A stretch of 64,000 nt of DNA from positions 79,733 through 143,732 of the forward strand of contig CALSCP010002781.1 of NCBI GenBank assembly GCA_943704425.1, in the 5' to 3' direction. The notes below the pieces were generated by a model. That model was given only the letters and a program-made list of their open reading frames with translations, had not been told where the DNA came from and did no database searches. A program made the position numbers and the translations under genes. Each line of letters starts with the position of its first letter. Positions within the stretch are counted from its first letter, which is position 1. Of this stretch, positions 1 through 64,000 are shown piece by piece. The stretch is from Ministeria vibrans ATCC 50519 (taxonomy: Eukaryota > Protista > Filasterea).

Positions 1-135
1 GAATCTCGCGCTGCTTTTGCCTTTCCCAATGGTGTAATGTGGAAGAACCAATGAAAACGGAAAGAGTTGCGTATATATTACTAATGATAGAACCAATGAA
101 ATGTCGAGAGTTACGTATTTACGTATTGATGAATA

Positions 136-869
136 TTACACAACAGTGACTGAAATGCGCGACATTGCAATCCCTTGCACCTGTTCTTCGCAATCGTCTG
201 CTTCGTCTTGTGGTGGTTGCTGCTCGTCCGGGGGAGGGTGTGGGGTCCACCAGTAGACTGGATACTGGCGTGTGACATTGTTTACCAGCAGTGCGACGGT
301 GACCATGACTACAGCGCCGAGCAGCACCGGCGCGACAATGTAGAACCACGAGAGAGTGCGCAGTGCAGGTGCAGTGGCGATGAGGGCCGATGCGCCACCG
401 GGCGGGTGGAGAGTTCGGGTCAGCTGCATCACTGTGATGGCGATGGAGACACTTAGTGCGTTGGCAATCCACTGAGTCGACGCCGACGGAAGGATCTTGG
501 CAACGCTGACGCCAACAAAGGCCGACAGCAAATGGCCACCTAGAGTGGAATGAGAAGAAGGGGGAGTTGGTTGGCAAGCGAGCCACAGCGTCCGTCTGTA
601 CCAATCACATTGCGCGGTTGTGCCAGAGGTGCCTCAATCGCCGCATACAAAAGGACCGCCGTTGCCCCAAACGACCCGATAAGAAAGACCGTCTCTTGAC
701 TTGCCCAGATAGTGTTCACATGCTGCTCCAGCACCGCCAGCGTTGCGATTGAGATGATGGACGCGACAAAGGTTGTCAGCAAAATCACAATTCGCCGCGG
801 AGGCGGACGGCGCGTAGCCGAGCCACGCATCCTGCCCACATACTGCTTCAAACTCTCCATTATACCCAT
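136..869 (-). CDS. HPP family integral membrane protein (2 exons; intron 601-540)
   Basis: Spliced product contains IGSFGATAVLLYAAIEAPLAQPRNVIGGH...MQLTRTLHPPGGASAL, the HPP family signature, and hydrophobic TM segments; the GT-AG intron restores the frame. Confidence 0.92.
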
Positions 870-1033
870 TGGAGCATATTCTTTGAGCAAAATGAAAAAT
901 AAAGATTATGAATAAGGAGAAGGGACTCAAAGTGGGAAGAGTGCGAAGTCAGCTGACATCACTCACATCCTCAATTTGACTCATCTTATTCACTTTGCGT
1001 GTTTGTTTTATTTCTTTTCTCACATTAATTTTG

Positions 1034-2155
1034 ATGAATCGAGTGCGCGACCACCTGCGAGCGTTGAGCAAGGGCGCGGAGGCAACGGAGAGCCTCGTCT
1101 TCGAGAGCATTTCGGACATTTTGGATGACAAGGCAACGGCGGCGCAGACGGGCGCGTTGCTTGCGCTGTTGGCAGCTCGTCCGCTCACTGTGGACATTAT
1201 CAGCGGCTGCCGCTTGGCGCTACGCGACCATGCCATTGCTGTTCCGGTGATTGGCACGGCGGAGGCGCCCGTGGTGGACATTGTGGGCACGGGAGGAGAC
1301 GGACACGACACGATCAATGTCAGCACCACGGCAGGCATTGTGGCCGCCGCCTGTGGCCTGCGTGTCGCCAAACACGGCAACCGAGCAGCCAGCAGTGCAT
1401 GTGGCAGTGCCGATGTGCTGGAACACCTTGGCGCGCGCCTGATGCTCTCGCCAAGCGAGGCAAAGCACGTCGTCGAGACAGCCAACTACTGCTTTCTCTT
1501 TGCACCCGCCTACCTGCCCTGCCTCAAACCTGTTGCTGCCATCAGACTAGAGTAGGGAAAGACACAAAAGGAGAGAAGGAGGGCAGTTTGCTGTGTGTAT
1601 TGATGTGCTTGTGTGCCGTGTAGACTTGGCATTCGGACTGTGTTCAACGTGATTGGACCTCTCGTGAATCCGGCCACACCACAATTCTGTGTCGTTGGAG
1701 TGTACACGTCGTCGTTGGGTCCCTTGATGGCGACAGCACTGATTCGTGCGGGCGTCGAGCGTGGCATGGTTGTGTGTGGCGCAGAACAATTGGACGAGAT
1801 TAGCATTGCGGGCGACACACACGTCTGGTCGTTTGACGTGCGCCAACATGGCGACACCGTCACTGCGTCCACCCTCTCCCCAGCCGACTTTGGCATTGAT
1901 GCGTCACCATTGAGCTCTGTTGCGGGCGGTGATCGCGAAGAGAACGCGGCGACACTGCGAGCCATTCTAACGGGGACGGAACGCGGACCCAAGCGGGACT
2001 TTGTGCTACTCAACGCTGCAGCGCTTCTGGTGGTGGCGGGCAAGGCCGAGTCGTACGAGGGTGCAGTGGGCCTGGCTCGCGCTGCCATTGACGACGGACG
2101 TGCTGCGACCGTTCTTGAACAGTACATTCGACTGTCCAACCAACGTGAAAGTTAA
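1034..2155 (+). CDS. trpD: Anthranilate phosphoribosyltransferase (intron 1552-1623)
   Basis: VDIVGTGGDGHDTINVST, VAKHGNRAASSACGSADVLE, FLFAP, LGIRTVFNVIGPLVNP and DEIS motifs; phase-2 intron joins RLE-LGIR. Confidence 0.96.
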
Positions 2156-2181
2156 ATGTTTGTGACGAAAAAAATCATTCG

Positions 2182-2330
2182 TAGTGCGTTGCGTTATTGT
2201 ATTTCAAAAATAAATAATAATTAGTATGACTTTAAATAATAATAATAATAATTAGTATGACTTTAAATAATAATTATTATCATTTGTAATGCGTTGCGCT
2301 ATTGTATTTCAAAAATAAATAGTATGACTT
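2182..2330. repeat. Local imperfect direct duplications between the convergent 3' ends of trpD and RasGEF
   Basis: TGCGTTGCG(T/C)TATTGTATTTCAAAAATAAATA occurs twice (~2185 and ~2290); TAGTATGACTTT occurs three times. Confidence 0.8.
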
Positions 2331-2342
2331 TTTGCTTTTTTA

Positions 2343-3923
2343 TTACACGGCAGATTCGAGTTTGTTTCGACTGACAATTTTTGCGCGAGAGGAACGGCGG
2401 ACGGGGGCAGGGAGAGACACAGACGGAAGAGGGGTGGTAGTGGCACTGGACGGTGGCTGTGTGAGGGTGAGGAGACGACGGAGGCAGATGTCGTGTGCAG
2501 CGGAGGAGAGGACGGAGAGAGAGTCGGAGGAGGGCCCGGCGGCACTGGTGAGGGCCATACGGTGAAGACGGCGAAGGGGCGCCAGGGCTTTGGTGGTGCG
2601 GTCGCGCTTCTCCGGCGAGCTGAGGTGCTGCATGCCGTCGCGGATGATAGCAATGTCTTGCATGTAGGTACCCAGGTAAGGGACGGCCGGTTCGCTTGTA
2701 TTACGCAGAAGATCACGCAGCGTCGCAAAGTTGCGCTGGAACGACACAACGGCACTGACTTCGCCATAGGCATCAAGGTACTTCTGGGGCACAAGGGCCC
2801 ATGCACGCGGACACGCTGCCGACTCCATGGCGGCCACCAGGGCCACGGCAAGCGAGTAGTTGCGCACCTGGTGCGCACACAGCAGCACCCGCACAAAGAA
2901 CTTGAGCAGCGACGCCCGTTCGCGCTCACTGGCCGCTCCTGCAAGCTCAGCCTTAGCCCACGTTGACAGTGTGTTGAACCGGTCAATGTAGGCCATGACA
3001 GTGGGAGCTGCACTCCGTTTCGTATCTTCGTTGCTCCACTCGCCACTCTCCAGTTCATTCAACTGTGTGAAAAGCAAAAAAAACAAAACAAAAAATTAAT
3101 TAGTGCATCAGAATGCATTTCGTTAGTGAGCACATACGTTGAGGTCACGAAAAATACATCGATCTTGGTTGGTGAGCACTGCGGTAATGTCGTTGGCACT
3201 GCAGAGAAGCAGTTCGTGATTGGAGGAGGACGTTTTCTCGAGTGAGATGCGCTGTCCGTGTCGCATGGAGAGCGACGATGAGGGCGAGGTGAGCGACGAT
3301 GCTGCTGCTGCTGCTGCAGTTGATGATGATAATGATGATGTTGTGGTTGTTGTACTGGCTGGAGGTGGGGGCGAGAAGACGAACATACTGCGTCGACGGC
3401 CCGGCGACTTCGCGTTGCTACGCGACGACGAGGACGCCGGCCGTCTCTGAGTTGCCTTGTCGCTCGTGTCCAGATCTTCGGCGGAACGGAACGATGAGGG
3501 TATCATCATGTTGAGCATGGAAGACGTGGTAGCAAAAGACCGTCTTGCAGTGGGTGCAGCGCGTTTGAATTTAGTTCGTTTGGTTGAGCGACTCGCTTCG
3601 ACAAGTTCAGCGCTCTCTTCGCTCTCGATCTGTGCCTCCGCATCACTCCCCGGATCGTATTCGGCAACTAGAGAAGACTGTCGACGCACAATACGGCAGC
3701 GGGCAGGCCGAGATGCATCGTTGGGCGCTTCGTCTTCGCAAGATCTGAGAGATCAAAGTTGCAGAGAAGTCGTGAGAACAAAATGTCTTTTTTTAAATAA
3801 TAATGGCACGAGCAAAATCAAACGGCGAAAGAGAAAGAAAGACAGTGCGGATCAACATAACACTGCAAGACGGCAACAACAATGCACGCCAGTCACACGG
3901 ACGCTGAGGATTGCTTACTGCAT
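2343..3923 (-). CDS. RasGEF (CDC25-type catalytic domain) protein; 3 coding exons including a putative 5-nt first exon ATGCA
   Basis: RFNTLSTW...ERASLLKFFVRV...RNYSLAVALVAAM...NFATLR...PAVPYLGTYMQDI is the CDC25 GEF domain, preceded by a Ser-rich N-terminus. The start is inferred from ATGCA|gtaagc spliced to ctcag|ATCT. Confidence 0.85.
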
Positions 3924-4303
3924 AGTTTTAGAGTTTCGATTGTGAGATGAGAAGAAGAAAGAAAAATAGTGAAAAAAAGTTTGTTGGAAACTGCGCAAAA
4001 AATGTGATACTATCCGCATGTTTCTAGCGCGGAAGAGGCGTAAACTGTACTAATATGCGCCATTCAATGCAGCGACAGACGAGATAAAGTCGCCAGAGTC
4101 GCAGAAACAATCGAAAATTCAAAAATCGTACTCTTCGCGACGTCGCTTTCTCGTACGCCACGTCGCCTTCTCTTCGACTCGCGACCTCCTCGCAATTGTC
4201 GCACTAGCACGAACTCGAATGGGCTCCATATAAACCACAGCCAAAAAAGATCTAATTTGAAAATCCAAAAAATTGATCTTCAATCAAAAAGTTCAAACTT
4301 TTC

Positions 4304-7300
4304 ATGAAAAAACTCTTCAAACGATCCAGCTCGTCAAAGGGCGCTACCGACGTCTACCAGGCGCTTCCAGCGACTGCAAATGCTGCGCTTAGCCCCACGG
4401 CGGGCAGCTCTCTGGCTTACGACCACATCAATGTTCGTTTGAGACAAAGAACGAAAGAAAGACGACAAATAACTTCTTCTGGCCCTTCTCCGTCCACACC
4501 CACCACCCCCATGCCATCAAAACCTCCTATGTGCCCCTTTGAACTTCCTTCTCGCTGTGTTTTTTGACTTCTATCACTTTGATTTGTCGTTTTTTGTATT
4601 CTTTTTTTTTTAAATTTCATCACTCAATCTGTGTCGGTTTTTGCACGCAGGAAAAGGACTTCCCTTCGAAGGTACACAGGTATGCCTACAGCGGGGACGA
4701 CGAAAAGCTCAAGGTATATAATGTGCAAACATAATTTTTTTTTGTTTCTTTGTTTTCTCTCCTCTCACAACGATAACCCGCTTTTACACACCTTGTTTCC
4801 TTTCCACTGTGCCTCCTGTGCACTTTGGTATAGAGCGCAATCAAGTCGAAGAAGTCGGCCGTGAACCAATCGGATTCTCAGGTAAAACATAACTGAACTA
4901 TACGAATTTAGATGTGACACACACACTCAAGCAGCGTATGAGGCCCACTTGGAATACATCGCAATCGCCATCACACACACACACATCGAAAACAAACGCA
5001 CATAATAGAGGATGCTACTCGCAAAAACAAAAAAACAATCAACACAAAACACATTCACCCTAACCTTAACTTTACGCCTAAAAGTTAACAGTCTCATTTA
5101 TTACACGTATTGCTTTTGCAGAAACGAACACCCCTTCACCTCGCCTGCTACAATGGTCACGAGAAAGCGGTCGATCGACTTCTTGCTGAGGGTGCCCTGA
5201 ACTCCCAGGATTCTAGCTCGTACACACCCGCCATGCGAGCGGCACAGGTTCTACCCACCACCTCATTCCTCTCTAACTGTGCTCACATTTTATGCTATTT
5301 GTCCCCCCTTTTTTTTTTTTTTTTTTTTTTTTTGCAAAGATGGGTCATGCTAACTGTATGCGCAAGGTGTGGGACCGTGGCATTGCGACTGCCGACGAAA
5401 CCAATTCAGACAAACAGACGTGTGCGCATCTGGCGGTGCTTGGGCGTCACCAGGCGTGTCTGGACGAGTGCATCACTTTTGGCTGTGACCTCAACCTCGG
5501 CGATAAGGAAGGCTCCACACCTCTCATGGTGGCGACACAACTGCAACTGCGTGAATACGCCAGCGTGCTTTTGGCACACGCACCAGCACGTGTGAGCGTG
5601 GACGCCACAGACTCGTATGGACGCACGCCACTCATGGTAGCCGCCGAACGAGGCGACCTTGCCTTTGTCGAGCTGTTGCTCACCAAACAGGCTGATGTAC
5701 GCCTGACCAACCGCGATGGTTGGTCGTCACTGGACTATGCGCGCATCAATTCACACCAGAGCTGCCTCAACATGCTGCAGTCGTACGTGCGCACCGGTGA
5801 AGTGCGCAGGGCTAGCATCACCAGTGCAACCTCCTCTGTCGCCAGTAGTCTCCCGCCCAACCCATGGGCTGACTCAAATCTCACTCAGCAGCAGCAACAG
5901 CAGCAACGTCTACATCGTCTCGAACTACAAAACGAGTCGATTGGTGGCTTTGCGGCAATGCCCGCTAGTGCGGACGGAGACCACAACACGGCGTACGACG
6001 AAGACTTCGACGGAGGCGACGACTCCTTCAAAATCAGCGAGGACGACGACGCCAAGAGTCGTGACGACGACGATGACGATGGCAACACCGCTGGGGACCC
6101 CTTTGCGGACGACCCATTACCGCCCCGACGCTCGCTCAACAAGGCCAGGCTGACGTCGGCCGCAGTTGCAGCTGCCATCACCACCACTGTTACCCCACCC
6201 ACGTCGCCCACATTGCCTCCAAAGCCCCTGGAGTCCCTGCGCCGTCTTCATGATACAGCTTCCAAGGACGACAGTGGCGACTTTGACGATGGTAATCTTT
6301 TTGATGACTCGCCGCGCCAGAGCAAAGTCATTCATTCCTCTGACACTCGTCCAGTCTCGCTCATTGCCGCGATGAAAGCAGCTGAAGAGAGGAAAAAACA
6401 ACAACGGAAACAGGAACAACAAGAACAACAGGAACAAGAACAACAGGAACAAGAACCGCAGTTGGTGCCGACAGAGCATGAGGTTGTTGTGGACTACACA
6501 ACGGAACACGACACGTCGCACCACGATGTGCCAGCCACATCCCTGGCGAAAGAAAATGGCAATGTAGACCATGACGATGCGGTATCGTCCAATTGGGATG
6601 ATGATGACAATAATGATGATGATGAGGAGGAGGAGGAAAGAGGCGGTGCGTTTGTGCCGGAGGTCAAAGAGAGCGGTGCCAAGGTAGTGGACTCGTCGTC
6701 GAACTGGGACAGTGACGAAGACGAGCCTATGAGCGATGGTGCAGTCGCACGCGCTGCTGCCGGTGGTGTTGCGGCGTCGTACTCACCGGCGACAATGGAG
6801 CGGGCGGGCGCTGGTGGGGACAAGAGTGACGACGAGGACTCGGCCTCGGAGCAGGTCAAGACGCCCAAGACACCCATTCTCGAACGCATTGAGCGAGTGC
6901 GCACCGAAGTTGCGTCTGCTGCGGGCGCTACAACAACAAGTAGCTCTATTGGAGCTATCAAGCCTAAGAAGAAGCAGCCTCCGCCACCTGTCTTACCGGA
7001 ACGTAGCGAGTCCACTCATCTGCGCACTGGTGCGGGTCTGCCCGAGAGTCCCACCACCAACGAGAGAACAATCGAGAGTACTGCAACGGCGGCTGAACTG
7101 AGTGCGCTTGAGAGTGAGTGTGAAGCATTACGGGAGCGTTGTCGCGAGACGGAACAAGAGAAGAGCCGAATGGCCACCGAGTTGACTGAACTCGGAGACA
7201 AGTACGAACAGCTGGTGATGCGCAAGGGGGACGGAAACGCACGCGAGGAGATCGCACGGCTGCAGTCGCAAGTGGAGAAACTGGAGGCAGAGCTGCAGAC

Positions 7301-9434
7301 AAGCGAAGAGCATGCCGACGAATTGGTGCAATTGCAAAAGGAGGCGGTGCAACAGAGCCGCGATGAGGCGCAAGAGCATTTGAGCAAGGCAAAAGCCGAC
7401 CACGACGAACGCATGCAACAGCTTCAGCGCGAACTTGATGGAGTTCACGATGACCTGGACGAGTCTGACAAGGCACGACGGACCGCCGAGAGCCAACTTG
7501 CGAGCGCACAGCGGCGGATCAGTCAGCTGGAAGAGACACTGAGCGAACGAGATGCGCGCGTGACGCGACTGGAAAGTGAACTGGCGAGCGCAAGACAGAG
7601 TCTCGAGGATGTCACGCACGAGGCAGACGTGGAGATTGCGGCTCTTGAAGCGCAACACAGGTCGACGCAAGAGACCCTCTCTGTCCATGACCAGGCGGAG
7701 GAGCGGGTGATTGAACTGGAGGAGGAGACAAGACGTCTCCACGATAGCGTGCGTCAACTGGAGGAGGAAAATCATCGCCTGCTGGATGAAGTTGCTGATG
7801 AGAAGCAACGGCTTGGAGATGCGCTGGATGAAGTGCGTGCCGAGAGCCAGCGTCTTGCCGACCAGATGCGCGAGCAAGAAGAACAGCACCGCGACGAAGT
7901 GAAGCGCGCTCGCTCCGACTACGATCAGCTCCGGCGCAAAGCGAATCAGCTTGAGTCGGAGGCACAACGCACGGATGTACAGGCCGAAGTGCATCGACTG
8001 CAACAGGAGCTTGAGCGGGCAGAGCGAAATGCGGAGCGCGAACGCGACGAAGCCGAGCGCACTCAACGACGGCTGGAGCGAACGGAGGATGCCGAGAGGG
8101 AAGGGCGCGAGTTGGCAGCGGCTGGACGTCTTGCTGAAACGGAACGGGTGCGATTGCTGGAGGAACTGCGTCGCAGTGAGGGCGAGTGCGCCGAGGGAAA
8201 GCGCGAGCGGGATGCAACGCTGGCTGCGGTGGATTCACTCAAGAGGACGCTCAAGGGTGCGGAGGAGCGAAACGAGTCGTTGCAGCGCCAACTCGATACC
8301 AAAGTGAATGAGATGGCGTCGCGCGAAGCCTCGCGCGACGATTTACTGCGACAACTCGAAGACGCTCGCAATGCGGCTCGACGAGTGCAGGAGAAGGAAG
8401 TCGAGCTGGCACGACTGCGGCCCGAGACGGTGCGTCTCAAGGAAGAGGTTGCCGAGTTGCGCGCGTCGCAGGCGGCCCAGATGGCGTCTGCATCGCTTGC
8501 TGAGACCACCATGGCTCACACGGACGCTGTGTCGCGTCAGCTTAAGAGTGTGCGTGAAGAGTGCGAGCACCTGCGACAACTGAATACTTCGTTGCACGAC
8601 CAGTCGAGCGAGCAGGAGAAGCAAACGGCGGCGTTGCGTGACCAAGTGCGCTCACTTCAGACCAAGGTAGACACCACGGAAATGGCACTGATGGCGTCGC
8701 GCGAAGCACAGTCGCGTGCGCACGAAGACTGCGTTCAGTTGCGAGGCGAGTTGAATCAGGCAGACGCACTGCGTCGCGACCTATCCGCTCTGCGTGCTCA
8801 GGTGCGCTCTCTCGAGATGGCCTGTGCCGAATACAAGGCCATCGCGGCCGCCGAGGAGGCAGCCAAAGCGGCAGTGGTGGCCAAGGCGGAGTCACTCGAG
8901 CAGCAGATGATGGCACTCAAGGCACGTAATGACCTTGAACGACAGCGTGCCGACGATGCCGAAGAGCAGGCGCGCAGTGCTCTCAGCCGCAGCCAAGGGC
9001 CACTCGATGCGACGGGCGAGCCACTTCAACCACTGCAGCTCCATCATCATCATCAACAACAACAGCAGCAGAAGTTGCGGGAAGCACAAAAGCAAGCCAA
9101 GCGAATGCGGCGCAAAGTGGAGGAGGCCGAGGAGGCAGCGCGCACTGCAGTTGGGCGGGCGGTGGATGAGGCGGCCATGGCTAATGAACGCGTTGCCATG
9201 GGTATGCAGCGGCAAATTGACGAGTTGCGAGGGCAGCTCGAGAGTGAACGGGGCGCACGCAAGCGTGCCGAGCAGGAGGCACAGGTGGCCACACGCGAAG
9301 TGGGCACCCTTCAAGAGACAGTGGCGCGCGTGCGTGGTCGCGAGAAGACCACACGGCGTGACTTTGAGGCGAAGATGAAGGACTACGGTCAGGTGCTGAC
9401 GGACCAGGCAGCAGAGGTACGAAAGCAAAGCAAA

Positions 9435-9466
<32 letters not shown>

Positions 9467-9467
9467 C

Positions 9468-9540
<73 letters not shown>

Positions 9541-10306
9541 AATACTAATAATAATAATAATAATAATAATACTAATACTAATAATAATAAATTTATCAAT
9601 GTGCTTTGTAGCGCGAGCGCATTGAGATGCATCAGCGTGACCAGCAGGGGCGACTGGAAAAGGCTGTACGGAAGCTCACAAAGCAGTGCGAATCGTACGA
9701 AATTACTATTATTGTTATTATTATTATTATTGTTATTATCAATAATTATTTGTAATAATATTAATTAATTTCTTCTCTTATCCCTCTCTTCTTCTCTCTT
9801 TCCTTTTCTCTTTGGTGCACAGTGAGCGAAGTGGACGAGAAAACGCCGAGGCTGAGATTGGACGAACTTCAGCGCAGATCACGGAGTTGCGACGTGCACT
9901 CAAGCGACTGGACCACACACTGCAGTCAGAGCGGGCACTGCGTGAAGAGGCCGAGCGCAAGGTTGACAAGGTAACTTTTACACCTCGACAGCAATACACA
10001 CACACTGTTGTGTGTATTTCTGTATGTGTGCATTTCTCTGTGTTTGGGATTAAGTATGATTTGTAGGCAATGGCCAAGGCGGCGAGTGAAAAGCGACGCG
10101 CTCACTCTGCGGAAGTGATGCTCAAAGCAGCTAATGAGACACGTGATGCGCTCCACCTGCACACTCTGGGTATGTCCTCACATGCCCCTCCAACCAGTGC
10201 TGCTGCTGCCGTTCCGTATGGTGTCTCGGGTGCTCCGTTTTCCGCCGCGGCGTCCATGCGAGCGCGAGCCGATCGTTCGCTATACTCTCTCAATGGAATG
10301 TTGTAA
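4304..10306 (+). CDS. Ankyrin-repeat plus long coiled-coil protein, ANKRD26-like (centriolar distal appendage family); multi-exon
   Basis: Spliced N-terminus MKKLFK...AYDHINEKDFPSKVHRYAYSGD...KRTPLHLACYNGH resembles the ANKRD26 N-terminus as recalled (MKKIF...YHVRDRDLGKIHKAA...RTALHLACANGH). It is followed by ankyrin repeats, an acidic linker and roughly 900 aa of coiled coil. Confidence 0.75.
9432..9590. repeat. (TAA)n microsatellite inside an intron of the ANKRD26-like gene
   Basis: Direct reading; lies between the donor at ~9417 and the acceptor at ~9610. Confidence 0.95.
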
Positions 10307-10552
10307 CAAAAAAGTGAAAGTATTAAAATTAAATATGAAAAATATTATTATTATATTTGGAAATTTAATAAAATTTATAACAATAATAATAATAATAATA
10401 ATATTTAAAATTTTAATGATAAAAACTATAGTATTATTACAGAAAGATGAACAGTAATGAGTTTATTAATAAACAACAATAATAATTATAATAATAATAG
10501 TACTATTATTACTGAATTATGACTCAGTACTCCATAAAAATATAGTTGTCGT

Positions 10553-12535
10553 CTATTCGTCGTTGGTCCACCCCCGATGCTGCGGAGGCGTCGCAGACCT
10601 ATTGTTGGGTACGGCAACGGGACGAAACTCGGCAACGAGGTCGCCCATATCAGCGGGTTTGAGCATGTCCATGCGGTACTCGCCACTGCGACAGTCATCA
10701 TCGGCGTCGTCAGCATCGTCCTTGACGTCATCCTTATCGTCGTCGGTTTCTTCGTCGTCTTCGGGCATGGCCTCGATGACAGTGTCTTGGTGCGAAGGGA
10801 ATCCGCCTTCACAACCGAGCGGCTCTACGTCGTCCTCCATTACCGACTCCATCGCAACGACACCCTGCTGGAAGCCCATGCGCACCGCCTCCATGCCTTC
10901 GCCCACCGCTTCCACCGCCGGCATGTTCTCGCTTGTGGTCGACGAACGAGCGCTAAGCTGGCTTTGACTTGGGTCCAGGAGACTGTCAGTCGCCGACGAC
11001 GAGTTGCGTCGATCCCGATTGAATTTTGGAAACTTGAACATAAAGCGTCCGGTCGCAGTGCGGTCTAACGTCGCCGAGCCGTCGGTCGACGGTGGGTCTA
11101 CGCGCACCGTAGGCGCCTGCATACCACCGCTCTTCGCTCCGCTGCTGTTCCCACCGCTGTTACCACTACTGCCACGCGAGTTGCTACCTTTGCTTCCCGT
11201 CGCCGTGCTTCCCGTAGGACGACCGCCACCAATCGAATGAATCTTGCTGTGACGTGCAGCGGCCGCTGTCGACAAGGAGGACGTGTAGGCATCCCGCACC
11301 TGCTTGGACAGCACATAGATGCAGAAAATAAAGACACCCTGAAAGGCATTGCACAACACAAACAGGTACGACATGGCAATACCACCGACCCCGGCAATAA
11401 TAAGAATGCCAAAGAGCCACGACAATCCCAGTAGCAACACAATGGTGAACACAATGCGAAGGTTGCGAATCACAAAAATGTTGGAGGGAGACGAGGCAGG
11501 CGCCGACTTGGCGTTGGACTTGGATTTGACGTGGCGCTTCTGACCAGCACTGCCCTGTTGTGTCGCACGAATGCTTCGCAAAATGGCAAAGCAAAAGACA
11601 AAGTTGAACAGCAGAATGGCCACGCAGGGGGCGGCAAAGGCCGACGCAAACGCCACGGTGCCCGGAAAATAACAGATGCGACCGTCGCCGTAAACATCGG
11701 CATACGCCCCAAGGACATTACCCTGGTTCGCCGCCGTATACACAATCAAATAAAGGAGTACCACTACGAGGGGACAGACCCACACAATGAGCATGTACAG
11801 CCTCCAGAAGCTCGCGCCCTGATTGGTGTCCAGCTTGACAAACATCTGGTACATGTTGAGGCCCTGTGTGAAGGTACAGCAGAACCACGCAAGTAGCCAG
11901 TAGTGCAGCAACAAACCCAAGACAAAGCAGCCGCCCTTGGAAGCACTCGACGCAGTGAGTGTGTTCACCAAAAACATGAGAAACGATGCAAAAATGCAGA
12001 CACACAGACACATGACCAATTTGATGGGAGGCTTACGCAGACGACGAAAGAGCACGTACGTCACAAAGGTTATGGCCGTGCCTAACATGGATAATCCACT
12101 GCCAACGTACGACAAAATTGACAAAGCAAAAGTCGACGATGCGTCCGCATCCGCGTCAAACAGCACAGCAAAATTGGTCTACATAAAAAGAAAAGAAAAG
12201 AAGAAACAAAAACGCATCAATGAAATTGCGGTGATGAGATTAATATAATTTTTTACCTGATGAGTGCAAACGCAAACAGTTTCCATCTCGGAGACTGACT
12301 CAACACTGCAACCGTTAGCGGACCAGCCACCTTCGTCGTCGTTCTTGGAAAAATCCCAAAAGAGACACTGAACACTAGCGCGAAGGTTGACCGAGCTTAG
12401 GGGAACCGTGTGCGTGATGGTCATGCGGAATTCAAACTGTTCGTTGGGATAGTCACTCGACGAGAAGTTGGCCAGAGAACTCTCGGCAATGACACCATTC
12501 ATAGTCATTGACTAAAAAACAAACAAACAAACAAA

Positions 12536-12575
<40 letters not shown>

Positions 12576-15500
12576 AGCATAAGCACGGTATATATCGTTC
12601 CTTTGCCCTTACGGGGTTGATGGTGGAATCTTGGAAGAACTGATTGTTGTTGTAGGTGGCTAGCGTGACAATGTTGCAGGTGGCGGCAGCGTCGGTACCA
12701 TTGAGAATTGAGCCCATATTGGACGGGTAGGTGAAGGAGAAGCCGTCGGAGGAGGTCGAGAGGTTGCTCATGACGCTGCTGTCACGAGAGAGAGCGTTCA
12801 TTTTGAGGTAGGTACCCGAGAGAGAAGCGTTTTTTCCACAGGCACCACTGCCGACAAGTGCCGTAGCGAGTGTCACGGCAGCCGCCGCGGGTTTGCGCGA
12901 CGTGCTCAGTGATTTACTGGCAGCATTGACGTTTGAGCTGAGCGCCGGATCGAGGATGTTGTTGAGAACGGAAAAGAGATTGTTGAGAGCAGCCGCATCC
13001 GTGCCGGCAATGCTAGTGTCAAGAATATCAAAAAGAATCTCGACAGCCTCCTTGACATCCGATTCTTGGAGTTCGGGTGTGCCCGTCAGCTCGGTAAGCG
13101 ACACAGCACTCTCGGCAGCGTTCACAATGGTCTTTGGCGTCGCACGCAGCGACGTGAGTTGGGGACCGACACAATCAAGGTTGCCGCTCACGACGATTCG
13201 ACTGCGGTACGAGAGTCCGATGCGTGAAATGATGGGCGCCACTGCGGTTGCGTCCAGCATGCACAACTTTGAGTTGCCCTTGACAAGTGCGCTTCCCTTG
13301 GAGACGTGCTGAAGCGAGGCGAGAGACGCAAAATCCAGCAGCTCCGCATTGTTCTCAATCACAATGGCGTAATAGGTTGTGTCGAGAGCATGACCCGAAA
13401 TGTTTGTCAGCGACGCAAAGCCAGTGATGTTTGTGAGCGCGCCGTTCGAGCTCACCTTGAAGTAGTCCTCGATGGTGGTCACCTTGGGAAATCCATCGAG
13501 CAGAATCAAATCGGCATTGTTCTCAATGACAAGCGAGCCGCTCAGCTTAGTGAGGTGTTCAAGGCCCACAAGCGACGCCAGACCTGCTGCATTGTCAATC
13601 TTGAGAGAGCCCAACGTCTGAAGTGACGCAAAAGGCGACAAATCAGTCAGGCCCGACACCGAGTCGACGGAGAGCGCACCAAGCGAGGTCAGCACACCAA
13701 AGACGCGTGTGAGCTCGGCAGGGTCCACAGTGAACGACGTGAGCTCGAGCGCGCCCAACATGCTCACACAATAGTCGTCAGGGAGCGTTGCAAGGAACGC
13801 AGCCGAAGAAAGCGACATGCCATCGCACGTGGTGAGGGTCACAAACACAGTCGAGGTGGTGAAAGCGGCGTCAGCCAGGCCAGTTGTTTGTGCCACACCA
13901 CCAGTCGTTTGTGTGACAGTGGTAACAACGGTCGTCGGTGTGGCTGACGAGGGGCGTGTCAGGGTGAATTGCATGCCGGACGCAAGCGTATGTTGAGCAA
14001 CGGGATTTTGAAAGTCGCCGCTCAGCAAGTAGCGGGCACACGTTGACTCAACGGGTTCGTGCCTGGCCCAGACGAGCGTGTCGGTAGACGGCGAAAACAT
14101 CATTTGTCCAAGCGACACAAAATTGTGTGCGAGAAGGGAGGAGGTGGCGGGGTTGGGGTTGGTGAAGGTTATATCAATGCTGACCGCCGTGTCAATGGTC
14201 CAAGTGTGTGACTCACACGACATGGCCACGTCGGCATACACCATCGCGCTCAGCTGCGTATCATAGGAATAAATGTAGCCATGGAGGTCGAGTGAACCCC
14301 CGTCAATGTGCGTGAACGACAGACTCAGGGGCTGTGATGCGTCATTGACGCCATTCACGACAGCATAGCCGGCGTAGGTGTTGCCAATGAGCACACTGGG
14401 ACATCCCTGTGAGGTGACGGCCGCGTCACAATCGCAGTTGGCACCGCTGTAGCCAGTCGGGCACGAACATAACTGCTCGCCGGTGAAGTCACGCGAACAC
14501 GAGCCGCCATTTTGGCACGGATTAGACGTGCAGTACTGCTCGAGGTTGCAGAAGATCCCTTCAAATCCAGATGGACATAGGCATGCGAACCCAAAACCAT
14601 TGCCTCGATCGATGGGGGTACATGAGCCACCATTGGCACACATGTTGCTGCTACAGCTACACTCACCGAGGTAGTCATCATCCGCAGACGTAGTCATAGT
14701 CTGGCCCTGAAAATTATAGAAGGTAAAGGCAGAACTCATTTGATTGACGCCACTAATGCAGGCGTCCGCGTTGTCAAGAGTGGCCATGGTTGGCGTTGTG
14801 TTGGCGTCGACGGTGGTGCTGGAGTCAATGGCGAGTGTACCATGGACCGTCAGAGCACCGTTCAGAGTGATTTCGCGGGGGCTAAAAATGTCGTCGCTGT
14901 CCGATGTGCCCCGCAAGACCACAACGCTGTCGGAGCCTTCGATTTCAAATGCATGTGAAATGGTCTCCGCCTGAATGTGAATGGTCGAGAGGGACGCTGA
15001 AAAGATGGCCTGCACAGTGAGCGAGAGAACATCGGGCGCAACACGAAGAAAGCTTCCTTGCGCGAGGCGAAGTACGTTAGGGATGCTAATTTCTTCGCCA
15101 CGCAGCGACCGGGCGCCCGAGAAGGTTGCGCCTGTGTGCGACTCAAGTGTGGTTAGGGTCGGTGCCCAGGTGCCGTCGTTGGAGAGGGACGTCCCGTTGA
15201 AGTCAAAGGAGTCGACGTCGTCGCTGATAATGGCGCCCTGAACATTGACAAAGGTACTGTTGCATGAGACGCTGGCCACCTCAAGGATTCCACGATTGGT
15301 ACACGAGAGAACGTTGCATACAAGCGATCCGTCGCCCTCGACAGTACCATTGAAGTTGGCGGTGCCCGTTCCGTTGTACGACAGTGTCATTCCCTCGTTG
15401 ACGACGAGCGTGGTGGATGCGGTGACGCCAACGGACACTTGGCTCGCAATGTCGCCGACAACGAGTCCTTGTGACGCAGTCTGCGTGCCAATGTACATGG

Positions 15501-18500
15501 TCACCATGCCGCCACCCGAGGCATCATCTGTCCCAAAGAACACGCGTCCCGAGCCGGAAAAGTGCGATGGAGTGCCGCTCACCTTTGAGCCGTTGGTGCC
15601 CAAAGAGAGGATATGCGAATTGAGCAGCGTAATGTGGTTGACCATGTCGATGGTGGCAGTTGCAATGGACACGTCCGAGTTGAGCGCCATGTTGCCAAGA
15701 ATAGCGTGGCTGTGGGCGGGCAAGGCACAGCCCGAGTCGAAAAGAAGTTCAAGTGCGGACGCGTTGGAATTCACCTCGAAAGTGTCGACGAACAGGACAC
15801 CGCTGCACTGGAACATGTGGCCACGCATCACTAGTTTGGTGGCATTGACCGTGCCCAGTGTGCCAATGTTGAAGTCTGAAAGTTCCGTAAGATCAAGAGA
15901 GGCTCCCTCGGCCGTGAGCTGACCCGCGACGGAAGCGGTCGTGACGTGCAGGTTTGACGTGTAATCGCTATGGGTCACGGTGCCACCCCACGCAATGTCC
16001 ACATTAAGCAGCTCCAATGTTCCATGAGGTACACTGAGTGTGCCCATGACAGAAAACTTGCCGGCCGTTGAAAACTTGATGGTATCCAAGCCAGACAATG
16101 CAATGAGTGTCACGCCCGATGACAAAAGAACCGACCCGTCCGTCGTGTCAGCTGAGCTGACCGAGAAAACAGAATCGCTCACAGTGTCTCCCATGTGGAT
16201 CTCCTGGCCACTCGCGTCACCAAAATTAACACCACCTACACACGGTACAAGTGAATTATTTTATTGACGTTTTAAATAGAATAAAATAAATAATCAATGT
16301 CAATTGCTTTGCGATGATTTTTGGGATGTCAATAACTTTTGAATGATTTTTGGATGACAATATTTTTTGAATGATTTTTGGATACCGGTGGAAACAGTGA
16401 GATGACCGGTGAGGAGGAGAACGTTGCTGCTGGCACCGGGGACAAGTGATAAAACAGAGTTTGGGAGTGAAAAAGAGCAGCCTGGCGTGAAATGAACCGA
16501 GGAGACATTTAAAATGAGCGAAGAGGCAAAGTAGAAGCTGGAATCGTCAAAGGTGAGCGCGGCATTTCCGGGAAAGTCAGCAAAGACACGCACGGACAAA
16601 GATTGCGTATCACTCAGCGATGAGACAAAGACAGTCGACATGGACCAGGTGCCGGTGTTGACAGTGTCCCCAAAGAGCTGGACGTCGTCCATCACAGCAT
16701 TACCATAGTTTGCAAAGGAGCCATTGACAACTGTGTACGAGTTTGACGCATTGAATAAGCCATAGTTGGAGGTGAAGCCATGGAGCGACAATTTCGTCGT
16801 GTCCAGGACGTCCACCACGCCATTGTTGACGAGACTCCCAAAGGTCACCTTGGCGCAGCCAGTGCACGTAAAGGTACCGTTCACCGTGACCTGGCTATCG
16901 ACAGCGTCCTGACCAAAGATCAACTCGGGAGCGTTGTTGATGGCGTCTGATTCGGCATGCACGGTGGCCGTTTCGCCCACAACAAATTTCGTGTTGTTCA
17001 TGGAACTGATCGTGAAGTCAAAGGTGAGGTCAAACAGTGAGGATGCGGCAAAATTCGGGGTGCCCAAGGGACCGCCCAGAACGAGAGAGCCACCGCCATC
17101 GAGCAGATCAATAGAGCCCAACAGCAAGAAGTGAACGTCACTAAAGTCCGCTGTGACATGCGAGATGGTCATGCTGACGTCCGGGGCCAGCGAGAGCGAG
17201 CCTGAAAAGAAAATGTCGTCGTTGCTAAAAATGACACTCGATATGACGTGAAGTGGACCAGTGATGGTGAGGAGCACGTAGTGAGACCAAGGAGCGCTGT
17301 TGGCGGCCATGTTGGGCAGGGACACGTTGAGAGCGAGGGCATTGTTGCCTTGGTGCACCTGTACCTCGGTAGTGTTGAGCGCCCCTGGCTGGTTCCCGAG
17401 ATCAACATACGTGCCGGCGAGGTGTGTGAGACCCAGGCAGTCAATCTTAGCCGTCTTCTCGAGGACGATGTTGTCGAATTCACAGGTAGGTAATACGTCG
17501 TTCTCGCCGACGATGGCGTGTCCAGCCAAGGTACCATTTTCGCGGACCACGAGGCGGCCAACGTTGACAGTGCTGCCGGCGTTTGTGCTCAGGCTGTCGA
17601 CATCCAGCAGCTCGTTCTCACGATCGAGAACACCGCTGCACTTGAAGATGCCAGGGTAGCGAATGTCACCGGAGCCCAACACAATACCAGCGAGGGGAGT
17701 AGCGACGGTCACGAGCGAGGAGATCTCCACGACCACATCCGAGGCGCTCTCCACGTCGAACGTGTCGACGTGTAGTACCTCGTTGGACGCACCCAAGCCT
17801 AGATAGATGACGCGGGTGGAGTCGGAGGTAGAGCTGATCTTGGCAGGGGCGACAGTGTGAATAAGAGGCGCTGTGCCCAAGGCACTCCCCACGATGACAA
17901 TGTCATCGTTCAAAAAGAGTGTTCCCGACCCCAAGTTGAACGTGAGCGACGCGAGATTGGTGAGAGAGAAACCAGTGGCAAAGACTGGCGATGAATCGAC
18001 ACCATCTCCAATGACCACGTTCACAAGACTACCATAGGAGAGGGGCGAGGACGAGAGGGTGCGCGATGCACTTCCTACAATATGAAGGGCAAATGTCTCG
18101 GCGTTCGTCAAGAAGTTGAGGTTGAATGCGCCCGTGACATGCAATGATATCTGCCAAACAAAAAGAGAACAAGTGGGTGAGAGAGGAAGGAAAGGCTCTG
18201 CTTGTTTTGTACGTCGTACGCGTTTCATTTCGTATGAGATGTCGGGCGATGAGTCGACTGTGTCCGTATTGACAACGGCGGTGTTTCCGTCGGTATCGAG
18301 GCCTCCGCCAGAGGCAAAAAAGAGACCTTGAACGGTCAATTCCTGTGATTTGGTGAGAAACAGTGTCACAGATAAGGAAAAACTATTTTTGACGTGTTGC
18401 GGTCAGCGACTCAACTTGACTGAGTGGTCGAGAGGAGATGGCGGGAGGGTCAAAAGGGACGCGGGGTAGTACACAAGCAGTGGGTTGGTGTGTAGGGGGA

Positions 18501-19103
18501 GAGAGTGCGTGTGTGTGCGTGTGTACACATCGAATCGACGATGCGTTTGGCTGTTTTTAGAAAAGACAGTGAAACGGTACGAATCGCAGACAACGACGTT
18601 CAAATGGATGCGTCGGGGGTGTTTAAAGAGGCAGTGGCAAGAGGCAGGGCGTGAATGAAAGCAGAGAACACGCGAGGAGACGGCGAGAGAAAAGGGCGAC
18701 TCTTGCGAATTTGTTAAGACAGACATTACCTGAATCACGATCATGGTGTGGTGGAGAACCACACAGTGGTCAGAGCTAGGGACACCTCCAGGATTCCAAC
18801 GGATGGGATCGTCCCAGAGGCCAGACTGGGTGGAAACGAAGTCTGGAGAACGAGATTTAAACAAGCGAAGAGTTTTTTCGTGGCCAAAATTGTTTGGAAG
18901 TTGAGACAGCGACGCGAAAATGCCACAAAAAGGGAAGGGGAGAGGGGAGAGAGAGTTGATGAAAGACACGGGTAAAGGGAAGCCGGTGAGGGCGGGATCG
19001 GGTCGGGGAGAGCAGGAGCTGTACCGGCTTGGCCGATGCTGTCGCATGTTCCCAGGGCAACTGCAATGTGCGCCGCCACCAGAGCGAGTGCCGCGAGCAG
19101 CAT
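10553..19103 (-). CDS. Giant adhesion-family GPCR: signal peptide, long beta-rich ectodomain, EGF repeats, Thr-rich linker, receptor-L-like domain, GAIN/GPS, 7TM
   Basis: Signal peptide MLLAALALVAAHIAVA; EGF repeats (CSSNMCANGGSC...CLCPSGFEGIFC; CTSNPCQNGGSC...CSCPTGYSGANC); GPS CLFWDF...WSANGC...CVCTHQ|TNFAVLF; family-B 7TM motifs (LSYVGSGLS, LHYWLL, LLGLSWLFG, NAFQGVFIF). Confidence 0.9.
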
Positions 19104-19426
19104 GTCGATTGATCCAAATCTCGCGAGCGAGAAAATAAGACGTAACGAGGTACACGATAAAATTAATTATAATTATAAATTTTTTTTGAAACATCTGACG
19201 AGATAATTGTACTTTCAAGTTTCAAAAAAGTGAGTCAATCAGAGTCATTTTTGTGTTTTTTAACGGACGATCGGGGGACGGAGGGGGTTGTTGACTTACT
19301 TGTTGACGTGAGTTGTTGTTGTTGTGATACTTGTGTACCACATTAATTGCTATGTCTTTATTTATTTCCTCAATCATCCTGGTGGAGTGGTTTGTATATA
19401 CAATATTACATACTCGTCATACAAAT

Positions 19427-20500
19427 TCAATCATCGGTGTCATTAACATAGTATAGCATTTGCGAACCAATTTGATCTGGAATCTCGCCAAATATTGTGG
19501 GCCAAAGATACTCCATTGCGCGCGAACTGTATGGTGTCTGGAGTGGATCGAGAGACAGCAACCAGTCGAGAATTCGTTGGTAGTCGTCGAGTGAGTGCTT
19601 TCGAATGCGATCACGAGACACCGCAAACTGGGCACAACATGCACCACGTAGTAGTGGTGGGGGTGCAATGAATCCGATCATGCGTTCAAAGACTCGTTGC
19701 CAAGTGTGATGCAAGAGGGTCAGAGTGCGCTCGCGCACCTCATCGACATGCGTACGGTGCGCGTCGGCGTCGGCGTCGGCTACGTCAACATCTGACTTGT
19801 GCTTTTCAAGGACAGTCGATACCGTCTGTTGACAAGCAATGGAGAGCCGGTTGCTTTCATAGCAAAAATTCAACGAATGATAGAAGTTGAGTCGCTGCGC
19901 TTCTTCACCCTGTCCCGGCAGACTGTATCGTTGCAAGACCTCTGCCATGGGCCAGTAAAAAAGAGAAGGGTTCTCAACCAAGACAGCACCGTCGTGCCAC
20001 GAGCCAGGTCCATGTCCATGGAGGAACATCACAATGTTGGGGAGTGTGTCAAAGTTGTCAATTCTATGTAATACAATGTCAGAATGAGGATGAAATTAAA
20101 CTTATTAAAGTCGAAACGTCAACGGGTTCTTTTTCGTCCAATATCTCACATACATGTATGTCAGAAAAACAGGCGCCTCTTGCCCCACGTTGGGCAGTAC
20201 ATACGGTGGGTGGTTTGGATCGCGCGAGTACACTGTAACAGACGCCTTTCCTTCGCTCACACCTGGCAATGTCGCTGTCCACGCGACATCCTCATCGTGT
20301 CGAGCAATCACATACATAACGTCTGTGTCGCACACGAGCGCCTGCGTCGCGTGACTAGACGAATCAAGTATACTCGACGGTCTGAATGTGACGCAAATTG
20401 ACAATATTGACAGGCCCGCTAGTAATATCACAGCACATGCGAGTGGTTTAGAATTAGCCCGTTGTAGCTGTCCCACTCGACGCAAACGCACAAGTTGCAT
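19427..20500 (-). CDS. DUF3431 family protein with N-terminal signal anchor (one intron ~20153-20064)
   Basis: VIARHDEDVAW, PNVGQEAPVFLTYIIDNFDTLP, MFLHGH...WH, CCAQFAVSRDRIR, MEYLWPTIFG motifs. Confidence 0.85.
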
Positions 20501-20701
20501 CTGCACATGCGCACTTAATTGAATGAAGCAAACAACAAAATATTACAAAAGTGAATTTATTTTTATAATTAATTTTAATAATAATAGTAATAATAATAAT
20601 GATAATAATTATTAGTATTATTAGAAAAATATTACAGTCTACAATGCTTCCGCCATAGGCTGACCACCCAAAAATACAAACAAAAATAATACAAATGATT
20701 T

Positions 20702-23700
20702 TTACACAATAAACGATGCGACGGGAAGAAGCTCGTTGGAAGCCACACAGGCACGCACCCAGTTGCCGCTAACAAGAAAAACGGAAGGTGAGACACACGA
20801 GCGCAGCATCAAGACACGAGTGAGGTTGTCGGGATCACACACTATGTGTGTCAGACGTGGTGCACTGGGTGAGTCCACAAGTTCCGCGCTGCGTGACTGG
20901 AGCGCCAGCCGAACTACATACAGCGACGATGACGACGACGTTGTGTCCACCATGGTGCTTTCAGGCAGGTCCACGTACACCACACATCGACGGAAAAGCA
21001 CAAGTGCAGCCAACGGACCCGCTGCTTGAGCCAGATCATCTTCGAGCATGCACACAACTTCGCGATTTGTCTCCGTCGCAACAACACTCACTAAGAGCAT
21101 AATAATAATTATTGTTATTATTATTAGCACTTCATCTGATCTTACGGTCAAGCGGTGACGACACGGACATTTCAAGCATTTTGTCGTGGTATTTGAATGG
21201 GATCGGGGGACGCATGGCGGCGACGCGCTTGTGAACCTCGTCGACAGTTGTGTCGATGGTGTACGAGTCAAAGAAGCAGTCAAAGCGATCGCGCAAGGTG
21301 AAAAGGAGACGATCGGACAGACAAACGAGATGTCGCAGTGGGTTGCAATCGTGCAGAGCAATGAGGCAACGGGCCGCAACGCAGTCTTCGACCCAGTTGG
21401 GGTGCCACACCACGGAGACGACGCCTTTGCCAATGGCATCCAGCCCTTTAGCGTCCACTTGGACGGCCACAACGTGTGTCGTGCTCTTGAGCATGTTGGG
21501 CGCAGAATGACCGCCATGTTGCTTGATAAGTTGATGCAATGAAACCATGTTGGGAACGACAAAGACGACGCAGTCATGAAAAATGCCGCTCTCTTGCTCG
21601 ACACCACGCATGTCTGGAAGCATTCGATACGACTCCACACTAACCCCTCGGCGCTTGCGCGGCCGATTCTCCCGACGCTTGTCGAGCATACTCGACTCGG
21701 CACTCACCAGATCACCACCAAAGCTCCCACTGCTACCAACGGTGACAAGCAACTTGCCATCTCGCGTCGCATCCAGCGCTTGCAACTCATGCAGTGTCAT
21801 GGCGCCACGCCAGTCTTTGTCGTGCCGTTCGCGGAACCGCTGAATCCGCGGAAACCGCAATGTGTACTTGGCCATATTACTTGGGCGTCGTCCGCGCCAT
21901 GGAAAGTCCACGGCTCCGTCACGCACAATTTCAGCAGCGCGCACCGTCAAAACAACTGAGAGGCAGAATGAAAAAGAATCAGTTGAGTCACAGAACCGGA
22001 TGAACCATGCCTCACCTGAGTGTTCGGGTCGATCAACATACACATTCGGCTGAAGTGGGTAGACAATCAATAAATAAACATAATAGTAATAATAAATAAA
22101 TAAATACAGAATCAAGAGCTGTAAGAATAATAGTAATAATAATAAGAATAAGAATAAGAATAAGAATAAGAATAATAAGAATAAGAATAAGAATAGTAAT
22201 AATAATATAATTATTATTATTAATTATTATATTTTTATTATAATTGTGCAATCTTACGTAGAGAACTGAATTGTTGAGCTCGATCCAGTCGGGGCACTTT
22301 TCGACACAGTGTGGTTTTAAAAGTTCACTCAGGATAGCAGATTCAGCCTCGGACAGCCCAACTCTCACCTAGACAAACAATCTGGCTGAGTCCCAAATTT
22401 ACAATAAATGAATGCAAACCTCGCAAAGGGCGACAAATCGGGTGTGGTCGCCCGTGAGAGCCAGGCCACACATGAAGTGAGTGAGCACACCGGAGAGTGC
22501 CTTGCGACCACCAGTGTGGTAGTTTCCCCCAATAATGAGTAGGTCAAGATCCGTTGCAATGCCATTCACATACTCAGGCTTCACCTTGAACCAGCCCGAC
22601 TTGTCGCGGACATTGGGCTGATACACGCCGGCCGGCGCCTTCACCATTATGCCCTCTTGCGACGAGTCAATCACCTGGTTCAGATTTTGCGAAATGTCCT
22701 TTTCGCTGCGTGCACGCACCAGCTTGCTCAAGTGCACACGGCGCCCAGACGCCTCGCATTCAACTTCGTCAACGTTGGCTTCGCTCTCTCGCACCTCCAA
22801 AAATACACTCTCCTCCAACAGACGACGTCGTTCGTCCAATGTCTCACCCATGACGTCGCGCCCATTGTAAAATAGCATGTCAAAGACAAACAGCCGTTGT
22901 GACATCGCACTATCCCGATTCTCAACAATCTCTTCGCCTTCCTCCTCCACAATGATTGGTGTCGTCCGCTCACATTGAGCACTCTGCCCCATCTCGGTAC
23001 TCCCATTCTCATTCGCACTATAGCTGCTGCTGCGCCGACGCTTCCGTTGCAAGCTGGCGTGACGTACGACGCCGGTCATGTTGGGCGCACCCACAAGTTC
23101 ACAATCAGCCACGACGGACTCCACAGAGTCACGCAGCGACTCCACAAAAGCCGTCGCCAGACCATCGTCAAGATCCCACTCGACACCGCCGCGTGTGTAG
23201 CATACCATGTTTGCATCGCTATCCCAATGAACTTGCAATCGCATTCCGTCGTACTTGGTTTCGAGGAAAAATTCACGCGTTTCCGAGTGTGCACACACCT
23301 TGACCATCTTTGAAAAGGACACATTCTTGCACGCCTGTCCAAGCATAGGGGGCACAAACGCAAACAACGACATGGGACTTGGCACATAGCGCGATTCGAG
23401 AAAAGGCAATGCAATACAGACAGGCTGGAGAGCACTGTGGGCATTGTAGACGGTCACCGCTTGATGGTGGTAGGCGCGCAGAATCGTGTCGTCGCGCGTG
23501 TTGATGACCAAGTCTTTCAAGATGACGCGCAGAAGCCACTCGAGCTCGAGTGCCGAGGCCACTTTGGCGATGTCCTTCATGACGTTGACATGCGCCCCAT
23601 GACACGCCATGTATCCGTACTTCGCAAAGGCGCTGGAGAAGCGATCAAGCAACAGGTTTGCGTCGGCGACCGTCATCGTCGACGTCTCTCGACACAGAGG

Positions 23701-24093
23701 ACCAAAAATGCTTCGCGCCACAGCGCCAAAGTCGCCTGCAAAGCCAGGATGGAGGTTGGGGTCGTTGAAGCGCTGGAGGAGCGGCACAGTCGATCCGTGC
23801 GACAGACCAAAGGCCGTTGTCAACAAGCGCGGCAGAGAGGCAGTCGTCAGCCCGTAATTACGGCGACCGCTCATAAGCTCCTTGTGCGGCAACAGCAACC
23901 GAAGCAGCGGGTACGGCGTCTCCACCCCGTCCCGGCGCATTTCTCGTCGGTACAATGCGAAAAGCGAGCGCAACAGAGCAGATCGTCGCCGTGCTGCACC
24001 CTTGCCATGCACCTTCTTCAGCCGGTCAAGTACATGGCACACCTCAACAAAGAGAAGGCGCTCGTCGACGGGTTTCCTCCTTCCCGTGTCCAT
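20702..24093 (-). CDS. LIG4: DNA ligase IV (NHEJ), multi-exon, with C-terminal tandem BRCT-like domains
   Basis: Adenylation motif ETKYDGMRLQVH, VFDML, EGIMVK, WFKVKPEY, DLDLLIIGG and LRFPR; N-terminal DNA-binding domain (LRLLLP, AGDF, ELEWLLRVILKDL); two BRCT-like C-terminal segments. Confidence 0.92.
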
Positions 24094-24281
24094 AAGGAAG
24101 GGAGTTAAAAAGAAATGAAAATGAAAATCCCGCAAATTTCTGTCTGATCAACATTCATCTGTTTCATCAACACTAACTTCTGAATCTCTTCGTGAGTTTG
24201 TTGCGCTTGGTGACCTGTTGCATTGCATTGAGGCTGCATAACCCGTGTGCTATAGAGTGCCAGCGTCGCAGGGGAGCAGTC

Positions 24282-25052
24282 ATGACGTCGCAGCATGTTG
24301 TCCATCTTCGAGGTGTCAACATCCCGTTTCCCTTCCAGCCGTACAAGTGCCAGAGTGCCTACATGGAAAAGGTTCTTATGGCTCTGCAAGAGGTACTCAT
24401 TTTGCATTTTCGTCGTCTCTTGCGCGTTTGTTTCAGAGATATGTTTCACACAAAGTTGCTTTGTGCATCGGTAGGGAAAGAACGCGCTGCTCGAGAGCCC
24501 CACCGGCACGGGCAAGACACTGTGTCTGCTGTGTGCTGCGTTGGCGTGGCGCGAACATGCGATGCAGCAAAGGCACGTCCACCAGCAGCCGATGCAGTCC
24601 AAAGAACAGCTCAAGCGCGCACAAGAAGACCACTGGGGTGCCACTGCCGCCACTGCCGCCGCCACATCCATCGCCGGTGAGCCGCCCGGTCCCGCCAGGA
24701 TCATTTACGCCTCGCGCACCCACACGCAACTGTCGCAGGCGGTGAAGGAGCTCAAGGAGAAGACGGTATGGCAGATCCTTGATCGTCTCTTTGTCTCATT
24801 ATTATGTCTGTTTATCCATCTTCTTCCCCTCCCTCAGACGTTCAAGCCACGCGTTAGCATAATTGGTTCTCGTGATCAAATGTGCGTCCACGACGACATT
24901 TTAAGGTGACTCCTATTCTCCGATGCACTATAATACCCAGCTCATTCTTCTTTTCCTTTCCCCCTCACCTTTTCCTTTCCCCTTTAGACTTGATTCGTCG
25001 CGCGCCAAGGTACAAGCGTGTCGTGCCAAAGTCAACGGTACTACACTCACTT

Positions 25053-25095
<43 letters not shown>

Positions 25096-28000
25096 ATTAT
25101 ATATATATTAAAGTTATATTATTTTATATTATATATATATTTACTGTGGGCTCATCTTAATGCTTCTCTCTTTTGTTGCAGCACACAGCTGTTCCTACAA
25201 GAACTCGCTGGACAACAACAACCGAAAGGCCGAAGTGACAGCGCAAGTAGAGCAAACGATTATGGACATTGAGGATTTGGCCGAGCTGGGACGTCAAAAA
25301 GAAGTGTGTCCTTACTACCTCACGCGCGATCTGCAACACAATGCCGAGATTCTTTTTCTGCCCTACAACTACCTGGTGGATGCAGGGGCGCGCCGCAGCA
25401 ACAAGATCGCCCTCGACAATGCTGTTGTCATCTTTGACGAGGCTCACAACCTCGAGAGCATCTGTGAGGACGCATCGTCAGTCGAGCTTTCTTCACAGGA
25501 CATTGCGGCTGCCGTTGCCGAGATCTCGTCTGCCGTTGAGATTGTCAAGAACCCAAGTGAGGCTGCAAGGGCGACCGACCATTAACCGTCTCACTCTTTT
25601 TATTTCTTTCTAATTTTTTTTCTCGGCATAGCGTATGGTGGCGCAGCCAACAGCGACGATTTGCTAAAGCTGAAGGAGCTTATTCTGCTCATCGAACGCC
25701 ATTTAGGTGAGATTGCGTTGGTGCCTGAGAAAGGCGCGAACACGCCCAGTGCCACATTTCCCGGCACGTATGTGTACGACTTTTTTGCCAAGATGCGCAT
25801 CACGAACGAAACACGCGATCCCGTTGTGGACACCATTGATGCGTGTATTGGGGTGCTTACCGAACAGAAGCACGCGGTGTCCATGCGCAAGCATCAAGGT
25901 GTGAGTCTGGGCAAGATTGCCGATGTGTTGCGTCTTGTCTTCTCCGACGAGATGGTGGGCCATCGCGAAGACGTTGCGCGCTTCTATCGTGTGCACATTG
26001 CCATCGACACGGCTGCCGAGGCGGCGCGCAAACGTGCTGCTGGTAGCCGTCCCAACGAGGGTGTCTGGGCGGGCAGTAGTGGTCGTGCCAACGACCTCCC
26101 GCCTATGCGTCGACTCTCCTTCTGGTGCTTTAGTCCGGGCTTTGCCATACGCGATCTCATGCGCCAGGGCGTGCGTAGCATTCTGTTAACTTCGGGCACG
26201 CTGTCGCCTCTGAGTAGCTTCGAAGCGGAGCTGCAACTGCCCTTTCCGGTGCGCCTTGAAAATGAGCATGTGATTGAGGGGAAACAGTTGTGTTTGTCTG
26301 TGGTACCTGCCGGACCCGGTGGCCATGCATTCAACTCGTCGTACCAGGCGCGTCAGCTGCCCGCCTACCGCACCGACCTGGGCAACGCCATTGTCAACTA
26401 CGCACGCATCATTCCCGACGGTCTCCTGGTCTTTTTCCCCTCGTACTCCGTCATGAACATGTGTATCGAAACGTGGCAGCGTGTCGCTGCCGACGGTGGT
26501 CGCTCGGTATGGGAGCGCATTGCGCAGTACAAGACCCCGCTGTGCGAGCCACGCTCCAAGGGTGAGTTTGACCAGGCTATGGAGGAGTTTTATTCTAAGA
26601 TTCGAGACAAGTCGCGTCAGGGGGCTGTCTTCTTTGCTGTCTGTCGTGGCAAGGTATCCGAGGGCCTCGATTTTGCCGACAGCAACGGGCGCGGCGTCAT
26701 TATTACCGGCCTGCCCTATCCGGCGCTCCAAGAGCCCAAGGTGAAGCTCAAGCGAACCTTTATGGACGAGAGTGCGAACGCACCGGGTCGTGACAAGTCA
26801 GTGCACACCCTGACGGGCGCCGAATGGTACCAACAGCAAGCATGGCGTGCCGTGAACCAGGCCATTGGTCGTGTGATCCGCCATCGTCGCGACTACGGCG
26901 TGATTATTCTGGCAGACGCGCGTTTCAGCACGGCGAGCAGTGTAAAACAGTTGCCCCTCTGGTTGCGGCCCTACGTCAATGTCTGCCAGCACTTTGGTGA
27001 GTCCACCAAACTTGTATCGCAGTTCTTCAAGGTGGTCAATGCAGATGCGTCGCTCCAGCCCGAAATGGCGCTTGCCATTGCCTCGCGCAATGCCGCCGCC
27101 AGTGCGGCCACTGCCGAGGCGACCGACCAACGGCTGCGCGAAATGATCGAAGACGGTTCGCTGGATCCCACGTCGAGTGTGGCCATCAAGGTGCGCAAGC
27201 CAGCAAAAGTGACAAATGCGACGAGTCGTGAAGGAGCGAGTGCCTTGCGAAGCCTTGTGGACTCTGTCACCGCAAGCGACAGCAAATCGACGTCAGCTGC
27301 AGGAGCATCGCTATTTTCGCGTCTCAACGCCTTCAGCACCGGTGCCCCCGCTGCTGCCGTGCCCACGCCTCCTCCGTCCACTCTCTCGGCACGGCGTCCA
27401 TTTTCTGCCGCCATATCCACAACAACTACGACAATTGCAAGTGCAACCACACCAGCCTCCTCCACTAGCACGACCGCTACTGCGTCATCGCGTTCTCTGT
27501 TTGGCCAGGGCACCGTGGCCGGCACACTCCCCGCCACCTCAACAACCTCTACCACCACCACCACCACCACTACCACCACTACCAATGCACCCGATGCCCC
27601 CCCTGCCACTTCCACCAGTGTTGTGAGCAAAGCGGACGAACTGCAAGCAATGATGCGCGAAGTGTTGACGAAACCCGAACGCAAACAGGTGCAACGCAGC
27701 ACACGCCTCTACCGCCACGATCGCAACATCCACGGCCTCGTTCTTAACCTAAGGTACTCATCAATCAATCAATTTGATTCTTTTTTTTTTCCTGTGCTAC
27801 ATTCATTCTATTCTCTCCTTCTCTTTCTTGTTAGACCCGTGTTTGATCACGACGGTCGCGAACACTTTGTACAGCGGTTTCGTGAGTTTGTTCCGTCGCG
27901 CGACTGGGCCACCTTTGACAAGCACATTGAGACTCTTTTCACTAGCAAACGACTCGCCACCTCCGACAACGACAACGGTGACAAGCAGAGGACAGACACG

Positions 28001-28369
28001 AGTGGTGGTGGTATCGAGGGAGACGATGACAGCGCTGGTCTTGATGAGCCTGTGCGCAAACGACCGCGTCCTACGCCGTCCCAACCCTCTGACACGGGAG
28101 GTATGTGAAACAGAAGAAAAAAAGAGCGTAAGAAGAACGGTGCCAAGCAAGGCAGTATGTGGCTCTGACACACGCCATCCCTGCTCACAGCCAACGAGGG
28201 TGCGATTGTATGTGGGAAATGCCGGCAGGCAGCTCAGGCGCCCTTTGTCGCGCCCTGCACGCACGCCGCGTGTCACAAGTGCTGGAGTGCGCTTGGGGCA
28301 ACGCCCCGCTGTCCCACTTGTGATCAGCGAGTTGCTCGCCACACTTTGAGAAAGCTCTTCTTCGTATAA
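24282..28369 (+). CDS. RTEL1: RTEL1 Fe-S (XPD-family) helicase with a harmonin-like segment and a C-terminal RING finger
   Basis: IPFPFQPY, LLESPTGTGKTLCLLC, IYASRTHTQLSQ, four Fe-S cysteines after splicing, FDEAHN, LTSGTLSP, VCRGKVSEGLDF, RAVNQAIGRVIRH; last exon CGKC...CTHAACHKC...CPTC. Confidence 0.93.
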
Positions 28370-28423
28370 TGTATAATGTTGTAGAAAAAAGTGTATGTTG
28401 ATTGTGCGTATATGTTAAAGTAG

Positions 28424-28530
28424 AAGATGCGACTGTTTTGAACAAGATGCGACTGTTCTGAACAAGATGTGACTGTTTTGAACAAGATGTGACTGTTTTG
28501 AACAAGTTGCGACTGTGTTGTGTTGAACAA
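28424..28530. repeat. 20-bp minisatellite AAGATG(C/T)GACTGTT(T/C)TGAAC, about 5 copies
   Basis: Period-20 tandem copies read directly, between the convergent RTEL1 and PKC 3' ends. Confidence 0.92.
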
Positions 28531-28643
28531 GACGTTTCATGAATAGACAAATATTAGAGTATTGTATTGTCAATCGGTCACACGCACACACAAATAATTG
28601 ACAGAAAAAAAAAGCAGAGAGAGAAAGTAAAGCATAAAAGAGA

Positions 28644-31600
28644 TTAGACCTGGAGATCATCGGCAGTGTAGGTGAAGCCCTGAAAGTCCTCCTGGTTGAT
28701 GGTCTTGAGGGCGCCAGGCGAGGTGGGCGACAGCGTGGGTGCCTCCTTTGTGAATTCGTGGTGGAAGTTGGACGTGTCCTTGGGATCGTCGGAGATTTTC
28801 GGGACGAACGGCGGCTTCACCTCCATCCTCTCAATCTTCCCCCAGTCCACCGACTTAAAGTACTCGTGTGCCGCGAGATCCTCTCCAGACTTTTCCGCAC
28901 ACGCACCCAGACGCTTCTTGGGGTTGCGAGTGAGCAGCTATAGTGGAGACGGCACAAGAAGAGACGTGAGCAGGCGGTTTCGGGGTTCTTTCGTTCTTCT
29001 TACGCCTGAGATGCACGACTTCTGGTCGGGAAGAATCTTGGGAGGGAAGGTGGGGTCGTCGTAAAGGATGGCTTCGAAGAGATCGTCTTCGTCGTCACCC
29101 TCAAACGGCGGCTGGCCACACACCATTTCGTACAGAAGCACACCAAAGGCCCACCAGTCGACAGCGCAGCCGTACGCCTCGCCTGTGAAACACAAACAAG
29201 TGTCAACAACGGAACACGCATTCTTTGTTGTTGTTCTTTGCGATATTATACCTTCGACGATTTCGGGGGCAATGTAATCGGGCGTGCCGCAGAAAGTGGT
29301 AGCAAGCACATCGGCAGCAATGCCCTCCTTGCACATGCCAAAGTCGGCGAGCTTAACGTGACCCGCAGCCGTCATGAGAATGTTGTCGAGCTTGAGATCA
29401 CGGTACACGATGTGCTTCTCGTGCAGCCATCGCAGCGCACAGACCACCTCGGCGCCGTAGAAGCGCGACTGCTCCTCGGTGAATCTCTTGGCCTTCTGAA
29501 TCTGGAACATGAGATCGCCACCTAAGCAAATAAAAAATTATATAATTACATTAGCGTGTCAGAGAGTGCGTGCTTTCTTTTTGGTGCAATGTGTGCGCAT
29601 AATATTAGTTTGATTGTGTACCATTGATGTACTCCATGACAAACATGAGTCGGTCCTCGGTCTGGAAGCAGGCAGAAATGCCGCAAAGGTACGGGTGCTG
29701 GTGACCGAGAGCAAGAACGTTCTTCTCGGTGCGTGTGCACTCAACGTCGTCGTCCTGCGAGATGATGTCCTTCTTGAGCACCTTGATAGCGTACACCTTC
29801 TTGTTCACTTTGCACTCGGCCAGCAGGACCTACCGAATACATTGAGGGATCGTATCAGCAACTGTGACACGCGGACACGGCTATTTCGCCTTATTCTTCT
29901 CTGTTTACCTTGCCAAAAGAGCCCTTTCCCAAGACCTTGAGGAAGATGAAGTCGTCAATCGAGAGCGACTTGCCACTCGAGTGGGCGGGTGCGCTCTGGA
30001 CGGCCGCGTCTTCTTCGGCCTGCAGCTCCGCCTTGGGGGCCGTGAGTCCACACAAGTTGGCCATTTTGCTGGAGCAGTGAGAGTGTGCGTTCATCTTGCA
30101 CTCCTTGCACTGCATACCTATAACAACACCATAATGCAAAGTGATTCGTCAATTCCACGTTTGGAAAAAAGCAGAAGAAAAAAAATGTCTACAAAAGTGC
30201 TATGTTTTTTTTTGTTACCCTGTCGGATGAGCCCGTAGAGAAGAGAGCCGCAGTGGTCGCAGAAGGTTGGGCTCATGTAGTTGTGTCGCTTGAAAGTGTG
30301 CGCCTTGTTGTACTCGAACTTGGCTTCGAGCTCGGCACTTTCGCCCTTGGGGTTGGCCTTGCACACGCCCAGAATGGCCATGTGGCACTTCTTGTGGACG
30401 ACGAGCGCACACGACTCACACTGGTAGCCCTGCTTGCCCATGCCCCAGATGAACTCTTGGCAGTGGGAGCAGAAAGTGGGTTGACGGAAGAAGCGTGCCA
30501 TAAACTTGTGACCCTTGACTTCGTGAATCTTGCGCTTGCGCACTGCACCATTACGCTTGTTCATGCCCGCGAATGCGTCCTTCTTCTCCTTGAACTCTAA
30601 ATACAATCAAACAATAATAAAAATATTTTAGTACTACAATTTTGAGTGCGCCACTTGTCAAGTCGTTTACCTGTCGAGATGGACATGGGCTCAAAGTAGA
30701 GCTTGAGGTAGGCAGTGCCAAACGGTTCGAGCTTGACTTCACACGACTGGACCGCCTCACCTTCCTTCACTCCCTTGAACATTGCCTGAAAGAAAAATAA
30801 TAGAGTATTATTACAATAAAAACAACAACAACAACAAACAAAGATAAAGAATAAGAATAATAATAATAACAATAATAACGTCTTACTCTAATGTCAATGA
30901 CACCGTCGCAGAGGAGCTTCTTGCTGAGAGTAGTCTTGACAAACATGACAATTTCAATCTTCTTGCCGCGTCGCATGACAAACGGGTTGAGCTTCTGATC
31001 AAAGCACGGATTAAAGGAGTCCTTGACAACGCTCGTCTGCAAATGAGGAAAAAAAGGAAGAAAAGAGGTGAGAGCAGGCGAGAGAAACACATGGGATGCG
31101 GGGGAGGGGATGGCGGCCTTCAAAAACAACGTGCGGGGCACAAGGAGAAGAGGAGAGGGGGCGCGAGGGGCGGCAGAGGGCGCGCGAGTCGTTGGGTCGT
31201 GCCCTTCCCACTCCATCAGCACTCCCAAAAGGAGACGACAACGCCGTTGGGCTGCAAAGACAGCGCAATCGCGGACGCGACGCCGTGCTGTCGGAGCACG
31301 CTCAAGGAGAGCATCGCGAGTGTTGTGCGGTTTGAAGCAAAAAAGAAAATGACGTCGAGATATATATTTCGAAAGAAGAAGAAGAAGAAGAAAAAAAAAA
31401 CGGTTTGTGACAGCGCAAGAAGATGCGTCAGGGAAGCGTGGGCGGCGAGGGAAGCTCGAGGATACTGTAGCGGCGGTGACAGTGGCCAAGAGGGGGGATG
31501 GACGCGAGGCGTTCGAGGTGTGGCTCACACAAGCGAATATTTTGGGAAAAAGTGCCCAAAAGCGAGCAAGAGCGGCTCACAGCTGAACTTGAAGGCATTG

Positions 31601-31719
31601 CAAGCCAACGAAACACCCACACGCGTCAGGCGAGTGGCTGTGCAAAGGGATGATGGCTCGCAATAGCTCGTTCTTTTTTTTCTTTTTTTATATATAGGTA
31701 AGGAGTTCTCGCTGATGCG

Positions 31720-31761
<42 letters not shown>

Positions 31762-32048
31762 TTACCTGTCCAATCTGCGCATCGTCGACGTTGACCACGC
31801 ACACCGTGTTGATCTTGTTGAGCACCTTCCCGGACGACAGCTCCTACAGGCCCGGTCGAGAGTAGAGAGTGAGTGGTGAGTGGTGAGAGAGAGAGAGAGT
31901 CCACTGTGTGTGTAAACCTTTGGCTGAAGGTCCGAAACCTTCAGGATTTCTACTGTAATCTTGCCATTCAAGGCCACTGCAACAAGAACGAAGGGATGAG
32001 CAGACGATCCGGGAGGCGGGGAGAGGAGGGAAGGAGAGAGAGCGTACT
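28644..32048 (-). CDS. Novel protein kinase C (epsilon/eta-like): C2-like, pseudosubstrate, C1a, C1b, kinase; start codon probably split by an intron
   Basis: [33 protein letters not shown]; [19 protein letters not shown]; LGKGSFGKV; YRDLKLDN; DFGMCKE; [12 protein letters not shown]; hydrophobic motif FQGFTY. Confidence 0.95.
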
Positions 32049-32237
32049 TTTCAAATTGCGAAAAAAAAAACAAAAAAAAAGAGTGTTTGTCGTTTCACTC
32101 GTTTGTACTTTTTCATTTGCTGATCAATCGAATTTACTTGTCCCGTGTACATGAACGCAGACATTTCACTGTGGTAGTTGCGAGATTCGAGAGGACAGCC
32201 GCTGTAGACCGCAAGCAAGCAAGCAAGCAAGCAAGGG

Positions 32238-33499
32238 ATGGATATTGTGGTGCACACCCATCGAGTGTGCCTTGGCGAATGCTCGCTCGCACAGATCCCC
32301 TCTCTCACGCACACTGCGCTCTCCGCCCTGATCTACCATGATCCCATGTCGCCCTTCTTCAGCATCACCAACGCATACGACCACATCAGCATTGTGTGTG
32401 ACGTTGAGACTCGTCACAGTACGTTACGTGATTTTTTTTTTTTCATGTTGAAGTCTGATGCAACACCCACTGAAAACACCACATTCCCTCTTGTGTTTCA
32501 GGTTTATGGCCGCTGGGCGTCGACAATGTGGTCACATGGACACCTGGAGAATGGCGAGTCGTTGAGGTGAAGTGATGTGGAGGCGATATTTATATTTTTG
32601 CGACCACACTAATAATTTAGTATAATTATTATAGATTGTTGCAAGTCACGACAGTAACATTGACTGGGTCGACACGGTCGGGGTGGTGAATACGGCGACG
32701 AAGCCATTTCAGGAGGCTGGCATCTCGGTGTACTACCTGTCGTCGTACGCCGGCGATTACGTGCTCGTGCCCGAGAGCAGTCTCGCGCATGCCCTCAGTG
32801 TTGCAGCGCGAATAATGCATGTGCATGTGGAGGAGAGCCTCGACAGCGAGCAGAGGCACGACCTTCAGTCTGAGATCAAGCCTGCTGACGAGTTGCCTCC
32901 GCCACCAGCGCCTCAATCCAAGCTGTTGCCTTACAGCTTTATGAGCGAGCCTGTCAGCATTGGTGCGTGTGACCGTCGTCACCTCAAGGTACTAAATTGC
33001 ATTATTTTATTTATTTTTTCTTTTGTTTAGTATACATATATATATATGTATGTGTGTGACAAACATCTTATTATAGAGTCTGTTGGGCAGTGTCATAGAA
33101 GAAATGCTGTTTGGACTGGAAACAAAGCGGTTTGCGAACATTACGCTCGTGAACGAACAGGCATCGTTTGTGCTTCGCAGCAGTGTTCTTGCCGCGCTGG
33201 CACGGCAGCACGCAGGGACAGTGGTGCGTAGTGGTGAGGCATACAGAGTGTGTCGGGCGGGCGAAGAAGGCTCCGTGCTCGGCTTTGACGACTGTGGCGT
33301 TGTCTCCCAGTTTGCCGAACCCTTGGGCGCAGCGGGTGTCCATCTCTACTACATGTCATGCTATCGGACAGACTATTTCTTGGTGCTCGATGGCGATGTT
33401 GGCACTTCTGAGGCCATTCTGCGCGAGAGGAGTGTCGCACAGCAACATGCCGAAGACGATGACGACGACGGAGACGAAGACGAAGAAGAGGATGACTAA
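32238..33499 (+). CDS. CASTOR/GATS-like four-ACT-domain amino-acid sensor (4 exons)
   Basis: PFFSITN...ISIVCD; PFQEAGISVYYLSSYAGDYVLVPE; LGFDDCGVVSQFAEPLGAAGVHLYYMSCYRTDYFLV, matching the CASTOR1 ACT2/ACT4 pattern (LGFDECGIVAQIAGPLAAADISAYYISTFNFDHALV). Confidence 0.88.
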
Positions 33500-33589
33500 A
33501 AACTGTGTGAAACAACACAAAGAAAGAAAAAAGACTGTACCACCAAGAGAAGTAAAAAATGATAAAGAAAAGCAGAAAAATTATTAATC

Positions 33590-35152
33590 TTAAATGTCGT
33601 TGAGAAGCAGATTGGCGGCAAGCGCTTCGTTTCCGTCGCACGCACGCAATGCCTGAATGCATTCGGCCGGCGAAAACCCAAGTGCAACCAACTATTAAAC
33701 ACAAGCAAAATGGGGAATGATCAATCAAAAGTGGTAAAAAAAAGTAAACGTACTCGCTCGATGGAGGCACGCTCTTCAGGCGTCACTTGGATGACGCGCT
33801 CGCCAGGGGCACCTTCGCCAGGGGGCGCACCACCATCACCACCGCCGGGAACAGCACCGACGGGCTCGTTAAGCAGTGCAAGGAACGCTTCTTGGTTCTG
33901 GTTGATAATGGCCAACAGTTCTGGGTTTTGCTGTTGCAATTGCTGGAGGAGAGGCGGGAGCACTTCGGGGCGTTGTTGCACCAGAGCGCGGATCTGATTG
34001 AATTGCGGATCGGCACGGAGAAAGGCCAAAGGATCGGCACCGTCGGCCCCTTCGACATCAGCACCGTCCGGAGCACCGATGAGCGCCTCTTCGTCTGCAC
34101 CTTCGTCCATGGGTGCTACACCGTCCACATCGGTTTCGGCAGCTGCCTCTTCTGCAGCGATGTTCTCAGGGATGCCTGTCATGAGGTATTCGGCAGCCCG
34201 ATCGGGATTGTTGAAGGCGGCACGCATTGCCCTCTCAACCATATCACGCGAATGTCCCCCAAACGCCATCAGTGTCTGAATGGTCTCTTCCAACTGGTTG
34301 CCCGCGGCAAGGTTGGACGCAGCCTCGAGCGCCGACGTGTTCAGATTTTCTTCACTTGCAGCTTCGGTGGTGGCAGGAGCGGCACTGGTGGTCTCTGTTG
34401 CGGGTGTCGCTGTGGGTGTCACAGCAGCAGTAGCAGTGTCTGTAGTGGCTGCAGGGGTAGCAGAAACAGATGTGGCTGTTGCCGCAGGCGTGGCAGCAGC
34501 AGCCGGCGTGGCAGCAGCAGCCGGCGTGGCAGCAGGTGCGGGAGCTGCTGCTGTCTTGGGGGCAGTCTAAGTCGTCGTTTCAGCACGGTTTGCAAGGCGA
34601 CAACTAGGCATACCTTTGAAATCATGGTGACAAGCACAGCATCCGCTTTGATGTCGTAGTCTCCGGCCGTCTTGGAATCATCCAGAATTTTCCCTAAGAC
34701 AAAAAATTAATAATAAGAAAAAAAAGAAAAAAAAAAGGACACGTCGGATAGTTTTGCCGTTTCCTCGAATGCTACAGGACATAGAGCGGCACGACGCACT
34801 GGTCAACACACAAAACCTCGACGTGGCGAGCAAAACACGATGAAATAGCAGTGTTGGGGTGCGCTACAGAGGTGCAAGCGTGCAGCACGAACATTCACGA
34901 AAACGCACGACGATAATTATTACTACATTCACACACACGCACGCACACACACACTCGATTGCAGCCACGTGTATCCCCCCCCTACACTACGCTTGCACCG
35001 TGCTTACCCACGTGGATCACTTTCAAGCGCTCTGTGACAAACACTGCTGGGTCGATGGAATTGATCTTGGCCTTGATCTCCGCAACTGTGTCGCTCAGTT
35101 CGATCTCGATCGGGTGCTCGGTGCCCGCCAGAGTCTTTACAATGACCTTCAT
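33590..35152 (-). CDS. RAD23: UV excision repair protein RAD23 (UBL, UBA1, XPC-binding, UBA2)
   Basis: MKVIVKTL...GKILDD; AMRAAFNNPDRAAEYLMTGIP; PLAFLRADPQFNQIRALVQQRPEVL; IQVTPEERASIERLVALGF...NEALAANLL. Confidence 0.96.
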
Positions 35153-35386
35153 AATGATAGGAATGTAGAAATTTTATTGAAATTTGAAAATTGCTTGTTA
35201 ATCTTACTATATTTTATTGACAATAATTATTTTACTTCTTCTTCTTCTTCTAGGTCTAGTTCTTCTCTTGCACTTTCTAAATTTGTTCAAATTCTTCTCT
35301 TTGTGTACTCCAGGTAACGCAAAAGAATCAAACACAGACAGACAGACACAAACACTCCCTCAAATATTGTTCTTTCTGTCTCTCTA

Positions 35387-38384
35387 TCATTCGTTGCCAG
35401 TACGAAGCACGCCCATTTTGCGCGAGCTGAGCAATTCGTCGTACTTGCCGTCCTGGCGGCACACCTCGTACATGGCAAGCAGAGCGTTCTCCAGCTCAAC
35501 GGCATAGCGCTCTGCACTCGTGTCGGGGCAGCTAGCATACGACGAACAGTGGAACCAGATGCGGTCCTCGGCGACAACATAGGATGCGCCGTAGCCATCG
35601 GAGCAGAGAGGTGCAAAACCACCGCCGCACGTATCGTAGCCGGGTGTCTGCGACGAGCTAATGCGGAAATCAATCTACCACATACCAAATTCAAAATTCA
35701 GTGTGAGAGTTGGAATAAAGAATGAACACTAGACACGTACCTTGTACGCCTTGGTGTCAAAGAAGGAGGGAAGGGGAGCGTCCGGATTAGTCTCCTGCGC
35801 CATGAGCTTGAGGCCAAGCAGGTGACGGTCGGCTCCGTCACCATTGGTGCACTTGCGCATGTAGCGTACGTGCTGCTTCGTCGCCTTCTTCAGGAGATCC
35901 GCCTAAACCACAACAGAGACAGACAAGACAGACCGACACACATAGAAAGAGTGAGAGAGAGAAAAAAAAAAGAGACCACAAACAGATAGAGAGAGAGAGA
36001 GAGAGAGAGGAAGGTATGCGCGCATCGTAAAAAGAGAAGTAACAGATTGTGCAACAGAGACGACTAACCTTCTGCTGAGCGGTGCAGTCGTTTGAATCCA
36101 TCGCTTCGACAAATTGACGCGCAGCCATTGAGCTGCTGCGAACCGTGTCAGTGCGCCCGTGCAGGAAGCGGAAGGTCGCACCACTCTCGTACGACAGAGC
36201 AAGCTTCTTGTGGATTCGATAGAACGCCAACTGAAACAGCGTTTAGTGGGTGAGTCTGTCAGTCAGCAGTGAGCAAGGGCTAAGGTTCGTACTTGAAGGG
36301 CCATTTGACAGAATGCATCGGGGCTCATTGACAGTTTCTTGATCAGTCCCTTTCCAAAGTAATTGAATGTCAGAACCTACATGGAAAACAAAAGCGTACA
36401 AAAAGGTCAGTGACAACGAAAACTCGAGAATTTTCATAATTCATTTTCTTTCTCTCACCTTGACATCAAATTCACTTGCGAGTTGTTTGAGCGACTCGGT
36501 TGCTTTGGAAATGGTCTGCTCAAACTCGTCGTTCAACTGACAAAGAAAAGAGTGAGTATATGTGGGGTATTATAAGCGTTTGCACGTTGTACCTTGAACA
36601 AGAGCTGAGTAGGTTCGGGAAGAGACTTTTCAGGAGCAATGAGATGGGAAGTGCGGTCGACCCATTTGGACTGGACCGACTCGGTCGCGTAAATGTACTG
36701 GTAGAGATGCAGCACCGTCGTCGCATCAAACCTATATATAGGTGCAGAAATGATTAGAAAATGAGGTTCACTTTGGGTTCTTACATTGAGTGTTCACTGT
36801 TGGACGAGTGAGCGCCATTTTTGAAGATGATAACATTGAGGTTCTTGTCAAACCACAGGCCTTTTGCGTTGCGGTGCATGCCCAGACGTGCCATGTCCGA
36901 CAGGTCCGTGGGCTCATTATCGTCGAGACACACGACAAAGAGAGCACTCTCAATGCAATGAATGGCGCTCGCATTCTCTGGTGCATACTCACACAACGCA
37001 GTTCGCTGCATCGCCCAACTGTGTCGGTCCAGCCCGGTCAGTGCCGCAATGTCCTCTCCTTCTTCATTCCCGCTTTCCTCGGCCATTCGTGCAATTCGTG
37101 CAATCTGGTACTCAATTTCAGGTTCGCTCAGAATTTTGCGCTTCTTTCCTTCGCCACTGTAACACTATAAAAGAAACAAACAAACAAAAAAGTATAAGTA
37201 TAAAGAGAAATAGAGCAAAAGAGTAACCTCGAGGCGGAACCACTTTTTGTTGCGGGTGAGCACAGCAACGTGAGTGGACTGGGGGTAGAAGGCGAGCTCG
37301 TCGCGCCCGACATGGGGAACACGCACTGCGCCAAATAGACGCGAGTACGACGACATGCACAGCGGAATGGTGTTGCCGACACGAATGGGATCCAGTGTCT
37401 GCGTGTCAATCTTCTCCTTGAAGCGCAGTGCGCCTGCAATGATGTTGGCAGCGCGTGCCGACTGCTTGGTCACAATGTTGTCGAGACGGTCCAGGCCGTA
37501 CCAGTTGGAGTAGAGCGGCAGCGGATAGCGCCCCTCCAGGTACACCTTGTTCTCCCACCATTCGCACAGCCACGACGTCTCGCCGCGCACTCGTCGCTCG
37601 CGCTCCTCCAGCTTGCGCTGCAGCGTCTTGCCCTCGCCCGCCACAAACGCCTGTGCCTGCGCCTTGGTCTCTTCAAACTCCTCGGGCGTCATATGCGGCT
37701 CCACAGACGTCAGAAACAGATCAATCGTGGTCTGAAGACGGGGCACCGGCAGAGGCGGAAGCACCTTCTGGAAGGCCCACAGGCGACTGAATAAGAAGCA
37801 AGAGTTGGATTATCACGTGAAAAAAAAAGAATGTGTCAATACTTACGGCTTTCGTCCGCCCAGGAAGCTAACGGCGCCCATGTACGCGCCGGTGAGCGCT
37901 GATTGCGGGTGGTAGGCCCAGCCGCGGTAGCGCAGCAGCGAGCGAAGAGTGAATTCGCGAATGAAGGGAACGCGAAAAACAACGTTCATGGTGAGGATCG
38001 TGCCGCCAATCACCTCGCTCGCAAGCACAATGATGGATTTGGTCAGACCCGCATCGAAAAGAGACAGCTAAAGGAAAACGGGGTGAGCACCGACGCACTT
38101 TCGGGTTTTCGGAAGCAGTTGTGTAATATTTCGCCTGATCGCACGCGCCCAGTGCAAAGCCGTCAAAATAGGGGCGCATGTGCGCAGTATGGGAATCGAG
38201 TGAATGATGTGCGCTTGGTGGAGGGGCAGCGCGCAGAGCGCAGAGTGAGTTGGATGTCACTTTCTTATCTTACGCCAAGCAGGCCACCAAGGACGCCCGT
38301 GACCACCGTAGCAGTGGTGCCCCATCGAAACGTTGGCACTTGCGGCACGAGGTTCTTGTCGCTGGGCGGAGTTGGCTCAGACAT
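35387..38384 (-). CDS. Choline/carnitine O-acyltransferase, CPT1-like with hydrophobic N-terminal extension (multi-exon)
   Basis: LPPLPVPRL, SWLCEWWENKVYL, WFDK, catalytic EHSMFDA, YES...RFLHGRTDTVRS, GADRHLLGL, GFAPLCSDGYG. The N-terminal exons are less certain. Confidence 0.9.
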
Positions 38385-38602
38385 TGAGTGGTGAGCGAAA
38401 AAAGGCCAAAAAGGTGTGGGAGTTAGAAAAGTAGATTTTATTTGATCTCAGGGGAAAACAATGGCACTGGGTAAGCACTGCATCATAACCCCAATATTCA
38501 ATAAGCCCATAGCCCAATAAGCCCATACGACTTATCAATTGCGTCGCGAGGGTATTCGTCTGTCAAAAAATTCCCCAAAATAAATTATACTTTTTCCAAA
38601 GA

Positions 38603-40099
38603 ATGCTCCCTAACTTGTCTGAATCGGGTCAGAAGGCGTACCGCGATCTATCGCGTGAGTTGTTGAGGTTTGGAACCTCCAAGGACATCGTGGGAGCATG
38701 GGAGGCGTTGAAGAGTGCTGATGGCACTTCGCCCCTCGTCGACATTCTCATGGCTGCCCTGATCTTGTATGGAGACACCCTAGACTCGACCGACAACGCC
38801 GAGGAGTTTCTCGATCGTGCTGCGAACGCGGTGCTCAGCGGTTCTTTCGAGCAGCGACTGTACGACGCAATTCGGTTGTGGCACGCACAGCGACGGAGCG
38901 AAAGTGCCGACGCTCTCCTCGCTCTCCTCGCCGACGATCCCTCCGAGCTGCTGTGTGCCAAACTGTGCGGAGACCAGCTTTTCTGGTTGGGACGTGTGGC
39001 TGATCTTGCGTCCATGTGGAATCGGGTGTACAGTGCGGTGCCGGACGAGCCGCTCGTGTTTGGCTATGTCGCCCTCTTCCTCGAAGAGACGGGGCATTTG
39101 GAGGAAGCGGAGAAAATTGCACAGCGTGGCACAGACATGGAGGAACGCAATCCGTGGGCACACCACGTAAGAACCAGAGGCAGCCGTAAAAAAAAAGTCA
39201 CGCTAGCCACAATGTTGTTCTCTTGTTTCACTTTTGTTTCTTTTTCTCTCAAAACTCTTAAACTCTCTTAGGCGATGGCACATGTTTTTGACAGGCGCGG
39301 ACTGACGCGCGAAGCTATCGAGTGGCTTCAACCACACACTTACGTGTGGGACACCGTTGGTACGTTTGCACTCACGCACTGCTACTGGCACCTGGCACTC
39401 TGTCATCTTGAACTTGGCGAGAGTGCACTGGCGCTCAAGCTTTACGACGATAAAGTATTTGGTGCCGGTGACACGTCCGCTGTGCACGACCTGTCGAACA
39501 TGGCGTGTCTTCTTTACCGTATCGACATGGCCTCTGGTATGGACTCAAAAACGGCAGTAGGGGTCGATCGATGGAGTGTTCTCGCAGACATTTGCGAGGC
39601 ACACGTCGGCGATCGCTCCCTTGCCTATCTTGACTATCACTACGCCATGGTTCTGGCGTCTGCCATCCGCTGCAACGCTCCACACAGTGCAGGCTATCGC
39701 ATTGCATTGGACAGACTTCTTGCTGGCCAAACTACACACCTTAATCATCTGAGGGACTGCACCGAGAAGAATCCAAGCACCGCCGACCAACTGTCCATCT
39801 GGTCCGTGGGAGTGCCCATGACACACGCGATTGCCTATCATGCCCTCGGGGACTTTGTGAGAGCACGCGATGCTCTCAAGCAGGCTCATTTCACCGTTGA
39901 GAACTGCCGCGAACGACTGCACCTGACCGCAGGCAGCGACGCACAAAAGGACGCCTTTGAATTTGCTCACATTGACATTGTGCGTCGTTCGCCCGACTGT
40001 CCCACTGACACTGTTCAACGCTGGCTTGTGCACCGCCTTGCCACTGACAAAGCCCAGTCCGTGATGTTAGCTCAATGGCTGTCTCAACTTGTGCAATAA
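38603..40099 (+). CDS. TTC38: Tetratricopeptide repeat protein 38-like (intron 39166-39271)
   Basis: LEETGH...NPWAHHAMAHVF...HCYWHLALCHLE...GSDAQKDAF fits the TTC38 family. Confidence 0.85.
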
Positions 40100-40108
40100 G
40101 AACAATAC

Positions 40109-40164
<56 letters not shown>

Positions 40165-40278
40165 TAATAATAATAATAATAGGAAATAAATAGAGAATCG
40201 AGAGCTGTACTCAATGTCAAAACAAGATAATAATTATATTTTTATTATTAATTTTATTATTATTATTATTATTATTAT

Positions 40279-43200
40279 TCACTTTTCTATCTTCTTGCGT
40301 TGCATCCGCTGTTTCTTTGCGAGATGCTCATACTCGCGCTCGTTTTTCTCATCTTGCTGCTCCATTTGCTCCATCGCATCGTCTAGTTCGTCCTAAGTTG
40401 AATATGTAAATAATATTATTATCAATGAAAACAATTCAATCCGATCAGATTTGTTTCTATTCGTTTTTTGGCCTCCTCTTTTTTTACCAAGGCTCGTTTG
40501 AGCTTTGCACGAACGCCTTGCATCCGCTCACGACTCTCTCGCGTTTGTCGTGACACCAAATTCATGCGTTCCTTGTCCTGGCGCACGGCGAGGCCGTTGT
40601 GACGACGCGACAGAGCCTCGGTTGTACGTCGAAAGTGACGCTTCGTCTCCTCAATCGATCGGCTGTACTTGTCCGCAATCGTCTTGAGAATTCCCGCAAT
40701 CTCCAGGCTAATCAAAAGGCGCGAGACGTTTAGTCATACCATGACCGGTATCCATCCTTGTTTCTTTCCTTCTCTCTCCATCACAAATACGTTTGTTTTC
40801 GCTCGCCTCCTCTAAGTCTTCTCTCACTCTTTCTCTCTACTCGCTCTGCCACTTTGTTCCTCCTCAATTCTCTCTAAGTTAGCCTCTCACCTTGTATCCA
40901 CATCAACAGGCTTTGGTTCGACACTAGTTGTTGTCAAACCGTCCTCAACGTCAAAGTCTTCGTCACCCATGTCGCCGTCGTCGTTGCTGTTGTTGCTGTT
41001 GTTGTTATCGTCTTCCTCCTCCGTCTCCTCCTGCTGACACACAACCTCCTCCTCACTCTTCTTCTGATTCACTTCCTTTTTCAGCTCGACTGTTCGAGTC
41101 GACCTCTTGCTGGCGGTCTTACTCGCCACGACTCGCTCTTCCTCCTCCTTCACCCCCTGCTTCTGCTGTTCCTTCTCGTCGCGTTCCTTTTTGGCGGCAC
41201 GCGTCTTGGTGCGCTCCATGGCCTTGCTGACCGCTGCCTTCTTGGATGCACTTACGTACTTTTTGGGCTTCGTCTTTGCCTCAAGTACCACTGGACAAAA
41301 GGCTTTTTACAAGGCACCTTTGTTTCAAATTTTGCTCTCTACCTTTTGGCGCAACTGGGTGCTCGGACGCCTGCCCTGGGGTGGTGACAAAGTCAAATTC
41401 GTCCACCATCGTCGTCTGCTCCTTGCTCTCCTTGTTTGCGGGCACACTTCCATACTTGGGTGGTGTGTCGTCGACTTTGCTTTTGTTCTTGTTGCTCTCG
41501 TTGACAGTCTCCAGCACACCTTTGCTGCGCTTCTTTGCCGCTCTTTCTTTTCCTTCCGAACGTACCTGTTTTGTTTGTTTGTTTGTTTGTTTGTTTGTTT
41601 GTTTGTTGTGCGTGTGTGTGTGTGTTTTAAAGGCTGTCTCAGTTTTGTCGGCCATTCTTTTTTTTCTGTTTCACCTTTGGCTTGCGCGGCTTGGTTGTCT
41701 CACGTTTGTTCACATTGGCATCATCATCGACAACATCGTTCATTTCGGTTTCCTACAAAGAGTATTTGTTGCTTTTTCTTCTCCTTTCGGCGGTACGAAT
41801 TTTTACCTTGTGCGAGGCGGAGCGAGTGAGACGACAGCTTTGTGTGGGAGTTGTTGTGGTCATTTCTGGCTCCAAACGATGCTGAGCTTCGAGTTCGGTC
41901 ACTTGACTCAGGAGCAGTGCATTGTCTTCGACATCGTCGAGAGCACCCAATGAAAGGCTCTCGAGCAATTGAGCACCGTCCACAACAGCACTGGAGCCTT
42001 TGACGTGTGTCGCATCCAACAGCTCGCCTTGTACACCACTTGTGACCACCTTGGACGGCATGCTTGACTTGACCGAGCGACCACTCTTGAAGAACCACAC
42101 CAGCATATTCGACAGGGCTTCACCTGCTCGACATGTCAAACACAAAGCAAGGCGAACAATGACTTTGTTTTGTCTTACTCTTGCCCTTGAGCACAATGCG
42201 AATATGACTCTTGCTCTCTTGCATGCTGCTTGGAATCACACTGTTGAGCAGTCGCTCGGGCGACCGGTCAACATGAACGTCCACCTCCACCGTGTCATCA
42301 TTGACAACTACATTACATGATTTTTTGATGTTTTTTTTTTCAATTTTTTTCAATTTTTTTCTTTGGGGGTGAGAGAGGAGGGGCTGCGAACGATGTTTTT
42401 GGCGAATTTTTTTTTTATTCGCTCACCTTTGATGGAATATTCGTCCACCAGACGCAACCGAATGGTCATGACACAACCTTCAACCTACATGGTACATGGC
42501 TGTTTGTCACCTGTTTTCTATTTTGGACAGTTGACGACGCACAACAAAAAGCCTTACGGTTGCAGTTGAGTCACTTGACGATTGATCGTCTGGCAGCGCA
42601 ATGAGCAGCGTAAATGAGCGCGACACAAGGTTCATGTCACACCAGAGACCATCTTCGCGAGAGGGCGCTTGGAGGGAACGCTCATTGAGACGCACCTCCG
42701 AGACACGGGCGGAGACAACGCTTCGCGCCGAGCCAGTCGCACTGCCATTGAGTTGCTGAAGAAAACGACGCACTTGTCGGTCAAAGTGTCGCGGCTCAAT
42801 GGCAGCAAAAGCCGTTGCGACAGCCGGCTGCTCAAGTGTGGCCATCGCAAATGACTGACGCATCTTCTTGGTGGTCGTTCGAATCGCAAACTCCGTTGTG
42901 TACCATTGAACAAGCACGTCTTCGAAAGTGAGGAGAGATGAGCGTGGTTGAATGAGGAGGGGCTTGGGGGGAGTTGAAACACTGCATTTTTAGTTATTCT
43001 TCGCATGTGCATTCAAATAACTTTGCTGTTGTTATTGCTGCTTACCACCGGCTGTGGGGAGATTCTTAAAGATTCGTTCCCTACCATTGCAAGTACAACT
43101 CGTGTAAATAACAAGATCATATATTTCTCTCATTATCGTACTGGTACTCTTTGAAAGTTGGCACACCCATCACGAACGTCTTGTTTTCTTTGCATCCATT

Positions 43201-44338
43201 GAGCAGCTCGTTGATCACTCGAAGTGACTGCAATAGTAAAAATAATAGGAAAATAAATAGAGAATCGAGAGCTGTACTCAATGTCAAAACAAAACTATAT
43301 TCAAAACAAAGAACAGATACTAATACTAGTATTAAAACGCGTTCTTCCAGGTGGAAAATGCAGAAGATAACGATGTGACATCATTTTGTTTTGAGCATAC
43401 TTGGGCTTTGACATCTGGGTCTTCGCTTGCGTTGCCACTCGTCTCCATCAGAGTGTCTGTCAGAGTGTGGCACAGGCTTACTTTCACTACACAAAAGATC
43501 GTTTTTTGGATGTTGTCAAAACGAATGCTTAGTAAAAGCGAATTGCAAGAGTACTTGTGCGAGACAGCATTGAAACCTCCTAAGGCGGACCAAAGAGAAA
43601 AATTAATACAATCATCATAGTACTTTCATACAACTATTAATTTTCGTTGCATTTATTCTCATGCGGGGGGGGGGGCTCGTACACGAATCGTGTCAAGCAC
43701 AATAACGGCCATGTTGCGGACTTCGTCTGTACGCTCCACAACATCAATAACAGACCGAAATACACGTTGGAGAGTAGAGGGGAGACTGTGTGAAAACACA
43801 TGAGGGCAGTGAGAGCGTGTTTCGCAACGTGTCGTTTCGTTTTTTTTTTGTTTGTGTTCACCCCGTCTCCACGAGCAATGTGACTGTTTCGTTGGCGAAC
43901 GGCGCTTGTAACAGTCTGAGAATTGCATCAAATGCCACGTATTCTTTGTCGATGAGAGACTGTGCAGGAGTAAAACAATTTTTTTTTTAGACATGTTTCA
44001 AAATCGCGTCGTCGACGCGTTTTTCTGCGTTTGCATTTGGCGCGCTTCGCACTTTTTCCTACCTGCAACAGCAGTCGCTCGATGGTTCGCGAAAATTTGA
44101 TTGAGCAAGTCAAGGAAACATTGTCATTAAGACGATTGAGTCGTCTGGGGATGTCACACAAGTGTAGATAGCCTTCATCGGCAACGAGCGCGTCGGCGCT
44201 CTTGGAAGAAAAAAAAATTATATTATATGTTTCATAATTTCTTCTTTCCGTTCCTACCAGCGCTTCCTTGTTACTCGGCGTTGAACTTGCCAAAGGAGAG
44301 TTGGTGTCAACCGCGTGACCTGTTGGAGTGGCGATCAT
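40279..44338 (-). CDS. SYCP2: SYCP2-like meiotic chromosome-axis protein (ARM-like domain, Spt16M/PH-like domain, disordered middle, C-terminal coiled coil); many small exons
   Basis: Manual splicing gives ...VSLTCSIKFSRTIERLL...LLVETGLP...SLRVINELL...LPTAGDVLVQWYTTEFAIRTTTKKMRQSFA...FAAIEPRHFDRQVRRFLQQLNG...SLQAPSREDGLWCDMNLVSRSFTLLI. This is collinear with mammalian SYCP2 as recalled (AGDYDLQVGITEALCRMTTEKQRQELA...FETDCRIFLNLVNG...FWIDFNLGSQTLSFYI). Coiled-coil exons lie at 40279-40710. Confidence 0.8.
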
Positions 44339-44594
44339 GAAGAAGAGAAGAAAAATAATGAGTAAAAAAAAAAGTTTGATCTAACGGCAATCGGCGGGTT
44401 CGACTTTGGCCTGATGCATATATTCCTGTTGCAGAGTGAAGTCTGTGCAGTCATTCCCAGCGAATAACGATCAGATCTTGGACACAACAGAGACAGCCGT
44501 TTTGGGGGTAATTTCACGGCGGTGAGACAGTAGTGACTTTTCGCCACTTTTATCGAACTTTTATCTTCCTGAATATTCAGTAATATTTCCTGAA

Positions 44595-46079
44595 ATGGAC
44601 TACGAATCGCGACAGACGGCCGACTATCAGTCTGTATGCTTATTGAAGGATGCATACGAGACAGTTTCTGAAGCGATGGAGCGCCATCGCGCGAAAAACT
44701 CGACGCGAGCGCTGACGCTGAGCCACTCCAAAGGATCCGTTGACGGTGCGCGACGGCTGGGCTTCGACATAGCACGTTGCTGACACCCTCTGACAATGCG
44801 TTGTGCAGTCTTTATTTTCAGTGCGTGTAGCTTGCTTGAGCAGTCGCCGCAGTGTCGTTTTCAAGGTTGGCTGAATTTTTACGACAGATTTGAGCGCTGC
44901 GGACGCGTCAACGCCAGTCCTGCCTGACACATGCCTCTGCTGGCCTCTCTCTCTAGCGACACGGCTGTTTAACAGATATATGGAAAAGACTATGACGTCG
45001 GCGCGGCGCCAATTGGAGCGCAACCCCGAGACTTGGTATGTGAGCGTTTCTGCATCATTCTGTTTTTTTTTTTTTTTTTTTTTTTTTCTCACATTTTTGA
45101 GGGTGACTCGTTTTACTATCGTATCGTGCACGTAGCCAACGGCGCATGGCGGCCTTTGCCAAACGTGAAGCATCGTGTGTACTATTGACGGCCGCCAGCT
45201 GCATTCAGCTTGCCAACAAGGTGAAATTGCGGAAACCCTTCAAAACGTTTCGATTATATATAATATAATAAAAATTTCTCGTTTTCGCGCCAAGGTTTGC
45301 ATGGGGACGAGCAAGTGCGCTTCTGGATCAAAAGACATCATAAATGTGCGCACAGTGTACCAATTGCTCAATGGGAGTTGGTCCAAGGAGGAGATTTTGG
45401 AGGTAAGGTCCTTTTTGTGTTTTGTGTGTCGTGATGTTCTGGTCGAAGAACTTGACAAATCTGGATTTGGACTTGGCAGAGTGAATACCGCGTCTGGGGA
45501 CGTCTTGAGTTCAATGCGGTGGTCTATTCAAGTGCGACACTGTTAGACATTCTGATTGAGTACATGGCGTTTCAGGAGGATTTTGAGCTGCCGTTTGAGC
45601 GTGTCACCAAAGTAAGACAACCAAAGACGAGAGTCAAACGACAAACGCCTCTTATATGTACTCACTCACTCACACGATCTCTCTCTGTATTTCAACTGTG
45701 TGTACGTCACTAGACGGCCTGGGTGGTACTAGACCTGATGCACGACATTGCTGACATCCGTGACAACACGATGGTAATGGGCAACGAGGCTCTCATGGCC
45801 GCAAGCGCGCTTCTCACCGCCACCTTTTCCATTGACCGCGACTCTGTTTCCGTCCTTCTCGATCATGGTGCGACCTCCCCCCTCTCGCCCCCCCCCNNNN
45901 NNNNNCCCCTCCTTCTCCCCCCGAAAAAAACGAAAAAAAACAAATCTGACACAACTTTTGTGTCGTGTGTTGCAGTGTTGCCATTGACACACCTGTCGGA
46001 CGTGCTCATGACCGAAGTGTCGAACAGAGTGCTTGAAGAGATGAAGAGAGATCGCGAGCGCGAAGATTGGCCCCAGTGA
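44595..46079 (+). CDS. CNTD1: CNTD1/COSA-1-like cyclin-fold crossover factor; exons 44595-44745, 44809-44865, 44957-45035, 45136-45220, 45295-45402, 45480-45611, 45714-45867, 45976-46079
   Basis: All introns are GT-AG and frame-consistent. Product VFIFSACSLLEQSPQCRFQATRLFNRYM...LLTAASCIQLANKV...SKEEILESEYRVWGRLEF...LDILIEYM...AWVVLDLM...LMAASALLTATF matches CNTD1 as recalled (YQAVEILERFM...SCVQLASKL...TKEELLESELDVL...CLTLLDLVY). Confidence 0.82.
45897..45904. other. Short assembly gap (N run) inside a C-homopolymer in the last CNTD1 intron
   Basis: Literal n characters flanked by poly-C. Confidence 0.95.
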
Positions 46080-46216
46080 AAAAGTGAACAAGCCGAGAGT
46101 GCGCTGATGTCCATTGGTGATGTACTTGCGAATGTAACAACAATAGAAGCAAAAAAACAGAGAAACAGTTATATAGGCAGTTACATCGATACATTGAAAA
46201 AATGGCCGTAGGACGC

Positions 46217-46887
46217 TTAGCGGTGTGCTCGTCCCTTAGCCTTGATTTTCTTTTCGCGCTTCTGCTTCAGTCGTTGCTTCAATTTTTTCTACAGTCATTG
46301 CAATAATAATTAATAAAAACAGAAACCAAAGGAAATAGAGAAAAAAGTAGAGGAAAGCAACACATGTAGACGGCAAAGAGGAACCCACCCACCCATACAT
46401 ACATACATACACACACACACAATGATGCGTTGCGTTGCGCGTGTACCTTGTCGTCGTCCGAAAGCAACTTGTGCAAAAGTTGAGTGTGAGTCGCGTCGTC
46501 GTCGCCTTGGTCCATTTGTGCGGTGCCCGTGGACGATGTGTCTGGGTAGAGGACGTCACGCACGCTGAAGTCGTCGTCGGGAGCGCGGTATTGCGGCACG
46601 TGAGTGACGCTCTTGGCTTTCGCAACCTTTTCCACGTGTGCCGACTCCTTGAGGCGTGCGCTCTCCTTGCGCGCCAGCCTCTCTGACTTCATGTCGTCGA
46701 CGACTTCCCAGAACGAGAAGTTCGGCTCGGGCGTCCCGTTGGGGTCAGGGCGCTCTTGCATTTCCGGCAGTTCCCGGCGCTTGTTGCCGGGCAATTTGCG
46801 CGCAAGATTGTTCGTCTTGGCCTTCTCCCACGGCTCCAAAGCCTTCACTTTCAGCTGGATGAATCGTCTCTTTGCCGCCTTGCCCAT
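46217..46887 (-). CDS. Hypothetical Lys/Arg-rich protein, about 170 aa (intron ~46445-46289), possibly nucleolar
   Basis: Clean ATG ORF with C/G-ending codon bias; spliced basic C-terminus KKLKQRLKQKREKKIKAKGRAHR*. No family recognised. Confidence 0.6.
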
Positions 46888-46980
46888 GGTAACAGAAGCC
46901 GATTAAAATTTAAGTGAGAATAAACTCTTATAATTTTCGATCTGTATTCTGGATCGAGAAGAGACACAGAAGAGATCATT

Positions 46981-47120
46981 GTGACTGAGTGACTCACAAA
47001 CTGAGCCACAGTGTGACTTGTAAGTTGTAGACTGCACTCAATGCAGACTGTAGAGTGTGACTGACTCAGACTGAGTGAGTAGGTGACTTCTCAGTCACCG
47101 CAAGAACTTACTCAACTGAG
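46981..47120. promoter_or_regulatory. Divergent promoter dense in TGACT/TGAGT half-sites, with two TGACTCA heptamers and a 7-bp inverted repeat
   Basis: TGACTCA at 46990-46996 and 47062-47068; GGTGACT-tctc-AGTCACC at 47082-47099; lies between divergent ATGs at 46887 and 47233. Confidence 0.45.
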
Positions 47121-47232
47121 AACGATTAATTTTCATAAATTTTTATATTATTTATACCACTGCAGTGGTTTCTCTCACTGGCTTGCGACTTTGCAGTTTG
47201 CGCTACTTGAAATCAGCAAAGACGGGGGCCTG

Positions 47233-48500
47233 ATGCGTGTTTTGATTCTTGTTGCCATTGCAACGACGACCATTCTGTCCAGCGCGCACTCATGCCAGAC
47301 CCGCGACGACTGCCAGCTTCTGGGCGACTGTATCGACAGCCAATGCACGTGTGACAAGGGCTGGAAAGGACTGCAGTGCAACGAGGCCGATCTGATGCCT
47401 TACACTGCGGGTACCGATCAAGATCAACAAACCAACACAGACACACTGTTTGTTTGTTCCGATAGGCAATGGCTATGTGAACACCACAGCGGCTAGCTGG
47501 GGTGGCAGGCCTATCCTTGTGAATGGTTCTTATCATCTCTTTGCCGCAGAAATGGCCAATTCGTGTCCGCTGGCGGACTTTGCAACCAATTCGCAAATCA
47601 TTCGAGCGGAGTCTGAATCCCTCTTAGGTTAGGCTGAGATCAAATTAATTGCCCTTCACTAACCGTCGCCTCCCGTCCGCATCAGGTCCCTATCACAAGG
47701 TTGAGACTCTACTACTTCCCTTTGCTCACAACCCCACTGCAATCGGCCCGACACCGGACGGCTACTATTTGCTTCTCTTCATTGCAAATGGGGTCAAGAG
47801 TGTCAAGACGTGCACCAACGCGACACGCTCATCGTCGTCAAACACCCACCACTACGGTAATGTGACAGAGAAGCGCCACATTGGCCTGGCCTGGTCGCGC
47901 AGTGTCCTGGGACCGTGGCAACAGCGTGCTATTCTGCCCGACGACCCTACCAACGTCTTCTGCGGCACGACCAACCCGTCAGCGGTCATCATGAGCAACG
48001 GCACCATTGTGCTTGCGTACCGCTCCAAGCTGTGCAGCAATATGTCGGAAGGCCAGGTTCTCGGCATTGCCACTGCACCACACTTCACCAAGCCCTTTGT
48101 GCGCCACCCGACACCGATTGTGACGCCCGCTCAGGGCTTTGGGGACAACGAGGACCCTTTCATCTTCTACGACACACGTCGCGCCGCCTTTCATATTGTT
48201 GCACACAACCAGGGCCCCGGTTGCGTGTGCGGGCGCAGTGGTGGAGGCACCTGTGCATCGCACCTTTACTCACACGATGCGTTCACCTGGCGCATTGGCT
48301 CAGCCTTCGTCTACAATGCCACTGCCCACCTCTCCGACGGCTCCCAGAAAGACTTTGTGATCCGTCAGCGTCCCCAACTCTTCCTTGACAAGGACGGCTA
48401 CACACCACTGGCTCTCTTCAATGGTGCCTCCTTTGACGGCGGCATCAAAGATCCCGACATTCTAACGCACACGTTTGCCTTTGCGTTCAACAACCAATAA
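47233..48500 (+). CDS. Secreted protein with an N-terminal EGF-like module and a GH43-like five-bladed beta-propeller (2 introns)
   Basis: Signal peptide MRVLILVAIATTTILSSAHS; CQTRDDCQLLGDC...CTCDKGWKGLQC; SWGG...YHLFAAEM, AHNPT, TNPSAV, EDPFIF and RQRPQL propeller motifs. Confidence 0.7.
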
Positions 48501-48685
48501 AGAATGAATCATCAGCGGAACGGAGTCCGTCTGGTACACTACTACATCAACAGTTCAACACAGCGATATTGTATATTTAGCAGCGCAACTTGTGAATTTT
48601 ATTCAAAACCTTGTTTAATTATTATTATTCATCGAATTATTATTATTCATCGAAAGTCCAAAGCAATAATCATTTTTTTGATACA

Positions 48686-51518
48686 ATGGCCCTCACGATC
48701 GTACGCACACGCGCCTTGCTATGCGACACACCCCCGCGCTAAACTCTTTTGTATAGAATGATTCCGACGTCGTTTTCGAAGAGGAAATCTTGAGAAATCC
48801 TTACAGGTACAGACCACACGCCAATCCCCAGCGACCACTGTCCTTGCTCCACGTGCCCTCCTCCCCGACGATCAACCCCTCGTCTTCCTTCCCTCTTCTC
48901 TCTTTCTTTCTCCTTTTGACTTTGAACATGAAAAACGTTTTTTTTTTCTCCTCACTCACTCACTCACTCACTCTCTCTCTCACCCTCCCTCTCTTGGCAG
49001 TGTTCGCGTCTGGCTGCGCTATCTGGAACACAAACGAGGCTCGCCGCAACGACAGCGCAACGTCGTGTACGAGCGGGCGCTGCAGGAGCTGCCAGGGTCC
49101 TTCAAACTGTGGTATCATTATCTGCGCGAACGTCGCGCCGCCGTTCGCGCCCGACCGCCCACCGACGATGCCTACGAGGAGGTCAACGCCGTCTTTGAGC
49201 GTGCTCTCGTCTTCATGCACAAAATGCCCCGCATCTGGCTCGACTACTGTCGCTTTGTGGTGCGCCAAGGCTTTGTCACACGCGCTCGTCTCACCTTTGA
49301 TCGGGCTCTTCGCTCGCTTCCCGTCACCCAACACCAGCGCATCTGGCCTCTCTACCTTGACTTTGTTCGCTCCTACAACCTCCCCGAGACCGCCGTGCGC
49401 GTCTACCGTCGCTATCTCAAGCTCAACCCGCACAACGTCGAAGAGTACATCGACTATCTCATTTCCGTCCAACGCTACGACGAGGCAGCGCGTCGTCTTG
49501 CCTTTGACGTTGTCAACCGCGACACGTTTGTCTCGAAAGCAGGAAAAACTCAACATCAGCTGTGGGTCGAGCTGTGCGATCTCATTTCGCGCCATCCCGA
49601 CAAGGTGACGTCGCTCAAGGTGGAGGCCATCATCCGCGGTGGTCTTCGTCGCTTCACCGACATGCTCGGCAAGCTCTGGTGCGCCCTTGCCGACTACTTT
49701 ATTCGCCTGGGCAACTTTGAGCGCGCTCGTGACATCTACGAAGAGGCCATTGGCACTGTGATGACCGTGCGTGACTTCAGCCAAGTCTTCGATGCTTACG
49801 CTCAGTTTGAGGAGGCAACCATTGCCTCTCAGTTGGCCGACGACAACGGTGACGACAACGACAACGACGACGACGAAGAGAACGAGCTCACCGAAGAGAT
49901 GCATCTGGCGCGCTTTGAGTATCTGATGGAGCGCCGCCCCCTCCTGCTCAGCAGCGTACTCCTGCGCCAAAATCCGCACAATGTGCCCGAGTGGCTCAAG
50001 CGCGTCACCCTTTACGAGGGTCACACCGCCGATCAGATCCGCACGTTTACCGAGGCCCTTCAGACAGTCGATCCACTCACGGCCACAGGCAATGCAGCAC
50101 AGCTCTGGATTGAGTTTGCACTTTTCTACGAGCGTCACGGCCAGCTCGACGACGCACGCACCGTCTTCAAGCGCGCCACCAAGGCCACAGTGCGCAAAAC
50201 GGAGGACCTCGCCGACATCTGGCTGGCCTTTGCCGAAATGGAAGTGCGTGCCGAACAGCCTGAAGAGGCGCTCAAGCTCATGCGACGCGCCACTACGCCC
50301 CTCGCACACCACGGCGACGATGACGAGACGGTCGCCAACGCACCCCAGCGCAACGTCAACAAGTCCCTGCGCCTGTGGGCCTTTTACGTTGATCTCGAGG
50401 AATCCCTGGGCACCTTCGAGAGCACCAAGGCAGTCTACAACCGCATCCTGGCGCTTCGTATTGCGACACCACAGATCATCATCAACTACGCGATGTTCCT
50501 CGAGGAGAACCACTACTTCGAGGAGGCCTTTTCCGTCTACGAGCGCGGCATCTCCATCTTTCGCTGGCCCGTCGTCTTCGACATTTACAACACCTACCTC
50601 TCCAAGTTCCTTGCGCGTTACGGCGGTCGCAAACTCGAACGGGCGCGCGATCTCTTCGAACAGGTCCTCTCGGGCTGCCCCAAAGAGCGCGCACGCACCT
50701 TCTACCTCATGTATGCCAAACTGGAAGAAGAGCATGGCCTTGCGCGACACGCCATGAGCGTCTACGAGCGCGCCACCAAAACACTTCCAACCACCGAGCG
50801 CTACGATATGTACCTCATCTACATCCACCGTGCCGCCGAGCTCTTTGGCGTCACCCACACGCGCACCATCTACGAGCAGGCCATCGAGGCGCTTCCGGAC
50901 AAGCAGGCCAAGCTCATGTCTCTGCAGTTTGCCGAACTCGAACGCAAACTCGGCGAAATCGATCGAGCACGCGCCATCTTTGCACACGGCTCTCAGCTTG
51001 CCGATCCGCGCGGCGACGCAGCTTACTGGAAGGCCTGGAACGACTTTGAGGTGCGCCACGGAAACGAAGACACCTTCCGCGAAATGCTTCGCATCAAGCG
51101 CTCCGTCTCTGCCATTTTCAACACCACCGTAAGACACCTGCACATATGATTATATCGAAGTATTGACTACTTGTTTGATTTCGGTTCAAGGTGAACATCT
51201 CGACGGCGCAAGTGAAGGCCATTGCGGGCGAGAATACCATGGAACAACTGGAGGCGCAGCAGAACCAGGCCAAGGAGGAGCAGGCAGCCATTGCCGCCGT
51301 TGCTGCCTCGTCCGGTCCCACTTTTGTTCGCGTATGTCATTCATTATGCAATAGCAACGTATCTTCTGTCTCCCCTCACTTTTGTGTTTTTATATAGAGC
51401 ACCACTCAAGGAAGTGGCGATGTGCAGGGGGCAGCCAATCCTGAAGAGATTGCACTGGATGATGATGATGATGACGATGACGATGCAATGGACGAGGGCG
51501 CAGATGCAGCTCCAAAGG
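48686..51518 (+). CDS. XAB2: Pre-mRNA splicing factor SYF1/XAB2 (HAT repeats); final exon and stop codon not found
   Basis: FEEEILRNPYSVRVWLRY, YERALQELPGSFKLW, FMHKMPRIW, LRQNPHNV, FEVRHGNEDTFREMLRIKRSV, NPEEIALDD. Confidence 0.95.
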
Positions 51519-51528
51519 GTACACAAAC

Positions 51529-51638
<110 letters not shown>

Positions 51639-51673
51639 CTAACACACGCACTCTGTCTTCTGTTTATGCTCAG

Positions 51674-52693
51674 GTGGACATTGAGTTGGCCAAATTCAAT
51701 GCAGACAAGCCGGCGGACGATGAGGCACTGCGCAAGAAGCTCTGGCTGCGTATTGCCCGCCATGTCGTCGAAGAAGAGCGCGACATCCAACGGTACTACC
51801 ACACATACACCACTCCCCCACCAAATCATCGCAAACGCACTTACTTTTTTGTACTGTTTTAGCGCTATGCAATTTCTCAATCAATGCGATCTGCTGAAAG
51901 TGGAGGACATTCTTCCGTTTTTTCCAGACTTCACCACCATCGACAACTTTAAGGTACAAAGTTATAATATTGTTATTTTTATTTTATTGTTATTATTCAA
52001 AGTATATTTTAATATATGTGTGTGGGTGTGTATCCGTCTCTTTATCTTTATCTAACTGTGTTGGCCTTAGGATGCCATCTGCTCGAGTCTTGAAGAGTAC
52101 AACCACAACATTGACAACCTCAAGCGCGAAATGTCCGAGGCAACTGAGAGCGCCCGTGCCATTCGCGCCGACATCCAAGAACTCCGTCACAAGTACGACT
52201 CGGCTCTTTACTAGTACTGCACACTCTAACGCGCGATTCTGTTGTTGTCTCTGTGTAGATATGGTGTTGTCGCGGCGAGCGATCGCTGTGCCATCTGCTC
52301 CGCGTACATTCTCCAGCGCACCTTCTACCTCTTCCCTTGTCAGCACATCTTCCATGCGGATTGTCTCATCCAGCAAGTCCAGCGCCAGCTTACTGCCTCA
52401 CAGCGCGCCCGCATCATCGACATCAACGAGCGTCTTCTGCGCGTACCCATTTCTGAACTCCCATCTTCTGTTTTTTATTCCTCTTCTTCTCTTTTCAATT
52501 TCAGGAGACACCCTTGTCTAAGAAACGCGTTGAGCTCACCGACGAGGTCGGGGTAGAGACACAAGGCGAGCGTGCACAGGCGGAACTCGATTTGCTTGTT
52601 GCTTCCCAATGTTTGCTCTGTGGCGACTTCATGGTGCGTCTCATTGACCAGTCGCTCGTGTGCCCCGAAGATCATGCCCTCTGGAAACTGTAG
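51674..52693 (+). CDS. VPS18: VPS18/PEP3 C-terminal fragment only (alpha-solenoid end, coiled coil, RING-H2); 5' part absent
   Basis: VDIELAKFNADKPADDEALRKKLWLRIARHVV, LLKVEDILPFFPDFTTIDNFKDAICSSLEEYN, CAIC...FYLFPCQHIFHADCL, CLLCGDFMVRLID. Confidence 0.9.
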
Positions 52694-52874
52694 AGAGAAG
52701 TAGAAAATATCATAAAATCTCGTTTGAAACTTGCTATTCATGACTGTCGACTGATCGGTCTTTGAGAGTGACGTGTGAGAGTGACTGAGTTGAGCGAGTC
52801 TTTGCGATAACACGATAATTATTCATTACGAACTATTCATAAATTTGTCTGACCTCCGTCGCTGTCGTGGAGAA

Positions 52875-53302
52875 ATGTCCGTTCGAGCGTTCGAGCTGGT
52901 CCCACTGCTGGACGGACCAGTCGTGGACAAAGCCAGCAAGATCGAGGTACGCGTGCGCGCCGTGCCAGCCCTCCGCCGTCCGCTGATCGTCTTGTAGGTG
53001 ACTGCGGTGGATTTCGGCAATGAGAGACTCTACGTGGGCACGTCCGACGGCCAGCTGTTCCACTACACCATTACCAAGGTAACCCACACGAGCCGGCCGC
53101 TGTCTGCTCTCGGCACAACGACATGTTATTCCCATTTTGCTCTTTCTACACATCCTTTTAAATTGCGTCTCTCTCACTACCCTTAACCCCGCTGATCGCT
53201 AGGCCGTCAGCAAAATTGGGCGACAGGTGTTTCGCAACCGCCTCGAGTCGAAGAAGCCGCTAGGTACGCCCGCATTCGCCCGCAAAAGAGGGTCGATCCA
53301 AC

Positions 53303-53344
<42 letters not shown>

Positions 53345-53773
53345 GTTCTGAAGGATTGGGAAAGAAACCTGTTGAGAAGATTCACTTTGTGCCACAGTCC
53401 AAGAAGGTGATTGTAGTGTGCGGAGGGACCATGGTGGTTCTTGGAATGGACACGCTGGCGGTCGACATTCCTGACAAAGCGGGCGGGACAACCAAGCACA
53501 TCAGTTGCCTTGCCGCTGACGAAACAAGGTAGGGTGCGCCTTTGGTGAATAGTATAATGTTAATATGCTCTCTCTCTCTCTATCACTTTGTTTCTTTCTC
53601 TCTCTCTATCACTTTCTTTCTTTCTCTCTCTCTATCACTTTGTTTCTTTCTCTCTCTCTCTATCAATTTGTTTCTTTCTCCCTCTTTTCTCTCTCTATCA
53701 CTTTGTTTCTTTCTCCCGCTTTTCTCTCTCTCCATTACTTTGTTTCTTTCTCCTTCCTTTCTCTCTCTAACTT

Positions 53774-53826
<53 letters not shown>

Positions 53827-56800
53827 CTTTATCCCTTTTGTGTCTTTCCCCTCTTTTCTTTCTCCTGCTCCCTCCTTTTGCGCTCTCTGTTACGCATTGT
53901 TCTCGACAGTGGACGAACGCATATTTGTGTCGCGCGGAAAAAGAGTGTACTATTTCAAATTGTGCACAAAGATCGACTGGTGACAGAGCACGACATCAAC
54001 ATTGGCGAGGTGCCGGTGGCTATGGCACGGCACGCCCTGACAGTGTGTATTGCGACGGCCCGACGCTATCTCCTTGTGAGTGCACACCAAGGCGGCAAGA
54101 TAACCGACCTATTTCCCTTTGAGAGCATCAAGCCTGTCGTCGAAGTGGTCGGCCTCAACGAATTCCTTGTGCTGCTCAACACCACCGATACGTTTGTGCT
54201 GGGCCAGTTCATCACCACAATGGGCCTAACCAACCGTGCACCCGTCAGCTTTCCCGACAAACCTGATGCCGTTGCCGAGAGCTTTCCTTACCTGCTCGCC
54301 GTGCAGTCAGATGCCATCGAGGTGCGCTCGCTCATCGACCAGCAGCCCAAGCAGAACATCCCCTTCCGTGGCGGTCGTGCCATGCAACGCTGTGAAGGCC
54401 AACTCTTCATCGCCTCACAAAAGCACGTTTACCTCCTTCTTATGACCTCCATTGAAGTACGAGCATGCATCTTCCCGTCGCCCTCGCTCACTGCCATCTC
54501 CCTCCTTGCCAATGCCTTTAGGAACAAATCAACGAACTACTGCGTGACCTGCGTACGGAAGAGGCTCTTTTGCTGGCCGAGCAGGCTCTAGACTCGGGTG
54601 GCAGCGACGAAGACGGCCGCAGAAAGGTTTGCTCTCTTTCGTCAACTTTAAGGGGGTTTTTTTCTCCACTTATTCCCGTTTTGTTTCCTCGTGCGTCTTT
54701 GACTCACGTCTCAAGCGCTTGATTATGGGTCGCATTCAGTTGCGAACAGGCTTTTCGTATCTGGCGGAGGGGCGCTCGTACCAGGCGACGGAGATGTTTG
54801 CCAAGGGAGGACTGGATCCGCGCGAGTTGTGTGCTGTTGTGCCCGAACTGCTTCCTGCCGGTATCGATTTTCAGAGCGAAAATGAATCTTCTTACAACAA
54901 CTGACTAGAGATGCTTTCTTTTGTTTTTTTTTTGTTTTTTTTTTGTTTTTCATATGTATATATACAGACACTGACTTTCGACGCGACGAGCCGTGCATGC
55001 ATGGACGCTTGGAGACTCGCATTCCCGATGTAACAAATCCAACTGCAACCGACTTGTGTCGCTCACACCTTTTCTCGTTTTGTTTTGTGTGTCTGCTCCG
55101 TTCAGTCTGTGTATCCATACATGGCGGAGTATCTACAGAAGAAGCGCAGCGAGGGACTGCCTGAAAACATGATTGTGGATGTCGACACGGCTCTTGCAAA
55201 GCTCTTTGCTCTCAACAAAATCCCCGACTCAGCTCAGGTATCTTTTTTTCATCTTGCCTTCTTTTAATTGTCTAAAACAACAATGTCTTGCCGCGCTGTA
55301 GAATCTCGTTGAATACGTGAGTGTGCGCAACCGATGCAACGTCAAGGACGCAGTGCCATTCCTGGCCTCACACGGGCACCACCATGCCGTTGCGCTGCTG
55401 TATTTGCGCGACGAGCAGTACGAGGAGGCGCTAGAGACGTGGACCAGGTTAGGGCCATGTAATCTATTATTTTCTTAATTTGGCTCTGATATGCTGTGTG
55501 TTTTTTGTTTGAGTAGGCTGTTTGATAGAGAGATTGATGATGCACAGTTTCCGGGATTGCCGGTGATTGTGGAGGCGTTGCGCAATGTACAGGACAAACG
55601 ACTGCTGTTCCACTTTGCGGCGTGGGTGGTGCGGCACGATGCGGTCGAGGGGGTGTCTGTGTTCACGCGACACAGCACCCGTGTGTCGCTGCAGGAGCGC
55701 GTGTCTGCGTCGTCGCGACGACACACTGTTGCGGTGCGATCTGACACGCGCAGTCGAGACCGACGACGACGTGAGGGTACGCAGGATGACGAGGCGCGCG
55801 ACGAAGAGGAGGAGGCAGACCAGTCGGGTGCTGCCAACGAAGGAGGCAGCGTATCCGATGTCGCTCTCAAAATGGCCTCTAGCAACCGCATAATGGACAT
55901 TTTGACGCTGGCAGCTGCCGTTCGCGCCAAGACAGCTGCGACTCTGTTTACGGCCGACGATGTCTTGGAGTTTCTCAAGCCATTTGGGTCTGTGCCTACC
56001 CATCTCTTTCTTGAACATCTGGTGCGCAGTGTCACTTTTTTTGTTTTGTTTTTGTTTTTGTTTTTGTTTTTTCTTTTCTTTTTTTTTTGTTTTTTTTTGC
56101 TTGCTTGCTTCATCACATCATTCTCTGTTACTGTGTCCTCTTTCCCTCCTTGTTTTGCATTTCTAATATTTTATCATTGTGTGTTTTGTGCGTCTTTTCT
56201 TGCGCAGGTGCTGGGTGGTGGTGGTGGGCACGCCAAGCATCACACACGACTGGCGAGTGTGTACCTCGATGCCATTCTGGGCAAGGAAGGGGATGTGGAG
56301 AGCACACGCACCAACTTGCGGTTGCTTCTTGAGACTTCTGCGCTGGTGGATGTTGAACAGATTCTCACGCGTGTTGAGAAGAGTGATTTACTCCGTGAGA
56401 AAGCTATTCTATACGGAAAGGTAAAGGAAGAATTGAAAAAAACTGTGACCTGTCGTTTTTGACGGCTTTTCGCGTGTAGACGGGCGATCATTCGCGTGCC
56501 TTGGATATTCTTGTGCGCCAAGTGGGCGACTTTGACGCAGCGACGCGGTACTGTCGGGTCACAAGAGTCGACGAGCCGCATGAGCGACGCCGTCTCTACG
56601 TCGCACTCCTGGAGACGTACCTTGTGCCCCCAACACCCGAACAGTACGCGAAGGATTCTCTCCGTTGACTTTTCTCTTTTTTTTGTGTGTATGCGTTTCT
56701 GTCTTCTAATGGCCAATGGGTGTAGAACACAACTGCTGGAGCCTGCCGTGAAGCTGCTGGACGAGCACGGCTGCGACATGGACGCAGCAATGGTATGCGA

Positions 56801-57291
56801 TCGTCAGGTGTTCGATTGCGACTGATTTGGGGGTTTTTGTCAAGGTGTTGGAGCTCTTACCGGGTGACTGGGGTATTGCCATGATGGCAAACTTCCTTGA
56901 CAAGGCCATCCGCCGTAATGTCCATGCTTACCGTGAGAAGGCACTTGTCATGAATCTCATGCGAGCCGAGTATTTGCAGGTTAGTAGTGCTTCTCTTTCT
57001 CATTTTAGAGCACTTATGTCATTTTCGTTTTCAGACGCGTCGAGACCTTGTTGAGTGTCATCAGCAAAGTGTGACTGTGACATTTGAGGACCGCTGTCCA
57101 GTGTGCGAGCGACGCTTTACTGACGAAGCAGGTGAGTTGGATATTGAAACCCGTCTCATAGGCCACTGATCAATTTAGTAGTGATTGCGCGCTATCCCAA
57201 TGGAACGACACTACACGACGAGTGTGTCTACGATCCGCTTGTATGCCCTGTGACTCACACTCGCTTTAGCGATGACTACAATTTCGACTGA
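52875..57291 (+). CDS. TGFBRAP1: TGFBRAP1/Vps3 (CORVET subunit; Vps39 family): CNH domain, solenoid, C-terminal Vps39_2/zinc finger
   Basis: MSVRAFELVP...LYVGTSDG, GKKPVEK, LDPREL, VDTALAKL, FLEHLV, HTRLASVYLD, EKAILYGK, VLELLPGDW, CPVCERRF...ARYPNG...CPVT. The N-terminus looks more like TGFBRAP1 than VPS39. Confidence 0.82.
53568..53830. repeat. Compound CT-rich satellite with unit TCTCTCTATCACTTTGTTTC, in a TGFBRAP1 intron
   Basis: Direct reading; the same unit recurs at 57.6-57.7 kb. Confidence 0.85.
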
Positions 57292-57581
57292 GAGTGATGT
57301 TTTTGTATAATATTATTGTAATTATTTTCTTTTTGACTGAGTGTTGTCAGAGGCAATTGAAGCTGAAACAATGTTCACACCGCGTGAAAACAGATTGAAA
57401 AACGTGCCGTAGTTGAAGTAACTGGCGCGATTGTTGTGGGTGTTGGCGGCGTCCCACAGTAATACCGCGTACAAAAATTATTAGGAAAGTTAAATAATTT
57501 TATTGAGTTTTACTCGTAATTTACCTCTCTCTTTTAATCTTTTACTCACATACTCTCTCTACCCCTTTGTTTGATGTTTTT

Positions 57582-57584
<3 letters not shown>

Positions 57585-57627
<43 letters not shown>

Positions 57628-57777
57628 CTTTTTTTCTCTCTCTCTATCACTTTGCTTCTCTCTCTATCACTTTGTTTCTCTCTCTATCACTTTGTTTCTC
57701 TCTCTATCACTTTGTTTCTCCCTCCCTACTATCTCTCTCTCTCTCTCTCTTCTCTCTCTTCTCTCTCTCTTCTCTCT

Positions 57778-57865
<88 letters not shown>
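57585..57865. repeat. (CT)n tract interleaved with TCTCTCTATCACTTTGTTTC units
   Basis: Direct reading; lies just downstream of the stop codon of the giant minus-strand gene. Confidence 0.9.
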
Positions 57866-57868
<3 letters not shown>

Positions 57869-57885
57869 CACTCTCCGATAAGGTT

Positions 57886-60800
57886 TTAGAACCCCTCCAG
57901 AACTTCATGGTCGGTCAACAGCGCGGCTTGGTCTCCGGCACCGTGTCCGAGCGACTTGCGCAGCAGCTGGTTATTTCGTCGAAGATGTATAACAATGAGC
58001 AAACCAACGACCACAACTGCCACTATCCCAACCGCAAACTGTGCTGAAGACACTCCGCCAACCGTCGAACCCAATAGAGGTGCCCCAACATTGTGGTCTG
58101 TCAAGTCGCCCATCTCCAGCGTCACCCGTGGCGTCGTCGCACCCACATCCACAAATGCAAGCCAGTCGTACGCCCCAAGCAAAGAGTGCGTTGTATTCTC
58201 CCTCGCCGGTTCCCACACCAGCCGATTCAGCTTGCCCAGCAACTCCGCCGCAGTCGGCGCTCCACCTGCAATCCAAATTGACACCACCGGCTCGTGCAAA
58301 GCAGTCGTCTGCTCCACACGCACTCGAATGCGCTCCTCTACTCCCAACAGCCGCTCCACCTCCAAACCAATCTCCCCAGCACAGTCACTCTGCATTTCCT
58401 CCTCACTCCTCGTCGCGCTCCCTCCACTCGACACCAGTCGACGTCCAATCGTCACATGCTTTACCGCCGCCTTCGCCGTGTTCGTGTTGATCTCGTGCAG
58501 TGAGAAGTGCCATGACACCGCAGTTTTCTGCTCATTCCCCGCCAAATCACGCGCCCCCAACACCGTCATCTCCACCTCTGCTCCTTCAAACTGCTCCCAT
58601 GGCGCCCCACTCCCAAACTCAATGTGCAACGAGTGCCCCGAGCACACCACCTGAACCTCGTTGGGCTGGTGCGACTGCAGCGTTGCAATCGTCGCGCCCC
58701 CTTTGCTCACAATCGCCCGCACCCGGTGCGCTACCGGTGCATTACAGTCCAGCACCTCCTCGTACGTCACCCCAATCTTACTTCCCGGGCTGTACACCCC
58801 ATTCTCTGGCTGTGCAAACCGCCCAAACACCTGCGGCGCTGTCCGGTCCAGCACGCCCTCCAGCACCGTCGAGAACTGCTCGTTGATAGTCGGCGGTGGA
58901 TCCGACAAACTCGCCGGTGTGCACACCGTGTGCAGTCGCAGGTCGTACTTGCCATCCGGTACACTCCCCACATCCCAGTACACCATCGCATACCCAAACC
59001 CGCTCTCCAGTGACTTCAGACCCCCCGTCGCAGGTACAGCCGCTGTCTCCTTTGCCAGCGTATATTGCGCCTCGCGCCACACTGACGTACCCGTTTTGCG
59101 GTACTCCAGGACCACACTCGTCAGTCGAGGGTCGGTGCGCCACGACTGGTCAATCACATGTTTGTTCACAGCGACCACTCGCAACTGGTTCTTGTGCTGC
59201 CCCAGCCAGTCGCCTTTCGTCATTTCTTCATTCACTGTAAATGTACCCTCCTCCACCAAAGTGGCCGCAAATTCCACAGGTGGACAGGGCGCGAGCCACT
59301 CCACAGGAATGTCAAGTGAATTTCCCGTTCGCTCATACTCCATGCTTGTTCCGCCTGGGAAGTACATATCTTGTTCACAAACAGAGCGAAACGTCAAGCG
59401 AAATGGTGGATACACAGACAGCTCCGGTCCAGCATCAATAATCAGAGTCATCTCCTTTGATCCAGGAGCAAAATCTCGAAAGACAAGCGGCGCAATGAGT
59501 GTGTCTCCATCAATAAGTGGCACCAAGTCTAAACCCACCCACCCCAAGGATATAAGTTGAAGTAAAGAAAGAATATCAATCACAGTTCTTACTTCCAGGA
59601 TTGAACTCGGAAGGCATTGCCAACTCGTAGACGGAAGCATCTCCCGTGGGTGCATCTTGAATGAGGAGAATATGGAAGATTGCTGATGCGCCCGGCATCA
59701 GTGGACCTGCGGGCCACGAACGCAGCTTCATCCGCACCTGCTCACGGTGAGCGGTATTTGCCTCGTGAATGCACCACGATTGGCCACTGATCGTGCGAAA
59801 CACTGGCGTCCCGTACACTGGATCCCAGAAGATAAGAACGTTGAACTCGTCGCCTGCATCAGGGTCTGCCAACGTGAACGACACCTCCGTATTCGACGAG
59901 ATGGTTGAGCCTTCGCTTGAACCATGGGCAATGGTAATCGCCGCCGGCAGCTCAATGCCCACGTCAATGCCACCCGCCGCCTTCAACGCAAACGCAAACT
60001 TCAGCGTGGGCATAGTAATCGTGTGCTCCCACGAGTCACTCTTGCTCTCGTCCCGCGACTGCCCTCCGCCCGTCGAGTACGAGATAGACTGACCACCACC
60101 CGAGAAGCTAACCCCATGATAATCTTTCAAAGACGTCGAAGAGCGACGCGTGTCGCTAGCGTCCGCAGACCGACGACCTGCGCCAGGTTGGATGAGCACA
60201 GGCTGAGTCTGCGACCAGTCTTTCACTGGTGCCGCTCCTGCCTTCGCCTCGCACGCCTCAGGCACAAGACCATGACTGTCCGTGTACGCCTCAGCATCGT
60301 CTCCATCAAACGTCTCCACTCCCGTCTGCTTCGTCAGCGTGTTGATCGGTGGCAGTCCGGGACGAAATGCTCCTTGCTCCGCCCCAAACAACTGTGAGTT
60401 GTCTGCACCCCACTTCTGCAACACCTCAATGTAAGCGTGAGCGGCCGTCGCGAATCGCAGTAACCGCACACGTGAACCCAGCTGGCTTGCACTGAAGCGG
60501 TTGTCGAGTGTCACCGCTGACGCATAGTCGTCGCTGCTGGGCGACACAAGTACAAACGAAGACGGTCCAACACGAAGCTCTTCGGCAAATCGAACCCACT
60601 GGGTGCCCTTCTGAGCAGCCGCATGGTGCACAGCAGCATTGTAAGCCAGCATTGACACCCATCCATTGCATGCGTTCACCAACTCTGCAGTCGTGGTTCC
60701 GTTGGCCTTGCTCCCTTTATCAACTTCAGCAGCAATTTGCTCAAGCAGCGCCGGAATCAGACGCCATTTGATGTCCTCCTCTGTCCGCCAACTCATCACC

Positions 60801-63800
60801 TGCTTCTTCTCTCCCAAAGACACAGCAGGCGTCGCCGCCATTTGACACTGGTCCACATCGTAATGAATGTCCAGACTGCGTGTCAGCTGAACCGAAACCG
60901 AGGGTACCAGAAACATGTCCGAGGGTCGACCGGGCATTCCTGGTTCGCCACTTGTCTCCCCCGAAAAGCTGAAGGAAAGCTCCTTGCTCTCATCCCAGTT
61001 CTTTGAGGGCTCGGCCGTGGTTCGATCAAACCCATAGCCTAACGATGTGCCCTTCAGTGGGGTACGCTTCGATATATCGTTGTCTGATTCATCTCGATCT
61101 CGTCGCTCAACTCGGTGCACTTCAAAGTCATTCTCACTGTCACGACGACGCCCACCAGACGCTGCAGTCACAAAGTGTGTCGCCAAAGTACACACCGCAG
61201 CACCCAGCCCGGCACACAACGACACCTCCATGTCACTTGTTGCCGCAACATCGCCCTGAACACCCATCCCACCACCAACAGAGAAGGACGCACCCGTCAC
61301 ATACGCAGCAGACTTGCCCGCCACAACACTCGCCTGGCTACTCCCTCCCGGCGGATCCCGCAAAATCGTCAACGGAAGATACTCAGGAAACGACAGCGAA
61401 AAGAAGGCACTCAACTCCACCAGACCAATAATCGCCACATCCAGCTCAATCTGATTTACACCCGCCAAGGTCTCCCATCCTGCCACATTTAGTGTTGCAA
61501 AGAACGGTCGCGTGTGGGGAGTCTCCGGCGACATCACAGCCGCATTCACTTCCGGCTTCGCATCCACCGCTCTCACTACAATCTTCGGTGCGTCCATGTA
61601 GTCATCGGGCTGCGGACTCCCACGCACCGTCTTCGCAATCGACAGTCGCGCAACGCAGCCTGGTGCACGCGAGCACAACTTCACATCCGCGAATGGAGCA
61701 TCTTGCTGTGACGCAGCCGACGCCTGGCTCGCAGGTGTCGCTCCCGACGTGTCCCGGTCGTGAAATGCCACAGTCTCCGTCGTGCCCACCTCATTCACAA
61801 TGTTCACTTTTCCGTCGACAAACGCACACGTCACTCCTCCGCCATACGACTCCGTCGCCGTCACTGTGAACGTTGCCGTCGTTTCCTTCGCCACAACCTT
61901 ATTGCTATTCTTGTCCACAGCTCCAATCAACGTCGGCATCACTTTGTTCTTGCACTGCGCCCCATACGTCGTCGTAGTGCTGTTTTCCGCATACTTTCGA
62001 GAGGCAGGCACCTGCTCCGCAATCGCCACCTTCAGTGTAGGTCGCGGATGGAACTCAAACCGAAGCTCGCGCTTCGCGTCTGCTTGTGCTGCCTTGTTTG
62101 CCGCCGTTGCAATCTTCCTTGTCGTCGACGCATCCTTCACAACAGATCCGCCTCCTGCCGTCGTCTGCGACGCAATCCCACACATTGTTGCCTTAAAATC
62201 AAGTGCAGTCGCATCAGATTTGCCACCACCTTGCCCATCACTCGCAAGCGACTTCTCCCAGTCCTTCTCATCGAATGTCCGCAGCTCCACATTGTTCCGC
62301 ACTCGCGATTGCACTCGCTTCAGGTACGGCGCAACCTCTGGTCTCTCGTACACCTTGTCTAGCTTCACATCGACCAGTGTCGCCGGCACCACAAACTGGT
62401 ACACGACATCTTCCGACCGTCTCGCAGTGTGTATCAGCGACAACCTTGGGTCTGGCGAATCACACGCAAACCGCGGCAGCACATGCAACTCGCTCGTGCC
62501 CAGACCCACATTGCACTGGGGTGGCCCTCCAGCCACCGTGATCGTCAGAGTGTTCGTCGTCCGGTCAATAAAGTTCACTCCAAGCAGTCCCACTTCGCCC
62601 ACAACAAAGTACTTCGAGTCCACCGTCGCCGGTGACGAACACTTCGGGAACCGCCCAGTCTTCAGCTTGCTGTGGTGCGCGATCTCAAACTGGTGCTGCC
62701 CAAACCGTACTTGCAAGAACACTGCCTGATCAATAGGCACATGCAACATGTACTCCCCGCGCGCATTCGTCGGCTCACACCCCACCATCGCACTCGTGTA
62801 CCAGTTGTATGCACACACAAGCGCCTTTGGTACCGCACACTGCGTCTCCACAGGCACCGGAGGTGCAAATGCTTGTCGCCAGCACACTCGTGGCACCTTG
62901 TCACGCCCCTCCAAGAAACGTCGACTGCACGCTGACACCATGCCCGTGTAGTGAACCACATTGAACGTGCCCACTCCGTTGTCCGTCCACAACGAACACA
63001 CAGACTTCAAGCTGGCCTTTTTCATTGACCACCATGAACACGACGGGTGGGCCTCACACGCAGAGCCACACGACACAATCGATTGACTTGTGGCTAGCGT
63101 TTGCAGCCGGACTGCTCCACGCGATGGCTCGTATGCCGTGTGAAAGTGCAAAAAGTACTTCTCGCATGCACTGCCCGTCCGTCCCGTAGGGCACTGCCGT
63201 GTCTGCTTCGCACCACTCACACCAGATGTCGATGTGCCTCCCAGACCATCGTCAAACAACACCTTCGTCGCCATTCGGAACATGTGGCACACCCTGCCTC
63301 GATGAGACCACGCTCCGCACGCCTCCGTTGCCTTGCACTCCAGATTGCACGCCTGCCCACTCAACGCGAGTTGGCGTCTCAGCAGCGTCGATGACACTAC
63401 AGACGCCTGCTTGTACTCGTGTTCTCCTAGCGACGCACTCATTCCTTCGCACCATGCCTGCCGCATCCTGTACTCTGTGGCACTCAATGCGACCGCTTGA
63501 TGCGCCAGCCACACTGAACTGCATCCCGATTGTGCTGCAGAGTGAGCTAAAACTGACACACCATTGAAACGAGCAGGCGCCTGCCAGGCACTTGGCTCGT
63601 CGGAAAAGTGGAAACACGACTCTTCCATCCCACTTCCAGGATCCGCAAGGAATGTCCACCCCATGCACCCTGCCGCGCCCGCCTTGTCACACCGGCTTGA
63701 ACACTCCTCTGCAGTCTCCACTCCCTTCAGTACAACACTTCTACCCCGACGCCAGAACAGCCCACGACGCAGAAGCGACACACTGCATTGCGGTCCACCA

Positions 63801-64000
63801 GATCCAAATGTGCACGGCTTGCGTCGGCACGAGGCTGCTACACTGCGCTGACTGCATGTAGCCACATGCACTCCCGCTGCGCACAAACCATCCGTCAGTG
63901 TGCCACTCCCGCTCGGGTCAAAGCATCCCTGCGTTTTGGATATCACAATCGCACCGCTCGCCCAGGCGATCACCTTGCTCGCCTTTTTAGTGGCCGCCGT
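57886..64000 (-). CDS. Giant (>2000 aa, 5'-incomplete) type-I membrane protein: 3 PAN/Apple-like modules, an 'ILRDPPG' core, Ig-like domains, C-terminal TM helix; one intron 59592-59529
   Basis: The 1465-aa and 589-aa ORFs join in frame through a phase-1 GT-AG intron. PAN patterns (ECSSRC...CMGWTF...CFHF; ACNLEC...CGAWSH...CHMF; SCGSAC...CSWWSM...CSLW); TM FAVGIVAVVVVGLLIVIHL followed by RR. Confidence 0.8.

Follow-up and report, generated by a model that had tools for sequence, protein, structure and literature searches.

The window, that is, the whole 64,000-nucleotide stretch of DNA analysed, was confirmed to contain two divergent multi-exon genes with start codons 256 bp apart, at ATG 44338 on the minus strand and ATG 44595 on the plus strand. 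In both genes the ATG is the first of its open frame and has an in-frame stop upstream, and the modelled introns are GT-AG throughout and keep the reading frame, with lengths of 52-183 nt in the minus gene and 63-108 nt in the plus gene. The locus is laid out as follows:

40279-44338, minus strand: putative SYCP2-type axis-core gene; 17 exons, 2553 nt, 850 codons (850 aa), stop at 40279-40281
44338-44258, 44200-44063, 43959-43862, 43785-43683, 43579-43555, 43486-43401, minus strand: minus-gene exons 1-6 (high to low)
43227-43142, 43080-43046, 42919-42558, 42484-42427, 42307-42179, 42123-41807, minus strand: minus-gene exons 7-12 (high to low)
41752-41675, 41565-41343, 41290-40891, 40707-40488, 40392-40279, minus strand: minus-gene exons 13-17 (high to low)
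44339-44594, no strand: divergent intergenic region, candidate bidirectional promoter; 256 bp, 41% GC
44595-46079, plus strand: candidate divergent cyclin-box protein gene; 8 exons, 870 nt, 289 aa, helical, stop at 46077-46079
44595-44745, 44809-44865, 44957-45035, 45136-45220, plus strand: plus-gene exons 1-4
45295-45402, 45480-45611, 45714-45867, 45976-46079, plus strand: plus-gene exons 5-8
45897-45905, no strand: run of 9 N, an assembly gap in plus-gene intron 7 bridged by a spliced contig

Evidence for splicing came from contigs of the public RNA-like runs X1, X5, and X6 (three studies), with the DNA-like run X14 for comparison; such contigs register the presence of a transcript and neither its absence nor its level. 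All seven plus-gene junctions of the model recurred exactly in a single 1311-nt X1 contig; RNA contig support was missing for the first ~110 nt of the plus coding sequence. For the minus gene, eight junctions were present in X1, X5, or X6 contigs (41752|41807, 42123|42179, 42307|42427, 42484|42558, 43486|43555, 43579|43683, 43785|43862, and 43959|44063), and X6 contig ends coincided with the exon edges 40707, 41290, and 41343. The RNA data also revealed a 68-nt intron at 43487-43554 and set the exon 12 acceptor at 42123. RNA-like contigs gave no support for minus-gene intron 1, exons 7 and 8 (43227-43142 and 43080-43046), and the exon 9 acceptor, over which one X5 contig was unspliced. Run X14 was unspliced across the same places and contained none of these exon joints. 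The original prediction of two small-exon genes flanking a gap at 44339-44594, with transcripts using the predicted junctions, was thus borne out by the models and the spliced contigs. Within the spacer, RNA-like contig depth was 0 at 44395-44590 and rose on either side, and small two-copy repeats, possibly of chance origin, were found at 44546 and 44557 and at 44566 and 44587. The two divergently oriented genes would be transcribed independently, and the spacer may be a short divergent promoter region of the kind typical of compact genomes, with shared regulation possible.

The minus gene was divided into five regions on the basis of similarity, structure prediction, and composition:

43046-44338, minus strand: exons 1-8, ~217 aa, presumed ARM-like N-terminal region, whose length places exon 9 colinear with mouse SYCP2
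42558-42919, minus strand: exon 9, 120 in-frame aa, ARM-like domain (last part) and PH/Spt16M-like domain (first part), from its PDB match
41807-42484, minus strand: exons 10-12, presumably the rest of the PH-like domain plus a linker, all junctions RNA-confirmed
40891-41752, minus strand: exons 13-15, charged middle of low hydrophobicity, presumed disordered from its composition
40279-40707, minus strand: exons 16-17, ~110 aa, C-terminal helical, candidate coiled-coil region, from structure prediction and composition

Sequence comparison showed the minus gene to be clearly related to SYCP2, a protein of the meiotic chromosome axis. The sole PDB match of exon 9 (phmmer, 177,635 sequences) was residues 224-326 of mouse SYCP2 (5iwz_A, E=1.8e-6), and the two proteins were colinear, as residue 9 of the exon, approximately aa 227 of the minus protein, aligned to mouse residue 224. 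The last ARM repeats together with the PH segment have been described as the best inclusion criterion for SYCP2-type proteins (PMC8131943), and it is over the last ARM repeats and the PH/Spt16M-like domain that exon 9 matched the mouse protein. The Pfam SYCP2_SLD profile matched exon 9 weakly (12.2 bits, E=0.26, versus a cut-off of 26.5) in a single-exon query of domains split over 12 exons; SYCP2_ARLD had no exon-wise match; and AGAO-like_N2 matched exon 9 at E=0.003, under the cut-off of that family. Scans of the organism's own genome with the SYCP2_SLD and SYCP2_ARLD profiles gave no match, the controls being equally silent. Exon 9 was single copy with no paralogue in the genome, drew blanks in a homologous-protein search and the ESM Atlas, and when modelled alone by AF2 gave a pLDDT of 36. 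Exons 1-8 were individually too short for a significant match (exon-wise Pfam; PDB phmmer on exons 2 and 4), exon-wise Pfam and PDB searches of exons 10-12 were empty, and phmmer of exons 2, 4, 11, and 12 against the PDB returned nothing or chance matches. In all, 17 exon pieces of the two genes were compared with Pfam, and nothing matched beyond SYCP2_SLD and AGAO-like_N2 on exon 9 and DUF433 on plus-gene exon 5.

Beyond the conserved module, exons 13-15 contained 35-50% K/R/D/E and 15-18% core hydrophobic residues. Exon 16 was predicted as one uninterrupted 71-residue helix (mean pLDDT 95), and exons 16-17 contained 0-4% P+G and 40-57% charged residues with a modest heptad signal. A four-copy complex prediction of the C-terminal helix exon, of which no paralogue was detected in the genome, scored 0.01 and carries no weight either way on self-assembly. 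The SYCP2 match spans only ~100 residues of one exon, and transcripts of the minus gene were present in bulk cultures sequenced by three studies, both of which would suit another ARM/PH scaffold without a meiotic-axis role. However, such an identity is very improbable given that SYCP2 was the only match among all PDB sequences searched and that the domain order and C-terminal helix agree with the published family criterion. The SYCP2 homology originally proposed for this gene was hence upheld by the sole, colinear match and the long C-terminal helix. In the preferred reading, the organism has one SYCP2-type protein as its meiotic axis core, the product of the minus gene, in which an N-terminal ARM-like plus PH-like module would be followed by a charged, disordered middle and the long helix. 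If it behaves like SYCP2, Red1, and ASY3, this protein would associate with the chromosome axis and with HORMAD proteins, and it may self-assemble via its C-terminal helix without a separate SYCP3-type partner.

Other components of the meiotic axis were sought elsewhere in the genome, as suggested along with the original prediction. HORMA-domain genes were present at two loci. The expectation of SYCP3 failed: an exon-wise Cor1 scan of the genome, a kind of scan that short split genes can escape, found no SYCP3 gene or paralogue, the best match (E=0.098) not rising above noise. A coiled-coil ORF in L002 was rejected as SYCP3, having a weak Cor1 match and no SYCP3 match in the PDB. The genome is compact at roughly 30 Mb. 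It carries an intron-split trpB (five exon matches, summed ~437 bits), and the host is therefore not an animal, which confirms the non-animal part of the claim that the DNA came from a tryptophan-prototrophic, non-animal eukaryote.

A transcribed and correctly spliced SYCP2-type gene constitutes direct evidence for meiotic axis machinery kept in a small non-animal eukaryote. SYCP2-type ARM-PH-coiled-coil proteins occur in all eukaryotic supergroups and have been inferred for LECA (PMC8131943, PMC6349405), such that the suggestion of animal-type machinery revealing a pre-animal origin is not new, and the animal hallmark SYCP3 was not found. With one SYCP2-type gene and SYCP3 missing from the scans, the axis machinery appears to be in a pre-duplication state. 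Published work traces SYCP3 to a duplication in the metazoan ancestor, a scenario that the present result matches and leaves unchanged.

The nature of the plus gene was less readily assigned. Both genes were searched as single exons, with plus-gene pieces of 18-51 aa, and the searches were consequently of little power. Pfam Cyclin_N matched none of the plus-gene exons, and its genome scan identified 21 other places and not the plus-gene locus. Exon 5 matched DUF433 at E=0.2, phmmer of exons 6 and 7 against the PDB returned nothing or chance matches, and exon 7 was blank in the ESM Atlas. For the C-terminal 84 coding residues (piece 45714-46076), no true relative was found among 1.84 billion representative proteins; the sole match, an ankyrin-repeat protein, was spurious because the matched short motif extends into an intron. 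Metagenome locus scans for both genes were blank, and exact look-up of six window ORFs found none (0/6) in the searched collection. One feature was detected with a cyclin-box HMM built from the cyclin loci of this same genome:

45136-45220, plus strand: plus-gene exon 4, weak cyclin-box helix 3 match (own cyclin-box HMM, 5.8 bits)

This weak sequence match was the only positive result for the plus gene. It fell on HMM positions 67-86, the expected place in the cyclin box, and exon 5 aligned next in order. Its score was reached by 0.75% of shuffles (p about 0.01), and the ORF containing exon 4 ranked top of the 1827 six-frame window ORFs at 8.3 bits (E=0.25). Another, non-coding window ORF reached 7.7 bits with the same HMM, above the 5.8 bits of the exon, and every database search of the plus gene was blank, as would be expected of an unrelated, lineage-specific helical protein that is no cyclin and lies beside the axis gene by accident. 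That explanation is nevertheless unlikely, as the exon 4 match sits at the expected place in the cyclin box and at a score that fewer than one shuffle in a hundred attained, and the blank searches used pieces too short to weigh heavily.

A more specific identity for the plus gene, as a CNTD1/COSA-1 orthologue forming a co-induced meiotic unit with the SYCP2-type gene under one bidirectional promoter, and hence a crossover-designation cyclin predating animals, is conceivable at somewhat less than even chances. The size of 289 aa and helical character are compatible with it, as are the helix 3 match followed in order by exon 5, and one study had four runs in which both genes were transcribed. 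Around cyclin-box helices 1, 3, and 5 the plus protein may also resemble mammalian CNTD1, which can serve as a lead. However, none of the exon-wise searches returned CNTD1 or any cyclin, and COSA-1/CNTD1 has been reported as conserved specifically in Metazoa (PMC11077092). Transcripts of both genes were present in X1, but X5 and X6 yielded contigs of the minus gene only, which is not proof of absence, and divergent neighbours with short spacers are in general common in compact genomes. If true, the CNTD1 assignment would move a family described as Metazoa-specific back before animals and would offer a simple unicellular system for crossover designation. Taken together, the locus comprises two divergent genes, probably a single SYCP2-type axis-core gene and one whose 289-aa, mostly helical product would be a cyclin-box protein of great divergence.

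Among known systems, the plus protein resembles CNTD1/COSA-1 in its small size, helical character, weak cyclin-box helix 3 signal, and meiotic gene as neighbour, and differs in having no tool-based match to CNTD1 or Pfam Cyclin_N in exon-wise searches. The arrangement of the locus is like that of bidirectional gene pairs with spacers of <1 kb, given the 256 bp between start codons and the stretch at 44395-44590 free of RNA contigs. With mouse SYCP2 (PDB 5IWZ), the minus protein shares a significant match over the ARM-to-PH junction at an equal distance from the N-terminus. It has the same order of ARM-like domain, PH-like domain, long disordered middle, and C-terminal helix as mammalian SYCP2, which is ~1500 aa compared to 850 aa here, where the genome also had no detected SYCP3-type partner gene. 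Like yeast Red1 and plant ASY3 (PMC6349405, PMC8131943), the minus protein is a single SYCP2-type protein with a C-terminal helix, here a candidate for self-assembly, and the absence of a separate SYCP3 recalls Red1. In contrast to both, the minus protein is closer in sequence to animal SYCP2, since phmmer matches mouse SYCP2 directly.

Stop-to-stop translation of 40279-46079, a region without any long ORF, revealed one series of small coding segments on each strand, for which exon models were made by eye and then verified by coordinates:

40279-44338, minus strand: minus gene (SYCP2-type), ATG 44338 to stop 40279-40281, 17 exons, 2553 nt, 850 codons
44339-44594: spacer, separating the two start codons by 256 bp
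44595-46079, plus strand: plus gene (proposed CNTD1/COSA-1-like), ATG 44595 to stop 46077-46079, 8 exons, 870 nt, 289 aa

All introns of both genes were GT-AG (23/23; 52-183 nt), and in each gene an in-frame stop preceded the ATG, which was the earliest of its open frame. The coordinates and spliced contigs thus bore out the original prediction of divergent small-exon genes. Nine N with flanking poly-C in plus-gene intron 7 (45897-45905) represented an assembly gap leaving the coding sequence unaffected, and tri- and tetranucleotide microsatellites flanked the minus-gene 3' end (40107-40180, 40240-40279) and lay inside one of its introns (41563-41605).

Parts of the window were contained in 16 public sequencing runs, four of which were compared with it: the RNA-like X1, X5, and X6, from three studies, and the DNA-like X14. 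A single 1311-nt X1 contig carried 7/7 plus-gene junctions at the exact modelled positions, while eight minus-gene junctions were present in contigs of X1, X5, and X6, and three more exon edges coincided with X6 contig ends. X14 was unspliced through the sites joined in the RNA-like contigs and therefore the joints derive from RNA, confirming splicing at those junctions. The RNA contigs also revealed a 68-nt minus-gene intron (43487-43554) and placed the exon 12 acceptor at 42123 rather than 42126, using the distal AG of a NAGNAG site and giving one codon fewer. Minus intron 1, minus exons 7-8 (without any contig among those compared), the exon 9 acceptor, and the plus CDS 5' end are model predictions. 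RNA-like X5 and X1 contigs were unspliced over the predicted exon 9 acceptor and exon 6 donor (42754-42974, 43268-43486), which could reflect intron retention, pre-mRNA, or DNA carry-over.

The spacer, the proposed shared promoter, was short (256 bp; GC 41%); small gaps between divergent neighbours are usual where a genome is compact. Among the run contigs compared, no RNA-like contig lay on 44395-44590 and therefore both transcripts begin within or at the edges of the spacer. Approximately half of the sampled words of the window were present in X1-X4 (one study), which fits the presence of both spliced mRNAs; X5 and X6 yielded minus-gene contigs only, and contigs can show neither level nor absence. 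Two small two-copy repeats occurred upstream of the plus ATG, a 9-nt motif 11 bp apart (44546, 44557) and an 8-nt motif 21 bp apart (44566, 44587), adjoined by a 12-nt near-palindrome within 44546-44594; these may be promoter elements or chance.

The minus-gene protein (850 aa) was searched exon by exon, which limits power, and only exon 9 (120 aa) was of sufficient length for sequence search. Its sole match among all PDB chains was mouse SYCP2 (5IWZ, residues 224-326; E=1.8e-6), and SYCP2_SLD from Pfam matched it weakly (12.2 bits). The aligned exon 9 residue was about aa 227 in the model, so the N-terminal part equals that of mouse in length. The matching segment comprised the last ARM repeats and PH domain that, with a C-terminal coiled coil, are the best criterion for SYCP2-type proteins according to Tromer et al. 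(PMC8131943). Exons 13-15 contained 35-50% charged residues, and exon 16 was predicted as a single 71-residue helix (pLDDT 95), for which modelling four copies as a complex pointed neither way on self-assembly. We conclude from the sequence that the minus gene is most probably the organism's SYCP2-type axis-core gene, upholding the SYCP2 homology originally proposed.

Published work already reports SYCP2-type proteins from every eukaryotic supergroup and infers their presence in LECA (PMC8131943; PMC6349405), and therefore the minus gene adds a member to a known family rather than evidence for a newly found pre-animal origin; the "animal-type" and "pre-animal origin" framing was known for this family beforehand. 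The proposed search for axis partners identified HORMA-domain genes at two loci, and no SYCP3/Cor1 gene was found in the genome scan, in agreement with the inferred origin of SYCP3 by duplication in the metazoan ancestor (PMC8131943). A 328-aa single-exon coiled-coil ORF (L002:1213-2199, on genome contig C1674) matched Cor1 weakly (E=0.098) and only lamin-type coiled coils in the PDB, and was rejected as not demonstrably SYCP3.

The genome (29.7 Mb, 2860 contigs) carried trpB as five exon matches split by introns (summed ~437 bits versus a model cut-off of 392), therefore representing a eukaryotic gene of an organism that is not an animal, as anticipated. A dispersed element of ~60-70 bp occurred in minus-gene intron 6 (43232-43300) and just beyond the minus-gene 3' end (40175-40235). 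It had 258 first-look candidates in the genome, 40 of which were scored to give 42 match rows, mostly at 88-100% identity, and very high depth in run contigs, where its flanks varied widely and a single loose end in poly-A was seen among the RNA-like contigs. These features suggest a MITE or SINE-like repeat of high copy number. Several cyclin-box loci were paired across contigs, with similarity judged by eye from the alignment: C2018:45070-45507 and C12:16158-16623 were near-identical, C2215:13336-13647 and C2399:29689-30050 very similar, and C2334:3660-4001 and C1078:3159-3365 more diverged. Such pairs may stem from recent duplication, from haplotypes left uncollapsed in the assembly, or from duplication of the genome; the SYCP2-type gene was in single copy.

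The plus-gene exons (18-51 aa each) were also searched singly, which limits power. Exon by exon, no Pfam family matched at a meaningful level; PDB searches, ESM Atlas, and metagenome scans were blank, and the locus was absent from the 21 places matching Cyclin_N over the whole genome. The stop-free piece 45714-46076 (exons 7 and 8 with the intervening intron 7) had an ankyrin-repeat protein as sole match among 1.84 billion representatives, which was spurious because the short motif extended into the intron. With a cyclin-box HMM made from 20 pieces of the genome's own cyclin loci, exon 4 aligned to the helix-3 region (positions 67-86; 5.8 bits) and exon 5 aligned next in order. The ORF containing exon 4 was the best of 1827 six-frame window ORFs, but at 8.3 bits (E=0.25), with one non-coding ORF at 7.7 bits; the observed maximum was reached in 0.75% of 2000 shuffles of the eight exons. 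This match tentatively suggests that the plus gene may carry a divergent cyclin box and does not address CNTD1 orthology. As a lead only, mammalian CNTD1 may be similar to the plus protein near cyclin-box helices 1, 3, and 5. COSA-1/CNTD1 is reported as conserved specifically in Metazoa (PMC11077092), and therefore a confirmed orthologue in Ministeria vibrans would be new.
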